Positions 1 to 41,441 of a DNA stretch of 41,441 bases are shown one piece after another. The stretch is taken from the IMG/VR virus record IMGVR_UViG_2541047739_000012; one strand, given 5' to 3'. Positions within the stretch are counted from its first letter, which is position 1. Every line of letters starts with the position of its first letter. The stretch comes from a virus (taxonomy: Duplodnaviria; Heunggongvirae; Uroviricota; Caudoviricetes). Made by a program: the position numbers and the translations under genes. The notes beneath the pieces are model-generated. The model did not search any database and was not told the origin of the DNA. It worked only from the letters and a program-made list of their open reading frames with translations.

Positions 1-585
1 TTACATTGTGTCTGGTTCTTCCGGCCACTCAATATCAGGTGCAGTTGATGTATCAACACGGTTCAGCAACACCCGATACTTCTTCCATGCTGCCAGCAAC
101 GACGCCTCTTCTTCCGTTGCGATCTCCAGATCCACAGCATCCTGAAGCGGCGCTATATGCTCACTGGCTACCTGCATCAGGCTGTTTTTTGTTTCTTCCG
201 CCTCCCGGATCCGGAACAGTTTTTCTGCTTCTGCATCTTTCACCCAGGCTGTGCCGTTCCACTTCTGAAACTCCCCTTCCGGGGATAACCAGGTGACATT
301 TTCCGGTAATGGGCCAAGTTCAGAAATAAATAACGCGTCGCCGGAAGCCACGTCATAGACGGTTTTACCCCGATGGTCTTCAACGAGATGCCACGATGCC
401 TCATCACTGTTGAAAACAGCCACAAAGCCAGCCGGAATATCTGGCGGTGCAATATCGGTACTGTTTGCTGGCAGACCTGTATGAGGCGGAATGTATGCGT
501 CACCTTCACCAATAAATTCATTAGTTCCGGCCAGCAGATTATAAATTGTTATGGTCCGTGGTTGTTCACTCATTCTGAATGCCAT
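1..585 (-). CDS. tfa: tail fiber assembly protein (Tfa)
   Basis: Complete 194-aa ORF (stop at 1-3, ATG at 583-585); start overlaps the upstream stop as TAATG; sequence recalled as lambda Tfa-like; sits directly after the side tail fibre gene. Confidence 0.85.
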
Positions 586-3500
586 TATGCGAGCCTCACA
601 ATGTAGTTAAATGCGATGTTTTTGACGGTGTTTTCCGCGTTACCAGCAGCGTTAACGGTGATGGTGTGTCCATGTGAACCAATCGCAACAGAGTGCGTAT
701 GAGCACCAATACCGACAGTATGCGCGTGTGCACCCGCAGATGCTGCTGTGCCGGACAGTGAGTGTGTATGGTTTCCTTCTGAAGATGATTTACCTACCCA
801 TTGGGAGGTGCCACTGGTTAATGAGCCACTGATACCAACCTGATTAGTCCCGCTAACTTGAGTACTCCCTGCCGGAAACATTCCAGTAGGTTGACTCCCG
901 CTATTCGTTCTGGGCCCAGTCTGACTATGTTGGTGGGCCCCAGCTGAACTTGTAGAGCCGCTCAGACTGTGCGTATGCGCCCCGGTGTTATTCGTGGATT
1001 TAGTGCCGTAATCAAACGACGATGTGGTTTTCGTCCCCAAATCAGTACTGGATGCGCTGGCGCTGTGGGTATGCGATTTAATGCCGTCCTGTTCCTGAGA
1101 CAATACGGCCCGACCACTGGCAGGTTTGCCCTTAATCGTCCAGCCACGCATATCAGGGATCACGCCTGACGGATAAGCGGCTGCAAGTTTCGGGTAAGCA
1201 GATTTGTCAAAAGTCTGCCCCTGCATCAGGGCATAACCAGACGGAACGGTATCTGATGGCCACGGGATTGGTGCGCCAACAGGGTAGCTTTCTGGTGGAA
1301 TATTTTTCGAGGTATAAACTTCTGCCCAGTCTTCCTCAAAACCATAGCCATCTCTTGAAGAACGGTAGAACAGACCACCATTTCTGTAATGCGCCTTCAT
1401 CTGCAGGGTCCGGCAACTTCCGACTCCGGTATAGAAGTTAACCAGAATATAGCTGTCGCCAGAGCGAGTGACATTGTAAGCGCCTGATTCGGCATTCCAG
1501 GGAACGCCACCATCCGCATCGGCATATGTATCCGTTGCCCTTCTGGCAAAAGCAGCCACATGCGCGGCGGTTAAAGTAATATCTTTGGAACCATCAAACT
1601 CAACACCAGAAACCCGTCTTGGCGTTTGCAGCTTTGTTGCTGTTAATGCATTACCGTTCAGACTTGCGGACAGTTTGGTTCCAATAACCAGTTCGCCGGT
1701 TGCGTTATCAATAGCAAACGGTCTTAATGTATTCCAGCCACCATAAACATCACCTTGATTGGTAAGCAGCAGGTAAGTTTTAGCGCCATCATTACGCCAT
1801 AATGCACCATACTCCCCACCTATCATTCGAATCTGATTACCACCACGCGCTACAATTTCGTCTGTGGCAAAAAGTTTTTTGCACGACAAGTTATCGTTAA
1901 CGATTAACGAATGAGACTCATAAAAACCACGCCCACTCTTAAAATCAAGGATAACGTCCGCCGCGATACATTCAGTCGCCGGATTTGTTGCCCCAAACTT
2001 ATAGGTCGTATCATTAACAACGAGATCAGCACCAGGTGCGGATATTGACAGGCCATCTTCGATAAACGCAAAAACAGGGAAAGCAGCGCCATCAACATAG
2101 AACACAGAGCGCAAATCATCACCCTTATTACTCATCATTATTGAGTGGATGGCTCGTTCATTGTTTTGATATTGCCAGAACATTCCATAAGCATAACGCC
2201 CCCTGTCAGTCCAGCCACCAGGCATAACAAATCCGTTAAACTCGCAGTTATTCATCGGATCGCCTGCGGTTCGCGTTGCCGTGGTGATAATGACCCTTGA
2301 TGCCAGTTCGCTTACTGAGCCAGCAGAACGCATAACAACAACAGGGTAATATTTTCCAGATGTTGCACCTGCAGGAGCGTTAACCCGCACATAACGCATA
2401 CCACGCTTATCAGCAAAGTCTGTTTTACTGACCGCGTTAATGTTGTTCAGGAAGCGTCCCTTATCGGGTATATCAGCGCCGTTCTGGTCTTTCTGCAGAC
2501 GTTTATCTGCATTGTCATAGGCTGATTTTACTGCCTTTGGCGTTGCCGCCAGCGTTTCAGACGTACTGTTGGTCGCACTGCTGAGCTGTACTATCCCCTT
2601 TTTCGTCGTACTTGCATCCTCAAGCGCCACGGCGGATGCAATATCCTCTGCCCGTTTAGCTGCTGTCTCGGCGCGCGTTGCCGCGGATTCCGCCGTACTT
2701 TTGCTCTGAGCTGCTGCCGTCGCACTGCCAGCAGCCTCTGTCGCCTTCGTGGATGCCGTCGTGGCGCTGCTCTTCGCTGCTGACGCCTGTCTGGTCGCCT
2801 CATCTTTTGAAGCAGACGCCGATGATGCCGATGACGCCGCCGAACTGGCGGACGATGCGGCAGCCGTTTCTGAGGATTCTGCGCTGGTTTCCGACGCTTT
2901 CGCGTTCGTTTCGGATGTCTTCGCTGCGGAAGCAGACCTCGCTGCTGCGCTGGCCTGTTCAGTGGCTTCGCCAGCCTTCGTTGTGGCTGTTGAAGCAGAC
3001 GATGCGGCACTTTCTGCCGACTTTCCGGCAGCGGTGGCACTGGCTGAGGCCTGCCCGGCACTTGTTGACGCGGCACTGGCAGATGATGCAGCCGCTGTTT
3101 TTGAGCCTGCCGCAGCTGAGGCGCTCTGTCCCGCTGCCGTCTCAGAAGACCTGGCGTTCGTCTCGGACGTTTTTGCCGCCTTCGCGGAATTTGCTGCCGC
3201 CGTTGCCGAGGAAGCTGCGCTACTGGCGCTCGAGAATGCGTTCGTTTCTGATGATTTTGCCGCCTCTTTTGAAGCCGACGCATCCCGGGCTGAGGTGGCA
3301 GCTTCTGACGCTTTCGTAGTCGCGGTGGATGCAGAAGTGGCGGCTGATTGTTGTGACGCTGCAGCATTCGTTTCTGACGTTTTCGCCGCACCGGCACTGG
3401 TAGCTGCCGCGCTTTTTGAGGACTCTGCAGCGGCAGCACTTTTTTCCGCTTCAGTGGCCTTTGTTGATGCCGTTCCTGCGCTGGAAGACGCTGACTGAGC

Positions 3501-3995
3501 CGACGAAGCGGCCTGTCCGGCTGACGTGCTGGCTGCGCGTGCTGAGCCTGCAGCATCAGTCGCATGGGTTGCCGCCTCACGGGCAGATGTGCCGGCATCG
3601 CCGGCTGACTTCTTCGCGGCTGCCGTGTTCTGTGCCACCGCGGACGCGTTACGCGCCACCTCTTCCACCATCAGTTCAAAACGGCGCAGAGCCTCCGGAC
3701 GGGCATCATCCTCCGTCATGGCACCGAGAAAATCATTCAGCGTACCGGGTTGAGAATCTTCATACACGGTGATGGTCCCGGCATGTGACGGCGGGAATCC
3801 TTCCACCAACAGAATAACGCTGTACTGACCGTACTCAACGTCCATGCTGTAACGCCCGGCTTCATCCGGATTTTCTGAGGCCAGCGTGTTCACCACCACC
3901 GTGGTGCTGTTACGTTTTGCTTTCAGCTGGATTGTGCAGTTCTGTACCGGTTTTCCTGTGCCGTCTTTCAGTACACCTGAAATCTTTACTGCCAT
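585..3995 (-). CDS. stf: side tail fiber protein (Stf)
   Basis: ORF track gives 585..4001 (GTG at 4001); preferred ATG at 3993-3995 ([18 protein letters not shown]..., lambda Stf-like N-terminus) preceded by GGGGTGA. Long Ala/Ser/Thr low-complexity middle with repeated SETNA motifs; C-terminal Gly/His-rich HxH repeats (GAHTHS, GAHAHT, GSHGHT) typical of fibre tips. Confidence 0.8.
2600..3560 (-). repeat. low-complexity imperfect tandem repeats inside stf (Ala/Ser/Thr-rich coding repeats)
   Basis: Repetitive GC-rich DNA gives long spurious ORFs in other frames on both strands (2591..3598, 2678..3319, 2749..3498); protein shows recurring KTSETNA / SAAxSA units. Confidence 0.7.
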
Positions 3996-4004
3996 ATTCA
4001 CCCC

Positions 4005-4033
4005 ACAAAAAAGCCCGCCTGAACCGGCGGGCT
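4005..4033 (-). terminator. intrinsic terminator-like hairpin between lom and stf
   Basis: Minus strand: stem AGCCCGCC / GGCGGGCT (8 bp) with 6-nt loop, followed by TTTTTT and then the stf RBS and start. Confidence 0.55.
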
Positions 4034-4059
4034 GTCATAACACTGTGTTACCTGGCTAA

Positions 4060-4659
4060 TCAGAATTTATAACCGACACCCACGATGAAACCGTCAGTGC
4101 GCCAGTCACCACTGCCAGAACCTTCATAAGCAATATCAATGGCCACGGATTCGGTCGGGTTAAACTGCACGCCAGCCCCCCACGCCAGAGACGTGTTGCT
4201 GTGGCGACCGTCATCACTTCCGGTCAGCACATCGTGCGTTTTCCCCTTGTTGTCAGTTACGCGGAGATAATCCCCGGAGAAAGTCGACACACGGCTGTAA
4301 GCCACACCCGCCATCGCATACGCGCTGAACCATTCATTCACGCGTACAGACGGCCCCGCCATCACGCTGAACCAGCGGTTACGCACAGAATCTTCATGCC
4401 AGCGGGTATCGCTGTAACGGGTAAGCTGGCGATTCTTGTCTCCTGCATAGCTGAATGACGTCACCATCCCCAGCGTGTCCGTAAACTCATAACGGTATTT
4501 CACGTTAATCCCGTTCAGATCATCGCTGCCGGAAACGTTCGTCGAGGCATGAAGATAGCCCGCGCTCAGCGTGGACTGATGTTCAGACGCCCATGCAGGC
4601 GCACCGGATACGGCCAGACAGATGGCTGCGGACAAAATGGCGGCATAAAGTTTACGCAT
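4060..4659 (-). CDS. lom: outer membrane protein Lom (Ail/Lom family)
   Basis: 199-aa ORF with N-terminal signal peptide ([24 protein letters not shown]), beta-barrel-like alternating pattern, C-terminal ...GVGYKF; lambda Lom-like; sits between J and stf as in lambda. Confidence 0.85.
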
Positions 4660-4681
4660 AATTACCTCTCGCTTTTCTGCA

Positions 4682-4707
4682 ATAAAAAAGGCGTCATTTC
4701 TGACGCC
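4682..4707 (-). terminator. intrinsic terminator between J and lom
   Basis: Minus strand: stem GGCGTCA / TGACGCC (7 bp) with 4-nt loop, followed by TTTTTTAT; lies 19 nt downstream of the J stop. Confidence 0.6.
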
Positions 4708-4725
4708 CGTTATGGGTTATAAAAT

Positions 4726-7700
4726 TCAGCTGATACTGATACCTGCTGTGGATTTTTTCATCACCACAACCAGCAGATCGCTGATACTGGTTGTTGGTGT
4801 CCAGTTATTCGCTCCTGATGAAGATACGGTGAATGTCAGTGTCAGCGTCCCCTGTCCGGCAGGCATATCTATAACTGAGGAAAATACGCCCTGAGCATCC
4901 GTCGTGGACTGATTAAAAATCTCCTGACCATTGCGGGTCACTCTTAACCGGCAGGTTGAATACCAGTATGACTGTTGGTTATTACTGTTGAAATTCTCAT
5001 GCTTACCACCGCGGAATAACACTGGCGGTATCATGACCTGCCGGTCAAATTTCTGATCATCACTGATTCTTACCGTGATGGTGCCACTGGCATAACTGTT
5101 CGTGCGGGGGAAAGACTTGCTGACCGTTTTGACAATATCGCCTTCAATCTGATTGGCTGACAGTTTCCCCTTAATCTGACAGTTCTCATTAATCGTGACA
5201 TTGTTGAGCGTCCCGGAGTTCGCATTCACACTGCCACTGATATCCGCATTTTTAGCAGTCAGCTTTCCGTCCGGTGTCAGGGAAAATGCCGGAGGATTAC
5301 CGCCGCTGGTAATGGTGGGAGCCGTCAGATATTTCAGGAACACTTCATTCATGAATATCTGATCGCCCTGACCAACAAACATCGGCTTTGTGTTGCCATT
5401 CGCAGGATTAATCATCGCAATCCTGTCTGCCGCCAGCAGCACCTGACTCTGCATGCCGTCGGGGGTGTTCTCAATACCGGCACCGATACCCGCAATATAA
5501 AGGCGTCCGTCCTGCATCTGCTGCAGCTTCACTGCCCACATGCTGTTCAGGTTATTATTTGTATCAACCTGAACCTTCTGTATCTGCTGGATCGCTGCAC
5601 TCTGGTCTTCCAGTTTCTTATTGACGGTCTGTGTTATTTCATTGCTGACATCCGTTATGGACGTCCTGATTTCAGTCAGGTCAGGCGCAAGCTGACCGTT
5701 ATCAATCTGCGTCCACAGCTCCTGAGCCAGATGGGTTTTCCCTATCTCGCCTTTGAAAAAATCCAGATAGCCTGATGCATCATCACTCGGCTGACCGACA
5801 GCCTCCACGAATGCCGATTTGCCAACGGTGTTCACACTGCGAACGTAAAAATAATAATCATGGCCCGGTTTGATATTGATACTGGCGGCTATCCAGTACA
5901 GCGCCGTACCAAGATAACGCGCGCTGGTTTCAACCTGCCTGATATCGGCAATCCGCGTTTCCGAGAACCAGAACTCAAACTGTACCGTCGGATCATAAAC
6001 GGCAAGATGCGGTATGGCGGTTATCTGAAAATAGCCCGGCGTCAGCTCAATCCGCGACGGTGCTGCCGGTGCGGCAATCCGGAACGATACCGACGCCGGA
6101 TCGCCCTGCTGTCCCCACGCATTTACCGCCCGGACCGTCAGCGTGTAACGCCCCAGCGCCAGTTGCCTGAAGCGGTATGTGGTTTCCGTCGTCCGGGCCG
6201 TGCTGACCAGCCGCTCACTGCCGTCATCCGCTGTTACGGTCAGACGGAGCAGGAAGCTCACGCCCTTCACCACCTTCGGCGTGTCCCAGCGCGCCAGCAC
6301 CTGATATTCCCCGCTGTCTGCGGTGACTTCGGCGGTCAGGTGCTGCACCGCTGGCGGCGTGACACCATTCACCGTGCCGCTCTGGTCGCCGTCAAAGTGC
6401 GCCCCGTTATCCACGATGGCTTCTTTTTCCGGTACATGCTGCACGGCGGTGATGGCATACGTGCCGTCGTCGTTCTCACGGATACTCACGCAGCGGAACA
6501 GGCGCTGGCGCAGCGTCGGCAGCTTCAGCCCCCACACGCTGTATCCGGCAACGCCGTCAGGAACACGGCTCACTTTTACCTTCACGCCGTCGGTGACGGA
6601 CTGGACCTCCACGCTGACCGGATTGCCACTTCCGTCAACCAGGCTTATCAGCGTGGTACCGGAGGATGGCAGCGTGATTTCACGGTCGAGCGTCAGCGTC
6701 CGGGTCTGGCTGTCCACCGCCAGCACGCGCCCGCCGGTGCTGATACCGGCATAGTCATCATCGCAGATTTCAATGACATCCCCCGGTACATGGCGAAGCC
6801 CTTCCGCACCCACGCTGAAGTCCACGGTCTGCGTTTCCAGCAGTTCCGTTTTAATCAGCCACAGCCCGGCGCGGTGCGCCTGCCCCCGGCTGGTACAGCC
6901 AAAGGCATCCATCTTCGTGACGTTACGACCGTAACGGGCAATGGCCTGCGTATCTTCAACAAGCTCTGTCGCCGTCTCCCAGCCGTTATCCGGATCAATC
7001 CAGTTCACCTCAACGGCATTATGGCGGTCCTTCAGGGCGCTGAAGCTGTAGCGGAACGGCGCGCCATCATCCGGCATCACCACATTACTGCGGTTATAGG
7101 TCCACACCTTATCTGACTGTCGGTCCTGCACGAACGTCAGCGTCTGCCCGTTCCATACCGGCATACAGCGCATCGCCGAGCAGAAATCACTGAGCACATC
7201 CCACGCCTTGCGCTGTGTGGTCAGGTACGCATTACAGGTGATGCGCGGCTCCGTGCCGCCAAAGCCGTCCGGCACTGACTGGTCGCAATACTGGCCGATA
7301 ACATACAGCGCCCATTTATCCACATCTGCCGCACCAAGACGTTTCCCCATGCCGTAGCGCGGGTGGGTCAGCATATCCCACAGACACCAGGCCATGTTGT
7401 TGCTGTATGCCGGTTTTAACGTTCCGTCCCAGATACCGCTGTATTGCCGCGTCTGCGGGTTATAGTTCGACGGCACCTGCAGAATGCGCCCGCGCAGATG
7501 ATAATTACGGCTCACCTGCTGGCTGCCGAACTGTTCCGAGTCCACCTGCACGCCGACCAGTGCCGTGTTCGGGTAGCACTGTTTCACATCGATGATTTCG
7601 GTGTATGACGACCAGAGCGTTTTGTTCTGCAGCTGGTCTGTGGTGCTGTCCGGCGTCATCCTGCGCATCCGGATATTAAACGGGCGCGGCGGCAGGTTAT

Positions 7701-8208
7701 CCACCACCACCGAGGCCAGATACTGCGAGGTGGTTTTGCCCTTAATGGTGATGTCTTTTTCCGTCACCCAGCCACCATTACGCTGTATCTGAACCAGCAG
7801 GCGAACTTCCGACGGATTCCGGTCACCCTTTGAGGTGGTTTCCACCAGTGCCTGCACACCGAAGGTAAAGCGCAGTCGGTCGATGTTTGCAGACGTGATG
7901 GTGCGGGTGATCGGCGTGTCATATTTCACTTCCGTACCCAGCACCGTCTCGGAACCGGAGGATTCAAACCCCTCCGGCGGAGTCTGCTCCTGCTCACCTG
8001 CCCGGAACACCACCGTGACACCGGAGATATTGGTATTCCCCTCACTGTCCAGCACCGGCGTACTGTTCAGCAGCACGCTTTTTAACCCATCCACCGGACC
8101 TTCAACCGGCCCTTCGCTGATGGCATCGATCACACTCAGCAACTGCGTGGACTTCAGGTTGTCCTTCGCTTCGCGCGGGGTATGCCCCTTACTGCTGCCT
8201 TTACCCAT
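4726..8208 (-). CDS. J: tail tip / host specificity protein J (central tail fibre)
   Basis: 1160-aa ORF, ATG at 8206-8208; N-terminus [24 protein letters not shown]... lambda J-like; size and position after I match lambda gene order. Confidence 0.9.
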
Positions 8209-8221
8209 TCGTCATGCTCCA

Positions 8222-8249
8222 TAAACGACAAAACCGCCCGCAGGCGGTT
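8222..8249 (-). terminator. terminator-like hairpin between I and J (weak U-tract)
   Basis: Minus strand: stem AACCGCC / GGCGGTT (7 bp) with loop TGCG, followed by TTGTCGTTTA; interrupted T-run so efficiency is uncertain. Confidence 0.4.
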
Positions 8250-8268
8250 TCACATAAAACATTTTTCA

Positions 8269-8916
8269 TCAGCGACCAATCACCACAACCTGACCACCAT
8301 CACCTTCATCTGCCGTGCTGATCTCCTGAGATACCACCCGCGACCCCACGCGCATTTCACCGTACAGAACAGGCAGAACATTGCCCTGGGCAACCATGTT
8401 ATCCAGTGAGGAGAAATAGGTGTTCTGTTTGCCGTTATCTGTACTGGCTGCCGTGGGCGTCCTGGCTTTCGGTGCCAGCATCTGCGCCACACCACCCAGG
8501 ATCATACTGGCCCCTGCTGCATACATACCCGATACAGCCGCGGCCCCCAGCCAGCCCACAGGGTTCCACCATGCCACCGCAATCAGCGCCGCACCCAGCA
8601 CCGCCTGAAACACACCGCCACTTTTGGCACCCGCCAGACGCGGAACTATGTGGATCACGGCACCATTTGCCAGCGGCTCATTAAGACGGGCAGACAATTC
8701 GGTTTCACCTGCATCACGCCCGGCAATCCGTACCTGATACCAGCCGTCACTCAGTTTCTGACGAAATGCCGGGACCTGTGTGGACAGCGCCCGGATGGCT
8801 TCAGCCCCCGTTTTTACACGAAGGTCGATGCGGCGGCCAAATCGTTGTAAATCCCCGTAAAGGCAGATGCGTGCCATGCCCGGTGACGCCAGAGGGAGTG
8901 TGTGCGTCGCTGCCAT
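8269..8916 (-). CDS. I: tail assembly protein I
   Basis: 215-aa ORF, ATG at 8914-8916, lambda I-like with hydrophobic Gly/Ala-rich C-terminal half; between K and J. Confidence 0.8.
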   Translation of the reverse strand: MAATHTLPLASPGMARICLYGDLQRFGRRIDLRVKTGAEAIRALSTQVPAFRQKLSDGWYQVRIAGRDAGETELSARLNEPLANGAVIHIVPRLAGAKSGGVFQAVLGAALIAVAWWNPVGWLGAAAVSGMYAAGASMILGGVAQMLAPKARTPTAASTDNGKQNTYFSSLDNMVAQGNVLPVLYGEMRVGSRVVSQEISTADEGDGGQVVVIGR

Positions 8917-9557
8917 TTGTCGGTGTACCTCTCTCGTTTGCTCAGTTGTTCAGGAATATGGTGCAGCAGCTCGCCGTCACCACAGTAAATTGCGGCATGA
9001 TTCGGCACCGATGAACCAAAACAGCACAGCAGCACATCGCCCGGCTGCGCCTCTGTCAGTGCGACACGGTAAAAACCAGTCGCCTCCATATTGTCAAGAT
9101 AAAGATTCTGGCCGTTACGCCACCAGTCATCTCCGCGATGAAAATCCGGCATCTCAATTCCCGCCAGATGGTATGCATCCCGGAACAGCGTGTAACAGTC
9201 CGTCACCCCGTGCTCAAAGCGCCGCGCGGTAAGATGTGGCACACAGCGGAACTTGTGAATCGCCCCGCGGCAGACCAGCCACCACGGCAAATCACTCTGC
9301 ACCTGCAGCCGCCGATCGGCCTCACTCAGCCAGGGCAGACCACCGGGATGACTGTGGACCAGCGCCACAATCTCACCCTGCATTTCTGCCCGCAGCCAGT
9401 CCTCCGGCGACATCCGGAAATACGCCTCCGGCTCACCGGAGATATTCACGCAGGGAAAATATCTGTCCCCCTCCGGCGTTCTCACCACGAAGCCGCACGA
9501 CTCCGCTGGCGCACATCGCCGGGCGTGCGCCAGAATCGCTGATTCTGTCTCTGTCAT
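8814..9557 (-). CDS. K: tail tip assembly protein K (JAMM/MPN plus NlpC/P60 domains)
   Basis: ORF track 8814..9632 starts at an alternative codon; ATG at 9555-9557 gives MTETESAILAHARR... (247 aa). JAMM motif VHSHPGGLPWLSEAD and NlpC/P60-type Cys (GVTDCYTLF) are visible. Confidence 0.8.
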   Translation of the reverse strand: MTETESAILAHARRCAPAESCGFVVRTPEGDRYFPCVNISGEPEAYFRMSPEDWLRAEMQGEIVALVHSHPGGLPWLSEADRRLQVQSDLPWWLVCRGAIHKFRCVPHLTARRFEHGVTDCYTLFRDAYHLAGIEMPDFHRGDDWWRNGQNLYLDNMEATGFYRVALTEAQPGDVLLCCFGSSVPNHAAIYCGDGELLHHIPEQLSKRERYTDKWQRRTHSLWRHRAWHASAFTGIYNDLAAASTFV

Positions 9558-9561
9558 GGGT

Positions 9562-10260
9562 TTACTGCGAAAGTTTGTTAATGGAAAGGTAGCCGCCAAA
9601 ATTGCCGACGTTATTGCGGAACTTGCAACCACTCAGGCATTTGCTGCACTTATCCTTCGTGATATCGGACGTTGGCTGGTCATATTCATCCGCGACCGCC
9701 GGGCCATCATAACCGCACTCATCGCCGCGGTAGATCCAGGTGCAGGTGTTGGCCAGCATGATGCGCCCCGGAAAAACAGCGCCATCCGTTTCCGTCGGTG
9801 TGGACAGCACAAAAGAGGCACTGACCGCGCTCAGTTCGCTGCACTGTTCGATGCGCCAGCGGCTGATCACCTCCTGCTCCGGATCGGCGTCACTGTTTCC
9901 GTTGACGAAGTTCACCGCATCCAGAAAACGGGCGTAAACCTTACGCCGGACCACCGTTCCGCCGACCAGACTCTGCAGATCTTCCGCCATCCCGGTGACC
10001 ATGCCGTACAGATTAGAGACTTTAAGCGTTGGCCTTGCACTGGCTCCTTTGCCGTTCATCTCAAATCCGCTTCCCTGAATGGGATAAGCCTGATACTGCC
10101 GCCCCTGCCAGGTGACTGGTTCACCTTTTTCGTTCTGCTCATTACAGAAGAAATAACGATCTCCGCCGACCTCTGTCAGATCAATTTCCCAGAGCACGAC
10201 CAGCGCGGATTGCTCCGTTTTAGTGCACTCATTGAGTGTTTCCTGCTGTATATCCTGCAT
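9562..10260 (-). CDS. L: minor tail protein L
   Basis: 232-aa ORF, ATG at 10258-10260 overlapping the M stop (ATGA); lambda L-like, with a C-terminal Cys cluster (CSKCLSGC). Confidence 0.85.
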   Translation of the reverse strand: MQDIQQETLNECTKTEQSALVVLWEIDLTEVGGDRYFFCNEQNEKGEPVTWQGRQYQAYPIQGSGFEMNGKGASARPTLKVSNLYGMVTGMAEDLQSLVGGTVVRRKVYARFLDAVNFVNGNSDADPEQEVISRWRIEQCSELSAVSASFVLSTPTETDGAVFPGRIMLANTCTWIYRGDECGYDGPAVADEYDQPTSDITKDKCSKCLSGCKFRNNVGNFGGYLSINKLSQ

Positions 10261-10616
10261 CAGTGAGTGACCTCTTCAAAGGTACAGTTAAAATCGGTAT
10301 ACATGGCATTATCCGAAATGCTCCACTCCCTGCAGACAACCCGGACAGTCCTGTTGTGTTTTGGCGGACGCCACAAAAAAGCACAAATCCCGGCATGACG
10401 GGATAAAAAACTGTCCAGCGCGGCACGGGAATATTCATCTGTGACACGAAATACCGGTTTAAACGTTTTCAGATCCGCATTCAGACCACCAGCCCGTCGC
10501 TGTTCATATCCGTCACCAAACTTTACCGTAATAACTGATGGCTTTCGTATCGTCTCCATCCCCTCACGGGGGATCCAGTTAAAAACTTCAGGCTCAGGCA
10601 CTGTACAATCCTCCAT
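10260..10616 (-). CDS. M: minor tail protein M
   Basis: ORF track 10260..10646 starts at TTG; first ATG at 10614-10616 (MEDCTV...), alternative ATG at 10557-10559 (METIRK..., preceded by GAGGGG). Conserved VKFGDGYEQ motif as in lambda M (VRFGDGYSQ). Start is uncertain. Confidence 0.65.
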   Translation of the reverse strand: MEDCTVPEPEVFNWIPREGMETIRKPSVITVKFGDGYEQRRAGGLNADLKTFKPVFRVTDEYSRAALDSFLSRHAGICAFLWRPPKHNRTVRVVCREWSISDNAMYTDFNCTFEEVTH

Positions 10617-27875: not shown

Positions 27876-28931
27876 TCATGCTTTCCACTTCAGGACACCC
27901 GAATTTCTCGCGTGCATTAAAAAACGAATCAGCAACAACAGCTGGCTGCCGTGTTTTTCTTCAAAATCTTTTACCCCGGCGTGCAGTTCGTTATGACATT
28001 TACGGCACAGCGGAATAACAAACAAATCATCAGCCTTTGTTCCCATCCCTCCCAGTCCATGACCAATGATGTGATGCGGATCATCTGCCTGATTGCCACA
28101 CGTCATGCATTTCTGCGTTTTTACCCAACGCGTGTATACAGGCATCTCTTCCCGTTGTGATTTCTGGCGCTGGAGATACTGAGCCGGTGACTCCGGATCA
28201 ACGGCAATGCTGACCACCGTCTTTTCCTGTGGCGGGTTTTGCTGGTGGGCGTGAGGCAGCGGCGCAAGATTTTTTGTGCGCTGCTTCAGTATGCTGGCGG
28301 CGGTCTGCTCTCCCGGTACGATGTCGCTTTCACGGTACATTGAGCGGATTTTTTCCGCACGCAACCCCAGCGAACGACGTAATACCGCTTCCGGTAGCGC
28401 GTCCGCCACCTGATTGCGGACCGCCCACCAGGATAATTCAGCCAGAGATAATTCACGCTCCTGCGTACCGCTTATTGCGTGACCGATGACGTCAATCATC
28501 CATGCTGACAGGTTTTGATGAGCAAGTTGCTCGAGTGATTCGGATGTCTGGTCACGCAGCTGGTTGTCGCAGTGCCAGCACAACACCATTGCGCCGGTAC
28601 CATAACGGTGAATAACGGTTTCGCTGTGATGATAATCGCCGTGTGGCCACTGGCAGGATTTAATATGGCGCAACAGCCAGTCAGACAATGCACCAGCACC
28701 ACCAGCAGCACGAATTACCCGTGCGTTACTGAAAAACGGCAGCAATGTTTTGTCTTCCACCAGCGGCTGGCGAACGGCAGGAACGACCCCGGACGGCAGA
28801 TTACGCATGCTTTTCGGTTCCGGCTCCACCAGTACCCGGGTATTGTGAAATACCGGCATGGATTCACGGCCCGGCTTAACGACCACCAGCCCGAGTTCCG
28901 GTACCAGAACAGGTCGAAGTAATACCCGCAC
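27876..28931 (-). CDS. DUF968-like nin-region protein with C-terminal Cys/His motif
   Basis: 351-aa ORF (GTG at 28929-28931; alternative ATG 24 codons in); C-terminal CMTCGNQADDPHHIIGHG...CRKCHNELH resembles an HNH/zinc-binding module; gene order resembles the Qin prophage quuQ-ydfU block. Confidence 0.55.
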   Translation of the reverse strand: MRVLLRPVLVPELGLVVVKPGRESMPVFHNTRVLVEPEPKSMRNLPSGVVPAVRQPLVEDKTLLPFFSNARVIRAAGGAGALSDWLLRHIKSCQWPHGDYHHSETVIHRYGTGAMVLCWHCDNQLRDQTSESLEQLAHQNLSAWMIDVIGHAISGTQERELSLAELSWWAVRNQVADALPEAVLRRSLGLRAEKIRSMYRESDIVPGEQTAASILKQRTKNLAPLPHAHQQNPPQEKTVVSIAVDPESPAQYLQRQKSQREEMPVYTRWVKTQKCMTCGNQADDPHHIIGHGLGGMGTKADDLFVIPLCRKCHNELHAGVKDFEEKHGSQLLLLIRFLMHARNSGVLKWKA

Positions 28932-28932
28932 G

Positions 28933-29211
28933 TTACCTCCAGATGCGTTGCTGGAATGTGCGAGACGGACGCGGTGGGCGTTCAGAGTAAGGAAGCCTGA
29001 CGGAGATTATCCAGTGACGATAATCGAGGCTGAGGGCTTTCTTAATCTCGTATCCGTGTCTGCGGTAGCACTGAATTAGCCACTCGGCCTGCTCTTCAGT
29101 GCATGGGTCATGCTGGAACCAGTCAGATTTGAAAGTGCGGGAACGCCGCCCGTGCCTGCTGGCAAAGACGGCAGAATCATAAGAATTGTGTAATTTGGTA
29201 TCGTGCGCCAT
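28933..29211 (-). CDS. hypothetical nin-region protein
   Basis: ORF track 28933..29292; ATG at 29209-29211 (MAHDTKLHN...) gives 92 aa; stop abuts the next gene's start. Confidence 0.45.
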   Translation of the reverse strand: MAHDTKLHNSYDSAVFASRHGRRSRTFKSDWFQHDPCTEEQAEWLIQCYRRHGYEIKKALSLDYRHWIISVRLPYSERPPRPSRTFQQRIWR

Positions 29212-29283
29212 CGGTTGTCTCTGCTGGCGCAGCAGGTGCCAGTTGTTCAGGCTGGCGTGCGAATTGTAAACCAGAATGCCAGG

Positions 29284-29309
29284 AAAAAACAAAACCCGCC
29301 GAAGCGGGT
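29284..29309 (-). terminator. intrinsic terminator downstream of the lipoprotein gene
   Basis: Minus strand: stem ACCCGC / GCGGGT with TTCG-type tetraloop, followed by TTTTGTTTTTT. Confidence 0.6.
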
Positions 29310-29507
29310 ATGCTAAAACAAACTGAAAGTAATATACCGGACTTGTAAAGGAACGATAGAATAATTATTGGATTAAACCCTGACTCAATCCAGATTTCAT
29401 AGGCAACAACTACGGACTAATCATCACAGTCATGTTTGATAGGCTTAGTCCGCATTGGGTGAGGGTTTACGGCGTTTTCACTAATAATTTATCGTCCAAG
29501 CTATACA

Positions 29508-29900
29508 CTACTGCCCTGTTTTAACGAAGTTTTTAAAGGAAACAACTGCCTGATAGGGGTTTGGTTGACAGCCAAACATATTATCGCAAAAAGGCTTGAT
29601 GAAAATTCTTGAGGATCCATCTTCATTTGGCATTTTACTCACTTGATAAGCGAGGAATGGACTATTTGGAGAGGGATTATAAGTGGAAATTAGCGTGTCT
29701 GTCGCCGTTTGAATTTTCCATGAGGAATTATTAGCCAACCAGAATTGCGCTCGTTTCCAATAAAAGTCACATTGCTTTTCATCATTACATGTTAGTGGCT
29801 TCATTGCTTCTGCTTTCAACGCTGGATCGACCTTTGCTGCACACCCTCCCAACATTACTGTTGCAATCATTACACCTGCGACTAAAACAAGTTTCTTCAT
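29508..29900 (-). CDS. lipoprotein (moron)
   Basis: 130-aa ORF with signal peptide and lipobox (MKKLVLVAGVMIATVMLGGC), several Cys; strong SD GGGAG; bracketed by terminator-like hairpins and AT-rich intergenic DNA. Confidence 0.7.
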   Translation of the reverse strand: MKKLVLVAGVMIATVMLGGCAAKVDPALKAEAMKPLTCNDEKQCDFYWKRAQFWLANNSSWKIQTATDTLISTYNPSPNSPFLAYQVSKMPNEDGSSRIFIKPFCDNMFGCQPNPYQAVVSFKNFVKTGQ

Positions 29901-30043
29901 CTCCCTGCCCCATCAATAAAAGTTCGGTTCTCTAATAACTAGAGTTAATCAACGGAAAAAACGCCGAAGCGGGTTAAGTGCGGGTGCGTTGAGGATGCCT
30001 GACACATCAGAGGTGGCGAGGGATTTCTCCCCCGCCTGGTCTC

Positions 30044-30199
30044 TTACTCCTCAGGTTCGTAAGCTGTGAAGACAGCGACCTCCGTCTGGCCGGTTCGGAT
30101 TCGTACCTCGCAGAGGTCTTTCCTCGTTACCAGTGCCGTCACTATGACGGTTAAACAGATGACGATCAGGGCGATTAACATCGCCTTTTGCTGCTTCAT
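30044..30199 (-). CDS. hok: Hok/Gef-family type I toxin
   Basis: 51-aa frame MKQQKAMLIALIVICLTVIVTALVTRKDLCEVRIRTGQTEVAVFTAYEPEE; single TM plus the conserved RKDLCEV motif. Confidence 0.85.
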   Translation of the reverse strand: MKQQKAMLIALIVICLTVIVTALVTRKDLCEVRIRTGQTEVAVFTAYEPEE

Positions 30200-30256
30200 A
30201 GCCTGCTTCTCCTTGCCTTTCGGCACGTAAGAGGCTAACCTAGATTTGCCGTTCAT
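30044..30256 (-). CDS. mok: Mok-like leader frame (in-frame N-terminal extension of hok)
   Basis: 70-aa ORF from ATG 30254-30256 encompassing hok in frame, as for chromosomal mok/hok pairs. Confidence 0.55.
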   Translation of the reverse strand: MNGKSRLASYVPKGKEKQAMKQQKAMLIALIVICLTVIVTALVTRKDLCEVRIRTGQTEVAVFTAYEPEE

Positions 30257-30490
30257 AGATTGAGCCTCAGATTAATGTTAAGCGTCTTGCAGGACGCGTA
30301 ATGTTAACTGGGGCTTTTCTCTATCTGCCTTTTGGTGTTCATGCCTGAGACAGATAGCCTCAAGCACCCGCTGCAATTCTACTTAACTCTCCTTTTCCCG
30401 CAAACCGTTTTTATCCCCAGCGGCAAATCGAATACACCACCAGCGCCACAGCCATTGCGATTCCTGCCGTTGTAAATGCCTCAGGCCAGG

Positions 30491-31006
30491 TCATCGTAAA
30501 ACATCCTCCACGCTTATCAGTCCATTTCGTTTCAGGTAATCCATCGCCATCTCCGGTAATTTGCAGTCTGGATTAGCTTTTTTCAGTTGACTGACCAGTC
30601 GTTTAACCCACATTGTTAATTCGCCAACCTGATTACTGGATGCTAGTGGATTGTCGGCTTTACCCAGAATGACAGCACAGCAGGCCTCTTTGAGTACCCA
30701 ATCAACAGCATCTTTCCATGCTCCTGTTTCGACTGGTGGATTCTCACGCTTTACCTGTTCATAAAAGCGCACGGCTTTAACCAGTCCTTCTGATATCACA
30801 GGGACTGGCGGGGTAGTGAATAAGGCCTGAATCTCATAGCCCGGCCTGTCGTTGCACCCCTCTTTTGTCGGTACATATTTCCAGTCACCAACCCACATCT
30901 TCTCCTGAAAGTCCGTAACGCCTTTTTTCACGTAGCGATATCGCCATGCAACTGGTTTTGCCTGCCCTGCCGTTTCATGCCCTTCCTGATAATTAATCTC
31001 GCTCAT
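30491..31006 (-). CDS. hypothetical early protein
   Basis: 171-aa ORF (MSEINYQEG...), ATG overlaps the upstream stop (ATGA); no motif recognised. Confidence 0.55.
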   Translation of the reverse strand: MSEINYQEGHETAGQAKPVAWRYRYVKKGVTDFQEKMWVGDWKYVPTKEGCNDRPGYEIQALFTTPPVPVISEGLVKAVRFYEQVKRENPPVETGAWKDAVDWVLKEACCAVILGKADNPLASSNQVGELTMWVKRLVSQLKKANPDCKLPEMAMDYLKRNGLISVEDVLR

Positions 31007-31179
31007 TCATCGCCCCACTCATCACAATATGCTTCGACCGGAGTTTTTCCTGCTTCGTAGTCATCACGCCAGGCTTCAGCATCAGCAGCACTTCCACCAC
31101 GTAACTCTGCATAGTCCATTAACAGTTCATGCCATTCTTCAAAACTGACGTTGTATTTAGTTGAACCAAAATCAGCCAT
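31003..31179 (-). CDS. small acidic protein (58 aa), not in the ORF track
   Basis: ATG 31177-31179 to TGA 31003-31005, translating MADFGSTKYNVSFEEWHELLMDYAELRGGSAADAEAWRDDYEAGKTPVEAYCDEWGDE; overlaps both neighbours. Confidence 0.5.
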   Translation of the reverse strand: MADFGSTKYNVSFEEWHELLMDYAELRGGSAADAEAWRDDYEAGKTPVEAYCDEWGDE

Positions 31180-31354
31180 TTTGTTCTTCCTCTTCGTCTT
31201 TTATTTCGTGATATGAGTAATTGCAGTAGTTAAAGAAAATTTCTTTTGCTTCGTCATGAATTTCATCAGGTGTTGCGTCATCGTCCACTTCGAATACATC
31301 CTCAAAATCTCCACCAGCTATTCCCGTTTCAATAATTATTTTGAACTTTCGCAT
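31172..31354 (-). CDS. small acidic protein (60 aa)
   Basis: ATG 31352-31354 with SD AGGGTGG; sequence rich in Asp/Glu (DFEDVFEVDDDATPDEIHDEAKE...KDEEEEQNG). Confidence 0.5.
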   Translation of the reverse strand: MRKFKIIIETGIAGGDFEDVFEVDDDATPDEIHDEAKEIFFNYCNYSYHEIKDEEEEQNG

Positions 31355-31447
31355 TTCACTACCACCCTTTCGGGTGGCCTCCTGCTGTTCTGAGGGTGCA
31401 GAAATCCCTCCGGTTAAGGATTAAATTTTTAACAGTGCTAAATTTAA

Positions 31448-31804
31448 TTATTCAGTTCTGGATTTTGTCACCCTGCGTATCCGTGCTTTCGCATTACGCT
31501 CAATCTGAATTAGCTTTTCTATATTTTTTCGCCTTTCCTGTTCCTCCTGGCGCAATAGTTTTACATCATCTGCCAGTCTGGTTTCTCTTTTCGCCACAGA
31601 GAGCATCCAGTCAAATGGCTCCACAACTGCACCGCAGATTTTACAGCGGACCTGACGCTCTTTTTCGTCAACCCGGACAGAAGCGTGATGGCAGTATGGT
31701 CTTTCCGATGGCTCATAAAGAAAATTAACCTGATTACGTGGGTCATCCTCTTTTACCGGAAATAAAACAATATTACTTAACTCATCTTCTGGTTTTATTT
31801 CCAT
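31448..31804 (-). CDS. hypothetical protein with Cys/His zinc-ribbon-like motif
   Basis: ORF track 31448..31861 (GTG); ATG at 31802-31804 (MEIKPEDEL...) has a strong SD AAGGAGAGGAG; motif CHH...CKICG. Confidence 0.5.
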   Translation of the reverse strand: MEIKPEDELSNIVLFPVKEDDPRNQVNFLYEPSERPYCHHASVRVDEKERQVRCKICGAVVEPFDWMLSVAKRETRLADDVKLLRQEEQERRKNIEKLIQIERNAKARIRRVTKSRTE

Positions 31805-31861
31805 GCTCCTCTCCTTTGATGCGAATGCCAGCGGCAATTGAAGCCTGATAGCTAATTTCAC

Positions 31862-32284
31862 TTACAGTACCGCCTCCTGAAAATTACCCTGATAGAAAGC
31901 CAGTACACGCTGCATAGCTTCGCTCTTCCGGCACTCGCGACAGATTATATTCAGGCGCCTGTCGTAGCGGCGTATTTCTCCGTCTGGTAATGACCAGATA
32001 AGGTCCGGATCAACCGCAGATGGTTTCTTCGGCTTTGCCCTTGAGAGCTTTTTACGGGCATTTTGCCAGTCCTTACGCGCCTGTTCAGACGGGAATAACC
32101 CGTAACCAGAGTTGTATACATCGCCACTGGCAACCAGCTCTCTGGCCAGAACGCTCATCAGATATCTTGTTGCCCCAGTTTTAGTTTCCAGTTGTCGTAA
32201 CGTCTCGCGCCCACTCTGGCGTACGAGTTCAACAACCTGCCCTTTAATTTTTTCCCGCTCTTCTTGTGTAAAAACTTTTGCCAC
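31862..32284 (-). CDS. hypothetical early protein downstream of the replication gene
   Basis: 140-aa ORF with GTG start preceded by AGGAGGG; basic, with CRECRK near the C-terminus. Confidence 0.5.
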   Translation of the reverse strand: MAKVFTQEEREKIKGQVVELVRQSGRETLRQLETKTGATRYLMSVLARELVASGDVYNSGYGLFPSEQARKDWQNARKKLSRAKPKKPSAVDPDLIWSLPDGEIRRYDRRLNIICRECRKSEAMQRVLAFYQGNFQEAVL

Positions 32285-32324
32285 AAGCCCTCCTGAAAAT
32301 TACCTCATGACCAGAAATTAACAC

Positions 32325-33395
32325 TTACCCCCTGAAGCCCGGCGGAATTTCGTTATCCGGTTCAGAAATATGATTCACACAACGCTGGTTGTTCGTGCCG
32401 CTTACCGGGAGCAACCAGGGGTTCTCAAAATTCCGGTCCGGTCCAAAAAACGTCGTCGCTCGCTGAACAAATTCCGTTCCCGTTTTCCCGGTAGCCGCCA
32501 AGTATCTTGCGTAACGCCTCACGCCATCCAGCATGGCCTCTGGTGGCACCCCCTCGCGTAATCTGGCCTTCCAGGCACTGAAAGCGGATTTCTTCGGGTT
32601 TGCTCCGGCACGCAACGGGTACTCCCGCCAGACCTGTTCGAACACATCCGGATAATCCACTCGTCCCACAGACTGCCCGGTGCTTTCCGGGACTACCCGA
32701 TCGGCTTCCCGCTGAATGGCGGAATCGGCTTCAGGCTGCTGCAGTTGGTGTGATTGCTCCGGCCTTGCGGTCATCACCTGCTGCACAGCGCCCGAATCGG
32801 CTTTCAGCGCATACGCTGAATCGGCTTCCGGTGTCGTGCCTGCTGGCTGACCAGGATTGACGGTCTGAACATCCCCTGCCTGGTTCGTGGCGTTTTTTAC
32901 GCCATGGACCATAGTGTTTTGATCTTCTTGATCTGTATCTTTATCTGTATCTTTATCTGTCGTGACTCGTCGTGACATGTGCGTGACATTTCGTGACGCG
33001 CCGTGACAATCGCCATTTTGTTCCCGCTTTCTTTCCCTCTCTCGCTGCGCCCTCTTGCGCTCTGCAGGAGATTTTGCGGTTTGCGAAATATTGCCGTTGT
33101 CCTCTTTAAGCACCTGGCGTTTTTCCCATCCAGTGATTAAATCACCATCAAGTACCCGCCCCTGCATCGTCTGCAAAATTGAATCAATTACCTCTTCTGT
33201 CACGTCGAGCGCACTTGCCAAATCTTCTGTCGTGACATCAATGTGACCTCGCGTGACATTTCGTGACGCGCTCACCAGGAGGTGGATATACACTGCCATC
33301 ACTGTTGCAATTGGCTGCCCTGACACCCTGGCAATTGTTCGCCACTTAGGGTCATTTGGCATGTCATGCCATAATCTGAGCCAGGCGTTAGCCAT
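32325..33395 (-). CDS. replication initiation protein (O-like) with origin iterons inside the gene
   Basis: ORF track 32325..33401; ATG at 33393-33395 (MANAWLRLWHDMPNDPKWRTIARVSG...) with SD AGAGGTGAG; contains two iteron clusters in its coding sequence; sits in the lambda O position after the CII-like gene. Confidence 0.6.
   Translation of the reverse strand: MANAWLRLWHDMPNDPKWRTIARVSGQPIATVMAVYIHLLVSASRNVTRGHIDVTTEDLASALDVTEEVIDSILQTMQGRVLDGDLITGWEKRQVLKEDNGNISQTAKSPAERKRAQRERERKREQNGDCHGASRNVTHMSRRVTTDKDTDKDTDQEDQNTMVHGVKNATNQAGDVQTVNPGQPAGTTPEADSAYALKADSGAVQQVMTARPEQSHQLQQPEADSAIQREADRVVPESTGQSVGRVDYPDVFEQVWREYPLRAGANPKKSAFSAWKARLREGVPPEAMLDGVRRYARYLAATGKTGTEFVQRATTFFGPDRNFENPWLLPVSGTNNQRCVNHISEPDNEIPPGFRG
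32921..33007. repeat. origin-like repeats: AT-rich tandem repeat plus five ~10-bp-spaced CGTGAC iterons
   Basis: atctgtatcttt repeated 2.5 times (32931-32960), then CGTGAC at 32961, 32971, 32982, 32992 and 33002 (spacing 10-11 bp). Confidence 0.65.
33229..33270. repeat. second iteron cluster (GTGAC repeats)
   Basis: CGTGAC/TGTGAC at 33231, 33243, 33252 and 33262; the 20-mer gcgtgacatttcgtgacgcg is repeated exactly from the first cluster (32981-33000 and 33251-33270). Confidence 0.65.
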
Positions 33396-33466
33396 ACTCA
33401 CCTCTTTTGATACCGAATCTTTTTACTCACAAATTGCCGGAAGTGATCCGGTATGAATATTGCGAG

Positions 33467-33892
33467 TCAATGCACAGCCACAATATTTCCTGCAGGGCCA
33501 CCACGATTCATCTGGTTGAAACCAGCGATCGCCACTGCGACAAAATCATCAGCGTCTCTCACCAGTCGTTCCCGCGTCTCCACTAGTTCCCGAAAATAGG
33601 CTGAGCTATGACTGCGCATTCGGGCCACCAGCAGAGGTGGCATTGCTTTTTCGATAGCTGGTAACAACGCCTGAATTTTTTTAACCGCATCAGGGGTGTC
33701 TTTCTCCACCCAGCGGAAAATTTTCTGAGTATTGCGAGCCAGGGCTTCCGGATGGCTGTCGTCATACAGTTCCGGGAACGTCATTCCCAGCTCGAAATAC
33801 GCTTTGGTAATTTTCGCAGCCGGTACTTTTTCGCCGTCCGGATGCGCCCAGGCATTCATCGCCATGCGGATATGTTCATGTTTGATTTTCAT
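33467..33892 (-). CDS. CII-like early regulator (YdaT-like)
   Basis: 141-aa ORF MKIKHEHIRMAMNAW..., ATG overlaps the cro-like stop (ATGA); recalled resemblance to Rac YdaT; occupies the cII position. Confidence 0.5.
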   Translation of the reverse strand: MKIKHEHIRMAMNAWAHPDGEKVPAAKITKAYFELGMTFPELYDDSHPEALARNTQKIFRWVEKDTPDAVKKIQALLPAIEKAMPPLLVARMRSHSSAYFRELVETRERLVRDADDFVAVAIAGFNQMNRGGPAGNIVAVH

Positions 33893-34116
33893 GAATCACT
33901 CTTCCTTTTGTCCCGGGTGGTATCCTTCTTTTTGTAAAGCTCTGGGTTCAAAGATAATTTTCCCTTGGAGTATGCAGCAGCTTCCGCAGCTCTCCCTTTC
34001 GGAACTATTTCACCGGGGCGCTTACGCCACATGTAAATAGCTTCGCGGGTTATCCCATAAAAATCAGCGACCCTCTGAACAGAGCCAAAAAACTGAACAA
34101 GTTCATCAACTCGCAT
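33889..34116 (-). CDS. cro: Cro-like HTH repressor (YdaS-like)
   Basis: 75-aa ORF with helix-turn-helix (FYGITREAIYMWRKR), ATG 34114-34116 with SD AGGAGAG; divergent from the cI-like gene. Confidence 0.65.
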   Translation of the reverse strand: MRVDELVQFFGSVQRVADFYGITREAIYMWRKRPGEIVPKGRAAEAAAYSKGKLSLNPELYKKKDTTRDKRKSDS

Positions 34117-34212
34117 TTTACTCTCCTAAAATCTAAGTATTTTTAGATTACAGGATAATTTTTTTTAGGTCAATGCAATCTAAAATAATTTATATTCAAC
34201 TCGCGGGAGAAA
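34117..34212. promoter_or_regulatory. immunity switch region: divergent promoters and operators
   Basis: Palindromic operator AATCTAA-gtattt-TTAGATT (34129-34148) and a weaker second site; minus-strand TTGACC-17-TAATCT promoter for cro overlapping the operator; plus-strand -10 TATATT upstream of cI. Confidence 0.55.
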
Positions 34213-34860
34213 ATGATGGAAAGCCTTGGCATCAGGCTTAAGAAACTCAGAAAAGATAAGGGACTCACCCAAGTAGAACTGGGTAAGCTTTCAGGCGTGA
34301 CTGGGGTTACTATAGGGTACTGGGAGAAAGATCTAAACGAACCCGGCAGCAAAGCTCTAAGTAAGTTAGCCCAGGCATTAGGAACTACTGAGTCCTATCT
34401 CCTGTATGGAGTATCGTCTCCTGAACTATCTTTTGTGCAGAGCAATCCAGGCACCAAGATCCCCTACTTTTCGTGGGGTGACGCGATTTCTTTCCTAATC
34501 TTAGAAGGAGAGAAAACAATGGGAAATGTCGATAGGATCACCACATTCTTTGATGTAGTGGAAGGTGATTTTGCCGTTTCAATGCCTGATGACACTATGC
34601 ATAACCCCTCAGGGTCACCAAGTATCCCGGTTGGTGCCACTGTGATCCTAAGACCAGGAGAGAGTTATAAAAATGGCAGTATCGTCGCTGTAATAGTTCC
34701 AGATCCACTTACAAATGAACCGTCTATGACTATAAAAAAATTAGTTATTGATGGAAAACTTGTGTATTTAAGCCCTCTCAATCCGCGCTATCAATCATCC
34801 TTGCTTACGCCAGAGTGTAAAATTGTTGCCGTAGCAAAAGGTGTGCAGTTCAACCTATAA
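34213..34860 (+). CDS. cI: CI-like repressor (N-terminal HTH, C-terminal S24 LexA-like peptidase domain)
   Basis: 215-aa ORF; HTH (LTQVELGKLSGVTGVTIGYWE) and a C-terminal region with S24-type features; divergent from cro across the operator region. Confidence 0.75.
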   Translation: MMESLGIRLKKLRKDKGLTQVELGKLSGVTGVTIGYWEKDLNEPGSKALSKLAQALGTTESYLLYGVSSPELSFVQSNPGTKIPYFSWGDAISFLILEGEKTMGNVDRITTFFDVVEGDFAVSMPDDTMHNPSGSPSIPVGATVILRPGESYKNGSIVAVIVPDPLTNEPSMTIKKLVIDGKLVYLSPLNPRYQSSLLTPECKIVAVAKGVQFNL

Positions 34861-34882
34861 CCCTGCTATGTCCTTGAACTTA

Positions 34883-34908
34883 AGGTCGGTTATGCCGACC
34901 TTTTTTTT
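34883..34908 (+). terminator. intrinsic terminator after cI
   Basis: Stem GGTCGG / CCGACC with 5-nt loop, followed by TTTTTTTT. Confidence 0.75.
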
Positions 34909-34913
34909 AAATT

Positions 34914-34962
34914 AATTTAGATTCCCCTTGACTATAAAACTAAATACTTTTAGATTTATTGC
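34914..34962 (+). promoter_or_regulatory. PL-like early-left promoter with operator half-sites
   Basis: -35 TTGACT (34928-34933), 17-bp spacer, -10 TAGATT (34951-34956); TTTAGATT-type half-sites at 34916-34923 and 34949-34956 match the cI/cro operator arm. Confidence 0.5.
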
Positions 34963-35137
34963 ATACCAACCCACCCCGCCCCACAGAACGCCGGGCAATA
35001 CTTCGAGTTACCAGGCAGTGGTCAGGGGTTAAGTAGCCAGCCCGAGGCGTAAGAACATGACGGCAGGGTTCAACTTTAATAACTATGCAGCAGGTTTTTG
35101 TTCCGCTACCCCGGCGTTAAGGGGAAATGAGGTCAAC

Positions 35138-35293
35138 ATGGATACTATCGATCTTGGCAACAACGAATCTCTGGTGTACGGCGTGTTTCCCAACCAGGAC
35201 GGCACATTCACCGCGATGACGTATACCAAAAGCAAAACGTTTAAAACCGAAAATGGTGCCCGTCGCTGGCTGGAAAGAAACTCAGGTGAGTGA
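35138..35293 (+). CDS. small hypothetical early-left protein
   Basis: ORF track 35057..35293; internal ATG at 35138 has SD GAGG; 51 aa; first gene after the PL-like promoter. Confidence 0.4.
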   Translation: MDTIDLGNNESLVYGVFPNQDGTFTAMTYTKSKTFKTENGARRWLERNSGE

Positions 35294-35294
35294 T

Positions 35295-35423
35295 ATGGAT
35301 TTCGACACAATCATGGAAAAGGCTTACGAAGAATACTTCGAAGGCCTTGCCGAAGGCGAAGAAGCTCTCAGCTTCAGTGAGTTTAAACAGGCGCTTTCCA
35401 GCTCGGCAAAATCTAACGGCTGA
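35295..35423 (+). CDS. small acidic hypothetical protein (42 aa), not in the ORF track
   Basis: ATG at 35295 four nt after the upstream stop, with SD GGTGAG; translates MDFDTIMEKAYEEYFEGLAEGEEALSFSEFKQALSSSAKSNG. Confidence 0.35.
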   Translation: MDFDTIMEKAYEEYFEGLAEGEEALSFSEFKQALSSSAKSNG

Positions 35424-35452
35424 TAAGCGAAGCAGCACCGCGAGGAATCAGT

Positions 35453-35671
35453 ATGCAGAAACGAGAACCCGTCATCATCGCGCCAGACTATACCGATGAT
35501 GAACTTTATGAGTGGATGCGCCAGAAAATTAATGCAGCGCAGGATCTGAAATGGGCCAATGAAGCCAGGGCTAAGCAGGCTGAAAATCTGTCCGCTCTGG
35601 AGCAGGATATCACCAGGCTGGAAAAAGCAGCGGCATTAAGCATTGCCAGAATGATTACATACCCGCGTTAA
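35453..35671 (+). CDS. small hypothetical early-left protein
   Basis: 72-aa ORF with SD AGGAAT; predicted helical/coiled-coil (…LSALEQDITRLEKAAALS…). Confidence 0.45.
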   Translation: MQKREPVIIAPDYTDDELYEWMRQKINAAQDLKWANEARAKQAENLSALEQDITRLEKAAALSIARMITYPR

Positions 35672-36224
35672 TAGCTAACCAACGAAGCTAAGAGTTCTCC
35701 ACGGGTGAGGTGGAGTGCGTGCGCCGGACACGGGTGAGCATCCGGCACTGACAGTTTACTGAAAGGATATTTCCATGAAAAGTCAGACCATAACGCGAAA
35801 GCGCACGGCGAGGTAGCTGGTTCATAGATAGCCTGTCGTTAAATTTTCGTCGACCGTGCGCTTCCGGTTGTGGCACTCCGCGAAATGGCGCGGCGGTAAG
35901 TATGGCGGGGTTATTCCTTCCCCGTTGAGGACACCGGGTTGTCAGGTTGACCATACGCTTAAGTGACAACCCCGCTGCAACGCCCTCTGTTATCAATTTT
36001 CTGGTGACGTTTGGCGGTATCAGTTTTACTCCGTGACTGCTCTGCCGCCCTTTTTAAAGTGAATTTTGTGATGCGGTGAATGCGGCTAAGCGCACGCGGA
36101 ACAGTTAAAACCAAAAACAGTGTTATGGGTGGATTCTCTGTATCCGGCGTTAATTGTTAACTGGTTAACGTCACCTGGAGGCACCAGGCACCGCATCACA
36201 AAACTCATTGTTGAGGGCGCGATA

Positions 36225-36413
36225 ATGAAAACGTTATTACCAAACGTTAATACGTCTGAAGGTTGTTTTGAAATTGGTGTCACTATCAGTAATCCTGTAT
36301 TTACTGAAGATGCCATTAACAAAAGAAAACACGAACGGGAGTTATTAAATAAAGTATGCATTGTTTCAATGCTGGCCCGTTTACGTCTGATGCCAAAAGG
36401 ATGTGCACAATGA
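36225..36413 (+). CDS. small hypothetical protein
   Basis: Internal ATG of ORF 36120..36413 with SD GAGGGCG; 62 aa; stop overlaps the next start (ATGA). Confidence 0.4.
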   Translation: MKTLLPNVNTSEGCFEIGVTISNPVFTEDAINKRKHERELLNKVCIVSMLARLRLMPKGCAQ

Positions 36414-36601
36414 ATCCAGTATTTGCACTTATTCTGACGGTTTTTCTTGTTTCCGGAGAGCCAGTTGATATTGCAGTCAGTGTTCACAGAACAATGCAGG
36501 AATGTATGGCAGCAGCAACCGAACAGAAAATTCCAGGCAACTGTTATCCGGTCGATAAAGTTATTCACCAGGATAATAACGAAATCCCGGCAGGATTTTA
36601 A
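36410..36601 (+). CDS. small exported or membrane protein
   Basis: Internal ATG of ORF 36356..36601 with SD AAGGA; 63 aa with hydrophobic N-terminus (MNPVFALILTVFLVSGEP) and three Cys. Confidence 0.45.
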   Translation: MNPVFALILTVFLVSGEPVDIAVSVHRTMQECMAAATEQKIPGNCYPVDKVIHQDNNEIPAGF

Positions 36602-36694
36602 AACAGCACCGTAATAAATATCCAGTTTCATTCTTATATGTCAGCAATGGCAGAGATTTGTTCACCCTTAAATCTGTGATGAGGTTTACCAATA

Positions 36695-39121
36695 ATGAGC
36701 ACTGATAAAGAAGAATTTGCACTATATTGCGAAGCAAAAAATGACAAAGTAAGAAAACGCCTGGGAATTAAAGGTGGTTTTTACTGGACTACAGCAAAAA
36801 AATTATCTGTTGCAATCTCCCGCTGCATTACCGCAATGGATGACAACGATTATGATGAAGACGACTTTAAAAAACCCGTCCGCGTCAATTTGCCCGTTGT
36901 TGACGACCTTCCGCCAGAAGGCGTGTTTGATACTGAATTCTGCAACCGCTATGAAAAAGGCGGGAAAGATGGCATCACAATGACATTTATCGGCCCTTCC
37001 CCCTCTGTTCGGGACAAACCAGCCAGCACTGACAATACCAACATCAACGGCGAAGACATGACTGAGATTGAGGAGAGCATGCTTCTGCCTGTCTCCGGTC
37101 AGGAACTGCCCATTCGTTGGCTTGCTCAACACGGCAGCGAAAAACCAGTAACGCACGTTTCACGCGACGAACTCCAGGCATTACACATTGCACGGGCTGA
37201 AGAACTACCGGCTGTTACTGCTCTGGCTATTTCGCATAAAACCAGTCTGCTCGACTCGCTGGAGATTCGCGACCTCCACAAACTGGTTCGTGACACTGAC
37301 AAAGTTTTCCCTAATCCTGGTAATTCAGACCTGGGACTAATAACTGCTTTTTTCGAAGCATACCTGGACGCTGACTACATTGATCGGGGTCTGCTGACAA
37401 AAGAGTGGATGAAAGGAAATCGTGTTTCACGCATCACCCGCACGGCTTCCGGTGCTAATGCTGGCGGTGGGAACAAAACCGATCGCAATCCGAATTTAGT
37501 ACACACCCTCGACACACTGGATGTGGAGATTGCAGCAGCCACACTTCCGGTGGATTTTAATATTTATGAAATTCCGGGCAGCGTTTATCGTCGCGCAAAA
37601 GAAGTAGTCCTGAAAAAAGAAAGTCCGTTCAAAGAATGGTCCGCAGCACTTCGTGCAACCCCGGGTATTCTGGACTATTCCCGCGCCGCTATTTTTGCAC
37701 TTATCCGAAGCGCACACCCTGAATTTTATCACTACCCGGGACGCCTTCAGGGGTATATCAACGCCTATTTGACGGAAACTGATCACGAGAACCCCAGCAA
37801 GGAAACTCTCACAGCTGCCCGGCATACGCCGGAAAAAGATATCCTGGAAGAAATTAACCGCGAGGTGGTTACTGAACGTGAAACAGAGGAAGAAAAACCA
37901 CAACCATCTGACGCAATGGCAGGTGAACAGGCAACAACTGAAACAATGGAACCGGATACAACTGAACATTGCCAGAACGCTCAGTCGCAGGTGAGTTCCG
38001 CTAACCAAGTAAAAGTCACCGCTGACGAAGTAAACAAAATTATGCAGGCAGCCAATATCAGCCAGCCTGACGCCGATAAGTTACTTGCTGTATCGCGTGG
38101 TGAATTTGTTGAGGGGATTAGCGACCCTAATGATCCGAAATGGGTCAAGGGGATCCAGACTCGCGATTCTGTGAACCAGAACCAGCATGAATCGGAACGG
38201 AACGACCAAAAAGCGGAACAAAACAGCCCAAATGCGTTACAAAACGAGCCAGAAACGAAACAATCCGAACCAGTAGCGCAACAGGAACCGGAAAAAGTCT
38301 GCACCGCCTGCGGTCAGAGCGGTGGCGGCAACTGCCCTGATTGTGGCGCGGTGATGGGCGACGCAACATACCAAGAAACATTCGATGAAGAGAATCAGGT
38401 TGAAGTTCAGGAAAATGATCCGGAGGAAATGGAAGGCGCTGAACATCCACACAAGGAGAACCCTGGCGGCAATCAGCATCACGCCAGCGATAATAAAACT
38501 GGCGAGGCGACAGATCCCTTAATTAAGGTGAATGGTCATCATAAGCTCACATCCACCAGCAGAGCGGGGATTCATCTGATGATCGACCTTGAAACCATGG
38601 GAAAAAATCCCGATGCCCCGATTATCTCAATAGGCGCAATATTTTTCGATCCACAAACCGGAGATATGGGACCGGAATTTAGCAAGACCATCGATCTGGA
38701 TACTGCTGGCGGAGTCATTGATCGTGACGTCATTAAATGGTGGCTGAAGCAATCACGTGAAGCGCAGTCTGCCATTATGACCGATGAAATCCCGTTAGAT
38801 GATGCACTACTGCAATTGCGGGAATTTATCGCCGAAAACTCCGGTGAATTTTTTGTTCAGGTCTGGGGTAATGGGGCCAACTTCGACAACGTGATTTTAC
38901 GCCGTTCATACGAACGACAGGGTATCCCCTGCCCGTGGCGCTACTGCAACGATCGCGATGTACGCACAATCGTTGAGCTGGGGAAAGCCATAGACTTCGA
39001 TGCCAGAACTGCTATCCCATTCGAAGGTGAGCGCCATAATGCACTTGATGACGCTCGTTACCAGGCAAAATACGTTTCAGCTATCTGGCAAAAACTGATC
39101 CCGAGTCAGGCTGATTTTTAA
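36695..39121 (+). CDS. large exonuclease with C-terminal DEDDh 3'-5' exonuclease domain (often annotated exodeoxyribonuclease VIII-like)
   Basis: 808-aa ORF; C-terminal DEDDh motifs (MIDLETMG; WGNGANFDNV; HNALDDARY); acidic low-complexity linker and zinc-ribbon-like CTACGQSGGGNCPDCG; located upstream of xis/int. Confidence 0.7.
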   Translation: MSTDKEEFALYCEAKNDKVRKRLGIKGGFYWTTAKKLSVAISRCITAMDDNDYDEDDFKKPVRVNLPVVDDLPPEGVFDTEFCNRYEKGGKDGITMTFIGPSPSVRDKPASTDNTNINGEDMTEIEESMLLPVSGQELPIRWLAQHGSEKPVTHVSRDELQALHIARAEELPAVTALAISHKTSLLDSLEIRDLHKLVRDTDKVFPNPGNSDLGLITAFFEAYLDADYIDRGLLTKEWMKGNRVSRITRTASGANAGGGNKTDRNPNLVHTLDTLDVEIAAATLPVDFNIYEIPGSVYRRAKEVVLKKESPFKEWSAALRATPGILDYSRAAIFALIRSAHPEFYHYPGRLQGYINAYLTETDHENPSKETLTAARHTPEKDILEEINREVVTERETEEEKPQPSDAMAGEQATTETMEPDTTEHCQNAQSQVSSANQVKVTADEVNKIMQAANISQPDADKLLAVSRGEFVEGISDPNDPKWVKGIQTRDSVNQNQHESERNDQKAEQNSPNALQNEPETKQSEPVAQQEPEKVCTACGQSGGGNCPDCGAVMGDATYQETFDEENQVEVQENDPEEMEGAEHPHKENPGGNQHHASDNKTGEATDPLIKVNGHHKLTSTSRAGIHLMIDLETMGKNPDAPIISIGAIFFDPQTGDMGPEFSKTIDLDTAGGVIDRDVIKWWLKQSREAQSAIMTDEIPLDDALLQLREFIAENSGEFFVQVWGNGANFDNVILRRSYERQGIPCPWRYCNDRDVRTIVELGKAIDFDARTAIPFEGERHNALDDARYQAKYVSAIWQKLIPSQADF

Positions 39122-39179
39122 TGTTCAACCCTAATTGCCGCTAACCGTATATAGTTAGCGGCGGTTATGAGATATAGCT

Positions 39180-39383
39180 ATGAGCAGCTTATTTTTAACC
39201 GAAGATGAATTGCTAATATTAACGGGCTGCAAATATGCAAGCCACCAGCGAAAATGGTTAATGGAAAACGGGCTTCCGTTCTATACCAATCGTAGTGGCA
39301 AACCGATTGTCAGCCGGGATCTATTTACCTGCAATAAAACTTTACCACCACGCGAGGTAGAGCCGAATTTTGGTGCGATCTGA
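39180..39383 (+). CDS. xis: excisionase-like small protein
   Basis: 67-aa ORF immediately upstream of and overlapping the integrase start (TGATG); call by position and size. Confidence 0.5.
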   Translation: MSSLFLTEDELLILTGCKYASHQRKWLMENGLPFYTNRSGKPIVSRDLFTCNKTLPPREVEPNFGAI

Positions 39384-40408
39384 TGGGAAGACGAAGGAAA
39401 AATCCTGAACACGAAAAATTACCTCCAAATGTATACCCAAATAAATATAGTTATGTATGGAAACCAACATCCAGAGAATCTGTCACACTAACCGCCATCA
39501 AGGATGGTTTAGCTGCTTTATGGAAAAAGTATGAGGAAACTGTAAATAATCGCGATCGTGCAATGACATTCGGTCGCTTGTGGGAAAAATTCCTCGCCAG
39601 CGCCTATTACAGTGACCTTAGTCCAAGAACACAAAAAGATTATCTGCAACATCAAAAAAAGTTGCTTGCCGTATTCGGTAAGGTACCAGCGGATTCCATA
39701 AAACCAGAACACATCCGTCGATACATGGACAAAAGAGGGGAGCAGAGTAAAACGCAAGCCAACCATGAAAAAAGCAGTATGTCCCGTGTTTACAGTTGGG
39801 GGTATGAGCGAGGGTACGTGAAGGCTAACCCATGTGCAGGTGTAAGTAAATTCAAGGCCAAAAACCGCGAACGATATGTAACCGACAAAGAATACCAGGC
39901 AGTATTAAGCGTTGCACCTCTTCCTGTTTTTATCGCAATGGAAATTGCCTATCTGTGTGCAGCGAGGGTTTCCGATGTGTTATCGCTGAAATGGGAACAG
40001 ATTGGAAACGACGGGATATTCATCCAGCAAGGGAAAACCGGAAAAAAACAGATAAAAGCATGGAGTCCACGATTACAGGCAGCGATCGAAAAAGCAAAAC
40101 AGTTACCAAAATCTGCCTATGTGATCAGCAATCAATACGGCAACCGATATATGTACAAAGGCTTTAACGAAATGTGGGTAGAAGCAAGAAATCGCGCAGG
40201 CAAAATTTCAGGTATTTTAACCGACTTCACCTTTCATGATCTGAAGGCGAAAGGAATTTCAGACTATGAAGGAAGCAGCCGGGATAAGCAACTTTTCTCT
40301 GGTCACAAAACCGAAGGGCAAGTGCTAATCTATGACAGAAAGGTTAAAGTTTCACCAACACTTGATGTCCCGTTACCTGAAAATATTCCAAGAAAATATT
40401 CCAAGTAA
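39383..40408 (+). CDS. int: tyrosine integrase
   Basis: 341-aa ORF with an N-terminal arm-binding-like basic region and a C-terminal catalytic domain (…HDLKAKGISDY…, …LIYDRK…); adjacent to a tRNA gene. Confidence 0.9.
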   Translation: MGRRRKNPEHEKLPPNVYPNKYSYVWKPTSRESVTLTAIKDGLAALWKKYEETVNNRDRAMTFGRLWEKFLASAYYSDLSPRTQKDYLQHQKKLLAVFGKVPADSIKPEHIRRYMDKRGEQSKTQANHEKSSMSRVYSWGYERGYVKANPCAGVSKFKAKNRERYVTDKEYQAVLSVAPLPVFIAMEIAYLCAARVSDVLSLKWEQIGNDGIFIQQGKTGKKQIKAWSPRLQAAIEKAKQLPKSAYVISNQYGNRYMYKGFNEMWVEARNRAGKISGILTDFTFHDLKAKGISDYEGSSRDKQLFSGHKTEGQVLIYDRKVKVSPTLDVPLPENIPRKYSK

Positions 40409-40415
40409 TTCCAAG
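40382..40415 (+). repeat. three direct repeats ATTCCAAG spanning the integrase stop (candidate Int arm-type sites)
   Basis: ATTCCAAG at 40385, 40398 and 40408 (spacings 13 and 10 bp), followed by the short palindrome GTGA-ttttt-TCAC. Confidence 0.4.
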
Positions 40416-40460
40416 TGTGATTTTTGTCACTGACTTAATGATGTGTAAGTGATTGAATTT

Positions 40461-40550
40461 TGGCGGAGAGAGGGGGATTTGAACCCCCGGTGGAGTTGCC
40501 CCCACTCCGGTTTTCGAGACCGGTCCGTTCAGCCGCTCCGGCATCTCTCC
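40461..40550 (-). tRNA. serU: tRNA-Ser (anticodon CGA), host gene serving as prophage attachment site
   Basis: 90-nt minus-strand cloverleaf with long variable arm: acceptor GGAGAGA, anticodon arm CCGGT-CTCGAAA-ACCGG, T-loop TTCAAAT, CCA; its 3' end faces the integrase 53 bp away. Confidence 0.85.
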
Positions 40551-40643
40551 GTTCAGATGGTTGCCATGATGCCAGGAAATTTGGCATTTTAACAGTCCCT
40601 GTCCGTGCAATTTTGTTCAAGTGACGAGTTTGCGAGCAAAACG

Positions 40644-41441
40644 ATGATTAAGTGGCCCTGGAAAGTACAAGAATCAGCACATCAAACTGCCCTTCCCTGG
40701 CAGGAAGCACTATCGATCCCCCTTTTAACGTGTCTGACAGAACAGGAACAAAGCAAATTGGTCGCTCTTGCCGAACGTTTTTTACAGCAAAAACGGCTTG
40801 TTCCTTTACAGGGCTTTGAGCTGAATTCATTAAGAAGCTGCCGGATAGCACTTCTATTTTGCCTGCCCGTTCTGGAGTTAGGACTGGAATGGCTGGATGG
40901 TTTTCATGAAATCTTAATTTATCCTGCGCCATTTGTGGTCGATGATGAATGGGAAGACGATATCGGTCTGGTGCATAACCAACGTATTGTTCAGTCAGGT
41001 CAGAGCTGGCAGCAAGGGCCTATCGTTTTGAACTGGTTGGATATACAAGATTCTTTTGATGCTTCTGGTTTTAACCTGATTATTCATGAAGTCGCTCATA
41101 AGCTGGACACCCGTAACGGCGATCGCGCCAGCGGAGTTCCCTTTATTTCGTTGCGTGAGGTTGCTGGCTGGGAACACGATCTTCATGCTGCAATGAACAA
41201 CATTCAGGAAGAAATCGAATTAGTTGGTGAGAATGCGGCGAGCATTGATGCTTATGCTGCCAGTGATCCTGCTGAATGTTTTGCCGTACTTTCTGAATAT
41301 TTCTTTAGCGCCCCAGAACTTTTTGCTCCTCGTTTCCCTTCATTGTGGCAACGTTTCTGTCAATTTTATCAACAAGATCCTTTGCAGAGACTGCATCACG
41401 CTAATGATACAGACTCGTTTTCGGCGACGAATGTTCATTAA
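40644..41441 (+). CDS. mtfA: Mlc titration factor A (host gene)
   Basis: ATG at 40644 ([20 protein letters not shown]...) to TAA at 41439-41441; recalled as E. coli MtfA; contains the HEVAHK metallopeptidase-like motif; different codon usage from the prophage. Confidence 0.85.

Follow-up and report, generated by a model that had tools for sequence, protein, structure and literature searches.

Modular organization of an StfR-type side tail fibre gene in a lambdoid prophage, with a length-conserved heptad tract and a hypervariable head insert

Which parts of a long, repeat-rich side tail fibre are held constant, and which parts vary? The question is raised by the stf gene in a 41,441-nucleotide stretch of caudoviral DNA (IMG/VR record IMGVR_UViG_2541047739_000012; hereafter the window), for which a first-pass annotation, made from the sequence alone, had proposed a side tail fibre of about 1136 aa with an Ala/Ser/Thr repeat tract liable to expansion and contraction. 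The reading that we favour, with high confidence, is that stf encodes a homotrimeric, modular StfR-type lambdoid side tail fibre composed of a collar, a rod, a middle shaft, a gp37-type tip and a specificity head.

The stf gene and its modules

According to the ORF list and translation, the stf coding sequence is intact, starts with an ATG at 3995 and specifies 1136 aa, the size first proposed; the same 3411-nt frame is annotated by RefSeq in relatives. A full-length match (1-134) to PF08400 (phage_tail_N, "prophage tail fibre N-terminal"; E = 6.1e-72), together with the gene order J-lom-stf-tfa, identifies the product as a side tail fibre and bears out the initial assignment. This order, derived from ORFs and Pfam and annotated likewise in relatives, lies at the end of the tail operon, and the tfa start shares one base with the stf stop. 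The window also contains ORFs for a tape measure protein, an HK97-type head, terminase, repressor and integrase, and the element carrying stf is a complete-looking lambdoid prophage. The gene and its parts are as follows.

585..3995, minus strand: stf, StfR-type side tail fibre (stop codon 585-587; GGGGTGA precedes the ATG at 3995)
1..585, minus strand: tfa, tail fibre assembly chaperone, 194 aa (Pfam Caudo_TAP, E = 4e-45)
4012..4033, minus strand: terminator-like hairpin and T-run separating lom from stf (consensus scan; 7 of the 8 stem base pairs are G-C)
3714..3995, minus strand: N-terminal collar/attachment domain, aa 1-94 (PDB 9e7m/9mgh "Tail fiber protein", E = 6e-52; PF08400)
2610..3680, minus strand: predicted coiled-coil rod, 51 unbroken A-x-x-S-A-x-x heptads, aa 106-462 (heptad stack, autocorrelation, AF2, lambda homology)
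2760..3074, minus strand: 15-heptad (105-aa) block, aa 308-412, present here and in StfR and absent from lambda Stf (single clean gap against orf-401)
2433..2609, minus strand: rod-to-shaft junction, aa 463-521, Mu gpS-like (PDB 5yvq/8ju3 match, aa 440-521)
1296..2432, minus strand: middle shaft, aa 522-900 (Pfam PF21446, E = 3e-27; PDB 4uxe/5nxf, 8ju3)
1101..1295, minus strand: tip collar domain, aa 901-965 (Pfam Collar PF07484, E = 7.6e-12 at aa 907-954; 2XGF alignment)
927..1100, minus strand: ascending needle arm, aa 966-1023, with HxH pairs 1-3 at aa 975, 1007 and 1021 (2XGF alignment)
771..926, minus strand: hypervariable head (distal tip) insert, aa 1024-1075 (identity to 121 relatives drops to 0.31-0.34 here only)
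588..770, minus strand: descending needle arm, aa 1076-1136, with HxH pairs 4-7 at aa 1076, 1090, 1099 and 1108 and a conserved C-terminus (78% identity to T4 gp37)

RefSeq gives the name stfR to genes of this class, a full-length model of the lambda homologue has been published, and a crystal structure of the T4 tip is available. Matches covering at least 80% of stf occur in 1231 of 5426 complete E. coli genomes, so that this is a common allele class of ordinary StfR type; the earlier description of the fibre as unusually long holds against the wider family (51 heptads compared with a median of 24), but not within this class, where K-12 StfR itself has 1120 aa.

The module boundaries and homologies listed above are direct observations. 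Pfam and PDB searches gave matches for every module; for the heptad tract itself, neither BLAST nor Pfam returns a domain. The middle shaft includes a T4 gp34-type trimerisation domain at aa 663-762 and a Mu gpS-like segment at aa 813-907 (PDB 8ju3). An insertion map places an extra 44-aa module after aa 469-474 in 99 of 121 relatives, and in the BH100N Stf a different middle is combined with the rod and tip found here, including the same tip allele. The middle shaft is a swappable module, and in the reading favoured here the whole fibre is built of independently exchangeable ones.

The closest named gene, K-12 stfR, belongs to a defective prophage and has IS-disrupted lom and tail genes as neighbours, which raises the question of whether stf is likewise a decaying remnant in a cryptic element, now without function. 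The present stf ORF is intact, however, and ORFs for tfa, lom, J, tape measure, head, terminase, repressor and integrase are all found in the window. Constraint is also evident in the 95-100% amino acid identity to relatives outside the head (everywhere except aa 1010-1075), and we regard decay as very improbable.

The heptad rod and its length

Residues 106-462 consist of 37% Ala, 23% Ser and 11% Thr (71% together), the fraction of the three ranging from 0.65 to 0.80 per 40-aa block over aa 121-440, and bulky hydrophobic core residues are absent. The tract and its composition agree with the first-pass annotation, but the repeat unit proposed there does not: KTSETNA occurs only three times in stf (four as K[ST]SETNA) and SAAxSA four times, while the true unit is the A-x-x-S-A-x-x heptad, with Ala at position 1 in 47 of 49, Ser at position 4 in 37 of 49 and Ala at position 5 in 35 of 49. 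A single register, observed directly, persists throughout, and the lag-7 autocorrelation of the tract has a z of 10. Heptad runs were counted with a strict single-register walk; a permissive detector was dropped, as the Ala/Ser richness caused several registers to fire at once.

Coiled coils do not typically have an Ala/Ser core, a point against the rod model. The high Ala, Ser and Thr content, the missing bulky core residues and the absence of recognizable domains could suggest an intrinsically disordered low-complexity linker rather than a structured rod. Disorder, however, would not be expected to impose one phase over 51 heptads, and AF2, run on the single sequence, predicts near-continuous helix (aa 98-378 and 393-484) at medium confidence (mean pLDDT 73.6) with two low-confidence breaks. 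A weak match connects the rod to the coiled-coil shaft of T7 gp17. The length of the tract is also maintained at up to 11% nucleotide divergence, and in Ur-lambda cryo-EM and cryo-ET have resolved the homologous region, which shows a trimeric bundle as well as a rigid segment of the proximal fibre. The lambda homologue is described as a trimer whose proximal coiled coil spans aa 102-393 and whose distal part, gp37-like, binds OmpC (PMC12617516). We therefore consider a disordered linker highly improbable and predict, from modelling and homology, that the tract is an α-helical coiled-coil rod. Its homologue in Ur-lambda Stf is the modelled proximal coiled coil, and its calculated length, taking 0.1485 nm per residue, is ~53 nm.

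Three long ORFs overlap the tract (ORF list).

2591-3598, minus strand: shadow ORF of 335 aa, in another frame of the tract
2678-3319, plus strand: shadow ORF of 213 aa
2749-3498, plus strand: shadow ORF of 249 aa

These ORFs had been attributed to DNA repeats as artefacts on both strands. They do exist, but codon shuffling and Tandem Repeats Finder (TRF) analysis show that DNA repeats are not their source: stop-free stretches just as long appear in frames +2 and -2 of codon-shuffled tracts, and the ORFs, which mostly reflect codon composition, are treated as artefacts. Frame -3 is the only one to exceed the shuffles, its stretch being longer than in 99.3% of them (0.7%), which, along with the sheer length of the ORFs, is what could be said for at least one real overprinted gene. 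The predicted products, however, are rich in Arg/Pro/Gln or Ala/Asp/Phe, mirror images of the Ala/Ser/Thr gene, and a Pfam search of them found no family above the cut-off; such a gene is almost certainly not present.

On the length of the tract, the first-pass annotation and the data diverge. If the tract were a hypermutable repeat array, in which slippage or unequal recombination made fibre length differ often between strains, length variants should be frequent, and some are indeed seen among close relatives: one protein with 15 additional heptads (+105 aa; P0002, strain ET729), four with one additional heptad (+7 aa), and a few isolated proteins with small out-of-register indels of +4, +1, -1 and -3 aa. 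The tract here and that of lambda differ by exactly 15 heptads, and across 75 family representatives the heptad run ranges from 5 to 52 (median 24; lambda 36). Yet of the 118 close relatives for which both anchors of the tract could be located, 108 have a tract of the same length, about 10 of the 118 cluster representatives being variant, and in K-12 StfR the length is identical. The tract is carried by 3582 genomes; in a spread sample of 60 E. coli records, none of the 49 near-full-length tract matches has a net indel, at nucleotide identities of 88.6-97.9%. Moreover, the DNA substrate for slippage is absent: TRF reports no heptad-period array in the tract, its sole array there being one of 25 nt with period 9, and direct repeats reach no more than 28-29 nt, with 63-86% identity. 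The length differences between close relatives reside instead in the head insert and the 44-aa shaft module. This invariance across the population, which is directly observed, is essentially what the annotation had named as grounds for giving up its proposal when repeat numbers were compared among relatives. The array model is largely refuted and we consider it very unlikely to hold; rod length changes rarely, mainly by in-register duplications.

The two large rod changes both amount to exactly 15 heptads, in register (lambda 36, StfR 51, strain ET729 66). A general 15-heptad quantum was considered, but the broad, unquantised spread across the 75 family representatives speaks against it. The fixed length in E. 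coli (49 of 49 sampled, at up to 11% divergence) and the 15-heptad steps leave room for a reading in which the Ala/Ser-core rod is a length-calibrated spacer, or molecular ruler, rather than a passive stalk. We consider this reading speculative and rather unlikely; if it is true, how far the fibre reaches, measured against the central J fibre or the depth of the envelope, capsule or O-antigen, would be under selection.

A gp37-type tip with a variable head insert

Residues 901-1136 align with the T4 gp37 tip (PDB 2XGF; phmmer E = 2.8e-82, chain residues 26-242), with 81% identity over aa 901-1022. The C-terminus of stf contains seven HxH pairs, six of them of the form G-x-H-x-H, and all seven align one-to-one with those of T4 gp37. 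All 14 His residues of aa 970-1110 fall within HxH pairs, whereas the segment, when shuffled, contains 1.3 HxH on average (P about 5e-5). A His-rich tip with motifs like those of T-even phages, as first suggested, is thus confirmed, and by this alignment the tip is homologous to the collar-needle-head tip of gp37. The fold assignment follows from sequence homology, as an AF2 monomer model of aa 896-1136 built on a 7-row alignment was unusable (pLDDT 34). In gp37, HxH pairs supply the ligands of His6 iron sites, of which T4 has seven (PMC6116203, PMC11705849), and by analogy we infer seven His6 metal (iron) sites in the present tip.

Between HxH boxes 3 and 4 the pattern of conservation, read directly from the alignments, changes abruptly. 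At least five unrelated head-insert alleles occupy one framework; compared with K-12, nucleotide identity falls to ~40% between the His boxes, and the breakpoints lie at these boxes. The allele in the window, 50 aa long, was found in 25 of 5426 genomes. The head insert is presumed, by analogy, to be the receptor-contacting specificity cassette, and it is in this insert and in the middle shaft module that close relatives differ in fibre length and, presumably, in specificity. The receptor recognized by the rare 50-aa allele may be different from OmpC; the literature was searched for Stf chimeras and for receptors assigned to this allele, and no usable report was found.

Taken as a mechanism, the N-terminal collar domain (aa 1-94) would anchor the fibre to the tail tip complex, and the 51 heptads would form a coiled-coil rod with a small-residue core that serves as a spacer and extends the reach of the fibre. 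The middle shaft (aa 463-900), related to Mu gpS and T4 gp34, would follow the rod. In the tip, each chain would run outward along the needle, form a small head and return, and the seven HxH pairs from three chains would produce seven octahedral His6 sites that staple the intertwined needle. The 50-aa insert would touch the host receptor and set specificity, and the downstream Tfa would act as the folding chaperone. Trimer state, iron binding and a role in accelerating adsorption are all expected for the stf product by analogy with its homologues.

Comparison with known fibres and implications

Rac StfR of K-12 (1120 aa; WP_000279097) is collinear with the present protein at 95% amino acid identity and shares the N-terminal domain, 51-heptad rod, middle shaft, seven HxH pairs and downstream tfa. 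Its head insert, in contrast, is unrelated and 16 aa shorter (34 versus 50 aa), and its gene lies in the decayed Rac element, whereas stf here is part of a complete-looking prophage.

For lambda, the comparison used orf-401 and orf-314; a family representative of 774 aa (P0159) was rejected as lambda Stf, its C-terminus being unrelated. Lambda and Ur-lambda Stf (orf-401 plus orf-314), with Tfa, have the same collar domain (PDB 9e7m, E = 6e-52) and gene position. The rods start and end alike, with 81% identity over aa 1-352, and orf-314 carries a gp37-like HxH tip at 70% identity. The lambda rod, however, has 36 heptads to the 51 found here, orf-401 being collinear save for the one 105-aa block; the lambda middle is much shorter and unrelated after "...ATPKAVK"; and there are eight HxH pairs rather than seven, with a different head insert. 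The cryo-EM study of Ur-lambda describes the N-terminal domain as the part by which the fibre attaches to the tail, at the gpV/gpM junction, and Stf as a trimer present as four fibres per virion, which accelerates adsorption through the outer-membrane receptor OmpC (PMC12617516).

The T4 gp37 tip aligns end to end with aa 901-1136, at 81% and 78% identity in the two arms and with an identical C-terminus, whereas the head insert (18 aa longer here) has only 18% identity and the remainder of gp37 is unrelated. Both systems have a dedicated downstream chaperone, gp38 in T4 and Tfa here (tfa, 1-585, minus strand), and the T4 tip has been derived from a lambda-like origin (PMC3157838). Homology to Mu gpS (aa 440-521 and 813-907; 5yvq, 8ju3) and to the T4 gp34 trimerisation domain (aa 706-777) is local, and the whole architectures differ.

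Ala/Ser-rich heptad tracts of fibre genes might be expected to behave as unstable repeats, an expectation that these results correct. The module map, consisting of a collar, a 51-heptad rod, a swappable middle and a head cassette flanked by His boxes, may be of practical use in fibre engineering and host-range prediction. If the head insert is the specificity cassette it is presumed to be, specificity differences between near-identical prophage fibres would be concentrated in ~50 residues.

Setting and prevalence of the fibre gene

The stf gene, read at 585-3995 (-), is an intact open reading frame with an ATG start, encoding an StfR-type side tail fibre of 1136 aa, and its interpretation as a decayed pseudogene has little or no support. 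The rest of the window carries an integrase, a CI-like repressor, a RecE-like exonuclease, a terminase, an HK97-type head, a tape measure protein and lambda-type tail genes; stf is therefore housed in a complete-looking lambdoid prophage. A Pfam search of the fibre found four domains.

Features of the stf region and of the fibre
4726-8208, J, upstream of stf
4060-4659, lom, upstream of stf
2760-3074 (-), 15-heptad block (105 aa) distinguishing this rod from that of lambda
1-585, tfa, Caudo_TAP tail fibre assembly gene, one-base overlap with the stf stop codon
aa 1-134, prophage tail fibre N-terminal domain (Pfam, E = 6e-72)
aa 663-762, T4 gp34-type trimerisation domain (Pfam)
aa 907-954, Collar domain (Pfam)
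Phage_fiber repeat (Pfam, marginal)
aa 901-1022, collar and ascending arm, 81% identity to T4 gp37
aa 1023-1073, insert between the arms, 18% identity to T4 gp37
aa 1074-1136, descending arm, 78% identity to T4 gp37

Strong terminator-like hairpins flank lom on both sides (4012-4033 and 4689-4708, -), an arrangement reminiscent of a moron. Just some 10 nt separate the T-run of the downstream hairpin (4012-4033) from the stf ATG, so that stf expression presumably depends on transcription passing through this terminator. Elsewhere, four neighbouring tRNA genes (Gly-TCC, Thr-TGT, Lys-TTT and Met-CAT) occupy 24950-25259 (-), and an 808-aa RecE-like ORF (36695-39121, +) contains Exonuc_VIII and Rv2179c-like 3'-5' exonuclease domains. 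A tyrosine integrase (39383-40408, +), tRNA-Ser(CGA) (40461-40550, -) and an MtfA-like Peptidase_M90 ORF (40605-41441, +) lie in succession; the segment 39383-41441 is probably the prophage end with its attachment site at the serine tRNA.

The first-pass annotation had called the fibre unusually long. It is indeed long compared with lambda Stf, yet it belongs to a standard allele class: by megablast, the gene is matched at a coverage of at least 80% in 1231 of 5426 complete E. coli genomes, where many of the matches are annotated stfR, and cultured lambdoid phages also encode it. The StfR of the K-12 Rac prophage (1120 aa) is collinear with it at 95% identity. The observation is thus genuine, but the gene is already known and common. 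In NCBI/nr many near-identical Stf proteins go by the name "short-chain fatty acid transporter", and a few by "phage portal protein", which look like propagated misannotations; entries of 1314-1328 aa have about 180-195 aa extra at the N-terminus and a precomputed portal-family Pfam match, suggestive of a wrongly called start or of fused genes.

The heptad rod and the constancy of its length

The Ala/Ser/Thr-rich composition of the central tract (aa 106-462) was confirmed, but the motifs by which it had been described are rare (KTSETNA three times, SAAxSA four times) and the true signal is a strict seven-residue periodicity. Autocorrelation of residue identity has maxima at all multiples of 7 (z of 8-10), and stacking the tract by seven gives 51 unbroken heptads in a single register; among the 49 heptads of aa 113-461, Ala fills position 1 in 47, Ser position 4 in 37 and Ala position 5 in 35. 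Single-sequence AlphaFold2 modelling of aa 96-490 returned helix at aa 98-378 and 393-484 (mean pLDDT 73.6), with low-confidence breaks near fragment residues 153-165 and 278-297. For the homologous region of Ur-lambda Stf, work with cryo-EM, cryo-ET and AlphaFold3 describes a trimer in which a collar domain (aa 1-91) and a linker precede the proximal coiled coil (aa 102-393), followed by a hinge and then by an OmpC-binding distal region homologous to T4 gp37 (PMC12617516). A disordered linker, as a rival account of the tract, has little or no support beside these data.

Lambda orf-401, one of the two reading frames of lambda Stf, aligns with the query end to end with a single clean gap of 105 aa, and the rod is therefore that of lambda (36 heptads) enlarged by 15 more (aa 308-412). 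Taking 0.1485 nm for each residue, the calculated, not measured, lengths are about 53 nm here and about 37 nm in lambda.

The annotation had further proposed that the tract is prone to expansion and contraction, to be checked by repeat-number variation among relatives. Its longest direct repeats, chiefly KTSETNA heptads, are 28-29 nt at 63-86% identity, and Tandem Repeats Finder reported only a 25-nt array of period 9. Both tract anchors were located in 118 of 120 close cluster representatives, and in 108 of these the length is exactly that of the query; the exceptions are one in-register duplication of +105 aa (strain ET729, NZ_CP100927.1), a few of +7 aa and isolated cases of +4, +1, -1 and -3 aa. 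The tract DNA alone is covered to at least 80% in 3582 of 5426 genomes, and in a 60-row sample drawn across the entire ranking of matches each of the 49 near-full-length matches covers the query tract exactly and in one piece (97.9-88.6% identity). This constancy makes the tract essentially invariant among relatives, the outcome that the annotation itself had named as contrary to its proposal, and a hypermutable repeat array has little or no support. Across deeper time rod length does differ: among 75 representatives at the 50% identity level with the N-terminal domain in common, unbroken runs of 5 to 52 heptads occur (median 24), with the StfR class at the top. Both large differences in rod length observed, between lambda and StfR and between StfR and ET729, measure exactly 105 aa; the ET729 duplication, the only large one among close relatives, involves a different segment from the lambda-distinguishing block. 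The identical size may be coincidence, since the distribution in the 75 representatives shows no 105-aa quantum.

Three long ORFs overlapping the tract do exist, and a control stretch of stf has none. They were correctly taken as artefacts, but DNA repeats are not needed to produce them: shuffling codon order, which destroys the repeats and keeps composition, left stretches without stop codons that were just as long in frames +2 and -2, and frame -3 alone exceeds the shuffle expectation. The tract has 62% GC against 50% for the remainder of the gene, and the products matched no Pfam family at its cut-off. The shadow ORFs are by-products of GCN/TCN/ACN-rich coding sequence; overprinted genes are a reading with little or no support.

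The tip, the head insert and module exchange

The likening of the His-rich tip to T-even fibre tips was right but understated, for the relation is one of homology: phmmer against PDB sequences matched aa 901-1136 to T4 gp37 (2XGF) with E = 2.8e-82. The seven HxH pairs align one for one with those of T4 gp37, and all 14 His within aa 970-1110 belong to such pairs. The octahedral His6 iron sites of 2XGF and related fibres are each built from three symmetry-related HxH pairs, and T4 gp37 has seven such sites (PMC6116203, PMC11705849); we infer that the query tip binds metal. AF2 modelling of the tip as a monomer gave nothing usable (pLDDT 34). The kinship of the lambda Stf/Tfa ends with T4 gp37/gp38 has been recognised since the 1980s-90s (PMC3157838).

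In an alignment of 121 relatives, every 25-aa block outside aa 1001-1075 is 95-100% identical to the query, and within that interval identity falls to 0.31-0.34. Within an otherwise constant framework, the segment between HxH pairs (His boxes) 3 and 4, the head insert, takes at least five unrelated allelic forms, 34-51 aa long. The query allele recurs in just one of the 121 relatives; of 5426 complete genomes, 25 carry it, 24 of these with at least 99% identity. The entire 16-aa length difference from K-12 StfR lies within this segment, and nucleotide identity between the two falls from roughly 100% to roughly 40% over the stretch from aa ~1011 to ~1089, which places the breakpoints at the His boxes. 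The further length differences among the close relatives are due to a 44-aa shaft module that 99 of 121 carry after aa ~469, and to rare insertions of 53 or 106 aa after aa 718. The 946-aa Stf of E. coli BH100N (L004 2511-5348) has the query's N-domain, rod (96%) and tip allele (95%) with a shorter, unrelated middle, and is thus direct evidence that the three parts of the fibre exchange independently.

The evidence best supports a trimeric fibre of modular build. In such a fibre the collar would anchor the structure, the Ala/Ser-core coiled coil would serve as a spacer of fixed length, and the shaft would be beta-structured and exchangeable. The gp37-type needle would be stapled by iron, Tfa would assist folding, and the small head insert carried on the needle would set receptor specificity.

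Follow-up and report, generated by a model that had tools for sequence, protein, structure and literature searches.

What brought a single lipoprotein gene between a toxin-antitoxin locus and the genes that end the nin-type region of a lambdoid prophage, what transcribes it there, and what might its product do? The window analyzed here is the whole of a 41,441-nucleotide viral stretch (IMG/VR record IMGVR_UViG_2541047739_000012). A sequence-only reading had proposed that the gene is a moron, insulated by terminators on both sides and transcribed independently from the prophage. Our main reading, to which we give a probability of about 0.6, is that the gene forms a 665-bp moron in the nin region that would have entered by recombination at a terminator, that would be expressed by read-through from hok, and that encodes an outer-membrane-type lipoprotein with a probable role in phage interference at the level of the envelope.

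The Prophage and the Site of the Gene

The window is a complete lambdoid prophage. It has an integrase gene beside a tRNA-Ser gene, a RecE-like exonuclease, a cI-type repressor, replication genes, a nin-type region ending in DUF968/YdfU, RusA and Q (each with a Pfam match in the window), four tRNA genes, lysis and head genes, a lambda-type tail cluster in the order H-M-L-K-I-J, Lom and a side tail fiber. All genes from replication through Q are on the minus strand. The lipoprotein gene lies within the nin region, where the order of transcription is hok/sok, the lipoprotein gene, a rem-like gene, ydfU, rusA and Q (Table 1). The rem-like gene is the first of the rem-ydfU(DUF968)-rusA-Q block, and a terminator lies between this block and the two genes before it, hok and that of the lipoprotein. 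The annotated 92-aa form of the rem-like gene was preferred, and a TTG-started ORF of 119 aa was rejected because this longer form would cross the terminator. A plus-strand ORF of 37 aa (29203-29316), called a mobile element protein in phage records, spans the hairpin and was dismissed as spurious.

The locus upstream of the lipoprotein gene has, by its sequence, the hallmarks of a hok/sok type I toxin-antitoxin system, namely a toxin ORF, a sok/5' RNA and pairing of the mRNA ends. The ORF matches Pfam HOK_GEF (3e-23) and is annotated as hokD in the RefSeq entry of E. coli 042, and the sok/5' region scores 112 bits against Rfam RF01794 (gathering score 59). In MFE folds, the 5' end of the hok mRNA, GGGUGCUUGAGG, pairs with CCUCAACGCACCC at its 3' end (29994-29982), in the empty and filled forms of the site alike. 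Such pairing of the 5' and 3' ends is reportedly the known architecture of hok mRNA, from work of the Gerdes laboratory. The hok locus thus looks intact, and it is the same standard unit of 5' regulatory region, end pairing and terminator that is found in the hok/sok loci of other lambdoid prophages (hokD of Qin, 'MokW' of Evi). It differs from them at its end: elsewhere a terminator right after the fbi-like element sets the 3' end of the mRNA, whereas here the cassette splits that terminator and the proximal copy is crippled.

Table 1. Features of the lipoprotein cassette and its surroundings, in order of transcription (positions are those of the window).
Feature	Position	Strand	Basis or remark
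Toxin-antitoxin locus hok/sok (type I), recipient of the insertion	29975..30369	-	Pfam, Rfam, RefSeq, folds
hok 5' regulatory/sok region	30369-30194	-	Rfam sok RF01794
hok CDS	30199-30044	-	mok-like in-frame extension to 30256
fbi-like 3' element CCTCAACGCACCC	29994-29982	-	pairs with the 5' end of hok mRNA
Crippled copy of the terminator hairpin, ACCCGCTTCGGCG + T6	29956..29974	-	fold; repeat; viral contigs; left junction of the insertion
5' leader with SD region, promoter remnant and palindrome CTCTAGTTATTAGAG	29901..29955	-	upstream alignment, promoter scoring, anti-SD energies
Lipoprotein CDS, 130 aa	29508..29900	-	ORF list; family alignments; AF2 model; dN/dS
3' UTR, 198 nt, AT-rich (GC 0.374)	29310..29507	-	composition; 606R7 alignment; found only in the E. 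coli form
Intact intrinsic terminator, ACCCGCTTCGGCGGGT + TTTTGTTTTTT	29284..29309	-	terminator scan; fold; empty-site alignment with Evi
rem-like gene, 92 aa	28933..29211	-	ATG at 29211; ORF list; annotations in L001 and L003; PHROG 1212

The Lipoprotein and Its Family

The 130-aa lipoprotein gene with its LGGC lipobox is real, as had been read from the sequence. The N-terminus, MKKLVLVAGVMIATVMLGGC (also given as MKKLVLVAGVMIATVMLGGCAAK), consists of an n-region rich in K, a hydrophobic core and the lipobox L-G-G-C; Cys20 of the lipobox precedes Ala at position +2. It has the sequence attributes of a signal peptidase II substrate, namely a charged n-region, an h-region, and a lipobox of the form [LVI][ASTVIG][GAS]C whose Cys falls within residues 15-35. 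By the +2 rule (Ala, not Asp), the mature protein would be sorted to the outer membrane in a Lol-dependent manner. The mature domain of about 110 aa contains four further conserved cysteines, C38, C44, C105 and C111, which would form two periplasmic disulfides. Within the family members chosen for alignment, the lipobox Cys, C38, C44 and C105 never vary and C111 hardly does; the lipobox of the homologues reads L[SGVT][GA]C.

An exhaustive profile search places the protein in a large, uncharacterized family of phage and bacterial lipoproteins, with 1141 cluster representatives at E<=1e-3 and 532 at E<=1e-10, mostly 125-140 aa long. About a quarter of the representatives picked, a choice biased to long ones, have a C-terminal PDZ domain, and one PDZ-bearing homologue sits in an ordinary chromosomal neighborhood. 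The lipoprotein has no match in Pfam (E<=0.01), NCBIfam or PADLOC-DB 2.0 (E<=0.1); Pfam at E<=5 gives only a chance-level match to C4, and relaxed thresholds bring weak matches to DUF6491 in 6 of 42 family members. PHROGs offer only families of unknown function and a match to Cor that is limited to the signal peptide. A literature search found no paper mentioning WP_000737636 or phage vB_EcoS-689R5. The best of five AF2 models has a pLDDT of 84 (range 51-84). Its fold matches Flpp3 (DUF3568) and the N-terminal domain of BamC at 11-15% identity, with Foldseek E of 0.013 or worse and no profile match, and the resemblance is generic, since KA1 domains of eukaryotic kinases score as well.

Probable Entry into the hok Terminator

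The gene is accessory in its distribution. Phage Evi has the empty site, in which the hok 3' region leads through ACCCGCTTCGGCGGGTTTTGTTTTTTCCTGGCATT into the rem-like gene, with both flanks nearly identical to those of the window. Three phage records, Evi included, have both flanks and no insert, and two have the insert. Among 5426 complete E. coli genomes the gene is present in 255 (4.7%), always at >=95% identity and in all but one (254/255) in the same hok/rem setting, while parts of the flanks are present in 4580 (84%). It is also present in two of 50,697 deposited phage genomes, those of vB_EcoS-689R5 and vB_EcoM-606R7, and thus at least some carriers are recoverable phages. The surroundings of the gene are AT-rich, as had been noticed: the GC content of the cassette (29310-29954) is 0.394, against 0.538 for rem/ydfU, 0.519 for the hok locus and 0.507 for the window.

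These properties bear on the definition of a moron, as given by Juhala and Hendrix (PMC3594210): extra DNA of foreign composition with its own promoter and terminator, expressed from the repressed prophage. The gene is absent at the same site in close relatives (the empty site of Evi; 255 versus 4580 genomes), and its base composition differs from that of the flanks. A terminator follows it, although this is the resident hok terminator and the relatives of the gene bring their own. An own promoter is not recognizable in this copy at the level of sequence. The distribution and composition support a 665-bp single-gene accessory cassette rather than a core-operon gene, so that the moron part of the sequence-only reading holds. 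Membership of a core phage operon, which that reading had set against its own proposal, was not seen: close relatives lack exactly this 665-bp segment.

The ends of the cassette suggest how it entered. A 13-nt direct repeat, CGCCGAAGCGGGT on the plus strand, occurs at 29297-29309 (copy A) and 29962-29974 (copy B), 665 bp apart. From the distal copy onward the sequence is that of the Evi terminator; in the proximal copy the 3' half of the stem is missing. Hairpins had been claimed on both sides of the gene, and the downstream one stands. It has a folding energy of -13.1 kcal/mol (z = -3.1 versus shuffles), is found by a consensus scan, has the very sequence of the hok terminator at the empty site and forms the right junction of the insertion, 198 nt past the stop codon. 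Its case is credible on its own stability and its homology to the hok terminator, not on enrichment, as the number of terminator-like sites in 28500-31000 (1 found, 3.1 expected) is not above chance. The upstream element is crippled. Because ACCCGCTTCGGCG runs straight into T6, its hairpin is limited to a stem of three base pairs (CGC-UUCG-GCG) before U6; the 46-nt stretch that holds it folds at -5.5 kcal/mol, no better than shuffles (z = +0.25), and the terminator scan of 28500-31000 does not report it.

The simplest reconstruction is that the cassette entered by recombination inside the hok/sok terminator hairpin, with a 5' hairpin of its own that matched the hok terminator sequence. Such an event would account for the 13-nt repeat, for the crippling of the upstream hairpin and for the survival of the hok terminator on the downstream side. 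The proximal copy may equally be described as the hok terminator minus 7 nt, GGAAAAAAC[AAAACCC]GCCGAAGCGGGT. The same truncated hairpin is present in 55 of 55 E. coli-type IMG/VR copies with a readable upstream junction (a 56th has an IS element there instead), which points to one ancestral insertion that has since spread.

Relatives at the Tail-Tip Cluster

A word-indexed search returned 16 relatives only. Those at 66-85% identity come from Enterobacter, Pantoea, Phytobacter and metagenomic phages, and they lie at several junctions of the tail-tip cluster H-M-L-K-I-J, all on the same strand as the tail genes. The gene is between the tape-measure gene H and M in an Enterobacter hormaechei prophage, a metagenome scaffold and a sequencing-run assembly (L005-L007), between M and L in one metagenomic phage (L012), between K and I in another (L013), and between I and J in Pantoea ananatis (L009, L073, L074). 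It is upstream of I, in a larger accessory insert, in Pantoea sp. (L008, where the insert includes Arc/Ant-type genes) and in two viral contigs (L071, in which the homologue also follows K, and L072), and beside a gpM remnant in Phytobacter (L010). The relatives thus move among at least four tail-tip junctions (H|M, M|L, K|I, I|J) as single-gene units.

Regulatory elements accompany them. An intact 5' hairpin with a U-run (-12.6 to -15.3 kcal/mol) precedes the promoter in L005, L008 and L013, and that of L008 is ACCCGCTTCGGCGGGT, the same 16 nt as in the hok terminator. A -10-like hexamer (TAGGAT, TATGAT or TATCAT), in most cases with an extended TG and usually as TGnTAGGAT (TGGTATGAT in L012), is found 33-39 nt 5' of the start codon, with a -35-like TTGCCG, TTGCGT or TTGTCA 15-16 nt 5' of it. 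A canonical terminator follows 30-60 nt past the stop codon in L005, L012, L013 and L009. Relatives that sit at several tail-tip junctions, with a hairpin, promoter and terminator of their own, support the moron reading. This architecture of the relatives' cassette fits an envelope function expressed in the lysogen.

More distant homologues are found in other settings. In the immunity region of one prophage, the start of a 46%-identical homologue and the stop of a cI-like HTH_3 gene share 4 nt, and a 44%-identical homologue lies in the accessory region of another prophage. A pattern search together with tblastn found no homologue in species-representative genomes.

Expression of the Copy in the Window

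In the window these elements are altered. The -10 reads TATTAG (29937-29932), against TGnTAGGAT in the relatives, with the -7 T lost and TG changed to AG, and the -35 reads TTTCCG (29958-29953), against TTGCCG, TTGCGT or TTGTCA. In the 165 nt upstream of the gene the best match to a sigma-70 promoter is 7/12, and a promoter scan finds none. The claim of independent transcription is thus not supported for this copy, and neither is the picture of an independent unit with terminators on both sides, although it fits the relatives. A non-canonical promoter could nevertheless serve this copy.

With the upstream hairpin and the ancestral extended -10 both degraded, read-through of the hok mRNA is the most likely source of expression, and since the crippled terminator copy follows an intact hok locus, we infer that hok transcripts read into the lipoprotein gene. 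The hok promoter is constitutive. In the lysogen, transcripts from it would pass the 3-bp hairpin and U6 and cover the lipoprotein gene, with partial or Rho-dependent termination possible at the upstream element. Transcription would then stop at the terminator at 29309-29284, 665 nt further on, which would shield rem-ydfU-rusA-Q in the lysogen. Expression in the lysogen is also suggested by the position of the 46%-identical homologue next to the cI-like gene. During lytic growth, early transcripts from PR would also cover the lipoprotein gene, since it shares its strand with the PR-driven early operon.

The leader and 3' UTR add to this picture. A strong SD had been claimed. The G-rich run GGGGCAGGGAG (29911-29901), kept across genera as GGGGATAGGGAnATG in the upstream alignment, can indeed form a duplex of about -7 to -8 kcal/mol with the anti-SD; its best part, AGGGAG, however, abuts the ATG with zero spacing, and the better-spaced GGGG pairs at only -4.7 kcal/mol. 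The 3' UTR lacks a 68-nt stretch in the aligned 606R7 variant. It has no Rfam family and no significant structure (fold z -1.6), and it has no match elsewhere in the phage collection, where only the two gene-carrying records have it, or in species-representative genomes.

The main competitor of hok read-through is that the gene is still an autonomous unit, with its own promoter in 29955-29901 and two working terminators, and is expressed from the repressed prophage independently of hok. The 5' hairpin, extended -10 and 3' terminator of the relatives speak for such a unit, as does the 606R7 variant, in which the hexamer is TATTAT (5/6), 41 nt 5' of the ATG, and the U6 after the residual hairpin could still terminate transcription to some extent. 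What weighs against it is the state of the copy itself: the -10 without its -7 T, the change of TG to AG and of TTGCCG to TTTCCG, the failure of the promoter searches, and an upstream hairpin that folds like shuffles and is crippled in every readable E. coli-type copy. We regard an autonomous unit as possible but doubtful, and read-through from hok as the preferred account.

Possible Roles of the Lipoprotein

Interference with other phages at the level of the envelope is, judged from context, the single most likely role, at somewhat less than even odds. The lipoprotein would then hinder other tailed phages as they infect, in the outer membrane or the periplasm, and superinfection exclusion is plausible. 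The repeated landing of the gene in tail-tip clusters recalls HK97 gene 15, Cor and Llp.

HK97 gene 15 is a moron of the tail operon whose product blocks the entry of DNA (Juhala et al., 2000; Cumby et al., 2012; summarized in PMC3594210). Gene 15 is similar to the present gene in being a small single gene for an envelope protein of a lambdoid phage, foreign in composition and absent from close relatives; like gene 15, the relatives of the present gene are found in the tail operon, and gene 15 and the present gene alike have homologues on bacterial chromosomes. They differ in that gp15, of the YebO family, resides in the inner membrane, is no lipoprotein and is unrelated in sequence, and in that the copy in the window is outside the tail operon and without a recognizable promoter of its own. 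Cor (phi80, N15 and HK022) and T5 Llp are, like the present protein, small outer-membrane lipoproteins of phages, and the genes of the relatives adjoin tail-tip and receptor-binding genes. The match to Cor (PHROG 1119, E 0.007), however, covers only residues 1-44, the signal peptide; the mature domain is about twice as long as in Cor or Llp; and Llp is not among the top fold matches. A Cor-like blocker that is matched to the receptor-binding protein of its own phage would be expected in carriers that share the receptor-binding end of gpJ. This is not the case: the gpJ C-termini of the carriers are unrelated (the gpJ of the window is about 30% identical to the others), which argues against such a matched blocker. 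Lambda Bor and Iss are prophage morons for outer-membrane lipoproteins as well, and Bor, of about 100 aa, is expressed in lysogens; the present protein has no match to Pfam Lambda_Bor, and bor lies in the lysis region rather than in the nin region or tail cluster.

Bor and Iss confer serum resistance, and the lipoprotein could likewise be a factor for host fitness or virulence that acts on an animal host or the environment. The protein is of the outer-membrane type and prophage-borne, the carriers include EAEC 042, APEC and clinical isolates, the best fold match is Flpp3, an outer-membrane lipoprotein that has been described as a virulence factor of Francisella, and there are chromosomal homologues outside prophages, some fused to PDZ. 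We nevertheless consider this role unlikely, given that no Pfam match relates the protein to Bor/Iss, that placement at the tail tip and next to a repressor fits conflict between phages at least as well, and that bats, deer, poultry and wastewater have yielded carriers as well, so that there is no link to a particular pathotype. A role in the lytic cycle, either masking of a receptor or the envelope in the manner of T5 Llp, which would spare progeny from debris, or an aid to the tail tip, appears somewhat less likely again. Most phages outside E. coli carry the gene in the late tail operon and on its strand, and the copy in the window has the same strand as its PR-driven nin region, so that antitermination would bring about lytic expression in either position. 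Flanking terminators and promoter-like elements in the tail clusters, however, indicate expression that is uncoupled from the late operon, the distant homologue is in a repressor operon, the top lists contain no likeness to Llp in fold or sequence, and the gpJ C-termini differ among the carriers. It is very improbable that insertion cost the gene its promoter and left it a non-functional passenger in decay. In favor of this stand the degraded promoter and 5' hairpin, an IS element that lies 10 nt 5' of the ATG in one viral contig, and three truncated or frameshifted copies (P0006, P0012, P0013). To judge from dN/dS, the gene is nevertheless clearly under selection: E. coli alleles that have diverged to a dS of about 0.1 give a ratio of 0.12-0.19, and comparison with the Enterobacter homologue gives 0.11. 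In 254 genomes the ORF is unbroken, at >=95% identity, and the SD region is conserved across genera. Envelope-level interference remains the preferred role after these comparisons.

A bolder and rather unlikely version of phage interference is that the protein is the founding member of a family of outer-membrane lipoproteins that block a step common to lambda-type tail tips, and that hok/sok captured it in E. coli. A barrier of this breadth would explain the repeated landing among H, M, L, K, I and J despite unrelated gpJ ends. If this were true, there would be a bicistronic hok-lipoprotein mRNA with an fbi that is not 3'-terminal, which could alter hok processing and post-segregational killing.

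Implications

The lipoprotein cassette is an ordinary phage moron, though a well-documented one, and its protein family is unannotated yet widespread. It offers a case study in which the same small gene can be traced over at least six insertion sites, accompanied by its 5' hairpin, extended -10 promoter and terminator, and in which homology between terminator hairpins appears to have mediated capture by a toxin-antitoxin locus. If read-through from hok is real, the locus would be a natural experiment on the need for a 3'-terminal fbi in hok mRNA. If the lipoprotein blocks phage entry, a widespread family, with its 1141 cluster representatives and no library annotation, would join the few lipoproteins that act in exclusion at the level of the envelope.

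The leader and 3' UTR of the cassette

The leader of the lipoprotein gene holds a perfect palindrome, CTCTAGTTATTAGAG, with 5-bp arms and a 5-nt spacer, whose position corresponds exactly to that of the extended -10 element of relatives. The palindrome is only partly kept in the variant alleles CTCTATTATCAGAG and CTCTAGTTATCAGAG. It may serve as a binding site for a protein, or it may be a product of chance.

At the other end of the cassette, the variant allele of phage vB_EcoM-606R7 is missing 68 nt of the 3' UTR, a segment that holds an 8-bp inverted repeat, CGGACTAA...TTAGTCCG. Matches to the entire 198-nt 3' UTR are confined to carriers of the lipoprotein cassette. A 37-aa ORF on the plus strand spans the terminator, and several deposited phage genomes (vB_EcoS-689R5, a carrier; Evi, which has an empty site; and vB_EcoM-606R7) list it as a "mobile element protein". 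This ORF appears to be an annotation artefact.

Other accessory genes and tRNAs of the prophage

The lipoprotein gene is accompanied in the same prophage by a second, classical envelope moron, a gene of the Lom/Ail family with J on one side and the side tail fibre gene on the other. Two ORFs between Q and the tRNA cluster are candidates for further accessory genes; both lie on the strand opposite to every surrounding phage gene, and neither has a match in Pfam. The tRNA cluster lies downstream of Q, ahead of the lysis genes, and the sets found at the same place in related phages differ (Gly/Thr/Met in vB_EcoS-689R5, Arg/Ile in the prophage of E. coli 042).

Coordinates of features in the window and at other loci (L008, L016)
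Feature	Position	Strand	Remark
Lom/Ail-family outer-membrane protein gene	4060-4659	-	E 5e-119
Four-tRNA cluster	24950-25259	-	Gly-TCC, Thr-TGT, Lys-TTT, Met-CAT
ORF	25556-26437	+	293 aa
ORF	26673-27104	+	143 aa
ORF across terminator	29203-29316	+	37 aa
68-nt stretch of 3' UTR	29440-29373	-	
Palindrome in leader	29945-29931	-	
Second small gene, Pantoea sp. prophage	L008:5374-5721		
Insertion sequence	L016:1-331		IMGVR_UViG_2537561932_000021

Copies and relatives of the lipoprotein gene

In one IMG/VR contig (L016), an insertion sequence in opposite orientation has replaced the DNA upstream of the lipoprotein gene up to 10 nt before the ATG, and this copy is therefore without the hok junction and leader, the gene itself being otherwise identical. 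The first ORF of the element matches the transposase family HTH_Tnp_1 (E 1.3e-12).

In the Pantoea sp. prophage (L008), a second small gene overlaps the stop of the lipoprotein homologue. This second gene has a lipoprotein-like signal of its own, MKKILIALCMIGMVGC, and lacks a match in Pfam. The two genes thus make up an accessory unit of two lipoproteins, which precedes the tail genes I and J on their upstream side.

Relatives of the lipoprotein domain that are encoded on chromosomes include proteins with a C-terminal PDZ fusion (L076:5001-5666; family members P0034, P0037, P0079, P0103, and P0114). This type makes up 11 of the 42 family representatives, whose selection was biased to long ones. 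The fusion to PDZ hints at an ancestral cellular role that involved binding the C-termini of peptides or proteins in the periplasm.

Follow-up and report, generated by a model that had tools for sequence, protein, structure and literature searches.

The hok and mok genes and their prophage setting

The window, by which is meant the whole 41,441-nucleotide stretch analysed (IMG/VR virus record IMGVR_UViG_2541047739_000012), carries on its minus strand a hok toxin gene of 51 amino acids at positions 30044 to 30199, beginning at an in-frame ATG at 30199. This gene is contained in a mok frame of 70 codons (30044 to 30256, minus strand) that the list of open reading frames gives in frame with hok and that has the layout of the annotated mokW and mokC. 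The toxin is matched by Pfam HOK_GEF (PF01848) at 3e-23 (81.6 bits against a cut-off of 22) and by PHROG 251, 'MokW-like host killing', at 7.7e-33, and the 70-aa query matched the NCBIfam Hok models below their curated cut-offs. The 51-aa Hok is residue for residue the HokD (RelF) protein of E. coli K-12, and a 99.8%-identical locus carries the hokD annotation in RefSeq. The sequence-only reading of this DNA, which had placed a 51-aa Hok/Gef frame inside a 70-aa in-frame Mok, is thereby supported by the frame list and by both protein family matches.

The Shine-Dalgarno sequence read for hok is AGGAG at 30209 to 30213 (minus strand), where the homology with K-12 hokD begins. That of mok is GAGG at 30265 to 30268 (minus strand), 8 nt 5' of the mok ATG, and both motif and position are family-wide. 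The position of the mok start is the same in 45 family members, and the mok Shine-Dalgarno sequence and a frame overlapping hok are present in the window too. The distance between the mok and hok starts is 56, 57, 58 or 59 nt across these 45 loci from several genera, so that mok can be in frame 0, +1 or +2 relative to hok and in some loci has 19-20 codons only. What is conserved despite this drift of frame is the mok start site together with the position of the Sok promoter, whereas the 19 N-terminal residues of Mok, which include the hypervariable patch described below, are poorly conserved. The keeping of the start but not of the frame or the product fits a role of mok translation in coupling. 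The window, phage 933W and hokC have the 57-nt spacing, which puts mok in frame; since mokC and mokW are also in frame and the family varies, the in-frame Mok was rejected as an unusual feature. No insertions or deletions were found inside the mok/hok frame among 67 unique close relatives, and the decay in relatives that the sequence-only reading had named as grounds for abandoning it was thus not seen. The codon TAC of Tyr47 with the G that follows it (30058-30061, minus strand) forms UACG, the TadA A-to-I editing motif (Tyr to Cys), and according to a preprint the hokD mRNA is edited at that cysteine position (bioRxiv 10.1101/2025.08.07.668861).

In its setting, an E. coli lambdoid prophage of the Qin-like type, the locus has replication/nin-like genes on one side and rem-ydfU-rusA-Q on the other. 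A 551-nt query (29950-30500) found matches in 4948 of 5426 complete E. coli genomes, with a median of two places per genome and a maximum of 11, annotated as hokD. The best matches are 99.5-99.8% identical and lie in lambdoid prophages with the gene order ydfABC, cI/cro, replication genes, small genes, hokD, rem-like gene, DUF968/YdfU, RusA, Q, tRNAs and lysis genes, with which the window is collinear. In the phage collection 107 records match, among them the Stx phages 933W and VT2-Sakai at 92% identity. In most relatives the homology is limited to the cassette, from about 29957 on the downstream side to about 30386 on the upstream side, with many different flanks beyond. It had been suggested from the sequence that in Qin-like prophages hok usually follows relBE. 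The counts speak against this, as a relE-hokD junction occurs in 1166 of the 5426 genomes and the leader (30200-30390, at least 80% coverage) in 4238, a number to which paralogous hok loci may contribute. The relBE-hokD arrangement of K-12 is thus the minority, 5'-truncated form.

Several other elements of the window can be mentioned here. Upstream of the cassette an ORF of 27 codons encoding a hydrophobic peptide, MTWPEAFTTAGIAMAVALVVYSICRWG, lies at 30411-30494 (minus strand), starting with an ATG that shares bases with the stop (ATGA) of the 171-aa gene upstream of it. It has no annotation in the RefSeq neighbour. By tblastn it is found in 88 phage records at 63-96% identity, which makes it probably a real small gene, and it is kept in 933W with several synonymous changes; it likely encodes a small membrane protein. 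Downstream, between hok and the rem-like gene, a 130-aa ORF (29508-29900, minus strand) has a lipoprotein-like signal (…MLGGC) and belongs to PHROG 16082; K-12 Qin lacks it, and the homology there is taken up again at 29228. The remaining RNA genes are an IS009 RNA (44-242, minus strand, 219 bits), the DicF sRNA (35999-36050, plus strand, 76.7 bits), a cluster of four tRNAs downstream of Q (24950-25259, minus strand; Gly, Thr, Lys and a Met/Ile-like CAT) and a tRNA-Ser(CGA) at 40461-40550 (minus strand), possibly a mark of the prophage end. In the species-representative genome set, HokD-like (96-100% identical) or R1-type hok genes were also met on contigs labelled Veillonella, Acinetobacter, Xanthomonas, Ferruginibacter, Streptomyces and Oscillibacter (loci L096, L106, L113 and L148-L150). 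These are probably contaminating enterobacterial or plasmid DNA.

Sok, the hok leader and the alternative folds

The Sok promoter occupies 30213 to 30241 on the plus strand, with the -35 hexamer TTGCCT at 30213-30218, a 17-nt spacer and the -10 hexamer TAACCT at 30236-30241. The hexamers and the spacer are as proposed from the sequence at the outset, and the coordinates lie one base lower than the 30214-30242 then given. As the promoter is weak when compared with the consensus (7/12), its support comes from homology, that is from its position and its identity to the sokW promoter of phage 933W/Sp5, which it equals base for base. The alignment shows no difference between the window and 933W from AGGTTAGCC up to and including the hok start, so the proposed promoter is the sokW promoter that has been validated by mutation: primer YO-421 changes AGGTTA on the hok strand, which is TAACCT on the Sok strand, and antitoxin activity is lost (PMC8621323). 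Both hexamers are invariant in the 67 unique close relatives, and TTGnnn-17/18-TAnnnT is found at the same place in nearly all 45 family members, which span several genera and include R1. A generic scan of 29800-30700 for sigma-70 promoters and intrinsic terminators reported nothing. This null result was rejected as evidence against the locus, because the hok and Sok promoters have 7-8 of 12 consensus positions and the terminator stem has 3 bp.

The predicted Sok antisense RNA is about 71 nt long (30248 to 30318, plus strand), with coordinates transferred from the annotated sokW and sokC. Both of these start at nucleotide 9 of their own mok frame, so that in the window Sok should begin at 30248 and finish close to 30318. 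When folded, the 75 nt of 30248-30322 form a single-stranded 5' tail of 9 nt, GCCGUUCAU, a long interrupted hairpin and a U-rich end, with a free energy of -31.5 kcal/mol and z = -5.3; none of 200 shuffled sequences was as stable. The hairpin spans 30257-30320 and has an apical stem GCGUC/GACGC at 30282-30297, so that the short hairpin noticed before at 30266-30282 is merely part of the 5' arm of this longer one. An 18-nt insertion common to the window and 933W, and absent in hokC and R1, lengthens the Sok hairpin. At the level of sequence the locus thus has a predicted cis-encoded Sok that would cover the mok initiation region, with its promoter between the mok and hok starts.

On the opposite strand the promoter read for the hok/mok mRNA lies at 30376 to 30403 (minus strand), with a -10 TAGAAT at 30376-30381, a weak -35-like TTGCGG at 30398-30403 and a 16-nt spacer. 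The -10 is 6 nt upstream of the 5' end of GGGUGCUUGAGG and is kept in relatives; the -35 region varies, and the promoter is below the threshold of the generic scan. The predicted full-length mRNA of about 414 nt (29956 to 30369, minus strand) has its 5' end placed by homology, namely by the start of the Rfam model and the alignment with 933W, hokC and R1, and its 3' end is uncertain. Comparison with Rfam covariance models, the check proposed together with the initial reading, gave a match to RF01794 of 112.4 bits against a gathering threshold of 59 (E = 6e-25), the model being covered in full (1-157) at 30194-30369 on the minus strand. Because this match runs in the sense of hok and stops at the hok AUG, the family models the hok leader, and Sok is the complement of part of it. 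Under the name of the family, 'sok antitoxin', the strand of the match taken at face value would mislabel the orientation of the antitoxin.

The leader had been drawn from 30257 to 30490 (230 nt) and called non-coding. It measures 113 nt (30257-30369) when the mRNA start is set by homology at about 30369, and the longer interval holds the hok promoter at 30376-30403 and the conserved 27-codon ORF. The longer leader was rejected on account of this homologous 5' end, of the ORF and of the break of cassette homology near 30386 in most relatives. The interval first given for the whole locus, 30044-30490, also has to be extended on the other side, as it leaves out the 3' untranslated region with fbi (29982-29994) and the terminator (about 29956-29973).

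Within the mRNA (all on the minus strand) the elements of a folding switch can be located. The translational activator tac, GGGUGCUUGAGG, is at 30358 to 30369; ucb, or anti-SD (AAGCCCC), is at 30310 to 30316; dcb (AGCCUC) is at 30231 to 30236; and the fold-back inhibition element fbi, CCUCAACGCACCC, is at 29982 to 29994. The full-length RNA (30369 to 29952, 418 nt) has a minimum free energy of -160 kcal/mol with z = -5.4. In this fold tac (30369-30358) pairs with fbi (29994-29982) over 12 bp, and the AGCC of ucb (30315-30312) pairs with the mok Shine-Dalgarno region (30266-30263). When the RNA is trimmed just 5' of fbi, tac pairs instead with AAGC-CCC (30316-30310), and GAGGCU, containing the mok Shine-Dalgarno sequence (30268-30263), pairs with AGCCUC of dcb (30236-30231) with a stem-loop on top. 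This stem-loop of the refolded mRNA (30237 to 30261) would be the Sok target, with an apical loop, ACGGCAAA (30252-30245), to which the first five Sok bases are complementary. Both the closed pairing (ucb with the mok Shine-Dalgarno region) and the open ones (tac with ucb, and mok Shine-Dalgarno with dcb) were recovered as minimum free energy structures, which are thermodynamic predictions, and the folds match the closed/open model for R1 as summarised in PMC9841398. The target loop of the window has no YUNR motif and several sister variants have one. The YUNR U-turn motif was reportedly described for R1 by Franch et al. in 1999.

The pairing of tac with fbi is also visible in comparisons. The core of tac is conserved in 49 of 80 species-level loci. 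In 45 non-identical loci the best partner of tac in the 3' untranslated region lies 44-57 nt past the stop codon, and there is covariation from U-A to C-G, GGGUGC occurring with GCACCC and GG(G)CGC with GCGCC(C). The genera represented are Escherichia, Shigella, Kluyvera, Photorhabdus, Pantoea, Buttiauxella, Leclercia, Enterobacter and Klebsiella. A simple search for the tac motif missed the Photorhabdus and some other loci, which restricts the covariation set to these 45.

The intrinsic terminator (29956 to 29973, minus strand) is weakened and reads CGC-UUCG-GCG followed by six U. In K-12 and most relatives the stem is CCCGC-UUCG-GCGGG; the window has GCGUU. The change of GG to TT at 29960-29961 cuts the stem from 5 to 3 bp, a form shared by 21 other loci, and makes the 3' end of the mRNA and the kinetics of its processing uncertain. 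Read-through into the downstream 130-aa ORF is possible. Nevertheless, the weakened terminator is unlikely to be inactivating, since the 933W locus is functional and has no such terminator.

The locus can therefore be regarded, with a probability of roughly 0.93, as a complete hok-mok-sok type I cassette of the hokD/hokW type, about 450 bp long (about 29956-30404, minus strand), with a predicted R1-like switch. The initial description, a type I hok/mok toxin locus carrying an antisense promoter of the Sok kind, is supported by the RF01794 match, the HokD identity, the 92% identity to 933W, the sokW promoter, and the tac/fbi and ucb/dcb folds. This kind of cassette has already been described and its closest phage relative has been characterised experimentally.

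A hypervariable patch at the mok start

A patch of 20-24 nt around the mok start (30243-30266) encodes three things at once: the 5' tail of Sok, codons 2-5 of mok, and the upper stem of the target hairpin with its apical loop. Its variation was followed in 106 sequences, namely 105 IMG/VR cassettes collected through an exact 33-nt anchor adjoining the patch and the copy of the window; this sample replaced an earlier one from IMG/VR that was biased to the Mok N-terminus of the window. Among the 106 cassettes nucleotide diversity is 0.24-0.29 at 30247-30266, whereas values under 0.05 prevail in the coding region and, anchor excluded, in most of the leader. At least 15 variants of the patch occur, 15 being the count for mok codons 1-5, the stretch that doubles as the Sok tail sequence. 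The variants of this tail include that of the window, GCCGUUCAU, that of 933W, GUUCAGCAU, and GUGAGACAU. All 16 hairpin variants remain 38 nt long, with stabilities between -10 and -14 kcal/mol. Three copies with three different patches are present in each of two genomes, E. coli ECMA0423 and S. flexneri SFBU1023, a number too small to be statistically meaningful.

The variation is compatible with selection for distinct Sok-target specificities in cassettes that share a host genome, as far as this small sample of sequences allows such an inference. A bolder suggestion, which we put forward tentatively and consider rather doubtful, is that the patch is a diversifying 'specificity patch' that would set the initial recognition between Sok and its target, so that the cassettes of co-resident prophages might avoid cross-repression. 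Such specificity may be likened to the loop differences that define incompatibility groups of antisense-controlled plasmids. Were specificity indeed set by the patch, the tolerance of E. coli genomes for as many as 8-11 related cassettes would be accounted for, and the patch would bear on antisense strategies against Sok, such as the one in PMC1635323. No paper describing the patch was found in the literature search, and a hypervariable patch inside an otherwise conserved cassette can be taken as a mildly new point.

Mechanism, role and related systems

The mechanism proposed for the cassette follows the paradigm of plasmid R1 and the 92%-identical hokW-sokW; its elements are present in the window and its dynamics are inferred from these two systems. 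A stable mRNA of about 414 nt starting at about 30369 would be inert, as its 5' tac would pair with the 3' fbi and ucb would mask the mok ribosome-binding site. Slow trimming of the 3' end would take off fbi, after which tac would pair with ucb and the mok Shine-Dalgarno sequence would move into the hairpin with dcb, whose apical loop would be the entry site of Sok. Sok, an unstable antisense RNA of about 71 nt predicted to be transcribed from TTGCCT-17-TAACCT with a start at about 30248, would bind the loop with its 5' tail and block translation of mok and of the coupled hok, and the duplex would be degraded, partly by RNase III. Should Sok synthesis stop, as on prophage induction, loss of the element or shut-off of transcription, mok and hok would be translated, and the 51-aa HokD would insert in the inner membrane and depolarise or kill the cell.

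For hokW-sokW much of this has been reported. HokW is toxic, the 51-aa protein alone being sufficient (Takada et al. 2021, PMC8621323). In the same work (PMC8621323) both hokW and sokW RNAs were detected by northern blotting, sokW expressed from its own promoter neutralised HokW, a mutation of the -10 abolished protection and sokW in trans restored it, and RNase III and Hfq were found to contribute. With mitomycin C sokW disappears and HokW is then found in the inner membrane in a RecA-dependent way, and deletion of hokW-sokW halves the release of Sp5 (PMC8621323). By analogy, the role of the cassette in the window would most likely be to aid lysis and phage release after induction, and a role in stabilising the prophage is possible.

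The same machinery could have another main role, that of an addiction or abortive-infection (superinfection exclusion) module and not of a lysis helper. The hok/sok of R1 stabilises plasmids and excludes T4, hok genes are about four-fold enriched in prophages (bioRxiv 10.1101/2025.08.07.668861), and the many different flanks of the cassette are like those of a mobile 'moron'. However, hok genes are not enriched beside defence systems (bioRxiv 10.1101/2025.08.07.668861), and in the only direct test of a prophage copy hokW-sokW raised phage release two-fold, with no growth phenotype of the lysogen (PMC8621323). Such a role is accordingly conceivable, with the odds leaning clearly to the other side. 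It is improbable that the 70-aa product, an N-terminally extended Hok, is itself the relevant toxin and mok more than a frame for coupling. The shared frame of mok and hok (57 nt) in this lineage does mean that ribosomes starting at mok must make a 70-aa Hok fusion. Nevertheless, a mok frame that is 0, +1 or +2 across the family, with 19-20 codons in some members, and an N-terminus of 19 poorly conserved residues that takes in the hypervariable patch argue that selection acts on the translation of mok and not on its product; moreover HokW alone, without the extension, is toxic (PMC8621323).

There is likewise little likelihood that the cassette is a silent relic, with its parts intact but never activated and without function, as has been argued for the chromosomal hok loci of K-12. 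Those loci have been described as inactive (PMC1635323), and earlier tests of the chromosomal hokA, hokB and hokC, summarised in a preprint, found neither post-segregational killing nor activation by rifampicin (bioRxiv 10.1101/2025.08.07.668861). The allele of the window itself has the weakened terminator and a target loop lacking YUNR. Against this, all regulatory elements are present and fold as expected, the frame is free of indels and the Sok promoter invariant in the 67 unique relatives, and the genomes and phage contigs that retain the cassette number in the thousands. In addition, loci of the ECOR collection are reported to be active (PMC1635323), and the 92%-identical hokW-sokW is active and affects phage release (PMC8621323).

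Among known systems the closest is hokW-mokW-sokW of the Stx2 phage 933W and the Sakai prophage Sp5, with 92% nucleotide identity over 95% of the 551-nt query. In the 933W record (AF125520, Plunkett annotation) mokW has 70 aa in frame, hokW 51 aa, and sokW is an antisense RNA of 71 nt, which is the same geometry. The two loci have in common the Sok promoter, dcb, the hok Shine-Dalgarno sequence, the first 44 residues of Hok, the 18-nt insertion, tac and fbi. The window, having this insertion and the TTGCCT/TAACCT hexamers, belongs to the hokW-sokW subfamily. The differences are at the C-terminus of Hok (TAYEPEE in the window, VDYESEK in HokW), in mok codons 2-5 and the Sok 5' tail (GCCGUUCAU against GUUCAGCAU), in the 3' flank, which diverges directly past fbi, and in the neighbours, a nin-like region upstream of rem/ydfU/Q in the window and another set of small genes in 933W.

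Plasmid R1 hok/mok/sok (parB) shows the same order of elements, namely tac, ucb, mok Shine-Dalgarno, Sok target, dcb, hok Shine-Dalgarno, hok and fbi, with the Sok promoter at the same position (TTGCGC-17-TATCCT) and the same two alternative folds. Its Hok is 43% identical to that of the window, its mok is in frame +1 and starts 58 nt before hok whereas that of the window is in frame at 57 nt, and its context is a plasmid and not a prophage. Sok of R1 has 64 nt with an 11-nt tail (PMC1635323), compared with about 71 nt and a 9-nt tail predicted here, and its architecture of a tail and a stable stem-loop (PMC1635323) is like the Sok fold of the window. The hokC(gef)/mokC/sokC locus of the E. 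coli chromosome has an in-frame mok of 69 aa, a sokC start at mok nucleotide 9 and the same tac; it is without the 18-nt hairpin insertion, and its Hok is 82% identical to that of the window. No fbi was found in the hokC locus of K-12 because IS186 interrupts it downstream.

The hokD locus of the cryptic K-12 prophage Qin is 98.5% identical over 29956-30213, which comprises the hok Shine-Dalgarno sequence, the coding region, fbi and most of the terminator, and it shares with the window the downstream neighbourhood of the rem-ydfU-Q type. As the match is confined to this segment, the K-12 copy is 5'-truncated: relBE replaces everything upstream of 30213, and tac, ucb, the mok start, the Sok -10 and the Sok transcript are missing. 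The K-12 arrangement, with relE directly 5' of hokD and without mok, Sok and tac, is not that of the window, where the full leader is present, together with the additional 130-aa lipoprotein-like gene downstream and the weaker terminator. The locus adds nothing new on the mechanism of hok/sok, and its value is in annotation, since RefSeq labels the 51-aa hokD gene only and leaves mok, Sok and the leader unannotated. The well-known hokD of K-12 is the truncated exception, and the window holds the complete form.

Follow-up and report, generated by a model that had tools for sequence, protein, structure and literature searches.

Two overlapping, highly acidic small genes in the nin region of an Escherichia coli prophage as candidate DNA-mimic or anti-defence proteins

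Introduction

Many small phage proteins are highly acidic, and the trait is not a diagnostic one. When two such proteins are encoded one after the other, the question arises whether the ORFs are genuine genes at all and, if they are, whether the products could act as DNA mimics or in counter-defence. This question is raised by orf60 and orf58 of an Escherichia coli prophage. Reading the sequence alone, the original prediction had described them as two consecutive, very acidic small proteins with interspersed aromatic residues, whose ORFs overlap each other and the next gene in the early region. Here we followed the two ORFs through their genomic setting, selection, families, predicted folds and surface charge, and compared them with known systems.

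Results

Prophage setting of the pair

The window, i.e. the whole 41.4-kb stretch of DNA that was analysed, is an almost complete E. coli lambdoid prophage, and the region tested gave a 100% match to the chromosome of E. coli strain Ecol_881. The integration site adjoins a tRNA-Ser gene. Its genes for a RecE-type exonuclease VIII and an HTH/S24 repressor, together with dicB and ydfC, place the prophage in the Rac/Qin type. Genes on the minus strand are ordered cro-like, YdaT, O-like replication protein, DUF977/LygF, Zn-ribbon protein, orf60, orf58 and orf171, followed by hokD/sok, a lipoprotein gene, DUF968, RusA, Q, four tRNAs and the lysis genes. A hok/sok module thus lies close to the pair. 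The features considered below are listed by window position:

32325-33401, minus strand: O-like replisome organiser
31862-32284, minus strand: DUF977/LygF protein, basic (pI 9.8)
31448-31861, minus strand: Zn-ribbon protein, basic (pI 9.2)
31355..31447, minus strand: spacer of ~93 nt upstream of orf60, which moves with the orf60/orf58 cassette
31378-31383, minus strand: AGGAGG in the spacer, abutting the hairpin
31361-31378, minus strand: 7-bp hairpin with a GAAA loop in the spacer, ending 6 nt before the orf60 ATG
31172..31354, minus strand: orf60, 60 aa, DUF7167 protein, PHROG 1997
31172..31179, minus strand: 8-nt overlap ATGGCTGA of the orf60 stop and the orf58 start, read directly from the sequence
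31003..31179, minus strand: orf58, 58 aa, no Pfam family, C-terminal part of PHROG 519
31003..31006, minus strand: 4-nt ATGA overlap of the orf58 stop and the orf171 start, read directly from the sequence
30491..31006, minus strand: orf171, the downstream gene, PHROG 660 (phrog_660, E 8e-73)

The pair is located in the nin region of the rightward operon (pR), between the replication genes and Q, and its expression would therefore be delayed-early. The earlier placement in the early region needs correction in this respect: the operon is the rightward, delayed-early one.

Acidity, overlaps and selection

orf60 contains 19 Asp/Glu (31.7%) and 5 Lys/Arg residues, with a net charge of -14 and a pI of 4.06, and orf58 contains 16 Asp/Glu (27.6%) and 4 Lys/Arg residues, with a net charge of -12 and a pI of 4.05. 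Of the 222 six-frame ORFs in the window that reach 50 aa, they are the most and second most acidic; this null set consists mostly of non-coding ORFs and has a median Asp/Glu content of 5.3% and a 95th percentile of 16.1%. The description of two consecutive, very acidic small proteins was thus borne out. Aromatic residues make up 13% of orf60 and 15.5% of orf58, in agreement with the same prediction, and both overlaps that it had claimed, of the ORFs with each other (8 nt) and of orf58 with the next gene (4 nt), were confirmed. The overlap at 31172..31179 is a translational-coupling junction, and Shine-Dalgarno-like purine runs occur upstream of orf60 and of orf58.

Conservation of the ORFs, the lack of which had been named as a refuting condition, was found at several levels. 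Mean pN/pS was 0.08 for orf60 (36 natural DNA variants) and 0.04 for orf58 (31 variants), with synonymous divergence of up to 0.33 and non-synonymous divergence of ~0.01-0.02. Both have RefSeq entries, orf60 as WP_001224672.1 ('DUF7167 family protein') and orf58 as WP_000753060.1 ('hypothetical protein'). Furthermore, a 561-bp segment spanning both ORFs was present in 2333 of 5426 complete E. coli genomes (43%), with up to 5 copies per genome. Because of the low pN/pS, the RefSeq annotation and the wide occurrence in E. coli, orf60 and orf58 are genuine genes under strong purifying selection.

These results bear directly on the explanation that the two are decaying or functionless filler ORFs with incidental acidity. 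Neither protein matches a characterised family, as that explanation would have it. However, pN/pS stays at 0.04-0.08 while pS reaches 0.33, an identity of 40-60% is kept across distant phage and plasmid lineages, and the AF2 folds described below are confident and have conserved acidic positions. The selection and conservation data effectively refute the filler explanation, whose probability we regard as close to negligible.

orf60 is a DUF7167 protein

orf60 matched Pfam PF23768 (DUF7167) with an E-value of 2.4e-14 and 53.6 bits (cut-off 24.4), its residues 2-53 aligning with positions 1-60 of the 60-position profile. It passed the gathering threshold and is a full-length member. The match to phrog_1997 had an E-value of 2e-30. 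Members of this catalogued, uncharacterised family are ~55 aa in size and follow the pattern M-[RK]-K-h-x-V..ETG..G...E..FEV-x-DDAT-x-EEIE-x-A, which is also present in orf60. The AF2 model, obtained with an alignment of 62 sequences, had a pLDDT of 89.9; it predicts a beta-hairpin (strands 2-8 and 17-23) and a helix (29-43), ordered to about residue 50 and followed by a floppy acidic tail.

Scanned exhaustively with HMMER, a set of 1.84 billion representative proteins yielded 97 DUF7167 relatives at E<=1e-3, most of them stand-alone proteins of 50-60 aa with 35-50% identity; a degenerate DNA pattern for DUF7167 recovered mostly the E. coli subgroup. The family occurs in lambdoid phages of E. 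coli and Klebsiella, in Klebsiella Guernseyvirinae, in Enterococcus Kochikohdavirus and in a 151-kb Pseudomonas phage. Foldseek matches to orf60 included ~57-aa uncharacterised proteins of phAPEC8 and Lactococcus phage 949 (30-36% identity). DUF7167 therefore ranges over phages of Gram-negative and Gram-positive hosts. Variants include fusions to YopX and to DUF7446, as well as tandem duplications (P0232, P0243), and the latter suggest that the working unit of DUF7167 is a dimer.

In Guernseyvirinae, the DUF7167 gene overlaps a DUF2800/PD-(D/E)XK nuclease gene, and DUF3850/ASCH genes adjoin DUF7167 in two distant lineages. The position beside 'exonuclease' genes in Klebsiella and Enterococcus phages prompted the idea of a Gam- or gp5.9-like RecBCD inhibitor. 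This was rejected as a general rule because a PD-(D/E)XK nuclease is encoded only by the Guernseyvirinae gene, that of the Enterococcus phage being DUF3850/ASCH.

orf58 matches the C-terminal part of PHROG 519

No family in Pfam (E up to 1) or NCBIfam matched orf58. It matched phrog_519 with an E-value of 4.5e-23 and 83 bits, over profile positions 76-137 of 143 only (the C-terminal 62). The N-terminal part of the PHROG 519 profile is DUF1187, as seen from fusion P0150, and is absent from orf58. orf58 is thus a catalogued PHROG member without a Pfam entry. The AF2 model (81 sequences, pLDDT 88.3) predicts a Trp-rich bundle of three helices (13-27, 34-42 and 47-55). Family members share the motif F-x-E-W-H..L...A...GGSAADA-x-AWR-x-DY-x-x-GKTP..A..DEWG, in which F13, W16, L20, A24, W37, Y41, G44, P47 and W55 as well as the GGSAADA and GKTP turns are near-invariant.

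By tblastn, homologues of orf58 were found in 202 phage records, mostly ~150-160 kb genomes of Salmonella, Klebsiella and Escherichia phages. Four of these records were checked, namely CBA120 (orf183), CRW-SP2, Sa157lw and Menlow. They are all Ackermannviridae, their proteins share 52-59% identity with orf58, and in each of them the gene lies a few genes after the major capsid gene. Homologues were also present on 554 plasmids, 516 of which are conjugative, and 412 were at 80-90% identity. For example, the IncI2 plasmid protein WP_000753050.1 is ~88% identical to orf58. On an IncI2 mcr-1 plasmid that we inspected in detail, a DUF1187 gene is followed by the orf58 homologue with an overlap of the same length, 8 nt. 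The homologue is at the head of the T4SS operon and co-oriented with it, behind a CaiF/GrlA regulator, and it lies ~16 kb from the relaxase and mobC genes and does not adjoin oriT. This position does not support a location in the leading region of IncI2, the DNA that enters first. Large MOBH plasmids carry more distant copies inside long arrays of small ORFs.

The cassette and its neighbours

In IMG/VR, DUF7167 was directly upstream of a near-identical orf58 at 79 of 80 loci, and the 8-nt overlap was kept at 74 of the 79 loci that carry both genes. All distant homologues that we found of either family occur without the other. An obligate two-component system was rejected: despite the linkage of 79/80 in the E. 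coli cassette, none of the distant homologues found is paired. orf60 and orf58 are two separable modules joined in one cassette, and their linkage is confined to the E. coli subgroup.

The edges of the cassette are mosaic, with a variable upstream gene and variable C-termini of the downstream gene. Across the 80 loci tabulated, the N-terminus of the downstream protein, MSE(I/V)NYQEGHET, is constant with the cassette and the C-terminus varies, giving proteins of 85, 119, 156 or 171 aa. The downstream slot of Stx phage ArgO145 is taken by an Ead/Ea22-like protein (Pfam Ead_Ea22 match). This phage and four Stx2a phages carry the same cassette among the accessory genes of the leftward early region (pL, exo-xis type); its surroundings in ArgO145 are Ea22-like, HNH, PAPS-reductase, methyltransferase and DUF1382 genes. 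In other phages, family members occur in nin-like regions. Upstream of orf60, most loci keep a spacer of 91-96 nt regardless of which gene precedes it. Its overall fold is not unusual (z = -1.5), there is no consensus promoter or terminator on the coding strand and Rfam gave no match, and a promoter, terminator or regulatory RNA of its own in the spacer was rejected.

Two alternatives have to be weighed against this distribution. The cassette could consist of morons that benefit the lysogen, by superinfection exclusion or altered host physiology, and are expressed from the prophage and not in lytic growth. Its presence in 43% of complete E. coli genomes, at up to 5 copies each, would suit such a role, as would the upstream spacer of ~93 nt that is kept whatever the upstream gene, and the nearby hok/sok module. 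However, no sigma-70-like promoter or intrinsic terminator was detected around the pair on the coding strand, and the genes are co-oriented with the pR operon and translationally coupled inside it. Furthermore, both families have homologues in strictly virulent phages, where a lysogen benefit is impossible, and the moron explanation is weakened accordingly. We regard it as improbable.

The main rival is that the two proteins assist the element in its own DNA transactions, as small acidic adaptors or chaperones of a basic phage or plasmid protein that acts in replication, recombination, transfer or transcription, and not of a host defence protein. In the window, the pair comes after the replication genes and the basic DUF977/LygF and Zn-ribbon proteins; the nuclease gene overlapped by DUF7167 in Guernseyvirinae and the adjoining DUF3850/ASCH genes point the same way, and so does the IncI2 homologue that is co-oriented with the T4SS transfer operon behind the CaiF/GrlA regulator. 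However, neither gene has a constant neighbour. The upstream gene varies even among near-identical cassettes, and distant homologues of each family are unpaired and occur in quite different contexts. Moreover, the 58-aa domain is common to lambdoid phages, 155-kb virulent phages and plasmids, which have no replication or transfer machinery in common. With these points on both sides, an own-element adaptor appears doubtful, though it deserves to be kept in view.

Family-wide charge and predicted surfaces

The acidity is shared by the relatives. Homologues that are only 35-60% identical have a median Asp/Glu content of 25% in the orf58 family and 28% in DUF7167, with median net charges of -9 and -11, respectively. 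Nine columns of the orf58 family and 11 of DUF7167 keep their acidic character, also where Asp is exchanged for Glu or vice versa. In a helical-wheel analysis of the predicted secondary structure, the acidic and hydrophobic moments of all four predicted helices were 168-176 degrees apart, and the exposed helix faces therefore appear to be conserved as acidic. As judged from these models, acidity is a selected family trait on exposed faces. Both proteins have the conserved, surface-exposed net negative charge that characterises DNA mimics as a class, with the surface taken from the predicted helices.

PDB searches by sequence and profile, using both proteins and both family alignments, returned nothing significant. 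Among solved structures, no relative of orf60 or orf58 was found by sequence, profile or fold, and this covers the structurally known DNA mimics and anti-defence proteins in the PDB. Both folds, as confidently predicted, are new relative to the PDB.

Links to anti-defence systems

No aca-like HTH regulator was found next to the pair, the neighbours being the Zn-ribbon protein and the PHROG 660/Ea22-type protein, both without an HTH. Peptide-motif searches in the supplements of three large anti-defence studies, namely two accessory-gene screens and a plasmid leading-region survey, gave no match. Kuttervirus phrog_519 proteins were listed as anti-CRISPR candidates by their PaCRISPR machine-learning score (PMC9409062). 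In literature searches by accession and by Pfam or PHROG identifier, this prediction was the only prior functional link that we found. Taken from sequence and predicted structure, a DNA-mimic or anti-defence role of orf60 and orf58 is plausible and a reasonable guess.

The most specific version of such a role would be that of Ocr/ArdA-type DNA mimics, whose surface carboxylates would resemble the backbone of B-DNA and so keep type I restriction-modification enzymes from acting. Several observations are compatible with it: Asp/Glu contents are 28-32% as against 29% in Ocr, the acidic faces are conserved, and the orf58 family is found, like ArdA, on conjugative plasmids as well as in phages. However, delayed-early expression fits poorly with a role in shielding incoming DNA against type I enzymes. 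An Ocr-like type I anti-restriction function is unlikely to a high degree, and much less likely than the more general decoy function considered next.

Discussion

Proposed mechanism

We tentatively favour, as a possible rather than a probable reading, that orf60 and orf58 are stoichiometric decoy or inhibitor proteins whose acidic surface binds a host or competitor protein at its basic, nucleic-acid-binding surface. Two independent accessory genes would have been joined in E. coli into a translationally coupled cassette of the delayed-early operon, each giving a compact, stably folded polyanionic protein. orf60 would supply a DUF7167 beta-beta-alpha domain, probably dimeric, and orf58 a Trp-cored three-helix bundle with acidic exposed helix faces. 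During lytic growth or establishment of the element, the conserved acidic surface may occupy the basic nucleic-acid-binding surface of, for example, a defence or DNA-metabolism factor, and the outcome would be counter-defence or host takeover. We infer all three parts of this proposal, namely binding to another protein, the nucleic-acid-binding nature of this partner, and counter-defence or takeover as the outcome.

Several lines of evidence are consistent with decoy proteins. The genes are under strong purifying selection and the AF2 models are confident; the exposed acidity is conserved and the charge density is like that of Ocr and gp5.9. The genes occupy accessory genomic slots, and the orf58 family extends across temperate phages, virulent Ackermannviridae and conjugative plasmids. 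The tandem DUF7167 duplications, the spread of this family over phages of Gram-negative and Gram-positive hosts and the PaCRISPR flag can be added. However, other observations count against it. Acidity is not diagnostic, the placement is delayed-early, there is no aca neighbour, and no motif match appeared in the anti-defence supplements. In addition, the Ackermannviridae copies are beside the capsid gene, and the IncI2 copy is at the head of the T4SS operon.

A bolder form of the proposal is that DUF7167 and the orf58 domain are two new polyanionic decoy folds, each blocking the nucleic-acid site of a different immune or DNA-repair protein, and that the orf58 family is a counter-defence tool common to lambdoid phages, Ackermannviridae, IncI2 (mcr-1-type) plasmids and large MOBH plasmids. 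We consider this form unlikely, if still worth stating.

Significance

Small acidic accessory proteins are already familiar as a kind, and both families were catalogued before. New here are the confident folds without a PDB relative, the exposed acidity throughout both families, the finding that the two genes are separable, and the range of the orf58 family from phages to plasmids. If either protein were an immune inhibitor, it would be a new fold among anti-defence proteins. Such an inhibitor, if real, would already be very widespread, since ~43% of complete E. coli genomes carry the cassette, as do Stx2a-converting phages. The occurrence of the orf58 family in virulent Ackermannviridae and on mcr-1 IncI2 plasmids would then matter for host range in phage therapy and for the spread of plasmids. 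If they are not inhibitors, orf60 and orf58 are two more conserved small phage proteins, ordinary for nin and exo-xis regions. On balance, the pair is a modestly interesting candidate that it is reasonable to include in experimental screening.

Comparison with known systems

T7 Ocr (gp0.3) and ArdA resemble orf60 and orf58 in their high Asp/Glu content and in their presence on mobile elements. The known mimics are accessory and non-essential, and accessory status is presumed for orf60 and orf58. In contrast to Ocr and ArdA, the two proteins are half their size or less, and they are delayed-early and not first-entering. Homology was not found: Pfam gave no match (E up to 1), hhalign of both family profiles against T7 Ocr gave at most 0.3%, and ArdA was covered by the Pfam and PDB searches. 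Neither predicted fold has the elongated form of Ocr and ArdA, which are usually dimeric and present a DNA-like array of carboxylates.

T7 gp5.9, an acidic RecBCD inhibitor of 52 aa with 25% Asp/Glu, is like orf60 and orf58 in size class and charge, and its gene, too, is placed among genes of DNA metabolism. T7 gene 5.9 overlaps the gene 6 exonuclease, and the DUF7167 gene of Guernseyvirinae likewise overlaps a nuclease gene. Similarity to gp5.9 was found neither in sequence nor in structure, and hhalign probabilities were below 3% against both gp5.9 and gp5.5. Small acidic anti-CRISPRs of the AcrIIA4 and AcrIF2 type are also comparable, being small, acidic and phage- or plasmid-borne. Searches for membership in this group found no PDB Acr match and no adjacent HTH aca gene for either protein; relatives are flagged by PaCRISPR only.

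The slot itself is well represented in lambda, whose exo-xis region (orf60a/DUF1317, orf63/DUF1382, orf61 and ea8.5) and small nin ORFs are of the same type, with overlapping delayed-early ORFs of ~60 aa. In fact, the ArgO145 cassette sits in the exo-xis region itself, beside Ea22-like and DUF1382 genes. The lambda exo-xis ORFs differ in not being acidic (5-18% Asp/Glu). Homology to lambda orf60a and orf63, which have nearly the same sizes and arrangement, and to orf61 was considered and rejected, as hhalign gave at most 2.9% and Pfam no DUF1317 or DUF1382 match.

Within their own families, the two genes stand out by their combination. The E. coli subgroup of DUF7167 (PHROG 1997) is distinctive only by its cassette with the orf58 family. 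In PHROG 519, which includes Kuttervirus CBA120 orf183 and forms fused to DUF1187, the upstream position can be compared directly: in the window, it is occupied by a DUF7167 gene.

Sequences flanking the cassette

The features around the acidic pair orf60 (a 60-aa DUF7167 protein) and orf58 (58 aa) in the window, together with the plasmid and lambda loci compared with it, are as follows.

Window 31448-31861, minus strand: Zn-ribbon gene upstream of the cassette, start site ambiguous
Window 31361-31383, minus strand: AGGAGG and 7-bp GAAA-tetraloop hairpin upstream of orf60
Window 30044-30369, minus strand: hok/sok type I toxin-antitoxin module (Rfam sok match and Hok-family ORF)
Window 24950-25259, minus strand: phage tRNA gene cluster with four members (Gly-TCC, Thr-TGT, Lys-TTT; the fourth has a CAT anticodon)
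Plasmid NZ_CP067343.1 (IncI2, mcr-1), locus L213, 1578-1962: DUF1187 gene and orf58 homologue
Lambda 30839-31351 (L216): orf60a, 31169-31351; orf63, 31005-31196

A spacer of about 93 nt moved with the cassette even where the upstream gene differed. Ahead of orf60, the hairpin adjoins the AGGAGG and ends 6 nt before the ATG, and its folding would bring a strong Shine-Dalgarno sequence to a normal distance from the start codon. For the Zn-ribbon gene, a GTG start gives the longest ORF (137 aa), while an internal ATG (MEIKPEDEL...) gives a 118-aa product backed by RefSeq and PHROG 1621.

On the other side, every gene after orf58 (30491-31006 in the window, compared with loci L014-L093) began with the N-terminus MSE(I/V)NYQEGHET, and the C-termini varied, the products having 63-239 aa and most commonly 85, 171 or 119 aa. 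This gene encodes an Ead/Ea22-like protein in Stx phage ArgO145. The constant N-terminus with varied C-termini looks like a recombination joint within the coding sequence.

A complete hok/sok module was found two genes downstream of the cassette; its sok match (112 bits, E 4e-26) overlaps a 70-aa ORF of the Hok family, named hokD in RefSeq. The tRNA cluster comes after Q and before the lysis genes, and its CAT-anticodon member was called Met by ARAGORN but Ile by RefSeq.

Occurrence in other replicons and comparison with lambda

In NZ_CP067343.1, an orf58 homologue (88% identical) directly follows the DUF1187 gene with an 8-nt overlap, as at the orf60/orf58 junction of the window. The pair stands between a CaiF/GrlA-family regulator and the SPFH, NfeD and T4SS genes. 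In total, 412 plasmid records carried orf58 copies at 80-90% identity.

The E. coli cassette was also present in PP818812.1 (Actinobacillus phage vB_Apl-pPE4, host label Actinobacillus pleuropneumoniae) at about 11.3-13.2 kb. The DNA was ~91% and the orf60 protein 97% identical. Its presence there suggests a sequence from an E. coli prophage or a mislabelled host.

Lambda orf60a and orf63 resemble the window's pair in sizes, overlapping arrangement and even nearly equal coordinates. They belong to unrelated families (DUF1317 and DUF1382) and are non-acidic, and the resemblance is therefore coincidental.

Follow-up and report, generated by a model that had tools for sequence, protein, structure and literature searches.

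The locus that we describe here raises the question of why a short DNA word should recur at intervals of about one helical turn, in two separate places, inside a single protein-coding gene of a prophage. We addressed this question in a 41,441-nucleotide stretch of DNA from a virus of the Caudoviricetes (IMG/VR record IMGVR_UViG_2541047739_000012; hereafter the window, numbered from its first base). Our preferred answer, to which we assign a probability of about 0.8, is that a lambdoid prophage starts theta-type replication in this region, from an origin embedded in the gene for its own initiator. The observations that lead to this reading are the repeats themselves, a layout maintained across the family, repeat cores that change in concert, selection acting at the level of the DNA, a maximum of AT content at the expected place, and a geometry shared with the origins of phages SPP1 and lambda.

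The repeats fall, as an earlier note on this DNA had stated, within the coding sequence of a replication initiator ('phage replisome organizer', PHROG 3729), a minus-strand gene at 32325..33401 that was read as 358 amino acids from a GTG at 33401. Since homologues begin with MANAW, translation probably starts instead at the ATG at 33395. The product matches the 'replication initiation protein' family phrog_3729 with an E value of 2e-257 and belongs to a 90%-identity cluster of more than 5000 E. coli sequences that bears the NCBI name 'phage replisome organizer'; no Pfam family was found for it at normal thresholds. The setting is the early-right operon of a lambdoid prophage, in which a cI-like repressor (34213-34860, plus strand), cro (33889-34116, minus strand) and a YdaT/cII-like gene (33467-33892, minus strand) precede the initiator, and a DUF977/Ren-like gene and a gene for a Zn-ribbon protein follow it. 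The initiator occupies the slot that gene O holds in lambda, after the cI-like, cro and YdaT/cII-like genes.

On the plus strand, direct reading and a pattern search both place CGTGAC at 32961, 32971, 32982, 32992 and 33002, with spacings of 10, 11, 10 and 10 bp, so that the five helically spaced copies that the earlier note had reported for 32961-33007 are all exact. The second cluster is less regular, with CGTGAC at 33231, 33252 and 33262 and the one-base variant TGTGAC at 33242; the four copies previously counted at 33231-33267 keep their helical spacing (11, 10 and 10 bp), three of them being exact, and they make four only when the 5-mer GTGAC is taken as the core. An exact repeat is shared by both clusters, as had been claimed, and its length is 21 rather than 20 nucleotides (GCGTGACATTTCGTGACGCGC, at 32981-33001 and 33251-33271). 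The AT-rich 12-bp tandem noted beside the first cluster is also present, as three copies of TCTTTATCTGTA at 32926-32961. Counting both strands, CGTGAC occurs 24 times in the 41-kb window, and nine of these occurrences lie inside 32961-33267. A scan of the whole window for phased chains of any hexamer (at least three copies, 9-12 bp apart) returned two chains only, the fivefold CGTGAC and the neighbouring 12-bp tandem, and 200 dinucleotide-preserving shuffles yielded a mean of 0.045 chains of at least three copies and none of four or more.

Because the initiator gene lies on the minus strand, its coding strand shows the core as GTCACG, the orientation used below. Iteron cluster A (33231..33267) consists of three GTCACG and one GTCACA at spacings of 10, 10 and 11 bp and codes for a variable loop on the protein surface, at residues 45-57, and iteron cluster B (32961..33007) consists of five exact GTCACG at spacings of 10, 10, 11 and 10 bp and codes for residues 132-147, where a disordered inter-domain linker begins. 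About 30 bp past cluster A in the direction of the gene, a lone inverted core (GTCACG on the plus strand, 33199..33204) is also present in several homologues; because it overlaps the conserved codons for LDVTE, any DNA-level selection on this copy is inseparable from coding constraint.

The predicted structure of the protein shows how these positions relate to its domains. In the full-length model the linker at residues 130-250 has a pLDDT below 50, and the loop at residues 45-57 has the lowest pLDDT inside the N-terminal domain. A Foldseek search with the full-length model gave no significant match, because some 60% of the protein is disordered; when the search was repeated with a model of the N-terminal domain alone, the domain was classed as a winged helix whose nearest relatives are the DnaD N-terminal domain and the RepA_N initiators, with weak matches to phage replisome organisers. 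This winged-helix domain (33027..33395, minus strand, approximately residues 3-125) is the presumed iteron-binding module. Its residues 7-125 align with positions 1-119 of the 121 in PF09681 (Phage_rep_org_N) at 16.5 bits, below the gathering threshold of 23.3, and two PHROG 'replisome organizer' families are matched at E values of 5e-6 and 2e-4; the RepA_N family PF06970 gave no match in the initiator. Homology to lambda O was ruled out, as PF04492 is not found at E<=10 and hhalign against lambda O returns a probability of 0.2. Judged by its predicted fold, the initiator is a winged-helix protein of the DnaD-NTD/replisome-organizer type and not an O homologue, and the term 'O-like' in the earlier note is apt for the position and presumed role of the gene and inapt for its descent.

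In an alignment of 12 full-length homologues, of 100-45% identity, the two stretches that the repeats encode (residues 45-57 and 130-147) are hot spots of indels and variability in an otherwise strongly conserved N-terminal half, and peptide words recur between the two stretches of any one homologue. We examined 50 loci at the DNA level, comprising 13 first genes, extending to 34% amino acid identity, and 37 others. The divergent DNA came from eight homologues and from four phages found by tblastn (Aeromonas pAEv1818, Pseudomonas phi1, an uncultured phage and Ralstonia Hennie), and the 37 added N-domain loci were drawn from a one-genome-per-species set of Gamma-, Beta- and Alphaproteobacteria together with MAGs; a family-alignment scan of viral contigs recovered only copies that are 99-100% identical. 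Two clusters of a short word, with 10-11-bp spacing and at the same gene positions, are present in all 13 first genes and, under a strict scan, in about 30 of the 37 further loci, most of the others fitting the 5-mer criterion. Two clusters with an A-rich tract are the layout of about 45 of the 50 homologues across the Proteobacteria, in the order cluster A, approximately 210-250 bp, cluster B, the AT-richest and purine-biased tract of the gene and, often, a palindrome. Measured from the W codon of WLRLWHD, cluster A lies at approximately +116 to +170 and cluster B at approximately +375 to +470 nt, and the cluster A site from +116 to +147 is filled in 30 GTCAC-type homologues. The flanking DNA, about 92 kb in total, contains a single chance chain. 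Clear repeats were absent from three MAG loci from AT-rich hosts and from a Microcystis phage.

The word itself differs between lineages: GTCAC(G) is the core in 30 genes, (G)TAACG(C) in about nine, CGAACG(C) in about six, GCAACG in one and CTACG in two. Copy number also differs between homologues, and any one gene always uses the same core word in its two clusters. We looked for residues of the protein that vary together with the core, and none turned up outside the iteron-coded loop.

Adjoining cluster B is an A-rich, purine-biased tract of low complexity (32916..32960, minus strand), a candidate DNA-unwinding element, whose coding strand is made up of GATAAAGATACA repeats that specify the peptide DKDTDKDTDQED. 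The AT content of these 45 nucleotides is 71%, compared with 46% for the gene, and purines make up 73% of their coding strand; of 1032 gene windows of equal length, just 2 are richer in AT. For 12 of 13 genes, the 45-nt window with the highest AT content in the gene starts no more than 10 nt from where cluster B stops, and a purine-biased, A-rich tract of 40-50 nt comes right after cluster B in every homologue, the Ralstonia phage included, built on GATAAAGATACA, GATAAA or AGAAGAG; cluster A has no adjoining AT-rich tract. Past the tract, on the side opposite the iterons, lies an inverted repeat of 13 pairs with an A/T6 loop (32881..32911). The form TGGCG-A5-7-CGCCA is kept in enterobacterial homologues, and in the Salmonella homologue the inner stem differs, codes for other residues and is still self-complementary. 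A terminator scan had given a terminator-like match at 32881-32911, which we reread as a probable origin-flanking palindrome. GC skew in the window mirrors gene orientation and is uninformative about the origin, an Rfam scan of the region found no RNA family, and a promoter scan of the region gave promoter-like sites at a level not above chance.

The relation between the repeats and the reading frame bears on whether the DNA or the peptide is being maintained. Since neither 10 nor 11 bp is a whole number of codons, the core is read in all three frames, giving CH, SR and VT in the window. Between the window and GTCACG-type homologues from Yersinia, Aeromonas, Pseudomonas and metagenomes, third-codon-position identity at conserved residues is 0.42-0.45, and these same homologues carry 5-9 exact cores in the same two places. 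Lineages with the GTAACG core never place it in the frame that reads TAA and mostly alternate the other two frames by means of the 10/11-bp spacing, which shows that the coding accommodates a DNA word that is retained. At a much closer range, 78 of 80 near-identical E. coli and Shigella loci have 4+5 copies, and all SNPs within the clusters of these 80 loci are in spacers. The peptide encoded by the repeats is the most variable part of the N-terminal half, and the length of the cluster A loop ranges across the homologues from about 13 to 35 residues; both clusters sit where the protein tolerates variation. These comparisons indicate that the repeats are under selection at the level of the DNA and not of the peptide.

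The N-terminal domain and its repeats are found joined to several different C-terminal halves. The N-domain with GTCACG clusters is joined to a genuine DnaT DNA-binding domain of three helices (PF17948) in proteins of O157-type E. coli and in Aeromonas phage pAEv1818. Pseudomonas phi1 combines the N-domain and clusters with an unrelated C-terminal half, followed by a gene for a 609-aa 'P'/helicase; Ralstonia Hennie combines them with another C-terminal half, followed by dnaB; and in Yersinia they are combined with a tail-less C-terminal half, followed by a lambda-P-like gene. The reciprocal combination is found in the initiator of Shigella Stx phage 75/02, which has the C-terminal half of the window protein (65% identity from residue 160) and an unrelated N-terminal half. 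At the equivalent places this gene has a different repeat, AAGGGGCT, present twice at gene nt 185 and 196 and, in inverse orientation, twice at 441 and 452. A distance of 256 bp separates the two pairs, a purine-rich (GAACAG)n run comes after them, and this repeat count was reached in only 5 of 1000 codon shuffles. On this evidence the N-domain plus repeats behaves as a cassette, and the repeats track the N-domain and not the C-terminal domain or the neighbouring genes, which is the classical argument for the N-domain as the reader of the iterons.

The C-terminal end of the window protein resembles a host replication protein. Its last 24 residues (GTNNQRCVNHISEPDNEIPPGFRG, residues 335-358, codons 32328..32399 on the minus strand) are identical at 15 of 24 positions to the C-terminal tail of E. 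coli DnaT, with the motif SEPDNxIPPGFRG. The likeness was detected by phmmer against the PDB, where DnaT entries 6aep, 2ru8 and 9zbt are matched with E values of 0.003-0.07 (0.003 for 6aep), and by the NCBIfam DnaT model, whose positions 156-179 are matched by the tail. PF17948 is absent from the window protein. A profile of the family searched against PDB sequences does not retrieve DnaT, since the tail is conserved only among close relatives and its match is lost from the profile. Across the relatives and the window protein, the DnaT-like modules range from the full ssDNA-binding domain, in some relatives, to the tail only, in the window protein. No helicase or loader gene was found between the initiator and Q (27140-27508), the genes in this interval being DUF977, the Zn-ribbon protein, hok/sok, NinG-like and RusA; in most relatives the initiator is adjoined by an IstB/DnaC-like, P-like or DnaB gene. 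The C-terminal domain of DnaT docks on PriA and assembles on ssDNA into filaments, marking a site for helicase loading (PMC13377028). The DnaT-like tail is a possible link to the helicase-loading or primosome machinery of the host, and we hypothesize that host DnaB-DnaC or the restart primosome could be recruited by mimicry of DnaT. More specifically, the family might initiate replication with no helicase or loader of its own: an iteron-bound winged-helix array would set DnaT-like modules beside the A-rich tract and so offer the origin as a substrate to the host restart primosome or DnaB-DnaC, a mimicry of DnaT at a sequence-specific origin, with one of the clusters coded in a surface loop of its presumed reader. 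We offer this fuller scheme tentatively and consider it less likely than not.

By the general description of an iteron-type theta origin, the region has at least three phased direct repeats, an adjoining AT-rich element and an initiator gene in cis. The likeness to the lambda origin begins with the gene slot after cro and cII and extends to the order of elements, in which an AT-rich, purine-biased tract comes after the iterons and an inverted repeat after the tract. The lambda iterons occupy gene nt 349-433 with the AT maximum at 434, and cluster B occupies nt 395-441 with the AT maximum at about 445. In both genes the iterons code for an inter-domain linker, and in both the N-terminal half is paired with the iterons and the C-terminal half with a helicase-loading partner. 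The two differ in that lambda has four sites of approximately 18-19 bp spaced 20-24 bp apart, whereas the window gene has nine direct cores of 6-7 bp, spaced 10-11 bp apart in two clusters, and in that lambda has a P gene and the window has none. The reading in the earlier note of origin iterons in a 'lambda-style arrangement' is supported, with mid-gene repeats followed by an AT-rich tract, and needs correcting on the size and spacing of the iterons and on homology to O.

The oriL of Bacillus phage SPP1 also lies within the gene for its own replisome organizer (gene 38, G38P). The protein gp38 binds the direct repeats in gene 38, the AT-rich region is the unwinding element, and a plasmid carrying oriL replicates in vitro with gp38, gp39 and gp40 (PMC6316719). 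In the scan that we applied to the window gene, the gene 38 repeats, GAAA[C/A]GACA, lie at nt 361-405 with spacings of 10-12 bp and the AT maximum at nt 412, so that in both genes short direct repeats about one helical turn apart lead directly into the AT-richest tract of the gene. The window protein is called a replisome organizer or initiator by PGAP and PHROG, and its N-domain matches the Pfam family of the SPP1 organizer, PF09681, below threshold and collinearly over the full length of the model. G38P itself has no significant sequence homology to the window protein (hhalign probability 0.25), and its gene contains a single cluster, the second origin (oriR) lying at another place in SPP1, where the window gene has two clusters approximately 260 bp apart. 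SPP1 also encodes the loader G39P and the helicase G40P, neither of which is encoded in the window, and the hosts considered here are Proteobacteria.

A third comparison is offered by the RepA_N plasmids. In the Rep protein of pSK41, an N-terminal winged helix binds Rep boxes at the centre of its own rep gene, the central region coded by the origin serves as a linker that can be dispensed with, and partner specificity lies in the C-terminal domain (PMC5703833). The resemblance to the window protein lies in a winged-helix N-terminal domain structurally near the DnaD N-terminal domain, in origin DNA that codes for a linker (here cluster B and the A-rich tract, residues 132-162) and in C-terminal domains that are swapped between relatives. 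The boxes of RepA_N plasmids, longer and semi-palindromic, surround an A-tract (PMC7145576), unlike the direct 6-7-bp cores at 10-11-bp spacing in the window gene, and the window protein lacks PF06970; a second cluster inside the N-domain coding region, such as the window gene has, is not described for RepA_N. DnaT, finally, resembles the initiator in the motif of its C-terminal tail and differs from it in lacking sequence specificity and iterons.

These features suggest a sequence of events at the putative origin. We infer that the N-domain is the reader of the iterons, and we likewise infer that melting occurs in the A-rich tract, what part cluster A plays and how DnaB is brought in. Upon derepression, the initiator would be made from the rightward early transcript, and monomers would bind the GTCACG cores through their N-terminal winged helices. 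Because the cores are one helical turn apart and point in the same direction, the bound monomers would line one face of the DNA, over the five sites of cluster B and the four sites of cluster A approximately 260 bp upstream. This nucleoprotein array, possibly with a loop between A and B, may then destabilise the adjoining 45-bp A-rich tract, after which the C-terminal module would recruit the helicase-loading machinery of the host.

Other functions could be assigned to the same repeats. The clusters, or cluster A alone, might be initiator sites for autoregulation or copy control, acting by titration, handcuffing, looping or a roadblock within the gene's own transcript, with unwinding taking place elsewhere. 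Iteron plasmids commonly use extra iterons for control, lambda and SPP1 gene 38 do without two separate clusters, and cluster A has no AT-rich tract next to it, all of which speaks for such a role; yet for 12 of 13 genes the AT maximum comes directly after cluster B, frequently with a palindrome beyond it, in the canonical order of an origin, and the window has no other phased repeat cluster. As an account of the whole region we consider control sites unlikely. A narrower form, in which cluster A is a control element and cluster B, the A-rich tract and the palindrome are the origin proper, is compatible with our reading and is a live alternative for the role of cluster A.

We give still less weight to the possibility that the sites serve another protein of the phage or host, such as the YdaT/cII-like protein, DUF977 or a host factor, in a non-replicative role such as transcription control. 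YdaT-like and HTH proteins do flank the gene in enterobacterial loci, but the neighbours vary, the phages of Pseudomonas, Ralstonia and spring water keep both clusters without YdaT or DUF977, and the sole constant partner of the repeats is the N-domain that contains them; promoter-like sites at chance level and the lack of an Rfam match also speak against this role, which we regard as very improbable. Least credible of all is that a repetitive, low-complexity peptide, or slippage during replication, gave rise to the repeats as a by-product and that they have no function as DNA. The DKDTDKDTD tract flanking them is a codon-phased 12-bp tandem and would suit such a source, as would the variation in copy number, but the iteron spacings do not follow the codon, the hexamer is read in three ways, the cores are exact despite saturated synonymous sites, the peptide is the least conserved part of the domain and the GTAACG copies avoid their stop frame. 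The use of all frames, the saturation of synonymous sites and the confinement of SNPs to spacers together rule out, in our judgement, an artefact of peptide repetition or slippage. We accordingly keep to the reading of the region as a probable replication origin within its initiator gene, and consider below what this would mean.

The module is widespread. Of 5,426 complete E. coli genomes, 2,036 (38%) carry it, as do phages and prophages from Aeromonas, Pseudomonas, Ralstonia, Bordetella and further genera, and current annotations call the protein only 'replisome organizer', 'O', 'primosomal protein I' or 'hypothetical'. In the literature that we searched we found no description of an origin for this initiator family, full-text searches for the motif and the origin gave unrelated papers, and papers on the 'Eru' replication region of Stx phages do not treat this initiator and its origin. 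An origin inside an initiator gene is a known principle, established for lambda, SPP1 and the RepA_N plasmids; this widespread family of them is apparently undescribed.

The comparative data define a candidate origin for the family, with its core words, copy numbers, candidate unwinding element and palindrome, and they present GTCACG, GTAACG, CGAACG and GCAACG as putative natural variants of specificity. They also make the locus a clean case of one stretch of nucleotides carrying both a DNA signal and a protein sequence. In combination with the missing loader gene, the DnaT-like C-terminus suggests a testable route by which the host helicase may be recruited, one that would bear on the induction of these prophages, including relatives among the Stx phages that share the C-terminal module.

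Directly beyond the A-rich tract that forms the candidate unwinding element of the probable origin, window 32881-32911 holds an inverted repeat of 13 pairs with an A/T6 loop, at a position analogous to that of the inverted repeat in the lambda ori. The palindrome is kept among enterobacterial homologues of the initiator, and in the Salmonella homologue the inner stem is different yet compensated. Among homologues of the initiator's N-terminal domain, those from Serratia (L134) and Pantoea (L140) lack cluster A and carry a different core, CTACG, in one cluster at about +313 to +356, counted in nucleotides from the W codon of the conserved WLRLWHD motif. Three from AT-rich MAGs (L125, L127 and L132) retain the (GATAAA)n tract with just 1-2 core copies. 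Such loci may represent decayed or differently organised origins. The initiator ORF of Pseudomonas phage phi1 (KT887557; about 2501-3400 of locus L092) contains two GTCACG clusters, and it is wholly unannotated in the GenBank record, which leaves this stretch empty, with two 'hypothetical protein' genes on one side of it and 'replication protein P' on the other.

A second repeat lies in the minus-strand initiator gene at window 32700-32831 (gene nt 575-705), within the region encoding the disordered linker, where four GAATCGGCTTC-type words at spacings of 24/72/24 nt share a single reading frame throughout and encode the peptide PEADSA/EADS. Their sequence differs from the iteron core, words of this type are also present in the 75/02 Stx initiator of a Shigella phage, and the homologue P0005 is without exactly the stretch between two of the copies. 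Rather than an iteron, it appears to be either a motif at the peptide level or a direct repeat prone to recombination. The initiator ends in 24 residues (…SEPDNEIPPGFRG; window 32328-32399) that match the host's DnaT over its C-terminal tail (PDB 6aep, 2ru8, 9zbt; E 0.003); some relatives sharing the N-domain have a full DnaT DNA-binding domain (PF17948) instead. We found no helicase or helicase-loader gene after the initiator in window 27140-32284, which encodes DUF977, a Zn-ribbon protein, hok/sok, a DUF968/NinG-like protein, RusA and Q. In most relatives, the gene directly 3' of the initiator codes for an IstB/DnaC-like, lambda-P-like or DnaB protein.

Rfam matches reaching the gathering score placed IS009 RNA at window 44-242, a four-tRNA cluster upstream of the lysis genes at 24953-25259, the hok/sok toxin-antitoxin at 30044-30369, the DicF sRNA at 35999-36050 and a further single tRNA near the right end at 40464-40550, which may be the prophage integration target.

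In four homologues whose iteron core reads GTAACG (L083, L084, L085 and L090), the core never occurs in the frame in which its TAA would be a stop codon; its copies occupy the two remaining frames only, mostly alternating between them through the 10/11-bp spacing. Such frame avoidance is a visible compromise between a DNA signal and the coding sequence that contains it.

Follow-up and report, generated by a model that had tools for sequence, protein, structure and literature searches.

The arrangement of genes, promoters, and inverted repeats in this DNA suggests that it very probably contains the immunity switch of a lambdoid E. coli prophage, with a predicted CI/C2-like repressor acting at 20-bp dyads. 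The window, which is the whole 41,441-bp stretch that was analysed, holds essentially the entire prophage, and host genes start about 1.3 kb to its left. A gene for a protein with HTH_3 and Peptidase_S24 domains lies opposite a gene for a P22_Cro-family protein, and the gap between them is short, about 96-99 bp. Several copies of one dyad overlap both promoters in this gap (Table 1); OR1 and OR3 are strong copies, while OR2 is a weak one. The operator is repeated beyond the repressor gene, where OL1 and OL2 are found at the early-left promoter PL (TTGACT-17-TAGATT).

In the proposed switch, a repressor dimer would bind dyads with the consensus AA(T/A)CTAA-N6-TTAG(A/T)TT, in which CTAA and TTAG are one helical turn apart. 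Repressor at OR1/OR2 and OL1/OL2 in a lysogen would block RNA polymerase at PR and PL. The block at PR would silence cro, ydaT, and the replication genes, and the block at PL would silence ydfABC-dicF-dicB, the exonuclease, and the integrase. OR2 has its centre at about -41.5 relative to the predicted start of the repressor promoter. Lambda CI activates PRM from that same position, about -42, where its middle operator lies, so positive autoregulation is plausible. OR3 may be used for negative autoregulation or for shut-off by Cro. We infer protein binding, the order of occupancy, cooperativity, activation, and all transcription starts.

Table 1. Features of the predicted immunity region and the adjacent operons
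Feature	Position	Strand	Description
ydaT-family gene	33467-33892	-	CII-like activator, second in the rightward operon; Pfam YdaT_toxin E=1.1e-9
YdaT-box	33883-33898	.	TGATT-N6-AATCA; over the ydaT start codon; sole perfect match in the window
cro-like gene	33889-34116	-	75 aa; Pfam P22_Cro E=1.2e-9; closest solved structure N15 Cro, 2HIN
OR1	34130-34149	.	AATCTAAGTATTTTTAGATT, AATCTAA-GTATTT-TTAGATT; perfect 20-bp palindrome, 0 mismatches
PR, cro promoter	34145-34173	-	-35 TTGACC (34173-34168), 17-nt spacer, -10 TAATCT (34150-34145); predicted start ~34138
OR2	34152-34171	.	AGGATAATTTTTTTTAGGTC; weak dyad, 5 mismatches; overlaps PR -35
OR3	34177-34196	.	AATCTAAAATAATTTATATT; dyad, 1 mismatch
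Candidate PRM-like -10	34191-34196	+	TATATT, read from sequence; predicted start ~34203; poor -35
Shine-Dalgarno (SD) of repressor gene	34205-34209		GGGAG
Repressor gene, CI/C2-type	34216-34860	+	214 aa; HTH_3 and non-canonical Peptidase_S24 domain
Intrinsic terminator of repressor transcript	34882-34910	+	9-bp stem (hairpin 34882-34902) and T-run
OL2	34904-34923	.	TTTTTAAATTAATTTAGATT; 3 mismatches, good right half only; 4 bp upstream of PL -35
PL, early-left promoter	34928-34956	+	-35 TTGACT, 17-nt spacer, -10 TAGATT; found by scan; predicted start ~34963
OL1	34937-34956	.	AAACTAAATACTTTTAGATT; dyad, 1 mismatch; fills PL spacer and -10
Early-left 5' leader	34961-35060	+	Conserved; sequence matches in E. 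coli genomes
Early-left operon, ydfA-ydfB-ydfC-DicF-dicB	35138-36413	+	Pfam DUF1391; annotation of near-identical records
ydfA	35138-35293	+	Early-left operon
DicF RNA	35999-36050	+	Rfam DicF, 76.7 bits
dicB	36225-36413	+	Coordinates computed from the ORF table

Predicted operators of the repressor/cro gap

The gap between the repressor and cro genes contains three operator-like dyads. The initial annotation described the OR1 palindrome over the -10 of the cro promoter, and it is found there, covering both the -10 and the predicted start of PR. The annotation was correct about this palindrome, but it gave OR as a single site, and the gap has a second strong dyad and a weak one in the middle. 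OR3 lies over the -10 of the candidate repressor promoter, with the same geometry that PL has relative to OL1. Centre-to-centre distances from OR1 to OR2 and from OR2 to OR3 are 22 and 25 bp. OR2 is the least certain of all the predicted operators; relatives have better sites at this position, such as AAGCTAATTTATTTTAGATC with two mismatches in locus L004. Neither PR nor the candidate repressor promoter, with its poor -35, was called by the promoter scan; PR falls below the threshold because its -10 matches at only 3/6 positions. PR is read from the sequence, and it has the build of the mapped PydaST promoter of Rac (PMC11879457).

The clustering of the repeated operators is confirmed as real and is far above chance. 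One half-site had been proposed to be shared by the two regulatory regions, and a search of the whole window on both strands bears this out: TTTAGATT occurs four times (34142-34149, 34177-34184 on the minus strand, 34916-34923, and 34949-34956), and all four copies lie inside the two gaps. Similarly, the full dyad with up to three mismatches has five matches where 1.1 are expected, and four of the five are in the gaps. In 20,000 dinucleotide-preserving shuffles restricted to these two AT-rich gaps, sites with at most one mismatch appeared at a mean of 0.00065 per shuffle, compared to three observed, and no shuffle reached three. The search consensus was derived from one of these three sites, in the same region, so strictly the independent observation is two further sites.

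It is extremely unlikely that the repeats are products of chance in AT-rich intergenic DNA or are plain promoter elements, with TAGATT merely a -10. Across the window, the 7-mer TTAGATT is unremarkable in number (six seen versus 4.0 expected), and TAGATT, TATATT, and TAATCT also serve as -10 hexamers. In addition, OL2 taken alone is equalled by about 3.5% of local shuffles. However, local shuffles never reproduced the three sites with at most one mismatch, and the sites are symmetric dyads. In 21 loci the spacer of PL retains the left half-site AAACTAA. OR1 and OR3 have invariant TAA cores, although these lie outside any promoter hexamer. Five of the six TTAGATT occurrences fall within 830 bp.

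The operator layout is conserved among related prophages. The comparison set consists of 29 related loci from more than 12 enterobacterial genera, or 30 loci with the window included. The repressor/cro gap was aligned for 20 loci; these also span more than 12 genera, and the identity of their repressors is as low as about 33%. In this alignment 24 of the 25 invariant columns fall within 34130-34196, the block with the three operators and the cro promoter. They are mostly the TAA/TTA operator cores, including those of OR1 in all 20 loci, plus the PR -35 and -10, in which TCAA and ATTA respectively are invariant. The conservation across loci reflects promoter elements in part, not operators alone. 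Loci whose repressors are only 33-68% identical still have this layout and the CTAA/TTAG cores. The allele in O157:H7 is 92% identical overall; it has a single substitution in 34128-34199, while both ribosome-binding flanks are scrambled. Among 5426 complete E. coli genomes, 474 (about 9%) carry the immunity region, and O157:H7 is one of the carriers.

These sites had been taken to define OR and OL of this prophage's immunity specificity. The operator positions are indeed lambdoid, with a tripartite OR and a bipartite OL, but the CTAA-N6-TTAG core is common to a repressor family across Enterobacterales, despite differing repressor sequences, and thus is not unique to this prophage. A literature search found no binding, footprint, reporter, or transcript-start data for this immunity type, and no paper that gives the operator sequences or mentions the phages by name or accession number.

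The early-left promoter and its presumed operon

A second pair of dyads is found at PL. A TTGACT-17-TAGATT promoter had been placed downstream of the cI terminator, and the scan recovered both the promoter and the terminator hairpin with its T-run. The half-site was said to recur twice around this promoter. Both copies are present, but they are the right halves of 20-bp dyads and not lone half-sites. OL2 is 33 bp upstream of OL1, which is the same -33 position as strong sites in relatives, and in most loci OL2 is 33-36 bp upstream. In the O157 allele OL2 has four mismatches. PL is built in the same way in 21 of the 30 loci: 3 nt separate the -35 hexamer from a 20-bp dyad, and the final 6 bp of this dyad form the -10. 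Within the spacer, which is unconstrained in ordinary promoters, the left half-site is conserved.

The predicted transcript from PL begins with a widely distributed leader. Homology to Rac and to thousands of other prophages starts just past the PL -10, and of 5426 complete E. coli genomes 3707 have a hit. Most of these contain a match to the leader; one such match lies in Rac, downstream of racR. The leader is C-rich at its 5' end and occurs only once in the window. The region 34940-35150 was considered as a known RNA or as an antitermination element like put of HK022, and this was dropped. An Rfam search of the region gave no meaningful match at E up to 10, and its predicted fold is no better than that of shuffles (z=0.28).

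The genes ydfABC-dicF-dicB are presumed to be driven by PL and co-transcribed, by analogy with Qin (PMC10448788). It may be asked if the repressor/cro switch is real while PL is outside repressor control, with ydfA-dicF-dicB silenced in some other way, such as termination in the leader. The unusual conservation of the leader and its C-rich 5' end would fit such a mechanism, as would an OL2 that is weak and different in the O157 allele. However, OL1 deviates from the dyad at a single position and lies exactly over the spacer and -10 of PL, a build that 21 loci have. The analogous dicBp promoter of Qin is strongly repressed by DicA (PMC10448788). Silencing that bypasses the repressor is thus very unlikely, although a layer of control in the leader could exist in addition to repression of PL by the repressor.

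The repressor and the question of induction

The repressor is related to both P22 C2 and lambda CI. The start of its gene at 34216 was taken from the RefSeq annotation and homologues. The closest solved relative of the N-terminal domain is P22 C2 (E=3e-7), and overall identity to P22 C2 is about 32%. The C-terminal domain is closest to lambda cI, whose C-terminal domain structures match at E about 2e-5. The recognition helix V[ST][GD]V[TA][VI]GYWEK is retained across loci, and within the family no covariation of the helix with operator bases is readable, as the helix is too conserved.

Other proteins encoded nearby might be considered as the main ligands of the dyads. Cro and CI use the same operators in lambdoid phages, and use of the same dyads by Cro is expected here, so that it is not a true rival to binding by the repressor. 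The ydaT-family gene also matches PHROG 163, CII-like transcriptional activator (E=3.5e-45), and published footprints in Rac and CP-933P show the motif of its YdaT-box at the same place (PMC11879457). The YdaT of Rac binds not just its own box but also a part of the racR-ydaS gap (PMC11879457), and AATC and GATT are present in the YdaT-box too. It is nevertheless improbable that Cro or the YdaT/CII-like protein is the main ligand and that the CI-like repressor recognizes something else. The half-sites of the YdaT-box are in the opposite order, and the box is located away from the dyads. The dyad tracks the repressor family with its retained recognition helix, and P22 C2, the closest relative of the N-terminal domain, has the related operator core TAAG-N4-CTTA. 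Also, neither gap has a further repeated dyad left for the repressor.

The S24 domain of the repressor is non-canonical. The fold is present (Pfam PF00717, E=1.5e-10), and the general-base lysine is retained, as K174 in TIKKL aligns with lambda K192. The serine nucleophile is absent: Thr127 aligns with lambda Ser149 (DDTM versus GNSM/GDSM), and Thr is invariant at this position in 10 sequences of the clade. The clade with Thr in place of Ser consists of full-length CI-type proteins that retain the Lys and the fold, and includes members from Escherichia, Salmonella, Yersinia, Symbiopectobacterium, Arsenophonus, and Phlomobacter. In self-cleaving S24 repressors the scissile bond is Ala-Gly or Cys-Gly (PMC8565304). 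The aligned position of this repressor is GDA-IS, and clade members have A-I, A-M, A-T, A-V, or S-I. VQAG is found there in the sister clade and in lambda. The Thr-containing S24 domain is more unusual than the operator layout itself.

The lack of an Ala-Gly bond suggests that induction may need a route other than RecA-stimulated self-cleavage. According to a secondary account, non-cleavable repressors of the Gifsy type are under the control of antirepressors that LexA regulates (Lemire et al. 2011, via PMC10448788). The prophage repressor resembles them in lacking the Ala-Gly bond, but Gifsy repressors are short and have no S24 domain, while the prophage repressor has a full S24 domain with invariant Thr and Lys. 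A search of the window for an SOS-controlled antirepressor gave 13 matches to the LexA-box motif CTGT-N8-ACAG with at most one mismatch, versus 14 expected, and none was perfect, so LexA boxes are not above chance. No homologue of Rem, the antirepressor of Qin, was found in the window, and the annotation of a near-identical prophage includes no gene fitting an antirepressor. Two near-identical phage records, such as 689R5, were rejected as proof of inducibility; their names read as 'strain, region' tags given to predicted prophages, and 689R5 is flagged partial. It is possible, though doubtful, that the repressor either self-cleaves through its Thr-Lys S24 domain at a bond other than Ala-Gly or is induced by a route undescribed for S24-domain repressors. 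If so, DicF and DicB would be expressed in pathogenic E. coli under a non-SOS or non-canonical signal.

Comparison with known switches

Judged from sequence, the layout matches those of lambda, P22, Qin (DicA/dicBp), and Rac (RacR), and Rac, Qin, and P22-type phages each have their own dyads. As in lambda, there are divergent PR and PRM promoters, three operators, and a terminator after the repressor transcript, followed by PL in the same direction. Lambda OR has centre-to-centre distances of 24 and 23 bp. The sites of lambda are 17 bp long and include OL1-3, while those of the prophage are 20 bp and only two OL sites are recognizable. PR and the candidate PRM would have one overlapping -35 position, and their predicted starts are about 65 bp apart versus 82 bp in lambda. 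The prophage also differs from lambda in that it has no N gene, a YdaT-type protein takes the place of CII, and the self-cleavage residues are altered.

The P22 immC region is similar in that a tripartite OR lies between divergent genes, and the prophage Cro belongs to the P22_Cro family. P22 operator features were read from the P22-type phage UAB_Phi20, whose c2 match row equals that of P22; there OL1 provides the PL -10 after a TTGACC -35. In contrast to the prophage dyads, P22 operators are 18 bp long, ANTNAAG-N4-CTTNANT. In the prophage sites the symmetric third position is C/G (ATCTAAG ... TTAGAT), and T usually replaces the inner C. The TAA core and the spacing are common to both, so the specificity is related to that of P22 C2 but is not the same. 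P22 C2 has Ala-Gly and Ser, and the prophage repressor has neither. Finally, PL of P22 is followed by gene 24 (N-like) and nutL, and PL of the prophage by ydfABC-dicF-dicB.

The gene content is of the Qin/Rac type, which is recognized by ydfABC-dicF-dicB or by a YdaT gene with a YdaT-box. The early-left cargo ydfA, ydfB, ydfC, DicF, and dicB is also found in Qin, and Qin dicBp has TTGACC followed by a dyad over the spacer and -10. Rac has a YdaT-family gene with a box at its start codon and a PL downstream of the repressor gene, with two dyads around a TTGACA -35. Its early-left leader is about 97% identical to that of the prophage from the transcription start onward. Repression or binding at the corresponding positions has been published for both Qin and Rac (PMC10448788, PMC11879457). 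The repressors are different, however. DicA (135 aa) and RacR (158 aa) lack an S24 domain, and their dyads are TGTTAG-N6-CTAACA and TAGGC-N-GCCTA, respectively, so the prophage protein of 214 aa with S24 and a different dyad is not a short repressor of the DicA/RacR type. Qin also carries the antirepressor Rem, and the prophage Cro, unlike its counterpart in Rac, has no YdaS family match above threshold.

Nothing in this switch is conceptually new, since it follows the lambda/P22 design. The analysis provides an operator map for an uncharacterized immunity group, with five predicted sites and three promoters, and the family-wide consensus AAACTAA-N6-TTAGTTT can be used to annotate related prophages across Enterobacterales. 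It is of practical use for annotation, for predicting co-immunity between prophages, and as a way into the repressor's odd S24 domain with its Thr. DicF and DicB inhibit division of the host cell, and since PL would control both, the switch would set the timing of these toxic products.

Organization of the regulatory region

A lambdoid prophage, inserted between zinT and the tRNA-Ser gene adjoining mtfA, has its regulatory centre at 33.4-36.5 kb of the window. The window covers essentially the whole prophage, with host zinT approximately 1.3 kb to the left. Positions 33889-35060 are shared at 99.9% identity with E. coli strain 4/4 and with the GenBank phage record vB_EcoS-689R5. O157:H7 strains have a 92% identical version, and at least 80% of the segment is present in 474 of 5426 complete E. 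coli genomes. The repressor is nearest to P22 C2 in its N-terminal domain (E=3e-7) and to lambda cI in its C-terminal domain, and the Cro protein is nearest to that of N15.

Genes, predicted promoter elements and predicted operator dyads; mismatches are to AATCTAA-N6-TTAGATT, taken from OR1
Feature	Position	Strand	Details
YdaT/CII-like gene	33892-33467	-	
Replication genes		-	same side as cro and YdaT/CII-like gene
cro	34116-33889	-	P22_Cro family
OR1	34130-34149		AATCTAAGTATTTTTAGATT; 0 mismatches; palindrome AATCTAA-GTATTT-TTAGATT
OR2	34152-34171		AGGATAATTTTTTTTAGGTC; 5 mismatches
OR3	34177-34196		AATCTAAAATAATTTATATT; 1 mismatch
PR (putative cro promoter), -35	34173-34168	-	TTGACC; 17-nt spacer; read from sequence
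PR, -10	34150-34145	-	TAATCT
Candidate repressor promoter, -10	34191-34196	+	TATATT; best -10 by sequence
Repressor SD	34205-34209	+	GGGAG
Repressor gene	34216-34860	+	214 aa; HTH_3 and Peptidase_S24
Intrinsic terminator	34882-34902 plus T-run	+	after repressor gene
OL2	34904-34923		TTTTTAAATTAATTTAGATT; 3 mismatches
OL1	34937-34956		AAACTAAATACTTTTAGATT; 1 mismatch
ydfA, ydfB, ydfC		+	beyond terminator
DicF RNA	35999-36050	+	Rfam 76.7 bits
dicB, then 808-aa exonuclease gene, then integrase gene		+	after DicF

Between the tRNA cluster and the Q antiterminator gene, the prophage also has three ORFs (293, 87, and 143 aa; 25556-27104) on the plus strand, in the opposite orientation to the late genes on either side. 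The protein of 293 aa (gene at 25556-26437) matches PDC-S42, a candidate defence family of PADLOC (E=4e-27), and PHROG 3243. The three ORFs are likely a moron or defence cassette, and the prophage of strain 4/4, nearly identical elsewhere, lacks them at these coordinates. Other features, with the joint coordinate list 30044-30369, 24953-25259, 40464-40550, and 44-242, are a type I toxin-antitoxin system of the hok/sok kind (sok RNA, 112 bits), four phage tRNA genes clustered upstream of the lysis genes, the tRNA-Ser site of integration, and, in the tail-fibre region, a match along the full length of Rfam family IS009.

Predicted operators and promoters of the switch

The initial annotation described one palindrome in the cI-cro gap and two half-sites around a TTGACT-17-TAGATT promoter downstream. 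The palindrome is present and perfect (OR1), but two further sites in the gap, OR2 and OR3, had been missed. A promoter scan found the downstream promoter, the early-left promoter PL, at 34928-34956. Both of its half-sites are present, not as lone elements but as the right halves of full dyads, OL1 and OL2. The centre-to-centre spacing is 22 bp for OR1-OR2 and 25 bp for OR2-OR3, and OL1 and OL2 are spaced by 33 bp.

The position and symmetry of the dyads are remarkable, unlike the count of the bare 7-mer, which is ordinary (4.0 expected and 6 observed in the window). The motif search that had been proposed found four copies of TTTAGATT on the two strands of the window, all within the two regulatory gaps. 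The 20-bp dyad with up to three mismatches was expected 1.1 times and observed five times, four of them in the gaps. When only the two AT-rich gaps were shuffled 20,000 times with dinucleotide content kept, dyads with at most one mismatch had a mean of 0.00065 per shuffle versus three observed, of which two are independent since the consensus was derived from the third.

The promoter geometry fits these positions. The predicted start of PR is near 34138, so that OR1 overlies the -10 and the predicted start while OR2 overlies the -35. The candidate repressor promoter would start near 34203. Its -35 is at the same position as the complement of the PR -35 and fits the consensus poorly, as would be expected of an activator-dependent promoter. 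The centre of OR2 lies 41.5 bp upstream of this predicted start, the same position from which lambda CI activates PRM. OR3 relates to the repressor promoter as OL1 does to PL, with its centre at -16.5 and the final 6 bp of the dyad forming the -10.

A phage of the P22 type shares this plan: it has three operators, and its OL1 provides the PL -10 after TTGACC. Its operators are 18 bp (ANTNAAG-N4-CTTNANT). The TAA core and the spacing are common to both, but one symmetric position differs, suggesting that the specificities are related but not identical. A literature search did not find a paper describing the operator of the window.

Establishment and induction

Qin and Rac have dyads of other sequence. 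In Qin, TGTTAG-N6-CTAACA dyads lie in the dicC-dicA gap and over dicBp, which is repressed by DicA and relieved by the antirepressor Rem (PMC10448788). In Rac, TAGGC-N-GCCTA dyads occur both in the gap between racR and ydaS and on either side of a TTGACA promoter located downstream of racR; a published study mapped the operators of RacR and the promoter of ydaS (PMC11879457). YdaT activates a reverse repressor promoter through the YdaT-box, (T/A)TGATT-N6-AATCAA, which has been footprinted over the ydaT start in Rac and CP-933P (PMC11879457). The window has a perfect TGATT-N6-AATCA (33883-33898) over the start codon of its YdaT/CII-like gene, which implies CII-like control of establishment from a reverse promoter within cro. 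A consensus search of the window did not locate that promoter.

An Ala-Gly scissile bond and a Ser-Lys dyad are the defining features of S24 repressors (PMC8565304). In the window repressor, T127 aligns with lambda Ser149 (DDTM versus GNSM/GDSM), A90-I91 aligns with Ala111-Gly112, and the Lys is retained (K174). Ten clade members with 49-92% identity to the window repressor (named loci besides the window: L002, L004-L006, L008, and L012-L014) all have the Thr, and their cleavage position is Ala-Ile, Ala-Met, Ala-Thr, Ala-Val, or Ser-Ile. A sister clade (208-210 aa) keeps Ser in GDSM, and all its sequences except one have VQAG. Two Xenorhabdus proteins fall between these clades, having kept Ser and lost Ala-Gly. 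LexA-box-like sequences occur in the window at the chance rate (13 matches, none perfect, versus 14 expected), a search of the window found no Rem homologue, and the prophage has no annotated antirepressor in the window or in locus L041. Several routes for flipping the switch are therefore possible: an antirepressor supplied in trans by another prophage, one that was not recognised, a non-SOS route, or Thr-Lys self-cleavage at a non-canonical bond.

Conservation of the leader and the predicted operators

Homology with Rac and thousands of other prophages starts a few bases past the PL -10, which marks the boundary of the immunity module and supports the predicted PL start. Of 5426 complete E. 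coli genomes, 3707 have a match to the 100-nt leader that begins there (34961-35060), and in most of these the identity is approximately 94-99%. There are up to seven copies per genome, and the Rac copy is downstream of racR. Its 5' end is C-rich and G-poor, possibly a Rho loading site. The leader matched no Rfam family and its fold is not unusually stable. A motif, GAGGCGTA(A/T)GAACATGACGG, is conserved at 35044-35140 and in the equivalents of two related loci (L002 and L003). It includes a conserved GAGG-N9-ATG, in which the GAGG is SD-like and the ATG lies at 35057. In Rac and O157 this ATG starts a mini-ORF of 18-20 codons, and in the window it is fused to ydfA in frame; shorter related leaders in Yersinia, Kosakonia, and Kluyvera (L012, L025, and L026) have a 7-9-codon mini-ORF, MKIGMIR. 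The mini-ORF may encode a leader peptide.

Protein searches found repressor relatives from 92% down to approximately 40% identity. The comparison set was 29 further loci from contigs and genomes of Escherichia, Salmonella, Yersinia, Symbiopectobacterium, Arsenophonus, Phlomobacter, Xenorhabdus, Proteus, Rouxiella, Rahnella, Kosakonia, Kluyvera, Enterobacter, and Serratia. Within 34128-34199 the O157 allele differs by a single substitution, and the ribosome-binding flanks on either side are rewritten. Twenty repressor/cro gaps align nearly without gaps, and 24 of the 25 invariant columns are inside 34130-34196, most of them at the TAA/TTA cores of OR1-OR3 and at the PR -35 and -10; the other is in the repressor SD.

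PL has a fixed build in 21 of 30 loci, window included: 37-171 bp past the repressor stop, a TTGnnn hexamer is followed by 3 nt and a 20-bp dyad (AAACTAA-N6-TTAGATT or a near variant) whose final six bases are the -10. The left half-site is conserved within the spacer, unlike in ordinary promoters, which argues for a protein-binding site. Most of the 21 have a second dyad 33-36 bp upstream; it is weak in the window, and strong examples occur in Yersinia, Arsenophonus, Proteus, and Xenorhabdus. The 208-aa clade with canonical S24 domains (L024-L030 and L036-L038) has a different, longer dyad at the OR2/OL2 positions, ACCAA ... TTGGT (for example CACCAATCTAAGTTTAGTTTGGTG), suggesting either an additional mode of recognition or an additional protein there.

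Both the observation and the interpretation of the initial annotation, that these sites define OR and OL of the immunity specificity, appear sound for the predicted operators once refined to three OR sites, two full OL dyads, and a consensus that is family-wide. The design of the switch is already known, and the window adds a further instance. The consensus for the family reads AAACTAA(G)-N-(C)TTAGTTT, and its repressors have a near-constant recognition helix (V[ST][GD]V[TA][VI]GYWEK), suggesting that the sites define a family-level operator.

Follow-up and report, generated by a model that had tools for sequence, protein, structure and literature searches.

We report that positions 35672-36224 of the window, the 41,441-nucleotide stretch of viral DNA (IMG/VR record IMGVR_UViG_2541047739_000012) analysed here, correspond with a probability of about 95% to the untranslated region (UTR) between ydfC and dicB in a dicBF early-left operon of the Qin type, which encodes the small RNA DicF. 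This gap extends from the ydfC stop codon (35671) to the dicB ATG (36225), the operon has the order ydfA-ydfB-ydfC-(UTR with dicF)-dicB-ydfD-exonuclease, and the region is a real and functional structured RNA. The dicF locus is long known and well described, and the operon was first described in the cryptic prophage Qin of E. coli K-12. The region is appropriately labelled dicF locus and not unexplained gap; it looks empty because RefSeq/PGAP records usually annotate no RNA there. The features of the region and its immediate surroundings are as follows (the basis of each assignment is given in brackets).

34928-34956, plus strand: candidate promoter of the PL/dicBp type, TTGACT-17-TAGATT (consensus scan only).
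35453-35671, plus strand: ydfC, 72 aa (ORF list; ydfC in a 100%-identical RefSeq record and in K-12).
35672-35788, plus strand: variable 5' segment of the UTR with predicted hairpins at 35694-35717, 35723-35746 and 35748-35786 (fold).
35789-35872, plus strand: upstream RNase III helix of 22 bp, arms 35789-35813/35848-35872, with a hypervariable apical loop (inverted repeat, fold).
35873-35997, plus strand: conserved pre-DicF leader with hairpins at 35878-35893, 35904-35926 and 35936-35972 (conservation, fold).
35998-36050, plus strand: DicF sRNA, 53 nt (Rfam RF00039; identity to K-12 dicF).
36058-36209, plus strand: dicF-dicB spacer element with a 21-bp closing helix, 36058-36078/36189-36209 (inverted repeat, covariation).
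Within 36058-36209, plus strand: inner hairpins of the spacer at 36082-36097, 36146-36172 (two GTTAAC sites) and 36174-36188 (CCUGG/CCAGG) (fold).
36210-36224, plus strand: dicB ribosome-binding region with GAGG at 36213-36216 (sequence).
36225-36413, plus strand: dicB, 62 aa, cell-division inhibitor (Pfam DicB PF05358 over its full length, E = 5e-40; RefSeq).

The assignment is based on several concordant observations. The initial annotation had proposed an Rfam scan, and this identified DicF (RF00039) at 35999-36050 on the plus strand, where the match scores 76.7 bits (gathering score 48; E = 1e-16) and spans the full model (1-52); the gathering scan of the whole window gave one DicF only. 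Moreover, K-12 dicF (b1574, 53 nt) aligns at 35998-36050 without a mismatch, both target-pairing regions included, and over the entire gap the identity to K-12 Qin is 98%. [quoted passage not shown] Homologues of the gap are present in 4,775 of the 5,426 complete E. coli genomes (the median is two copies per genome having any) and also in 77 phage records; among the latter, the phages carrying DicF/dicB include the isolates Tritos and vB_EcoS-689R5. A paper from 2016 had reported no matches in the phage databases of its day.

Compared with the dicBF UTR of K-12 Qin (Rfam RF00039; Faubladier 1990, Balasubramanian 2016, Ragunathan 2023) we are thus dealing with the same locus in another prophage. 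The two have in common an identical DicF, the flanking genes, both RNase III helices, the RNase E site and the terminator, while the window differs by a 14-nt deletion at the joint after ydfC and by few substitutions, two of which are G.U-compatible changes in the spacer helix. By virtue of this near-identity, the DicF RNA species, their nuclease dependence and their targets as described for K-12 would apply also here. The repressor is of the cI type with a Peptidase_S24 domain in the window but DicA in K-12, and the exonuclease is present in full (808 aa) in the window while the K-12 counterpart, ydfE, is a pseudogene interrupted by IS2.

With respect to the surroundings, Pfam and RefSeq place a cro-type gene, a cI-type repressor, ydfA (DUF1391), ydfB and ydfC upstream of the gap, and dicB, ydfD (DUF1482) and the 808-aa exonuclease downstream of it. 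The repressor gene (34213-34860) and its terminator (34882-34902) precede the candidate promoter at 34928-34956. The repressor carries HTH_3 and Peptidase_S24 domains, i.e., it is of the cI/LexA type, and K-12 DicA has been described as being without a RecA-cleavable site; since the repressor here has the Peptidase_S24 domain, unlike DicA, induction may differ from that in K-12, and DicF and DicB of this prophage may be SOS-inducible. In the exonuclease (36695-39121), an N-terminal Exonuc_VIII region is joined to an Rv2179c-like 3'-5' exoribonuclease domain at the C-terminus (E = 3e-66). Elsewhere in the window, Rfam matches above threshold were an IS009 RNA (44-242, minus strand), a sok antitoxin RNA (30194-30369, minus strand), which implies a hok/sok module, a cluster of four tRNA genes (24953-25259, minus strand) and, near the right end, a single long tRNA (40464-40550, minus strand) that may mark the prophage attachment site.

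That the gap is a structured RNA, either a regulatory RNA and/or a processing site, had been suggested from the letters alone, and this was correct in both respects: it encodes the DicF sRNA, and its long repeats coincide with the RNase III sites published for K-12. Nearly all features then described are present, with coordinates that were off by 1-3 nt. Specifically, the hairpin given as 35722-35745 has its stem GCCGGA/TCCGGC at 35723-35728/35741-35746, and the 10-bp repeat AAGCGCACGG/CCGTGCGCTT is present at 35799-35808/35854-35863; the repeat finder reports the latter as a 13-nt repeat (35796-35808/35854-35866), and it extends into the 22-bp imperfect helix 35789-35813/35848-35872. The imperfect inverted repeat that had been put at 17 bp has arms of 19 nt at 36060-36078/36189-36207, which are 95% complementary with 110 nt between them, and extends to 21 bp (36058-36078/36189-36209). 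Of the tandem GTTAAC palindromes, found at 36156 and 36164, the two sites pair together as one hairpin. The description of the segment as GC-rich holds locally (55-56% over 35700-35999) and not overall, the gap having 51.7% against 50.7% for the window. The most diagnostic feature, DicF with its terminator hairpin and U-tract (36013-36055), had been missed. A 19-nt inverted repeat with one mismatch is well beyond expectation, as none of 300 dinucleotide shuffles reached this length (mean 10.9 +/- 1.1, maximum 15), while the 13-nt arm alone is within chance (25/300 shuffles). The predicted folding energy of the gap is -217 kcal/mol, compared with -181 +/- 6.5 for shuffles (z = -5.5), and the reverse complement gives z = -5.65; because both beat the shuffles alike, fold energy alone picks no strand.

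In the DicF terminator, the U-tract UUUUU (36051-36055) comes after a hairpin of -15.9 kcal/mol at 36013-36049. An internal loop in the stem caused a simple terminator scan to overlook it, and its identification is based on the Rfam model and the fold. In K-12, the 5' end of the 53-nt DicF is RNase E-dependent and its 3' end is the intrinsic terminator, while the 3' end of a 72-nt DicF is made by RNase III on read-through transcripts. A third species of 190 nt, with an RNase III-dependent 5' end, was reported together with a printed primer-extension sequence by Ragunathan 2023, and that sequence (their Fig. S1B) equals approximately 35811-36050 of the window.

Both long helices, 22 bp and 21 bp, correspond to about two turns (~20 bp) of duplex as RNase III needs, and cleavage of both is predicted. 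If 190 nt are counted back from the 3' end of dicF, the 5' end of pre-DicF and the corresponding RNase III cut would be at ~35860/35861 (with ~35861 as the first nucleotide), in the 3' arm of the upstream helix. Likewise, counting 72 nt forward from 35998, a cut after ~36069 in the 5' arm of the spacer helix would give the 3' end of 72-nt DicF, and a partner cut near 36199/36200 would leave a dicB leader of ~25 nt. These coordinates derive from published fragment sizes and not from ends mapped in this sequence, because the numbering in Ragunathan 2023 ("positions 813/814" and a "1,146-nt" transcript) is not relatable to the window.

To assess conservation and covariation across relatives, as had also been proposed, we used ~230 loci from viral-contig scans with the DicF core and the spacer hairpin motif. 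The upstream helix is 96.8% paired over 70 variants and varies only on one side and in a G.U-compatible manner; covariation has no power in this helix because the sequences are too similar and lack double-sided changes. Its apical loop and one leader hairpin have in some loci been swapped for unrelated sequences, which form hairpins all the same. Across the 70 variants the leader hardly varies, and it ends in an AU-rich RNase E site, AUCAAU/UUUCUGG, at 35997/35998. A leader copy that is 78% identical is present in P1, beside a stretch that is annotated as "dicF-like region" and follows the ban promoter, and this copy shows compensatory changes in two leader hairpins. The leader (~35867-35989) was also found without DicF in Stx2c phages. 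In an Stx2c phage (L005, ~1620-1680) and in Shigella phage 75/02 Stx (L007, ~1540-1590) the DicF slot is occupied by another short, RNA-like sequence, which has a terminator hairpin of the TTTGGCGG...CCGCC type and lacks the DicF 5' seed, and neither of these slot sequences matched the Rfam DicF model at E <= 0.01. We also considered that the dicB Shine-Dalgarno sequence might be sequestered by CGCCCUC at 35981-35987, as in the minimum free energy (MFE) fold; this was rejected, as in 51 of 58 variants the sequence is GAGGACG, so that the pairing is lost and no compensating change restores it.

The spacer element gave the clearest comparative signal. In an alignment of 55 unique variants (80-100% identical) 96.8% of the cells are paired, and 98.1% in the 21-bp closing helix. 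Seven pairs are changed on both sides, a number reached by 3 of 500 shuffles, and there are 16 double-change cells against 3.4 +/- 1.6 in shuffles (0/500); controls with slid partners pair at 36-41%, so the covariation exceeds both controls. The centre of the element is hypervariable and the flanks are almost invariant. The helices carry many G.U pairs on the plus strand, for which the consensus fold is -93.1 kcal/mol against -84.3 for the reverse complement.

The strand bias also bears on whether the inverted repeats act as DNA, i.e., as protein-binding or recombination sites, rather than as RNA structure. The two strands fold equally far from their shuffles, as they would for any inverted repeat, and a phage mosaic joint is near, at 35691/35692. 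We nevertheless consider a role at the DNA level to be very improbable: substitutions in the helices give G.U pairs, which are tolerated, on the plus strand, whereas the opposite strand would have C.A mismatches, the consensus fold energy favours the plus strand, and the DicF RNA species with their nuclease dependence are documented in the K-12 literature. Equally improbable is the suggestion that the gap is a decayed gene, for instance a pseudogene remnant of the 102-aa ORF at 35688-35996 on the minus strand. This ORF exists, some automated annotations place "hypothetical protein" calls in the homologous region, and some relatives have two CDSs directly after ydfC. However, only 23 of 70 unique variants keep the frame open, the variable columns are distributed 33/36/31 over codon positions 1/2/3 and thus show no codon-position bias, the length classes of relatives differ by 1-2 nt, and the ORF has no Pfam family; it was therefore rejected as a gene, in line with the view of the initial annotation that it was unconvincing. 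More generally, the ORF list, Pfam and frame conservation bear out that the gap has no convincing ORF, and it is explained by RNA features that have experimental backing.

The CDSs of the relatives have another origin. Just after ydfC, at 35691/35692, there is a mosaic joint that is also an insertion hot spot, and conservation begins at differing points among loci (query positions 1, 21, 29, 47 or 107). In some E. coli, and in NZ_CP101920, ~600 bp with two unassigned CDSs are inserted at this joint; in L002 (1773-2400) the CDSs encode 106 aa on the plus strand and 91 aa on the minus strand and overlap tail to tail. The 14 extra nt of K-12 are a remnant of the right end of this insertion, of which the window retains none. 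We found no Pfam family for either inserted CDS, and the insertion as an ancestral gene was rejected, given its position at the joint; the relatives' genes are not an intact version of the gap DNA. Within the variable segment, an exact 10-nt direct repeat, CACGGGTGAG, occurs at 35700-35709 and 35729-35738, in two adjacent hairpins.

The initial annotation had also listed an antitermination site. In such a role the leader (35873-35997) and/or the spacer would in addition act in cis, as a put/nut-like signal or as an antiterminator that allows transcription past the DicF terminator toward dicB, the exonuclease and int. There is no N-like gene between the repressor and ydfA, yet the genes past the terminator need expression; the leader is nearly invariant and is an independent module in P1 and Stx2c phages; and the MFE fold of the 190-nt precursor (-69.4 kcal/mol) pairs ~35887-35911 with the 3' half of the terminator. 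As in HK022, whose put RNAs mediate processive antitermination by RNA only, the early-left transcript of this lambdoid phage contains structured RNA, and there is no N gene in the usual place. On the other hand, comparison with the HK022 immunity region carrying the put sites gave only chance matches of 10-11 nt (E >= 0.65), and an HK022 put-like element was rejected for this lack of sequence similarity; there was no other pointer to antitermination. The terminator-forming fold is essentially isoenergetic (-68.7 kcal/mol), in stepwise folding the leader folds on itself before the terminator is made, the alternative antiterminator helix shows no covariation, and K-12 yields terminated as well as read-through transcripts without any report of a dedicated factor. 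We therefore regard a cis-acting role of this kind as unlikely, though less so than the DNA-level and decayed-gene readings.

Taken together, we favour the dicF locus, and the following series of events is conceivable, in which the exact cut coordinates, the promoter and the order of RNase III before RNase E are our proposals. Upon inactivation of the cI-type repressor, the PL-like promoter would yield one polycistronic RNA. RNase III would cut the 22-bp helix (35789-35872), which for transcripts that ended at 36013-36055 would generate a pre-DicF of ~190 nt, and RNase E would then cut the AU-rich single strand at 35997/35998 to give the mature 53-nt DicF. On read-through transcripts, RNase III would cut the 21-bp helix (36058-36209), resulting in 72-nt DicF and a dicB-ydfD mRNA with a short leader. 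DicF together with Hfq would pair with the ftsZ, xylR, pykA and manX mRNAs and block their translation, DicB together with MinC would block assembly of the FtsZ ring, and the two would jointly stop host cell division.

The spacer element is not confined to the neighbourhood of DicF, since it occurs alone in D6, P7 and a Klebsiella phage. It resembles Rfam STnc100 (RF02076) with a sub-threshold score of 38.8 bits against a gathering score of 47 (E = 2e-6), where the match covers model positions 21-154 of 206 and is absent from the whole-window gathering scan; P1, D6 and a Shigella Stx phage likewise gave sub-threshold STnc100 matches at the corresponding location. Common to the spacer and STnc100/PasD are the CACCNGGAGGCACCNGGCACC hairpin, the GGUGAAU block and, overall, a closed layout with several hairpins, while the closing helix of the spacer is 21 bp compared with 8 bp in the consensus of the STnc100 model. 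Moreover, canonical STnc100/PasD copies belong to the late region, where they are found close to Q or after stx, while the spacer is in the early-left operon, and in EDL933 the STnc100/PasD copies are ~10 kb from the DicF copies. The spacer being PasD or a canonical STnc100 was thus rejected, on the score below the Rfam threshold and on the late-region position of those RNAs. In the motif scan, 94 loci without BLAST similarity to the gap are probably canonical copies of the STnc100/PasD type. Where a gene follows, the distance from CACCNGGAGGCACCNGGCACC to the start codon was, among all fetched loci, fixed for each type of gene: 32 nt before DicB (55 loci), 37 nt before a KilR-type Kil (9 loci) and 40 nt before TciA/TerB (D6). 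Some viral contigs with CACCNGGAGGCACCNGGCACC hold two to three copies, in three cases 484 nt apart.

A comparable arrangement is present in the K-12 prophage Rac. KilS is a northern-verified and RIL-seq-detected sRNA of Rac (Bar et al. 2021, PMC8175672), for which an own promoter has been suggested, and KilR expression has been reported to be gated by NusG-dependent termination. When the Rac locus (NC_000913.3, 1418229-1418502) is compared with 35998-36209 of the window, KilS aligns with the DicF slot. Like DicF it ends at the same GGCGG...CCGCC-U5 terminator, after which follows the same helix element of ~150 nt with near-identical 5' and 3' blocks, and in both Rac and the Qin-type operon an FtsZ-directed division inhibitor begins 32-37 nt after the CCUGG/CCAGG hairpin. 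The two differ in that KilS has a 5' part with no relation to the DicF seed, that the Rac inhibitor is KilR and not DicB, and that the pre-DicF leader (35873-35997) is not conserved in Rac. KilS being itself the spacer element was rejected, as in the alignment it occupies the DicF slot and the spacer comes after. Since in both prophages a slot sRNA with a terminator is followed by the helix element and then by a division inhibitor, the cassette is common to prophages with unrelated inhibitors. Neither this shared cassette nor a relationship between DicF and KilS was described in the literature that we could search.

We tentatively propose, as a possibility that we would not yet favour, that 36058-36209 is a mobile and conserved early-left leader module, a distant relative of STnc100/PasD, which gates toxic division-inhibitor genes, with a constant spacing of 32-40 nt to dicB, kilR or tciA, and is always placed after an interchangeable, terminator-ended sRNA slot (DicF, KilS and unnamed variants). 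RNase III excision of ~36070-36199 might also free an RNA of ~130 nt with a function of its own.

In K-12, DicF together with Hfq represses ftsZ, xylR, pykA and manX, and DicB together with MinC blocks the FtsZ ring; in addition, it has been reported in the literature that DicF activates virulence genes in EHEC and that DicB confers immunity to some phages. DicF and DicB thereby let the prophage halt host division and rewire sugar metabolism. The spacer element and the sRNA slot are the less-charted part of the locus and the sole part that may repay further work. Finally, the presence of the helix element and the sRNA slot before different inhibitors could explain how toxic genes are controlled post-transcriptionally.

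Follow-up and report, generated by a model that had tools for sequence, protein, structure and literature searches.

An 808-amino acid exonuclease gene of a lambdoid E. coli prophage pairs, as judged from profile matches and alignments, the first two-thirds of RecE, a recombination nuclease, with an unrelated DnaQ/DexA-type 3'-5' exonuclease domain; RecE's PD-(D/E)XK nuclease is the sole part exchanged, and a DEDDh domain stands in its place. The reading that we favor, with a probability of roughly 60%, is that the product is a mosaic nuclease of the early-left operon that would act 3'-5' on DNA, would not be one half of a Red or RecET system, and would serve a phage that would use the RecBCD-Chi-RecA pathway of its host. 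The sequence itself is already known, near-identical annotated genes being common in E. coli, and its combination with many Chi sites and no recognised annealing protein or RecBCD inhibitor was catalogued in 2025. The importance of the case is modest: it corrects a database habit of giving exonuclease VIII or RecE names to proteins of this kind, and it illustrates, with a gene that is very common in E. coli, the lambdoid phages lately described as rich in Chi and lacking a recombinase.

Within the window, by which we mean the whole stretch of 41,441 nucleotides that was analysed (IMG/VR record IMGVR_UViG_2541047739_000012), the ORF listing gives the gene as a single intact, ATG-started reading frame (Table 1). 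It is 99.7% identical to a RefSeq 'exonuclease' gene annotated in E. coli XDL, and matches to curated profiles, with E values down to 1e-277, place the ORF far above chance. A sequence-only reading of the same DNA had described an 808-aa exonuclease in an atypical recombination module, and the main lines of that observation were confirmed: one intact ORF, a DEDDh C-terminus, an acidic middle and no partner found. The possibility of a pseudogene was considered and rejected, as the ORF is intact, no catalytic residue has been lost and phage isolates carry the gene too.

Table 1. Features of the exonuclease gene and its surroundings, with positions in the window
Feature	Position	Strand	Evidence or remark
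808-aa mosaic exonuclease gene, RecE-type N-terminal region plus DEDDh C-terminal domain	36695..39121	+	ORF, domain matches, RefSeq
Residues 1-400, folded RecE-type N-terminal region	36695..37894	+	AlphaFold2, Pfam
Residues 401-619, acidic Glu/Gln/Thr-rich, mostly disordered tether	37895..38551	+	Composition, pLDDT, RecE alignment
Residues 536-551, zinc-knuckle-like CxxC-x7-CxxC motif, CTACGQSGGGNCPDCG	38300..38347	+	Sequence, RecE alignment
Residues 627-798, DEDDh (DnaQ-like, Rv2179c/DexA-type) predicted 3'-5' exonuclease domain	38573..39088	+	Pfam PF16473
cI-like repressor (HTH plus S24 peptidase)	34213..34860	+	Profile matches
Terminator-like hairpin 3' of the cI-like repressor	34882-34902		
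Promoter-like site, presumed pL of the exonuclease operon	34928-34956		Consensus promoter scan
Early-left operon genes 5' of the exonuclease: ydfA (DUF1391), ydfB, ydfC, DicF, dicB, ydfD (DUF1482)	35057..36601	+	
DicF sRNA	35999-36050		
Excisionase-like gene (DUF4224)	39180-39383	+	Directly 3' of the exonuclease
Tyrosine integrase	39383-40408	+	Follows xis
tRNA-Ser(CGA), attachment site beside mtfA, prophage end	40461..40550	-	
RusA-type Holliday-junction resolvase, nin region	27498..27875	-	PHROG 34, E 6.7e-56; relatives' annotation
Span holding 17 Chi sites	10486..39249	- (15/17)	
Chi site within the exonuclease gene	38553-38560		
Chi site within xis	39242-39249		

The N-terminal region and tether are those of RecE

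The sequence-only reading had recognised no motif in the N-terminal ~450 residues, and had named a RecE-type architecture there as evidence that would count against it. Such an architecture is what Pfam, NCBIfam and BLASTP all find, and this part of the reading was wrong or incomplete. Pfam Exonuc_VIII (PF06630) matches residues 57-189 (36863-37261; E 4.9e-36, score 125 bits where 25 are required), NCBIfam PRK09709 matches residues 1-611 (E 3e-277), and residues 58-610 align in BLASTP with residues 50-591 of K-12 RecE at 58% identity, the first ~57 residues being different from those of K-12 RecE. Of the 877 positions of the PRK09709 model the match covers none beyond 603, the BLASTP alignment goes no further than RecE residue 591, and the PRK09709 score of 922 bits falls short of the 1269 required for an equivalog. 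RecE continues with its PD-(D/E)XK nuclease (residues ~600-866; Pfam DUF3799). No DUF3799 match was obtained for the 808-aa protein, while K-12 RecE itself did match.

In the predicted structure the N-terminal region comprises a small alpha/beta unit (residues ~1-100) and an all-helical part (~120-395). These ~400 residues are confidently folded, yet they matched nothing among solved structures. A protein search for homologues of residues 1-420 returned solely entries at least 99% identical, mostly partial and from E. coli. With clustering at 50% identity, the RecE-type N-terminal region is kept in no fewer than 264 clusters; among 150 listed representatives of the N-terminal family, taken at that same identity level, local phmmer typing together with a Pfam scan of 40 sequences showed the nuclease to be DEDDh in 19 and RecE-type PD-(D/E)XK in 20. 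A conserved RTASGANAGGGNKTDR loop was examined as a candidate Walker A motif and rejected on inspection of the alignment, its spacing being wrong and RecE having Leu in place of Lys. The sole known effect of this 400-residue RecE domain is better linear-linear recombineering. It is the PD-(D/E)XK nuclease that performs, and suffices for, recombination (PMC11611040).

The tether that follows is enriched in Glu, Gln and Thr (composition of residues 371-445 and 501-625), and AlphaFold2 pLDDT values drop below 50 at approximately residues 487-534 and 542-619. It holds a short helical motif (~443-467), a conserved SRGEFVEGISDPNDPKW stretch and the two CxxC pairs of CTACGQSGGGNCPDCG, which begin at residues 536 and 547; the latter region gave only a weak Pfam DZR match (E 0.09) and was modelled with low confidence. 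An acidic middle with a zinc ribbon had been read from the letters alone. Composition and the CxxC...CxxC pattern uphold that description, but both elements belong to RecE and are not a new addition: the tether aligns with RecE residues 400-591, RecE carries an equivalent tether, and the cysteine motif is common to RecE and missing from more distant DEDDh fusions.

A DEDDh domain replaces the RecE nuclease

The C-terminal domain matches PF16473 (Rv2179c-like), a profile of 177 positions, from position 2 to 177 (E 2.7e-66; score 223 bits, cutoff 27), in agreement with the earlier placement of DEDDh motifs solely within the last ~200 residues. All five catalytic residues are kept, namely D631 and E633 of motif I (MIDLETMG), D731 of motif II (GNGANFD) and H781 and D786 of motif III (HNALDD), and across 12 aligned domain sequences they vary little or not at all. 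MAFFT places motif III 4 residues off that of T4 DexA, and its equivalence was assigned by the H-x4-D motif. The domain is modelled at a pLDDT of ~90. In a profile search of the PDB its sole match was T4 DexA (8KEL, E 1e-16); Rv2179c was not detected in the PDB sequence or profile search at E<=0.01. Polarity and the choice between DNA and RNA as substrate are deduced from family membership, which predicts a 3'-5' exonuclease, probably opposite in polarity to the RecE nuclease. Names such as exonuclease VIII or RecE are misleading for this protein, because its nuclease is folded differently from that of RecE and probably works in the other direction.

We considered whether the domain might instead be mainly an RNA 3'-5' exonuclease like Rv2179c, with transcripts of the phage or host as substrates, perhaps in the processing or turnover of RNAs from the dicBF-type operon. 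Pfam describes the members of PF16473 as exoribonucleases and some RefSeq entries are named '3'-5' exoribonuclease', which counts against a DNA substrate, and the DicF sRNA is made from the operon that the exonuclease shares. In contrast, the structure-database profile search recovers a DNA exonuclease rather than Rv2179c, the DEDDh domain takes the place that a DNA nuclease has on the RecE scaffold, and no evidence links it to DicF processing. We consider this alternative unlikely.

As DexA is the closest solved relative, we likewise considered an anti-phage or superinfection-exclusion nuclease of the HREX/EcD type, which would be made by the lysogen and would digest the 5hmC-containing DNA of incoming T-even phages. 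Kang et al. 2025 (PMC12153337) report for EcD, a homologue of DexA in E. coli, that it digests the DNA of T4 and that cells with the gene on a plasmid are protected. Residue comparisons nonetheless argue against such a role: the 5hmC-linked W152 aligns with C751, and D169 falls within a DexA insertion that is missing here (a gapped and thus less certain alignment), while the tetramer residue D90 of DexA, lost in EcD as Ala78, is retained as D703. EcD is a different protein from the present one and its termini differ (MIDTET...TIPETY). Such termini occurred in none of the retrieved proteins, and an EcD-like 3' end among viral contigs appeared in one unrelated contig, as a chance match. No PADLOC model matched the 808-aa protein, the gene lies in a repressor-controlled early-left operon rather than at a lysogen-expressed moron position, and phage isolates retain it at the position of a recombination module. 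Taken together, these findings make an HREX/EcD-type function improbable.

No annealing partner is recognised in a Chi-rich prophage

The prophage is lambdoid and is integrated at serU/mtfA. Its early-left operon genes were named from the annotation of near-identical loci, and lambdoid gene order together with the promoter scan suggests that the site upstream of ydfA is pL. The RusA-type resolvase was the only other recombination-related gene found; the window is without the far left prophage end, which carries tail genes only. Among the sizeable ORFs from 25.5 to 40.4 kb, Pfam and PHROGs recognised no member of the RecT, Bet, Erf, Sak, Gam or Abc2 families and, in the same early region, no SSB or Sak4. 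No annealing protein is annotated in near-identical loci, and none of the upstream genes ydfA to ydfD is an annealing protein or a RecBCD inhibitor. The earlier statement that no bet/gam-like partner lies nearby, and that the module is atypical, thus holds over these 15 kb as far as both profile collections reach; nor was an annealing-protein gene found adjoining the exonuclease, the other finding that the sequence-only reading had set against itself. The absence of a single-strand annealing protein (SSAP) is by profile search, and a novel annealase is conceivable among the small ORFs of no assigned family. Even the label 'recombination module' is open to doubt, since the 5'-3' resection that RecE performs is beyond a 3'-5' exonuclease.

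These observations bear on whether the protein could be a functional equivalent of RecE, that is, the exonuclease half of a RecET/Red-type pair with an annealase that is unrecognised or encoded elsewhere. Its 58% identity to RecE over ~550 residues, its occupation of RecE's position in Rac-like prophages and the frequent database names 'exodeoxyribonuclease VIII' or 'RecE family' are consistent with such a function. However, the part that is missing is the very PD-(D/E)XK nuclease that suffices for recombination (PMC11611040), the NCBIfam equivalog score is under its cutoff (922 vs 1269), a DEDDh enzyme would degrade the 3' strand that an annealase needs, and Pfam and PHROGs detect no SSAP here or in any of five related contexts. 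We regard RecE equivalence as very improbable.

Chi sites (GCTGGTGG) number 17 in the window, whereas shuffling gave an expectation of 1.43 and all 100 shuffled sequences stayed below 17. Fifteen lie on the minus strand, which is the coding strand of the late genes, and 2 on the other.

The prophage fits the Tritos class of lambdoid phages

At least 80% of the gene is carried by 1,071 of 5,426 complete E. coli genomes (about 20%). In pathogenic E. coli the gene occurs in several copies per genome. The exo-xis-int layout without an SSAP recurs in phages Tritos and HannyBb and in the distant relatives P0131, P0162 and P0137. In every relative examined the DEDDh form lies directly 5' of xis-int with no annealing protein; RecE-type genes are followed by recT or by an ORF of ~270 aa.

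Zheng, Casjens, Davidson, Amundsen & Smith 2025 (PMC12315714) report DnaQ-type nuclease genes near int, define a 'Tritos' class (B) of lambdoid phages, all of them Chi-rich, that encode a nuclease but neither SAP nor anti-RecBCD function, and propose that these phages depend on RecBCD-Chi. As far as Pfam and PHROGs recognise, the present prophage likewise encodes a nuclease without SAP, SSB or anti-RecBCD function, and against the class threshold of at least 4 Chi sites on the top (late-gene) strand it has 15 top and 2 bottom. Their paper classifies whole phages and does not dissect the 808-aa protein; going by the annotation of Tritos, its 'nuclease +' entry would be the DEDDh protein. Both types of module bearing a RecE-type N-terminus (Gifsy-1/RecET and Tritos) stand in the published 'no anti-RecBCD' class.

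Proposed role of the mosaic nuclease

Under the reading that we favor, gene order and the promoter scan suggest that the protein would be expressed from pL after induction or infection. It would be a Mg2+-dependent exonuclease removing nucleotides from DNA 3' ends. It would probably lack an annealase partner of the Red/RecET type, and recombination-dependent replication may proceed instead through host RecBCD-Chi-RecA and the phage's own RusA. The most plausible specific role would be the trimming of 3' tails from phage DNA ends, which might stay blunt enough for RecBCD to load; otherwise the enzyme may process replication or recombination intermediates. Dermic et al. 2017 (PMC5592934) show that the reloading of helicase at DNA ends is limited by 3' tails, which are removed by exonucleases acting 3'-5' on ssDNA. 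A role in favor of recombination is not the default expectation, because 3'-5' exonucleases, as Zheng et al. note (PMC12315714), usually inhibit rather than promote homologous recombination. The RecE-type N-terminal module might deliver the nuclease to a target or partner that RecE also uses, a conjectural idea, the fold of this region being without a solved match.

A broader proposal, which we hold to be unlikely, is that the RecE-type N-terminal domain acts on its own as a module of orphan structure, with which Gam-less lambdoid phages work alongside active RecBCD rather than inhibit it. The module might do so by binding DNA ends, RecBCD or SSB. It would accept nucleases of either polarity, and its DEDDh version would trim 3' tails so that RecBCD can load on Chi-rich phage DNA. 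If true, the phage would encode an accessory to the RecBCD pathway of its host, and no phage protein has been described in such a role.

That the enzyme scavenges nucleotides in the manner of T4 DexA, degrading host or nicked DNA for phage replication with the RecE part as a leftover, appears scarcely probable. Temperate lambdoid phages are not known to degrade host DNA, and retention of the N-terminal region in at least 264 clusters at 50% identity, along with its confident fold, argues against a leftover. In its favor, the domain is homologous to DexA, and scavenging of host DNA is among the roles described for that enzyme (PMC12153337).

The favored reading presents the puzzle of a phage that would depend on host RecBCD-Chi recombination yet carries a 3'-5' exonuclease, and an answer to it, or to what the N-terminal domain does, could serve the design of recombineering tools and the understanding of prophage-prophage recombination in pathogenic E. 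coli.

Comparison with known systems

The operon order cI, ydfABC, dicF, dicB, ydfD, exo, xis, int is alike in the phages Tritos, HannyBb and mEp460, with an exonuclease of 823 aa, and in Qin, with the pseudogene ydfE. The Tritos/HannyBb/mEp460 exonuclease shares ~93% nucleotide identity over residues ~440-808 and is 69% identical overall across protein residues 270-808, whereas up to residue ~245 it has another, unrelated module at the N-terminus, which is not Exonuc_VIII and which was left as YdfE in K-12. Descent of K-12 ydfE from the present gene as a remnant was rejected, since ydfE has this Tritos-type module and no similarity to the present N-terminus.

RecE (exonuclease VIII) of Rac in K-12 is placed likewise, late in the early-left operon near xis-int; it ends in a PD-(D/E)XK 5'-3' dsDNA exonuclease and is followed by recT, which lies between recE and xis-int, whereas the present protein ends in a DEDDh domain with nothing between its gene and xis-int. 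Rv2179c of M. tuberculosis, the founder of PF16473, has this family in common with the C-terminal domain and is, by the family description, a stand-alone exoribonuclease. T4 DexA (8KEL/8KEN), the only solved relative of that domain, shares its DEDDh residues, but is a stand-alone protein of 227 aa from a virulent phage, ~32% identical and with extra loops.

Domain composition of the exonuclease

Pfam returned two significant domains in the 808-aa protein: an 'Enterobacterial exodeoxyribonuclease VIII' domain at residues 57-189 (E 4.9e-36) and an Rv2179c-like DEDDh domain at residues 627-798 (E 2.7e-66). Residues 1-611 aligned with the NCBIfam exonuclease VIII equivalog (model positions 1-603 of 877); the score of 922 bits fell below the 1269-bit cutoff because the final third of the model was without a match. 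Likewise, BLASTP paired residues 58-610 with residues 50-591 of K-12 RecE at 58% identity, with long stretches above 90%. The N-terminus, which a sequence-only reading had described as lacking a recognisable motif, is thus the standard RecE N-terminal region. The acidic linker and CxxC...CxxC motif noted in that reading are present, but both lie within the RecE alignment and are inherited from RecE, despite their novel appearance. Whereas RecE continues into a C-terminal PD-(D/E)XK domain (Pfam DUF3799), the protein studied here carries the DEDDh domain in that place. The earlier description was accurate and the feature is real, an intact ORF whose RecE-like region runs into a DEDDh domain; what it overlooked was the relationship to RecE. 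RefSeq names in use are 'exonuclease', '3'-5' exonuclease' and 'RecE family exodeoxyribonuclease'.

Using a 90-sequence alignment of 50%-identity representatives, AlphaFold2 modelled residues 1-440 with a mean pLDDT of 87.1. The model begins with a small alpha/beta unit (~1-100); after a disordered loop (102-111), it continues as an all-helical body up to ~395. In RecE, the N-terminal region is dispensable to basic activity and enhances linear-linear recombination (PMC11611040). Residues ~400-620 form an acidic tether, mostly predicted to be disordered except for a short helical motif (~443-467) and a low-confidence Cys4 knuckle, which is absent from more distant DEDDh fusions.

The C-terminal domain (residues 620-808) was modelled at a pLDDT of ~90, with the strand and helix order expected for a DnaQ fold. 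All five DEDDh residues are present, namely D631 and E633 (MIDLETMG), D731 (GNGANFD) and H781-x4-D786 (HNALDD), and were invariant or nearly so in 12 domain sequences sharing 52-84% identity with the present one. T4 DexA (8KEL/8KEN) was the sole solved relative found by single sequence (E 2.6e-5) and by profile (E 1e-16); the family founder, Rv2179c, was not reached at E<=0.01 by either search. Since MAFFT shifts motif III by four residues, its match with DexA was assigned via the H-x4-D motif. The protein would remove nucleotides from DNA 3' ends; rival explanations are that it acts as an RNA exonuclease or as a nucleotide scavenger.

The likeness to DexA raises another alternative, an HREX-type defence nuclease: EcD, a DexA homologue of E. 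coli, is reported to digest the DNA of T4 and to protect cells (Kang et al. 2025, PMC12153337). However, the residues of DexA tied to 5hmC recognition in that study are absent: C751 stands at the position of W152, and the DexA insertion that contains D169 is missing here. Moreover, an Asp lost in EcD is retained, and the protein had no PADLOC match.

Genomic setting

The prophage is an E. coli lambdoid type with a Qin/Rac-like immunity region and minus-strand late genes, integrated at tRNA-Ser(CGA) adjoining mtfA. Gene order in the operon is cI-like repressor, terminator, promoter-like site, ydfA, ydfB, ydfC, DicF, dicB, ydfD, exonuclease, xis and int. Because DicF sits between ydfC and dicB, the portion 5' of the exonuclease corresponds to a dicBF-type cell-division-inhibition operon.

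Features of the prophage early region and its surroundings
Feature	Coordinates	Strand	Remarks
Phage-borne tRNA cluster, just upstream of lysis genes	24950-25259	-	four genes (Gly-TCC, Thr-TGT, Lys-TTT, Met-CAT)
293-aa ORF, between tRNA cluster and Q antiterminator	25556-26437	+	PDC-S42 and PHROG 3243 matches
143-aa ORF, beside the 293-aa ORF	26673-27104	+	no match to anything
DUF968 protein, nin region, adjoins RusA	27876-28931	-	putative HNH-type nuclease region (HNHc_6, E 1.1e-7)
DicF antisense sRNA, between ydfC and dicB	35999-36050	+	Rfam RF00039, 76.7 bits
Exonuclease gene	36695-39121	+	single intact ORF, ATG start, 808 aa
Integrase	39383-40408	+	intact 341-aa ORF

Of the complete genomes examined, the two closest have integrase counterparts (L001 11412-12462 and L004 26043-27093) that RefSeq calls frameshifted, and phage record ON470580 splits the exonuclease gene into two annotated CDSs. 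The 293-aa ORF was hit by PDC-S42, a candidate defence model of PADLOC (E 4.1e-27), and by PHROG 3243, of unknown function; it occupies a low-GC stretch (0.41-0.43) on the strand opposite to its neighbours, and is possibly a lysogen-expressed defence moron.

A further rival explanation is that the protein is a true RecE analogue with a hidden annealing protein. Among all sizeable early-region ORFs, Pfam and PHROGs recognised neither an annealing protein nor an SSB nor a RecBCD inhibitor, and RusA was the sole further recombination gene. In every relative examined (Tritos, HannyBb and three distant fusions of 32-47% identity from other contigs) the DEDDh gene likewise lies directly 5' of xis-int without an annealing protein; in contrast, recT comes after recE in Rac, and a 271-aa ORF after a distant PD-(D/E)XK member. 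The module is atypical, as had been proposed. The window holds 17 Chi sites (GCTGGTGG) versus 1.43 expected from shuffles, spanning 10486-39249; with 15 sites on the late-gene strand, the excess is strong and oriented, the signature that has been reported for lambdoid phages with neither their own recombination system nor a RecBCD inhibitor.

Spread and mosaic structure

When residues 1-620 were compared by phmmer with 1.84 billion cluster representatives, 264 clusters reached E<=1e-3. In the top 150 of these, 19 carried a DEDDh and 20 a RecE-type PD-(D/E)XK C-terminus. Forty long members of the N-terminal family had neither domain and no other Pfam nuclease, resembling the nuclease-less 'RecE-2' proteins noted by Zheng et al. 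(PMC12315714). An 814-aa relative (L013/L014 5001-7996) with a RecE-type N-terminus and no recognisable nuclease, whose gene precedes a Sipho_Gp157-family gene and then xis-int, may be one of the 'RecE-2' proteins.

The 823-aa version in Tritos and HannyBb matches residues 270-808 at 69% protein identity, and at ~93% nucleotide identity over the last ~370 codons, but its first ~245 residues are unrelated to the N-terminus here. The K-12 Qin pseudogene ydfE (L016 4079-4999) is a remnant of this non-RecE N-terminal module of the Tritos-type exonuclease (Tritos gene at L006 5641-8112), indicating that at least two unrelated heads have been joined to the same tether-plus-DEDDh tail.

Out of 5,426 complete genomes of E. 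coli, 1,071 carry the gene at >=80% coverage (best match 99.7% identical). At least some part of it is present in 4,745 E. coli genomes; the median is 2 places per genome and the maximum 9. A great many of the database entries are incomplete proteins that stop where a contig ends. The gene therefore has the behaviour of a repeat common to co-resident prophages; it is likely that prophages recombine with one another through it and that assemblies break there.

Relationship to known recombination modules

Taken together, these findings show a RecE-type head and tether joined to a DEDDh domain whose active site is intact. The gene belongs to an early-left operon that has neither annealase nor Gam, and the genome is rich in Chi. 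The protein would be made from pL, the presumed early-left promoter, after induction; it would not be half of a RecET/Red-type recombinase, and the phage would rely on RecBCD-Chi-RecA together with its own RusA. In E. coli, helicases reload poorly at DNA ends that bear 3' tails, and 3'-5' ssDNA exonucleases remove such tails (PMC5592934); we therefore hypothesize that the exonuclease could keep phage DNA ends open to RecBCD.

Zheng, Casjens, Davidson, Amundsen & Smith (2025; PMC12315714) analysed 314 enterobacterial lambdoid genomes, and propose that phages without a recombination system of their own use RecBCD-Chi. They found DnaQ-like 3'-5' nucleases, which by their account usually inhibit recombination, inside Rec modules or close to them, often 'very near int'. 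Residual interest is modest, residing in the orphan, conserved RecE N-terminal fold and the predicted enzyme activity; the gene and module type are already catalogued. The class B phages of Zheng et al. lack an anti-RecBCD gene, and the four of the 'Tritos' type, with a nuclease only, are all Chi-rich (21/6 to 7/2 top/bottom); our prophage fits this type on every testable feature.

Follow-up and report, generated by a model that had tools for sequence, protein, structure and literature searches.

The window, by which we mean the whole 41,441-bp stretch of DNA that was analyzed, carries near its right end an excisionase-like gene for a recombination directionality factor (39180–39383, + strand; Pfam DUF4224, E = 1.9e-15; PHROG phrog_1266 “excisionase,” E = 3e-21). 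Directly 3′ of it lies int (39383–40408, + strand), a gene in the open reading frame list that encodes a 341-aa tyrosine integrase of the lambda-Int type, with matches to Pfam PF00589 (E = 1.4e-11, over the curated cutoff), PF22022 and PF14659. At the int stop codon (TAA, 40406–40408), three repeats are found in direct orientation on the + strand, consisting of two copies of AATATTCCAAG (40382–40392 and 40395–40405) and one of GTAATTCCAAG (40405–40415), at approximately −130, −117 and −107 from the center of the anticodon in the tRNA gene that follows. All three contain the 8-mer ATTCCAAG. The second repeat ends 1 base before the TAA and the third overlaps it, with the 8-mer of the third beginning on the last base of the stop codon, in agreement with the initial annotation, which had placed three repeats over the integrase stop.

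Beyond the repeats, positions 40416–40460 form the phage-derived spacer of the int-proximal arm. The end of this spacer (40446–40460; AAGTGATTGAATTT) is imperfectly like the DNA natively found downstream of serU (K-12: AAGTCATTGATAAAG). Similar sequence was also seen downstream of the tRNA in other Enterobacterales. A scan for an intrinsic terminator supplied by the phage for serU gave no convincing candidate. The tRNA gene itself, serU (40461–40550, − strand), was called as a tRNA-Ser with the anticodon CGA by both ARAGORN and Rfam (57 bits vs. a threshold of 29). It is convergent to int, and its 3′ end lies 53 bp past the int stop on the opposite strand (40461 vs. 40408), exactly as had been annotated. 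From 40523 to 41441 (+ strand), comparison with K-12-type sequence and RefSeq annotation identified host chromosome, comprising the 5′ part of the tRNA, the region upstream of serU, and mtfA (40644–41441), the next gene; RefSeq annotation of the matching genomes makes this the serU–mtfA locus.

Residues 1–313 of the integrase align with full-length lambda Int (1z1b). The aligned portion includes a homologue of the N-terminal arm-binding domain (MGRRR..LPPNVY), with the phmmer alignment starting at residue 1 in both proteins. Arg195, the Lys in GKTGKK, His285, His308, and Tyr317 all align with lambda Int residues. The full R-K-H-R-H-Y signature was not found, as box II reads HDLK and the catalytic Arg311 of lambda Int aligns with Lys288 (40244–40246), a residue that was invariant in all of the clade members examined (7/7). 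A Lys in place of the catalytic Arg311 is unusual in an active enzyme. The Lys clade includes phages that were deposited as complete genomes, among them ST64B, KpF5, and ZF40, the last of which came from an induced lysogen.

To define the attachment site, we aligned the window with an uninterrupted serU–mtfA locus and, as the other prophage end, with that of a near-identical lysogen, much as the initial annotation had proposed. The seven sequences compared were the window, four contiguous attP, the far junction of E. coli 4/0, and a K-12-type attB, in which the order of the empty site is yodB–serU–mtfA. This alignment revealed a 62-bp block of identity (40461–40522), or core in the broad sense, that is common to attP, attB and both junctions. 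The block begins at the 3′-terminal CCA of the tRNA and reaches as far as base 2 of the anticodon-stem 5′ strand (40522, nucleotide 29). The int gene adjoins the junction in the window. In E. coli 4/0, whose int–tRNA–mtfA stretch is 99.8% identical to the window, the far prophage end consists of host flank, then a 62-nt fragment (TGGCGG...GAGACCG), then phage DNA (ATGATACAG...), and far-junction matches in further genomes stop exactly after 62 nt. The duplicated core that had been anticipated at the other end of the prophage is thus present in a near-identical lysogen. The displaced tRNA fragment also occurs at the far ends in further lysogens, with ~1570 extra partial copies among 5426 E. coli records.

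A search of the 41,441-bp window for a further copy of the 3′ part of the tRNA gave none, which places the other junction outside the window, where it had been predicted to lie. Among the genomes of our collection, none matched the left end of the window (1–2400) at ≥99%, with the best match (98%) involving widely shared tail-fibre genes and yielding no usable far junction for this exact prophage. Because that junction lies beyond the window, the host allele that preceded integration was inferred from other lysogens.

We predicted attP by joining the phage arm of the window to the distal arm of E. coli 4/0. An attP-specific 81-nt pattern was matched exactly in three IMG/VR viral contigs, while eleven E. 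coli genomes contiguously held at least 80% of the 316-nt attP. In one of the eleven, strain noe1104, attP is situated between int and tail-fibre genes, an order that we read as a tandem prophage array. The contiguous attP in these contigs and in the eleven genomes, noe1104 included, carries the tRNA segment. Several other candidates were set aside as attP evidence. ON470580 is a “partial genome” cut-out with mtfA and other host genes still inside, and ON470583, whose match is truncated like that of ON470580, was left unused. mEp332, ev099, and PhiR70_1 match both the core and the distal arm, yet what they carry is a fossil far junction, in which ~300 bp of host flank lies inside the phage b region, next to an annotated integrase (356 codons), and not the attP of this phage.

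We next consider the allele carried by the tRNA. Compared with the common E. coli (K-12) allele, the tRNA in the window differs only at the two ends of the span 40492–40503, with G at 40492 (host A) and C at 40503 (host T). These positions correspond to tRNA nucleotides 59 and 48, which pair with each other at the third position of the stem of the variable arm, and the change is a compensatory one from A-U to G-C. The variant pair is paired in the minimum-free-energy cloverleaf, which was the same for both alleles, with folding energies of −42.6 kcal/mol for G-C and −40.6 kcal/mol for A-U. From 40523 on, the window was identical to K-12-type sequence over the stretch compared. The expectation that differences from the host allele, including compensatory changes in the variable arm, would be confined to the 3′ part of the tRNA was therefore borne out; rather than a tRNA identical throughout and a far end with no duplicated core, the comparison yielded these two differences and the far-end core of E. 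coli 4/0.

The two alleles were cleanly partitioned in the seven-way alignment, with G/C in the window and in 4/4 attP, and A/T in the displaced fragment and in attB. Since both variant positions have the phage bases at the int-side junction and the host bases at the far one, the exchange of strands must fall within 40504–40522. In cloverleaf coordinates, this 19-bp interval covers the 3′ strand of the anticodon stem (40507–40511), the loop (TTTCGAG, 40512–40518; anticodon at 40514–40516), and four of the five bases of the 5′ strand of the stem. We infer that strand exchange occurred in the 7-nt anticodon loop itself. As judged from these alignments, tRNA nucleotides 1 to ~35 (40550 to ~40516) are assigned to the host, and nucleotides ~36–90 (~40515 to 40461) to the phage. 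The initial annotation, which had the phage integrating into the 3′ portion of the tRNA and supplying a replacement, was right in this respect, as attP carries the tRNA segment and G/C travels with the phage while A/T is displaced. It was also right that the 3′ part of the tRNA is the phage's, but the limit it gave, about 40500, fell ~15 nt short of the ~40515 indicated by a crossover within 40504–40522.

Counts from the E. coli population point to an association between the G/C allele and the phage that is strong, though not absolute. Among 5426 complete E. coli genomes, 1135 (about a fifth) have int next to serU–mtfA, while in the other genomes similarity to the window, as seen in BLAST matches from empty sites, begins only at 40446 or 40453. 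The G/C tRNA was present in 1179 records of this set, and 4246 records fell in the 95–99% band, in which the sampled rows were all at 97.8%, corresponding to A/T. Among the IMG/VR loci with this int, 59/60 carried the G/C tRNA, and at locus L084 this int lies beside an A/T tRNA. serU was unoccupied in ~3856 genomes, and in ~108 genomes, or ~2.8% (108/3856) of the empty sites, host flank was joined straight to the G/C allele with no prophage, an arrangement that we inspected directly in YD786. By subtraction, ~1071 of the 1179 G/C records were not joined to host flank in this way, vs. 1135 genomes with int at serU. The presence of G/C in ~108 unoccupied sites means that G/C alone is no proof of phage origin. 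The same 62-mer was also found in genomes of Brenneria, Rosenbergiella, Pluralibacter, Entomohabitans, and Enterobacillus, where integrase remnants lie beside some of the loci, and at least one locus has mtfA synteny and no integrase match.

The G/C empty sites could represent either an old polymorphism or the scars of prophage loss. In the latter case, homologous recombination confined to the first 31 bp of the 62-bp repeat would have removed the prophage. A check for recombination scars by way of hybrid alleles identified the hybrid (A..C) in one genome only. We regard as possible, but rather doubtful, the combined proposition that the phage's version of the 3′ part of serU serves as a vehicle for allele replacement, with the ~108 G/C empty sites being scars of prophage loss, and that, as a separate matter, the integrase clade uses Lys for the second catalytic Arg.

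We also considered whether the G-C variable-arm allele might be native to the host lineage, in which case the tRNA would be uninformative on phage supply and the contribution of the phage would be neutral with respect to sequence. Such an origin would accommodate both the prophage-free G/C sites with host flank, such as that of YD786, and the 62-mer in other Enterobacterales genera, including the locus with mtfA synteny and no integrase match. We nonetheless judge it very unlikely, as G/C was found in all four of the contiguous attP aligned and A/T in the far-junction fragments, the great majority of G/C records (~1071/1179) were not host-flank joined, and so few of the empty sites were G/C. 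Even if the host had been G/C, positions 40461 to ~40515 would be physically phage-derived, given the mapped crossover.

With a phage-supplied 3′ part as our preferred reading of the tRNA, we turn to the repeats at the int stop. ATTCCAAG has exactly three copies in the 41,441-bp window, all on the + strand (40385–40392, 40398–40405, and 40408–40415), the first two of which are each part of a 13-bp unit, GAAAATATTCCAA, repeated exactly in tandem. This count is unremarkable for the window as a whole (1.76 copies expected; 27/100 shuffles reach 3), and the signal lies instead in the clustering of the three copies within 31 bp. In an 8.3-kb locus (L008), all five TTCCAAG 7-mers lie in attP, and none elsewhere in the locus, at positions −129, −116, and −106 (direct), +47 (inverted), and +113 (direct) from the center of the anticodon. 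The copies at −129, −116, and −106 are the three repeats of the window, while those at +47 and +113 are on the other arm of attP. The distal-arm copies were kept in two attP variants (L052 and L075) despite diverged surroundings, and L052 has four proximal copies.

Related phages carry different motifs in corresponding places. Chris1 (TATACCAA) and KpF5 (TTTTCTCA) each have their own motif within 1–3 bp of all five positions, and ST64B (TTTTCTCA) has its motif at four of the five, with one mismatch in the +47 copy. KpF5 and ST64B have both their N-terminal integrase sequence and their motif in common, and the same is true of Chris1 and Evi; across these lineages, the motif follows the N-terminal domain. 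Repeated arm-type motifs occur on both arms of attP, apart from the core, as in lambda-type sites. Motifs whose position is conserved on both arms while their sequence changes bear the signature of protein-binding sites, rather than that of coding constraint or chance, and arm-type sites are to be expected for an Int that is homologous to lambda Int, including its arm-binding N-terminus. Most likely, then, the three ATTCCAAG repeats are proximal arm-type Int sites. They had been annotated as direct repeats of the attachment region, and they do belong to attP, but they fall outside the core, ~105–130 bp from the crossover, where arm-type sites are the probable identity. As for IHF, the distal arm has two matches to its consensus, one at +25 and one at +80, and no match was detected in the 41-kb window; the strict consensus was not found in the relatives.

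We weighed this reading against the possibility that the ATTCCAAG repeats arose incidentally, through duplication by slippage in the part of int that encodes its non-conserved C-terminal tail, and play no role in recombination. Slippage would fit the exact 13-bp tandem duplication of the first two copies, the variation in copy number (four in L052), and the fact that the number of copies, three of an 8-mer in 41 kb, is by itself not significant. We give this explanation very little credence, however, in view of the two additional copies, one of them inverted, that persist amid divergence on the other attP arm, and of the different motifs that occupy the same five positions in relatives. Moreover, the repeats of KpF5 and ST64B lie wholly 3′ of the int stop, so protein coding cannot explain them, and the C-terminal tails of Int are not conserved; a gain of 13 bp shifts the frame, indicating that the tail peptide is not under constraint.

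Taken together, the explanation that best accounts for these observations, and one that we consider very probable, is that the region represents the int-proximal junction of a lambdoid prophage in serU, with a phage-supplied tRNA 3′ part and with the ATTCCAAG copies, interpreted as arm-type sites, at the end of int. In lambda nomenclature, this junction is B-O-P′, or attL; in the orientation in which the window is presented, it lies on the right. Under this model, attP carries a 62-bp copy of the tRNA, extending from the 3′ CCA end to the anticodon stem, and the anticodon stem-loop is where the lambda-type integrase would swap strands. Once the phage had integrated, the host would provide tRNA nucleotides 1 to ~35 along with the promoter, and the phage would provide nucleotides ~36–90 along with the downstream sequence. 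Because the phage would supply both the 3′ part and the DNA downstream of it, the tRNA gene would stay intact, and the original 3′ part of the host gene would be left at the far end of the prophage as a 62-nt fragment. Both strands of the variable arm, together with the T arm, would be on the phage side, and the phage copy can therefore carry the compensated G-C pair. The three proximal and two distal repeats would be bound by the N-terminal domain of Int, and the recombination complex would be assembled on these arm sites, presumably with the help of IHF and of the excisionase encoded next to int. To judge from the junction products, the system works like lambda Int despite its Lys288.

This layout corresponds to the lambda plan applied to a tRNA gene, with xis-int, three proximal arm sites, core, and two distal arm sites. 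The arm sites of lambda are P′1–P′3 and P1–P2, that is, 3 + 2, and here, likewise, there are three direct proximal arm repeats (13 and 10 bp apart) at the int end and two repeats on the other arm. Further likenesses to lambda are the heterobivalent integrase, homologous over its full length, the excisionase gene directly upstream of int, and the matches to the IHF consensus on the distal arm. Unlike lambda, whose site is intergenic with a short core, the target here is a tRNA gene with a 62-bp block, and the tRNA fragment, lying in between, puts 105–130 bp between the crossover and the proximal arm sites. The arm motif (ATTCCAAG) and the Lys at the position of catalytic Arg311 also set this system apart from lambda.

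Among the relatives, ST64B (Salmonella), KpF5 (Klebsiella), and Chris1 (Citrobacter), all three deposited as complete genomes, encode integrases of the same clade that are 57–60% identical to that of the window, and each carries a 62-nt tRNA-Ser(CGA) fragment ending in ...GAGACCG and targets serU. They differ from the window in that KpF5 and Chris1 have the A/T variable-arm allele, while the tRNA-Ser(CGA) fragment of ST64B has another sequence, which is presumably that of Salmonella, and in that none of their motifs is ATTCCAAG. Evi, with an integrase ~56% identical, uses serT and has its tRNA fragment in the opposite orientation to int. mEp390 and ZF40, with integrases 47–50% identical, follow the same plan with a tRNA 3′ fragment, apparently of tRNA-Leu, that ends in the anticodon loop. 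In Evi, mEp390, and ZF40 alike, a motif peculiar to the phage recurs on both arms.

Restoration of a split target tRNA by the integrating island is the principle behind island finders, and anticodon-centered sites have been described (PMC4383910). The site reported here has no essential difference from the anticodon-centered “A” sites of Williams and the Islander database (PMC4383910): the tRNA is restored, the regenerated tRNA and the displaced 3′ fragment mark the ends, and the anticodon stem-loop, within which the exchange is bounded, is where the block of identity begins. We assign next to no probability to an exchange in the T loop, where the T stem meets the acceptor stem, or immediately past the 3′ end of the gene, with the long identity serving as accessory homology. 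Among tRNA-targeting islands, sites in the T loop and at that junction do occur about as often as anticodon-centered ones (PMC4383910), and attP/attB similarity runs on imperfectly for ~15 bp beyond the tRNA 3′ end. However, had the strands been exchanged in the T arm or 3′ of it, the intact tRNA would have kept A/T and the displaced fragment would carry G/C. The allele partition is the reverse of this and excludes such an exchange; in addition, the hybrid allele occurs in only one of 5426 records and the identity blocks of the relatives all end at the same anticodon-stem base.

Integrases of the heterobivalent kind, together with arm-type sites, have been described (PMC2951348). In the IntS–TorI system of KplE1/HK620 at argW (PMC2951348), as here, the prophage resides in the 3′ part of a tRNA gene and P′ arm-type sites lie in the int-proximal junction, where they have been mapped in KplE1. 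KplE1 differs in that its int promoter overlaps attL and its int is autoregulated, whereas in the window int converges on the tRNA gene, the arm sites are overlapped by the end of int and not by its promoter, and the order of xis and int is that of lambda. serU is itself a documented prophage locus and hot spot in E. coli (PMC7067040, PMC8065619).

The arrangement is thus of an already known kind, a textbook mechanism at a known hot spot, and the main value of these findings is for annotation. They fix the right boundary of the prophage, with phage DNA ending within 40504–40522, identify serU in this strain as a probable host-phage chimera, and explain the repeats at the stop codon as likely elements of the recombination site and not as a coding oddity. 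They also offer a guide to where attP and its five arm repeats can be sought in related phages of serU, serT, and tRNA-Leu, with the repeats at about −130, −117, −107, +47 (inverted), and +112 from the anticodon. Should the G/C empty sites prove to be scars of prophage loss, temperate phages would permanently rewrite a host tRNA gene.

Within the tyrosine integrase of lambda Int type (window positions 39383-40408), we found that box II reads FHDLKAKG, placing Lys288 (40244-40246) at the alignment position of the catalytic Arg311 of lambda Int, while the remaining five catalytic residues are conserved relative to lambda Int. Sequence comparison showed this Lys to be invariant in the integrases of KpF5, Chris1, ST64B, Evi, mEp390 and ZF40. 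We also noted that the integrase encoded by two Stenotrophomonas phages (OM816834 and OM816835) shares 62% identity with the enterobacterial enzyme described here; Stenotrophomonas was an unexpected host for this integrase clade. Directly upstream of xis-int lies a gene for an 808-aa protein (36695-39121) with an exodeoxyribonuclease VIII region at its N terminus and an Rv2179c-like 3′-5′ exoribonuclease domain at its C terminus. The prophage interior also holds a cluster of four tRNA genes on the minus strand (Gly(TCC), Thr(TGT), Lys(TTT) and Met(CAT); 24950-25259), and the 21-nt sequence GCGTGACATTTCGTGACGCGC is repeated exactly, in direct orientation, at 32981-33001 and 33251-33271, 270 bp apart.

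Among the database loci compared, the attachment region itself was found in variant forms. Locus L052 (~2500-2560) carries four proximal arm repeats at the integrase stop instead of the usual three, having gained one 13-bp unit, a gain that also puts the C-terminal tail of the integrase into another reading frame. At two other loci (L055 and L070, ~2579-2900), the proximal arm and core of the window phage adjoin another distal arm, one bearing the motif TTTTCTCA, and the tRNA identity extends 5 nt further (ending in GAGACCGGTCC). We consider these two loci to be probably tandem arrays in which the partner is a second type of serU-targeting phage.

On the host side, we compared the zinT-serU interval between loci L001 (29766-30435) and L002 (1574-3016). 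The distance from zinT to the serU site is ~1.4 kb in K-12 versus ~670 bp in strain 4/0, a near-identical lysogen, and in YD786, whose serU is unoccupied; K-12-type strains have yodB in this interval, while no yodB is annotated there in 4/0 and YD786. A fossil form of the far junction was present in the phage records mEp332 (L004, 2040-2400), ev099 (L104, ~5730-6273) and PhiR70_1, positioned in the b region with tail-fibre genes on one side and an annotated integrase (356 codons) on the other. Its parts are ~300 bp of flank from the E. coli yodB-serU intergenic region, the 62-nt piece of tRNA-Ser with the host A/T pair, and the serU phage's distal attP arm. This junction looks like an earlier capture of host flank through aberrant excision or recombination.

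The partition of variable-arm alleles between host (A/T) and phage (G/C) at the third base pair (40492/40503) had one exception at integrase-linked loci: at L084 (~2579-2670), and at no other IMG/VR locus, the integrase adjoins a full serU with the A/T allele, possibly derived from gene conversion between the repeats. We also found the G/C allele joined to native host flank at unoccupied serU sites, as in E. coli YD786 (L093, 2850-3120), in ~108 genomes; a hybrid A..C allele was seen in a single genome. Many of the listed genomes with an unoccupied G/C site are alike in chromosome size and coordinates, which suggests that they represent few lineages. These unoccupied G/C sites may be scars of prophage loss, or else an old polymorphism.
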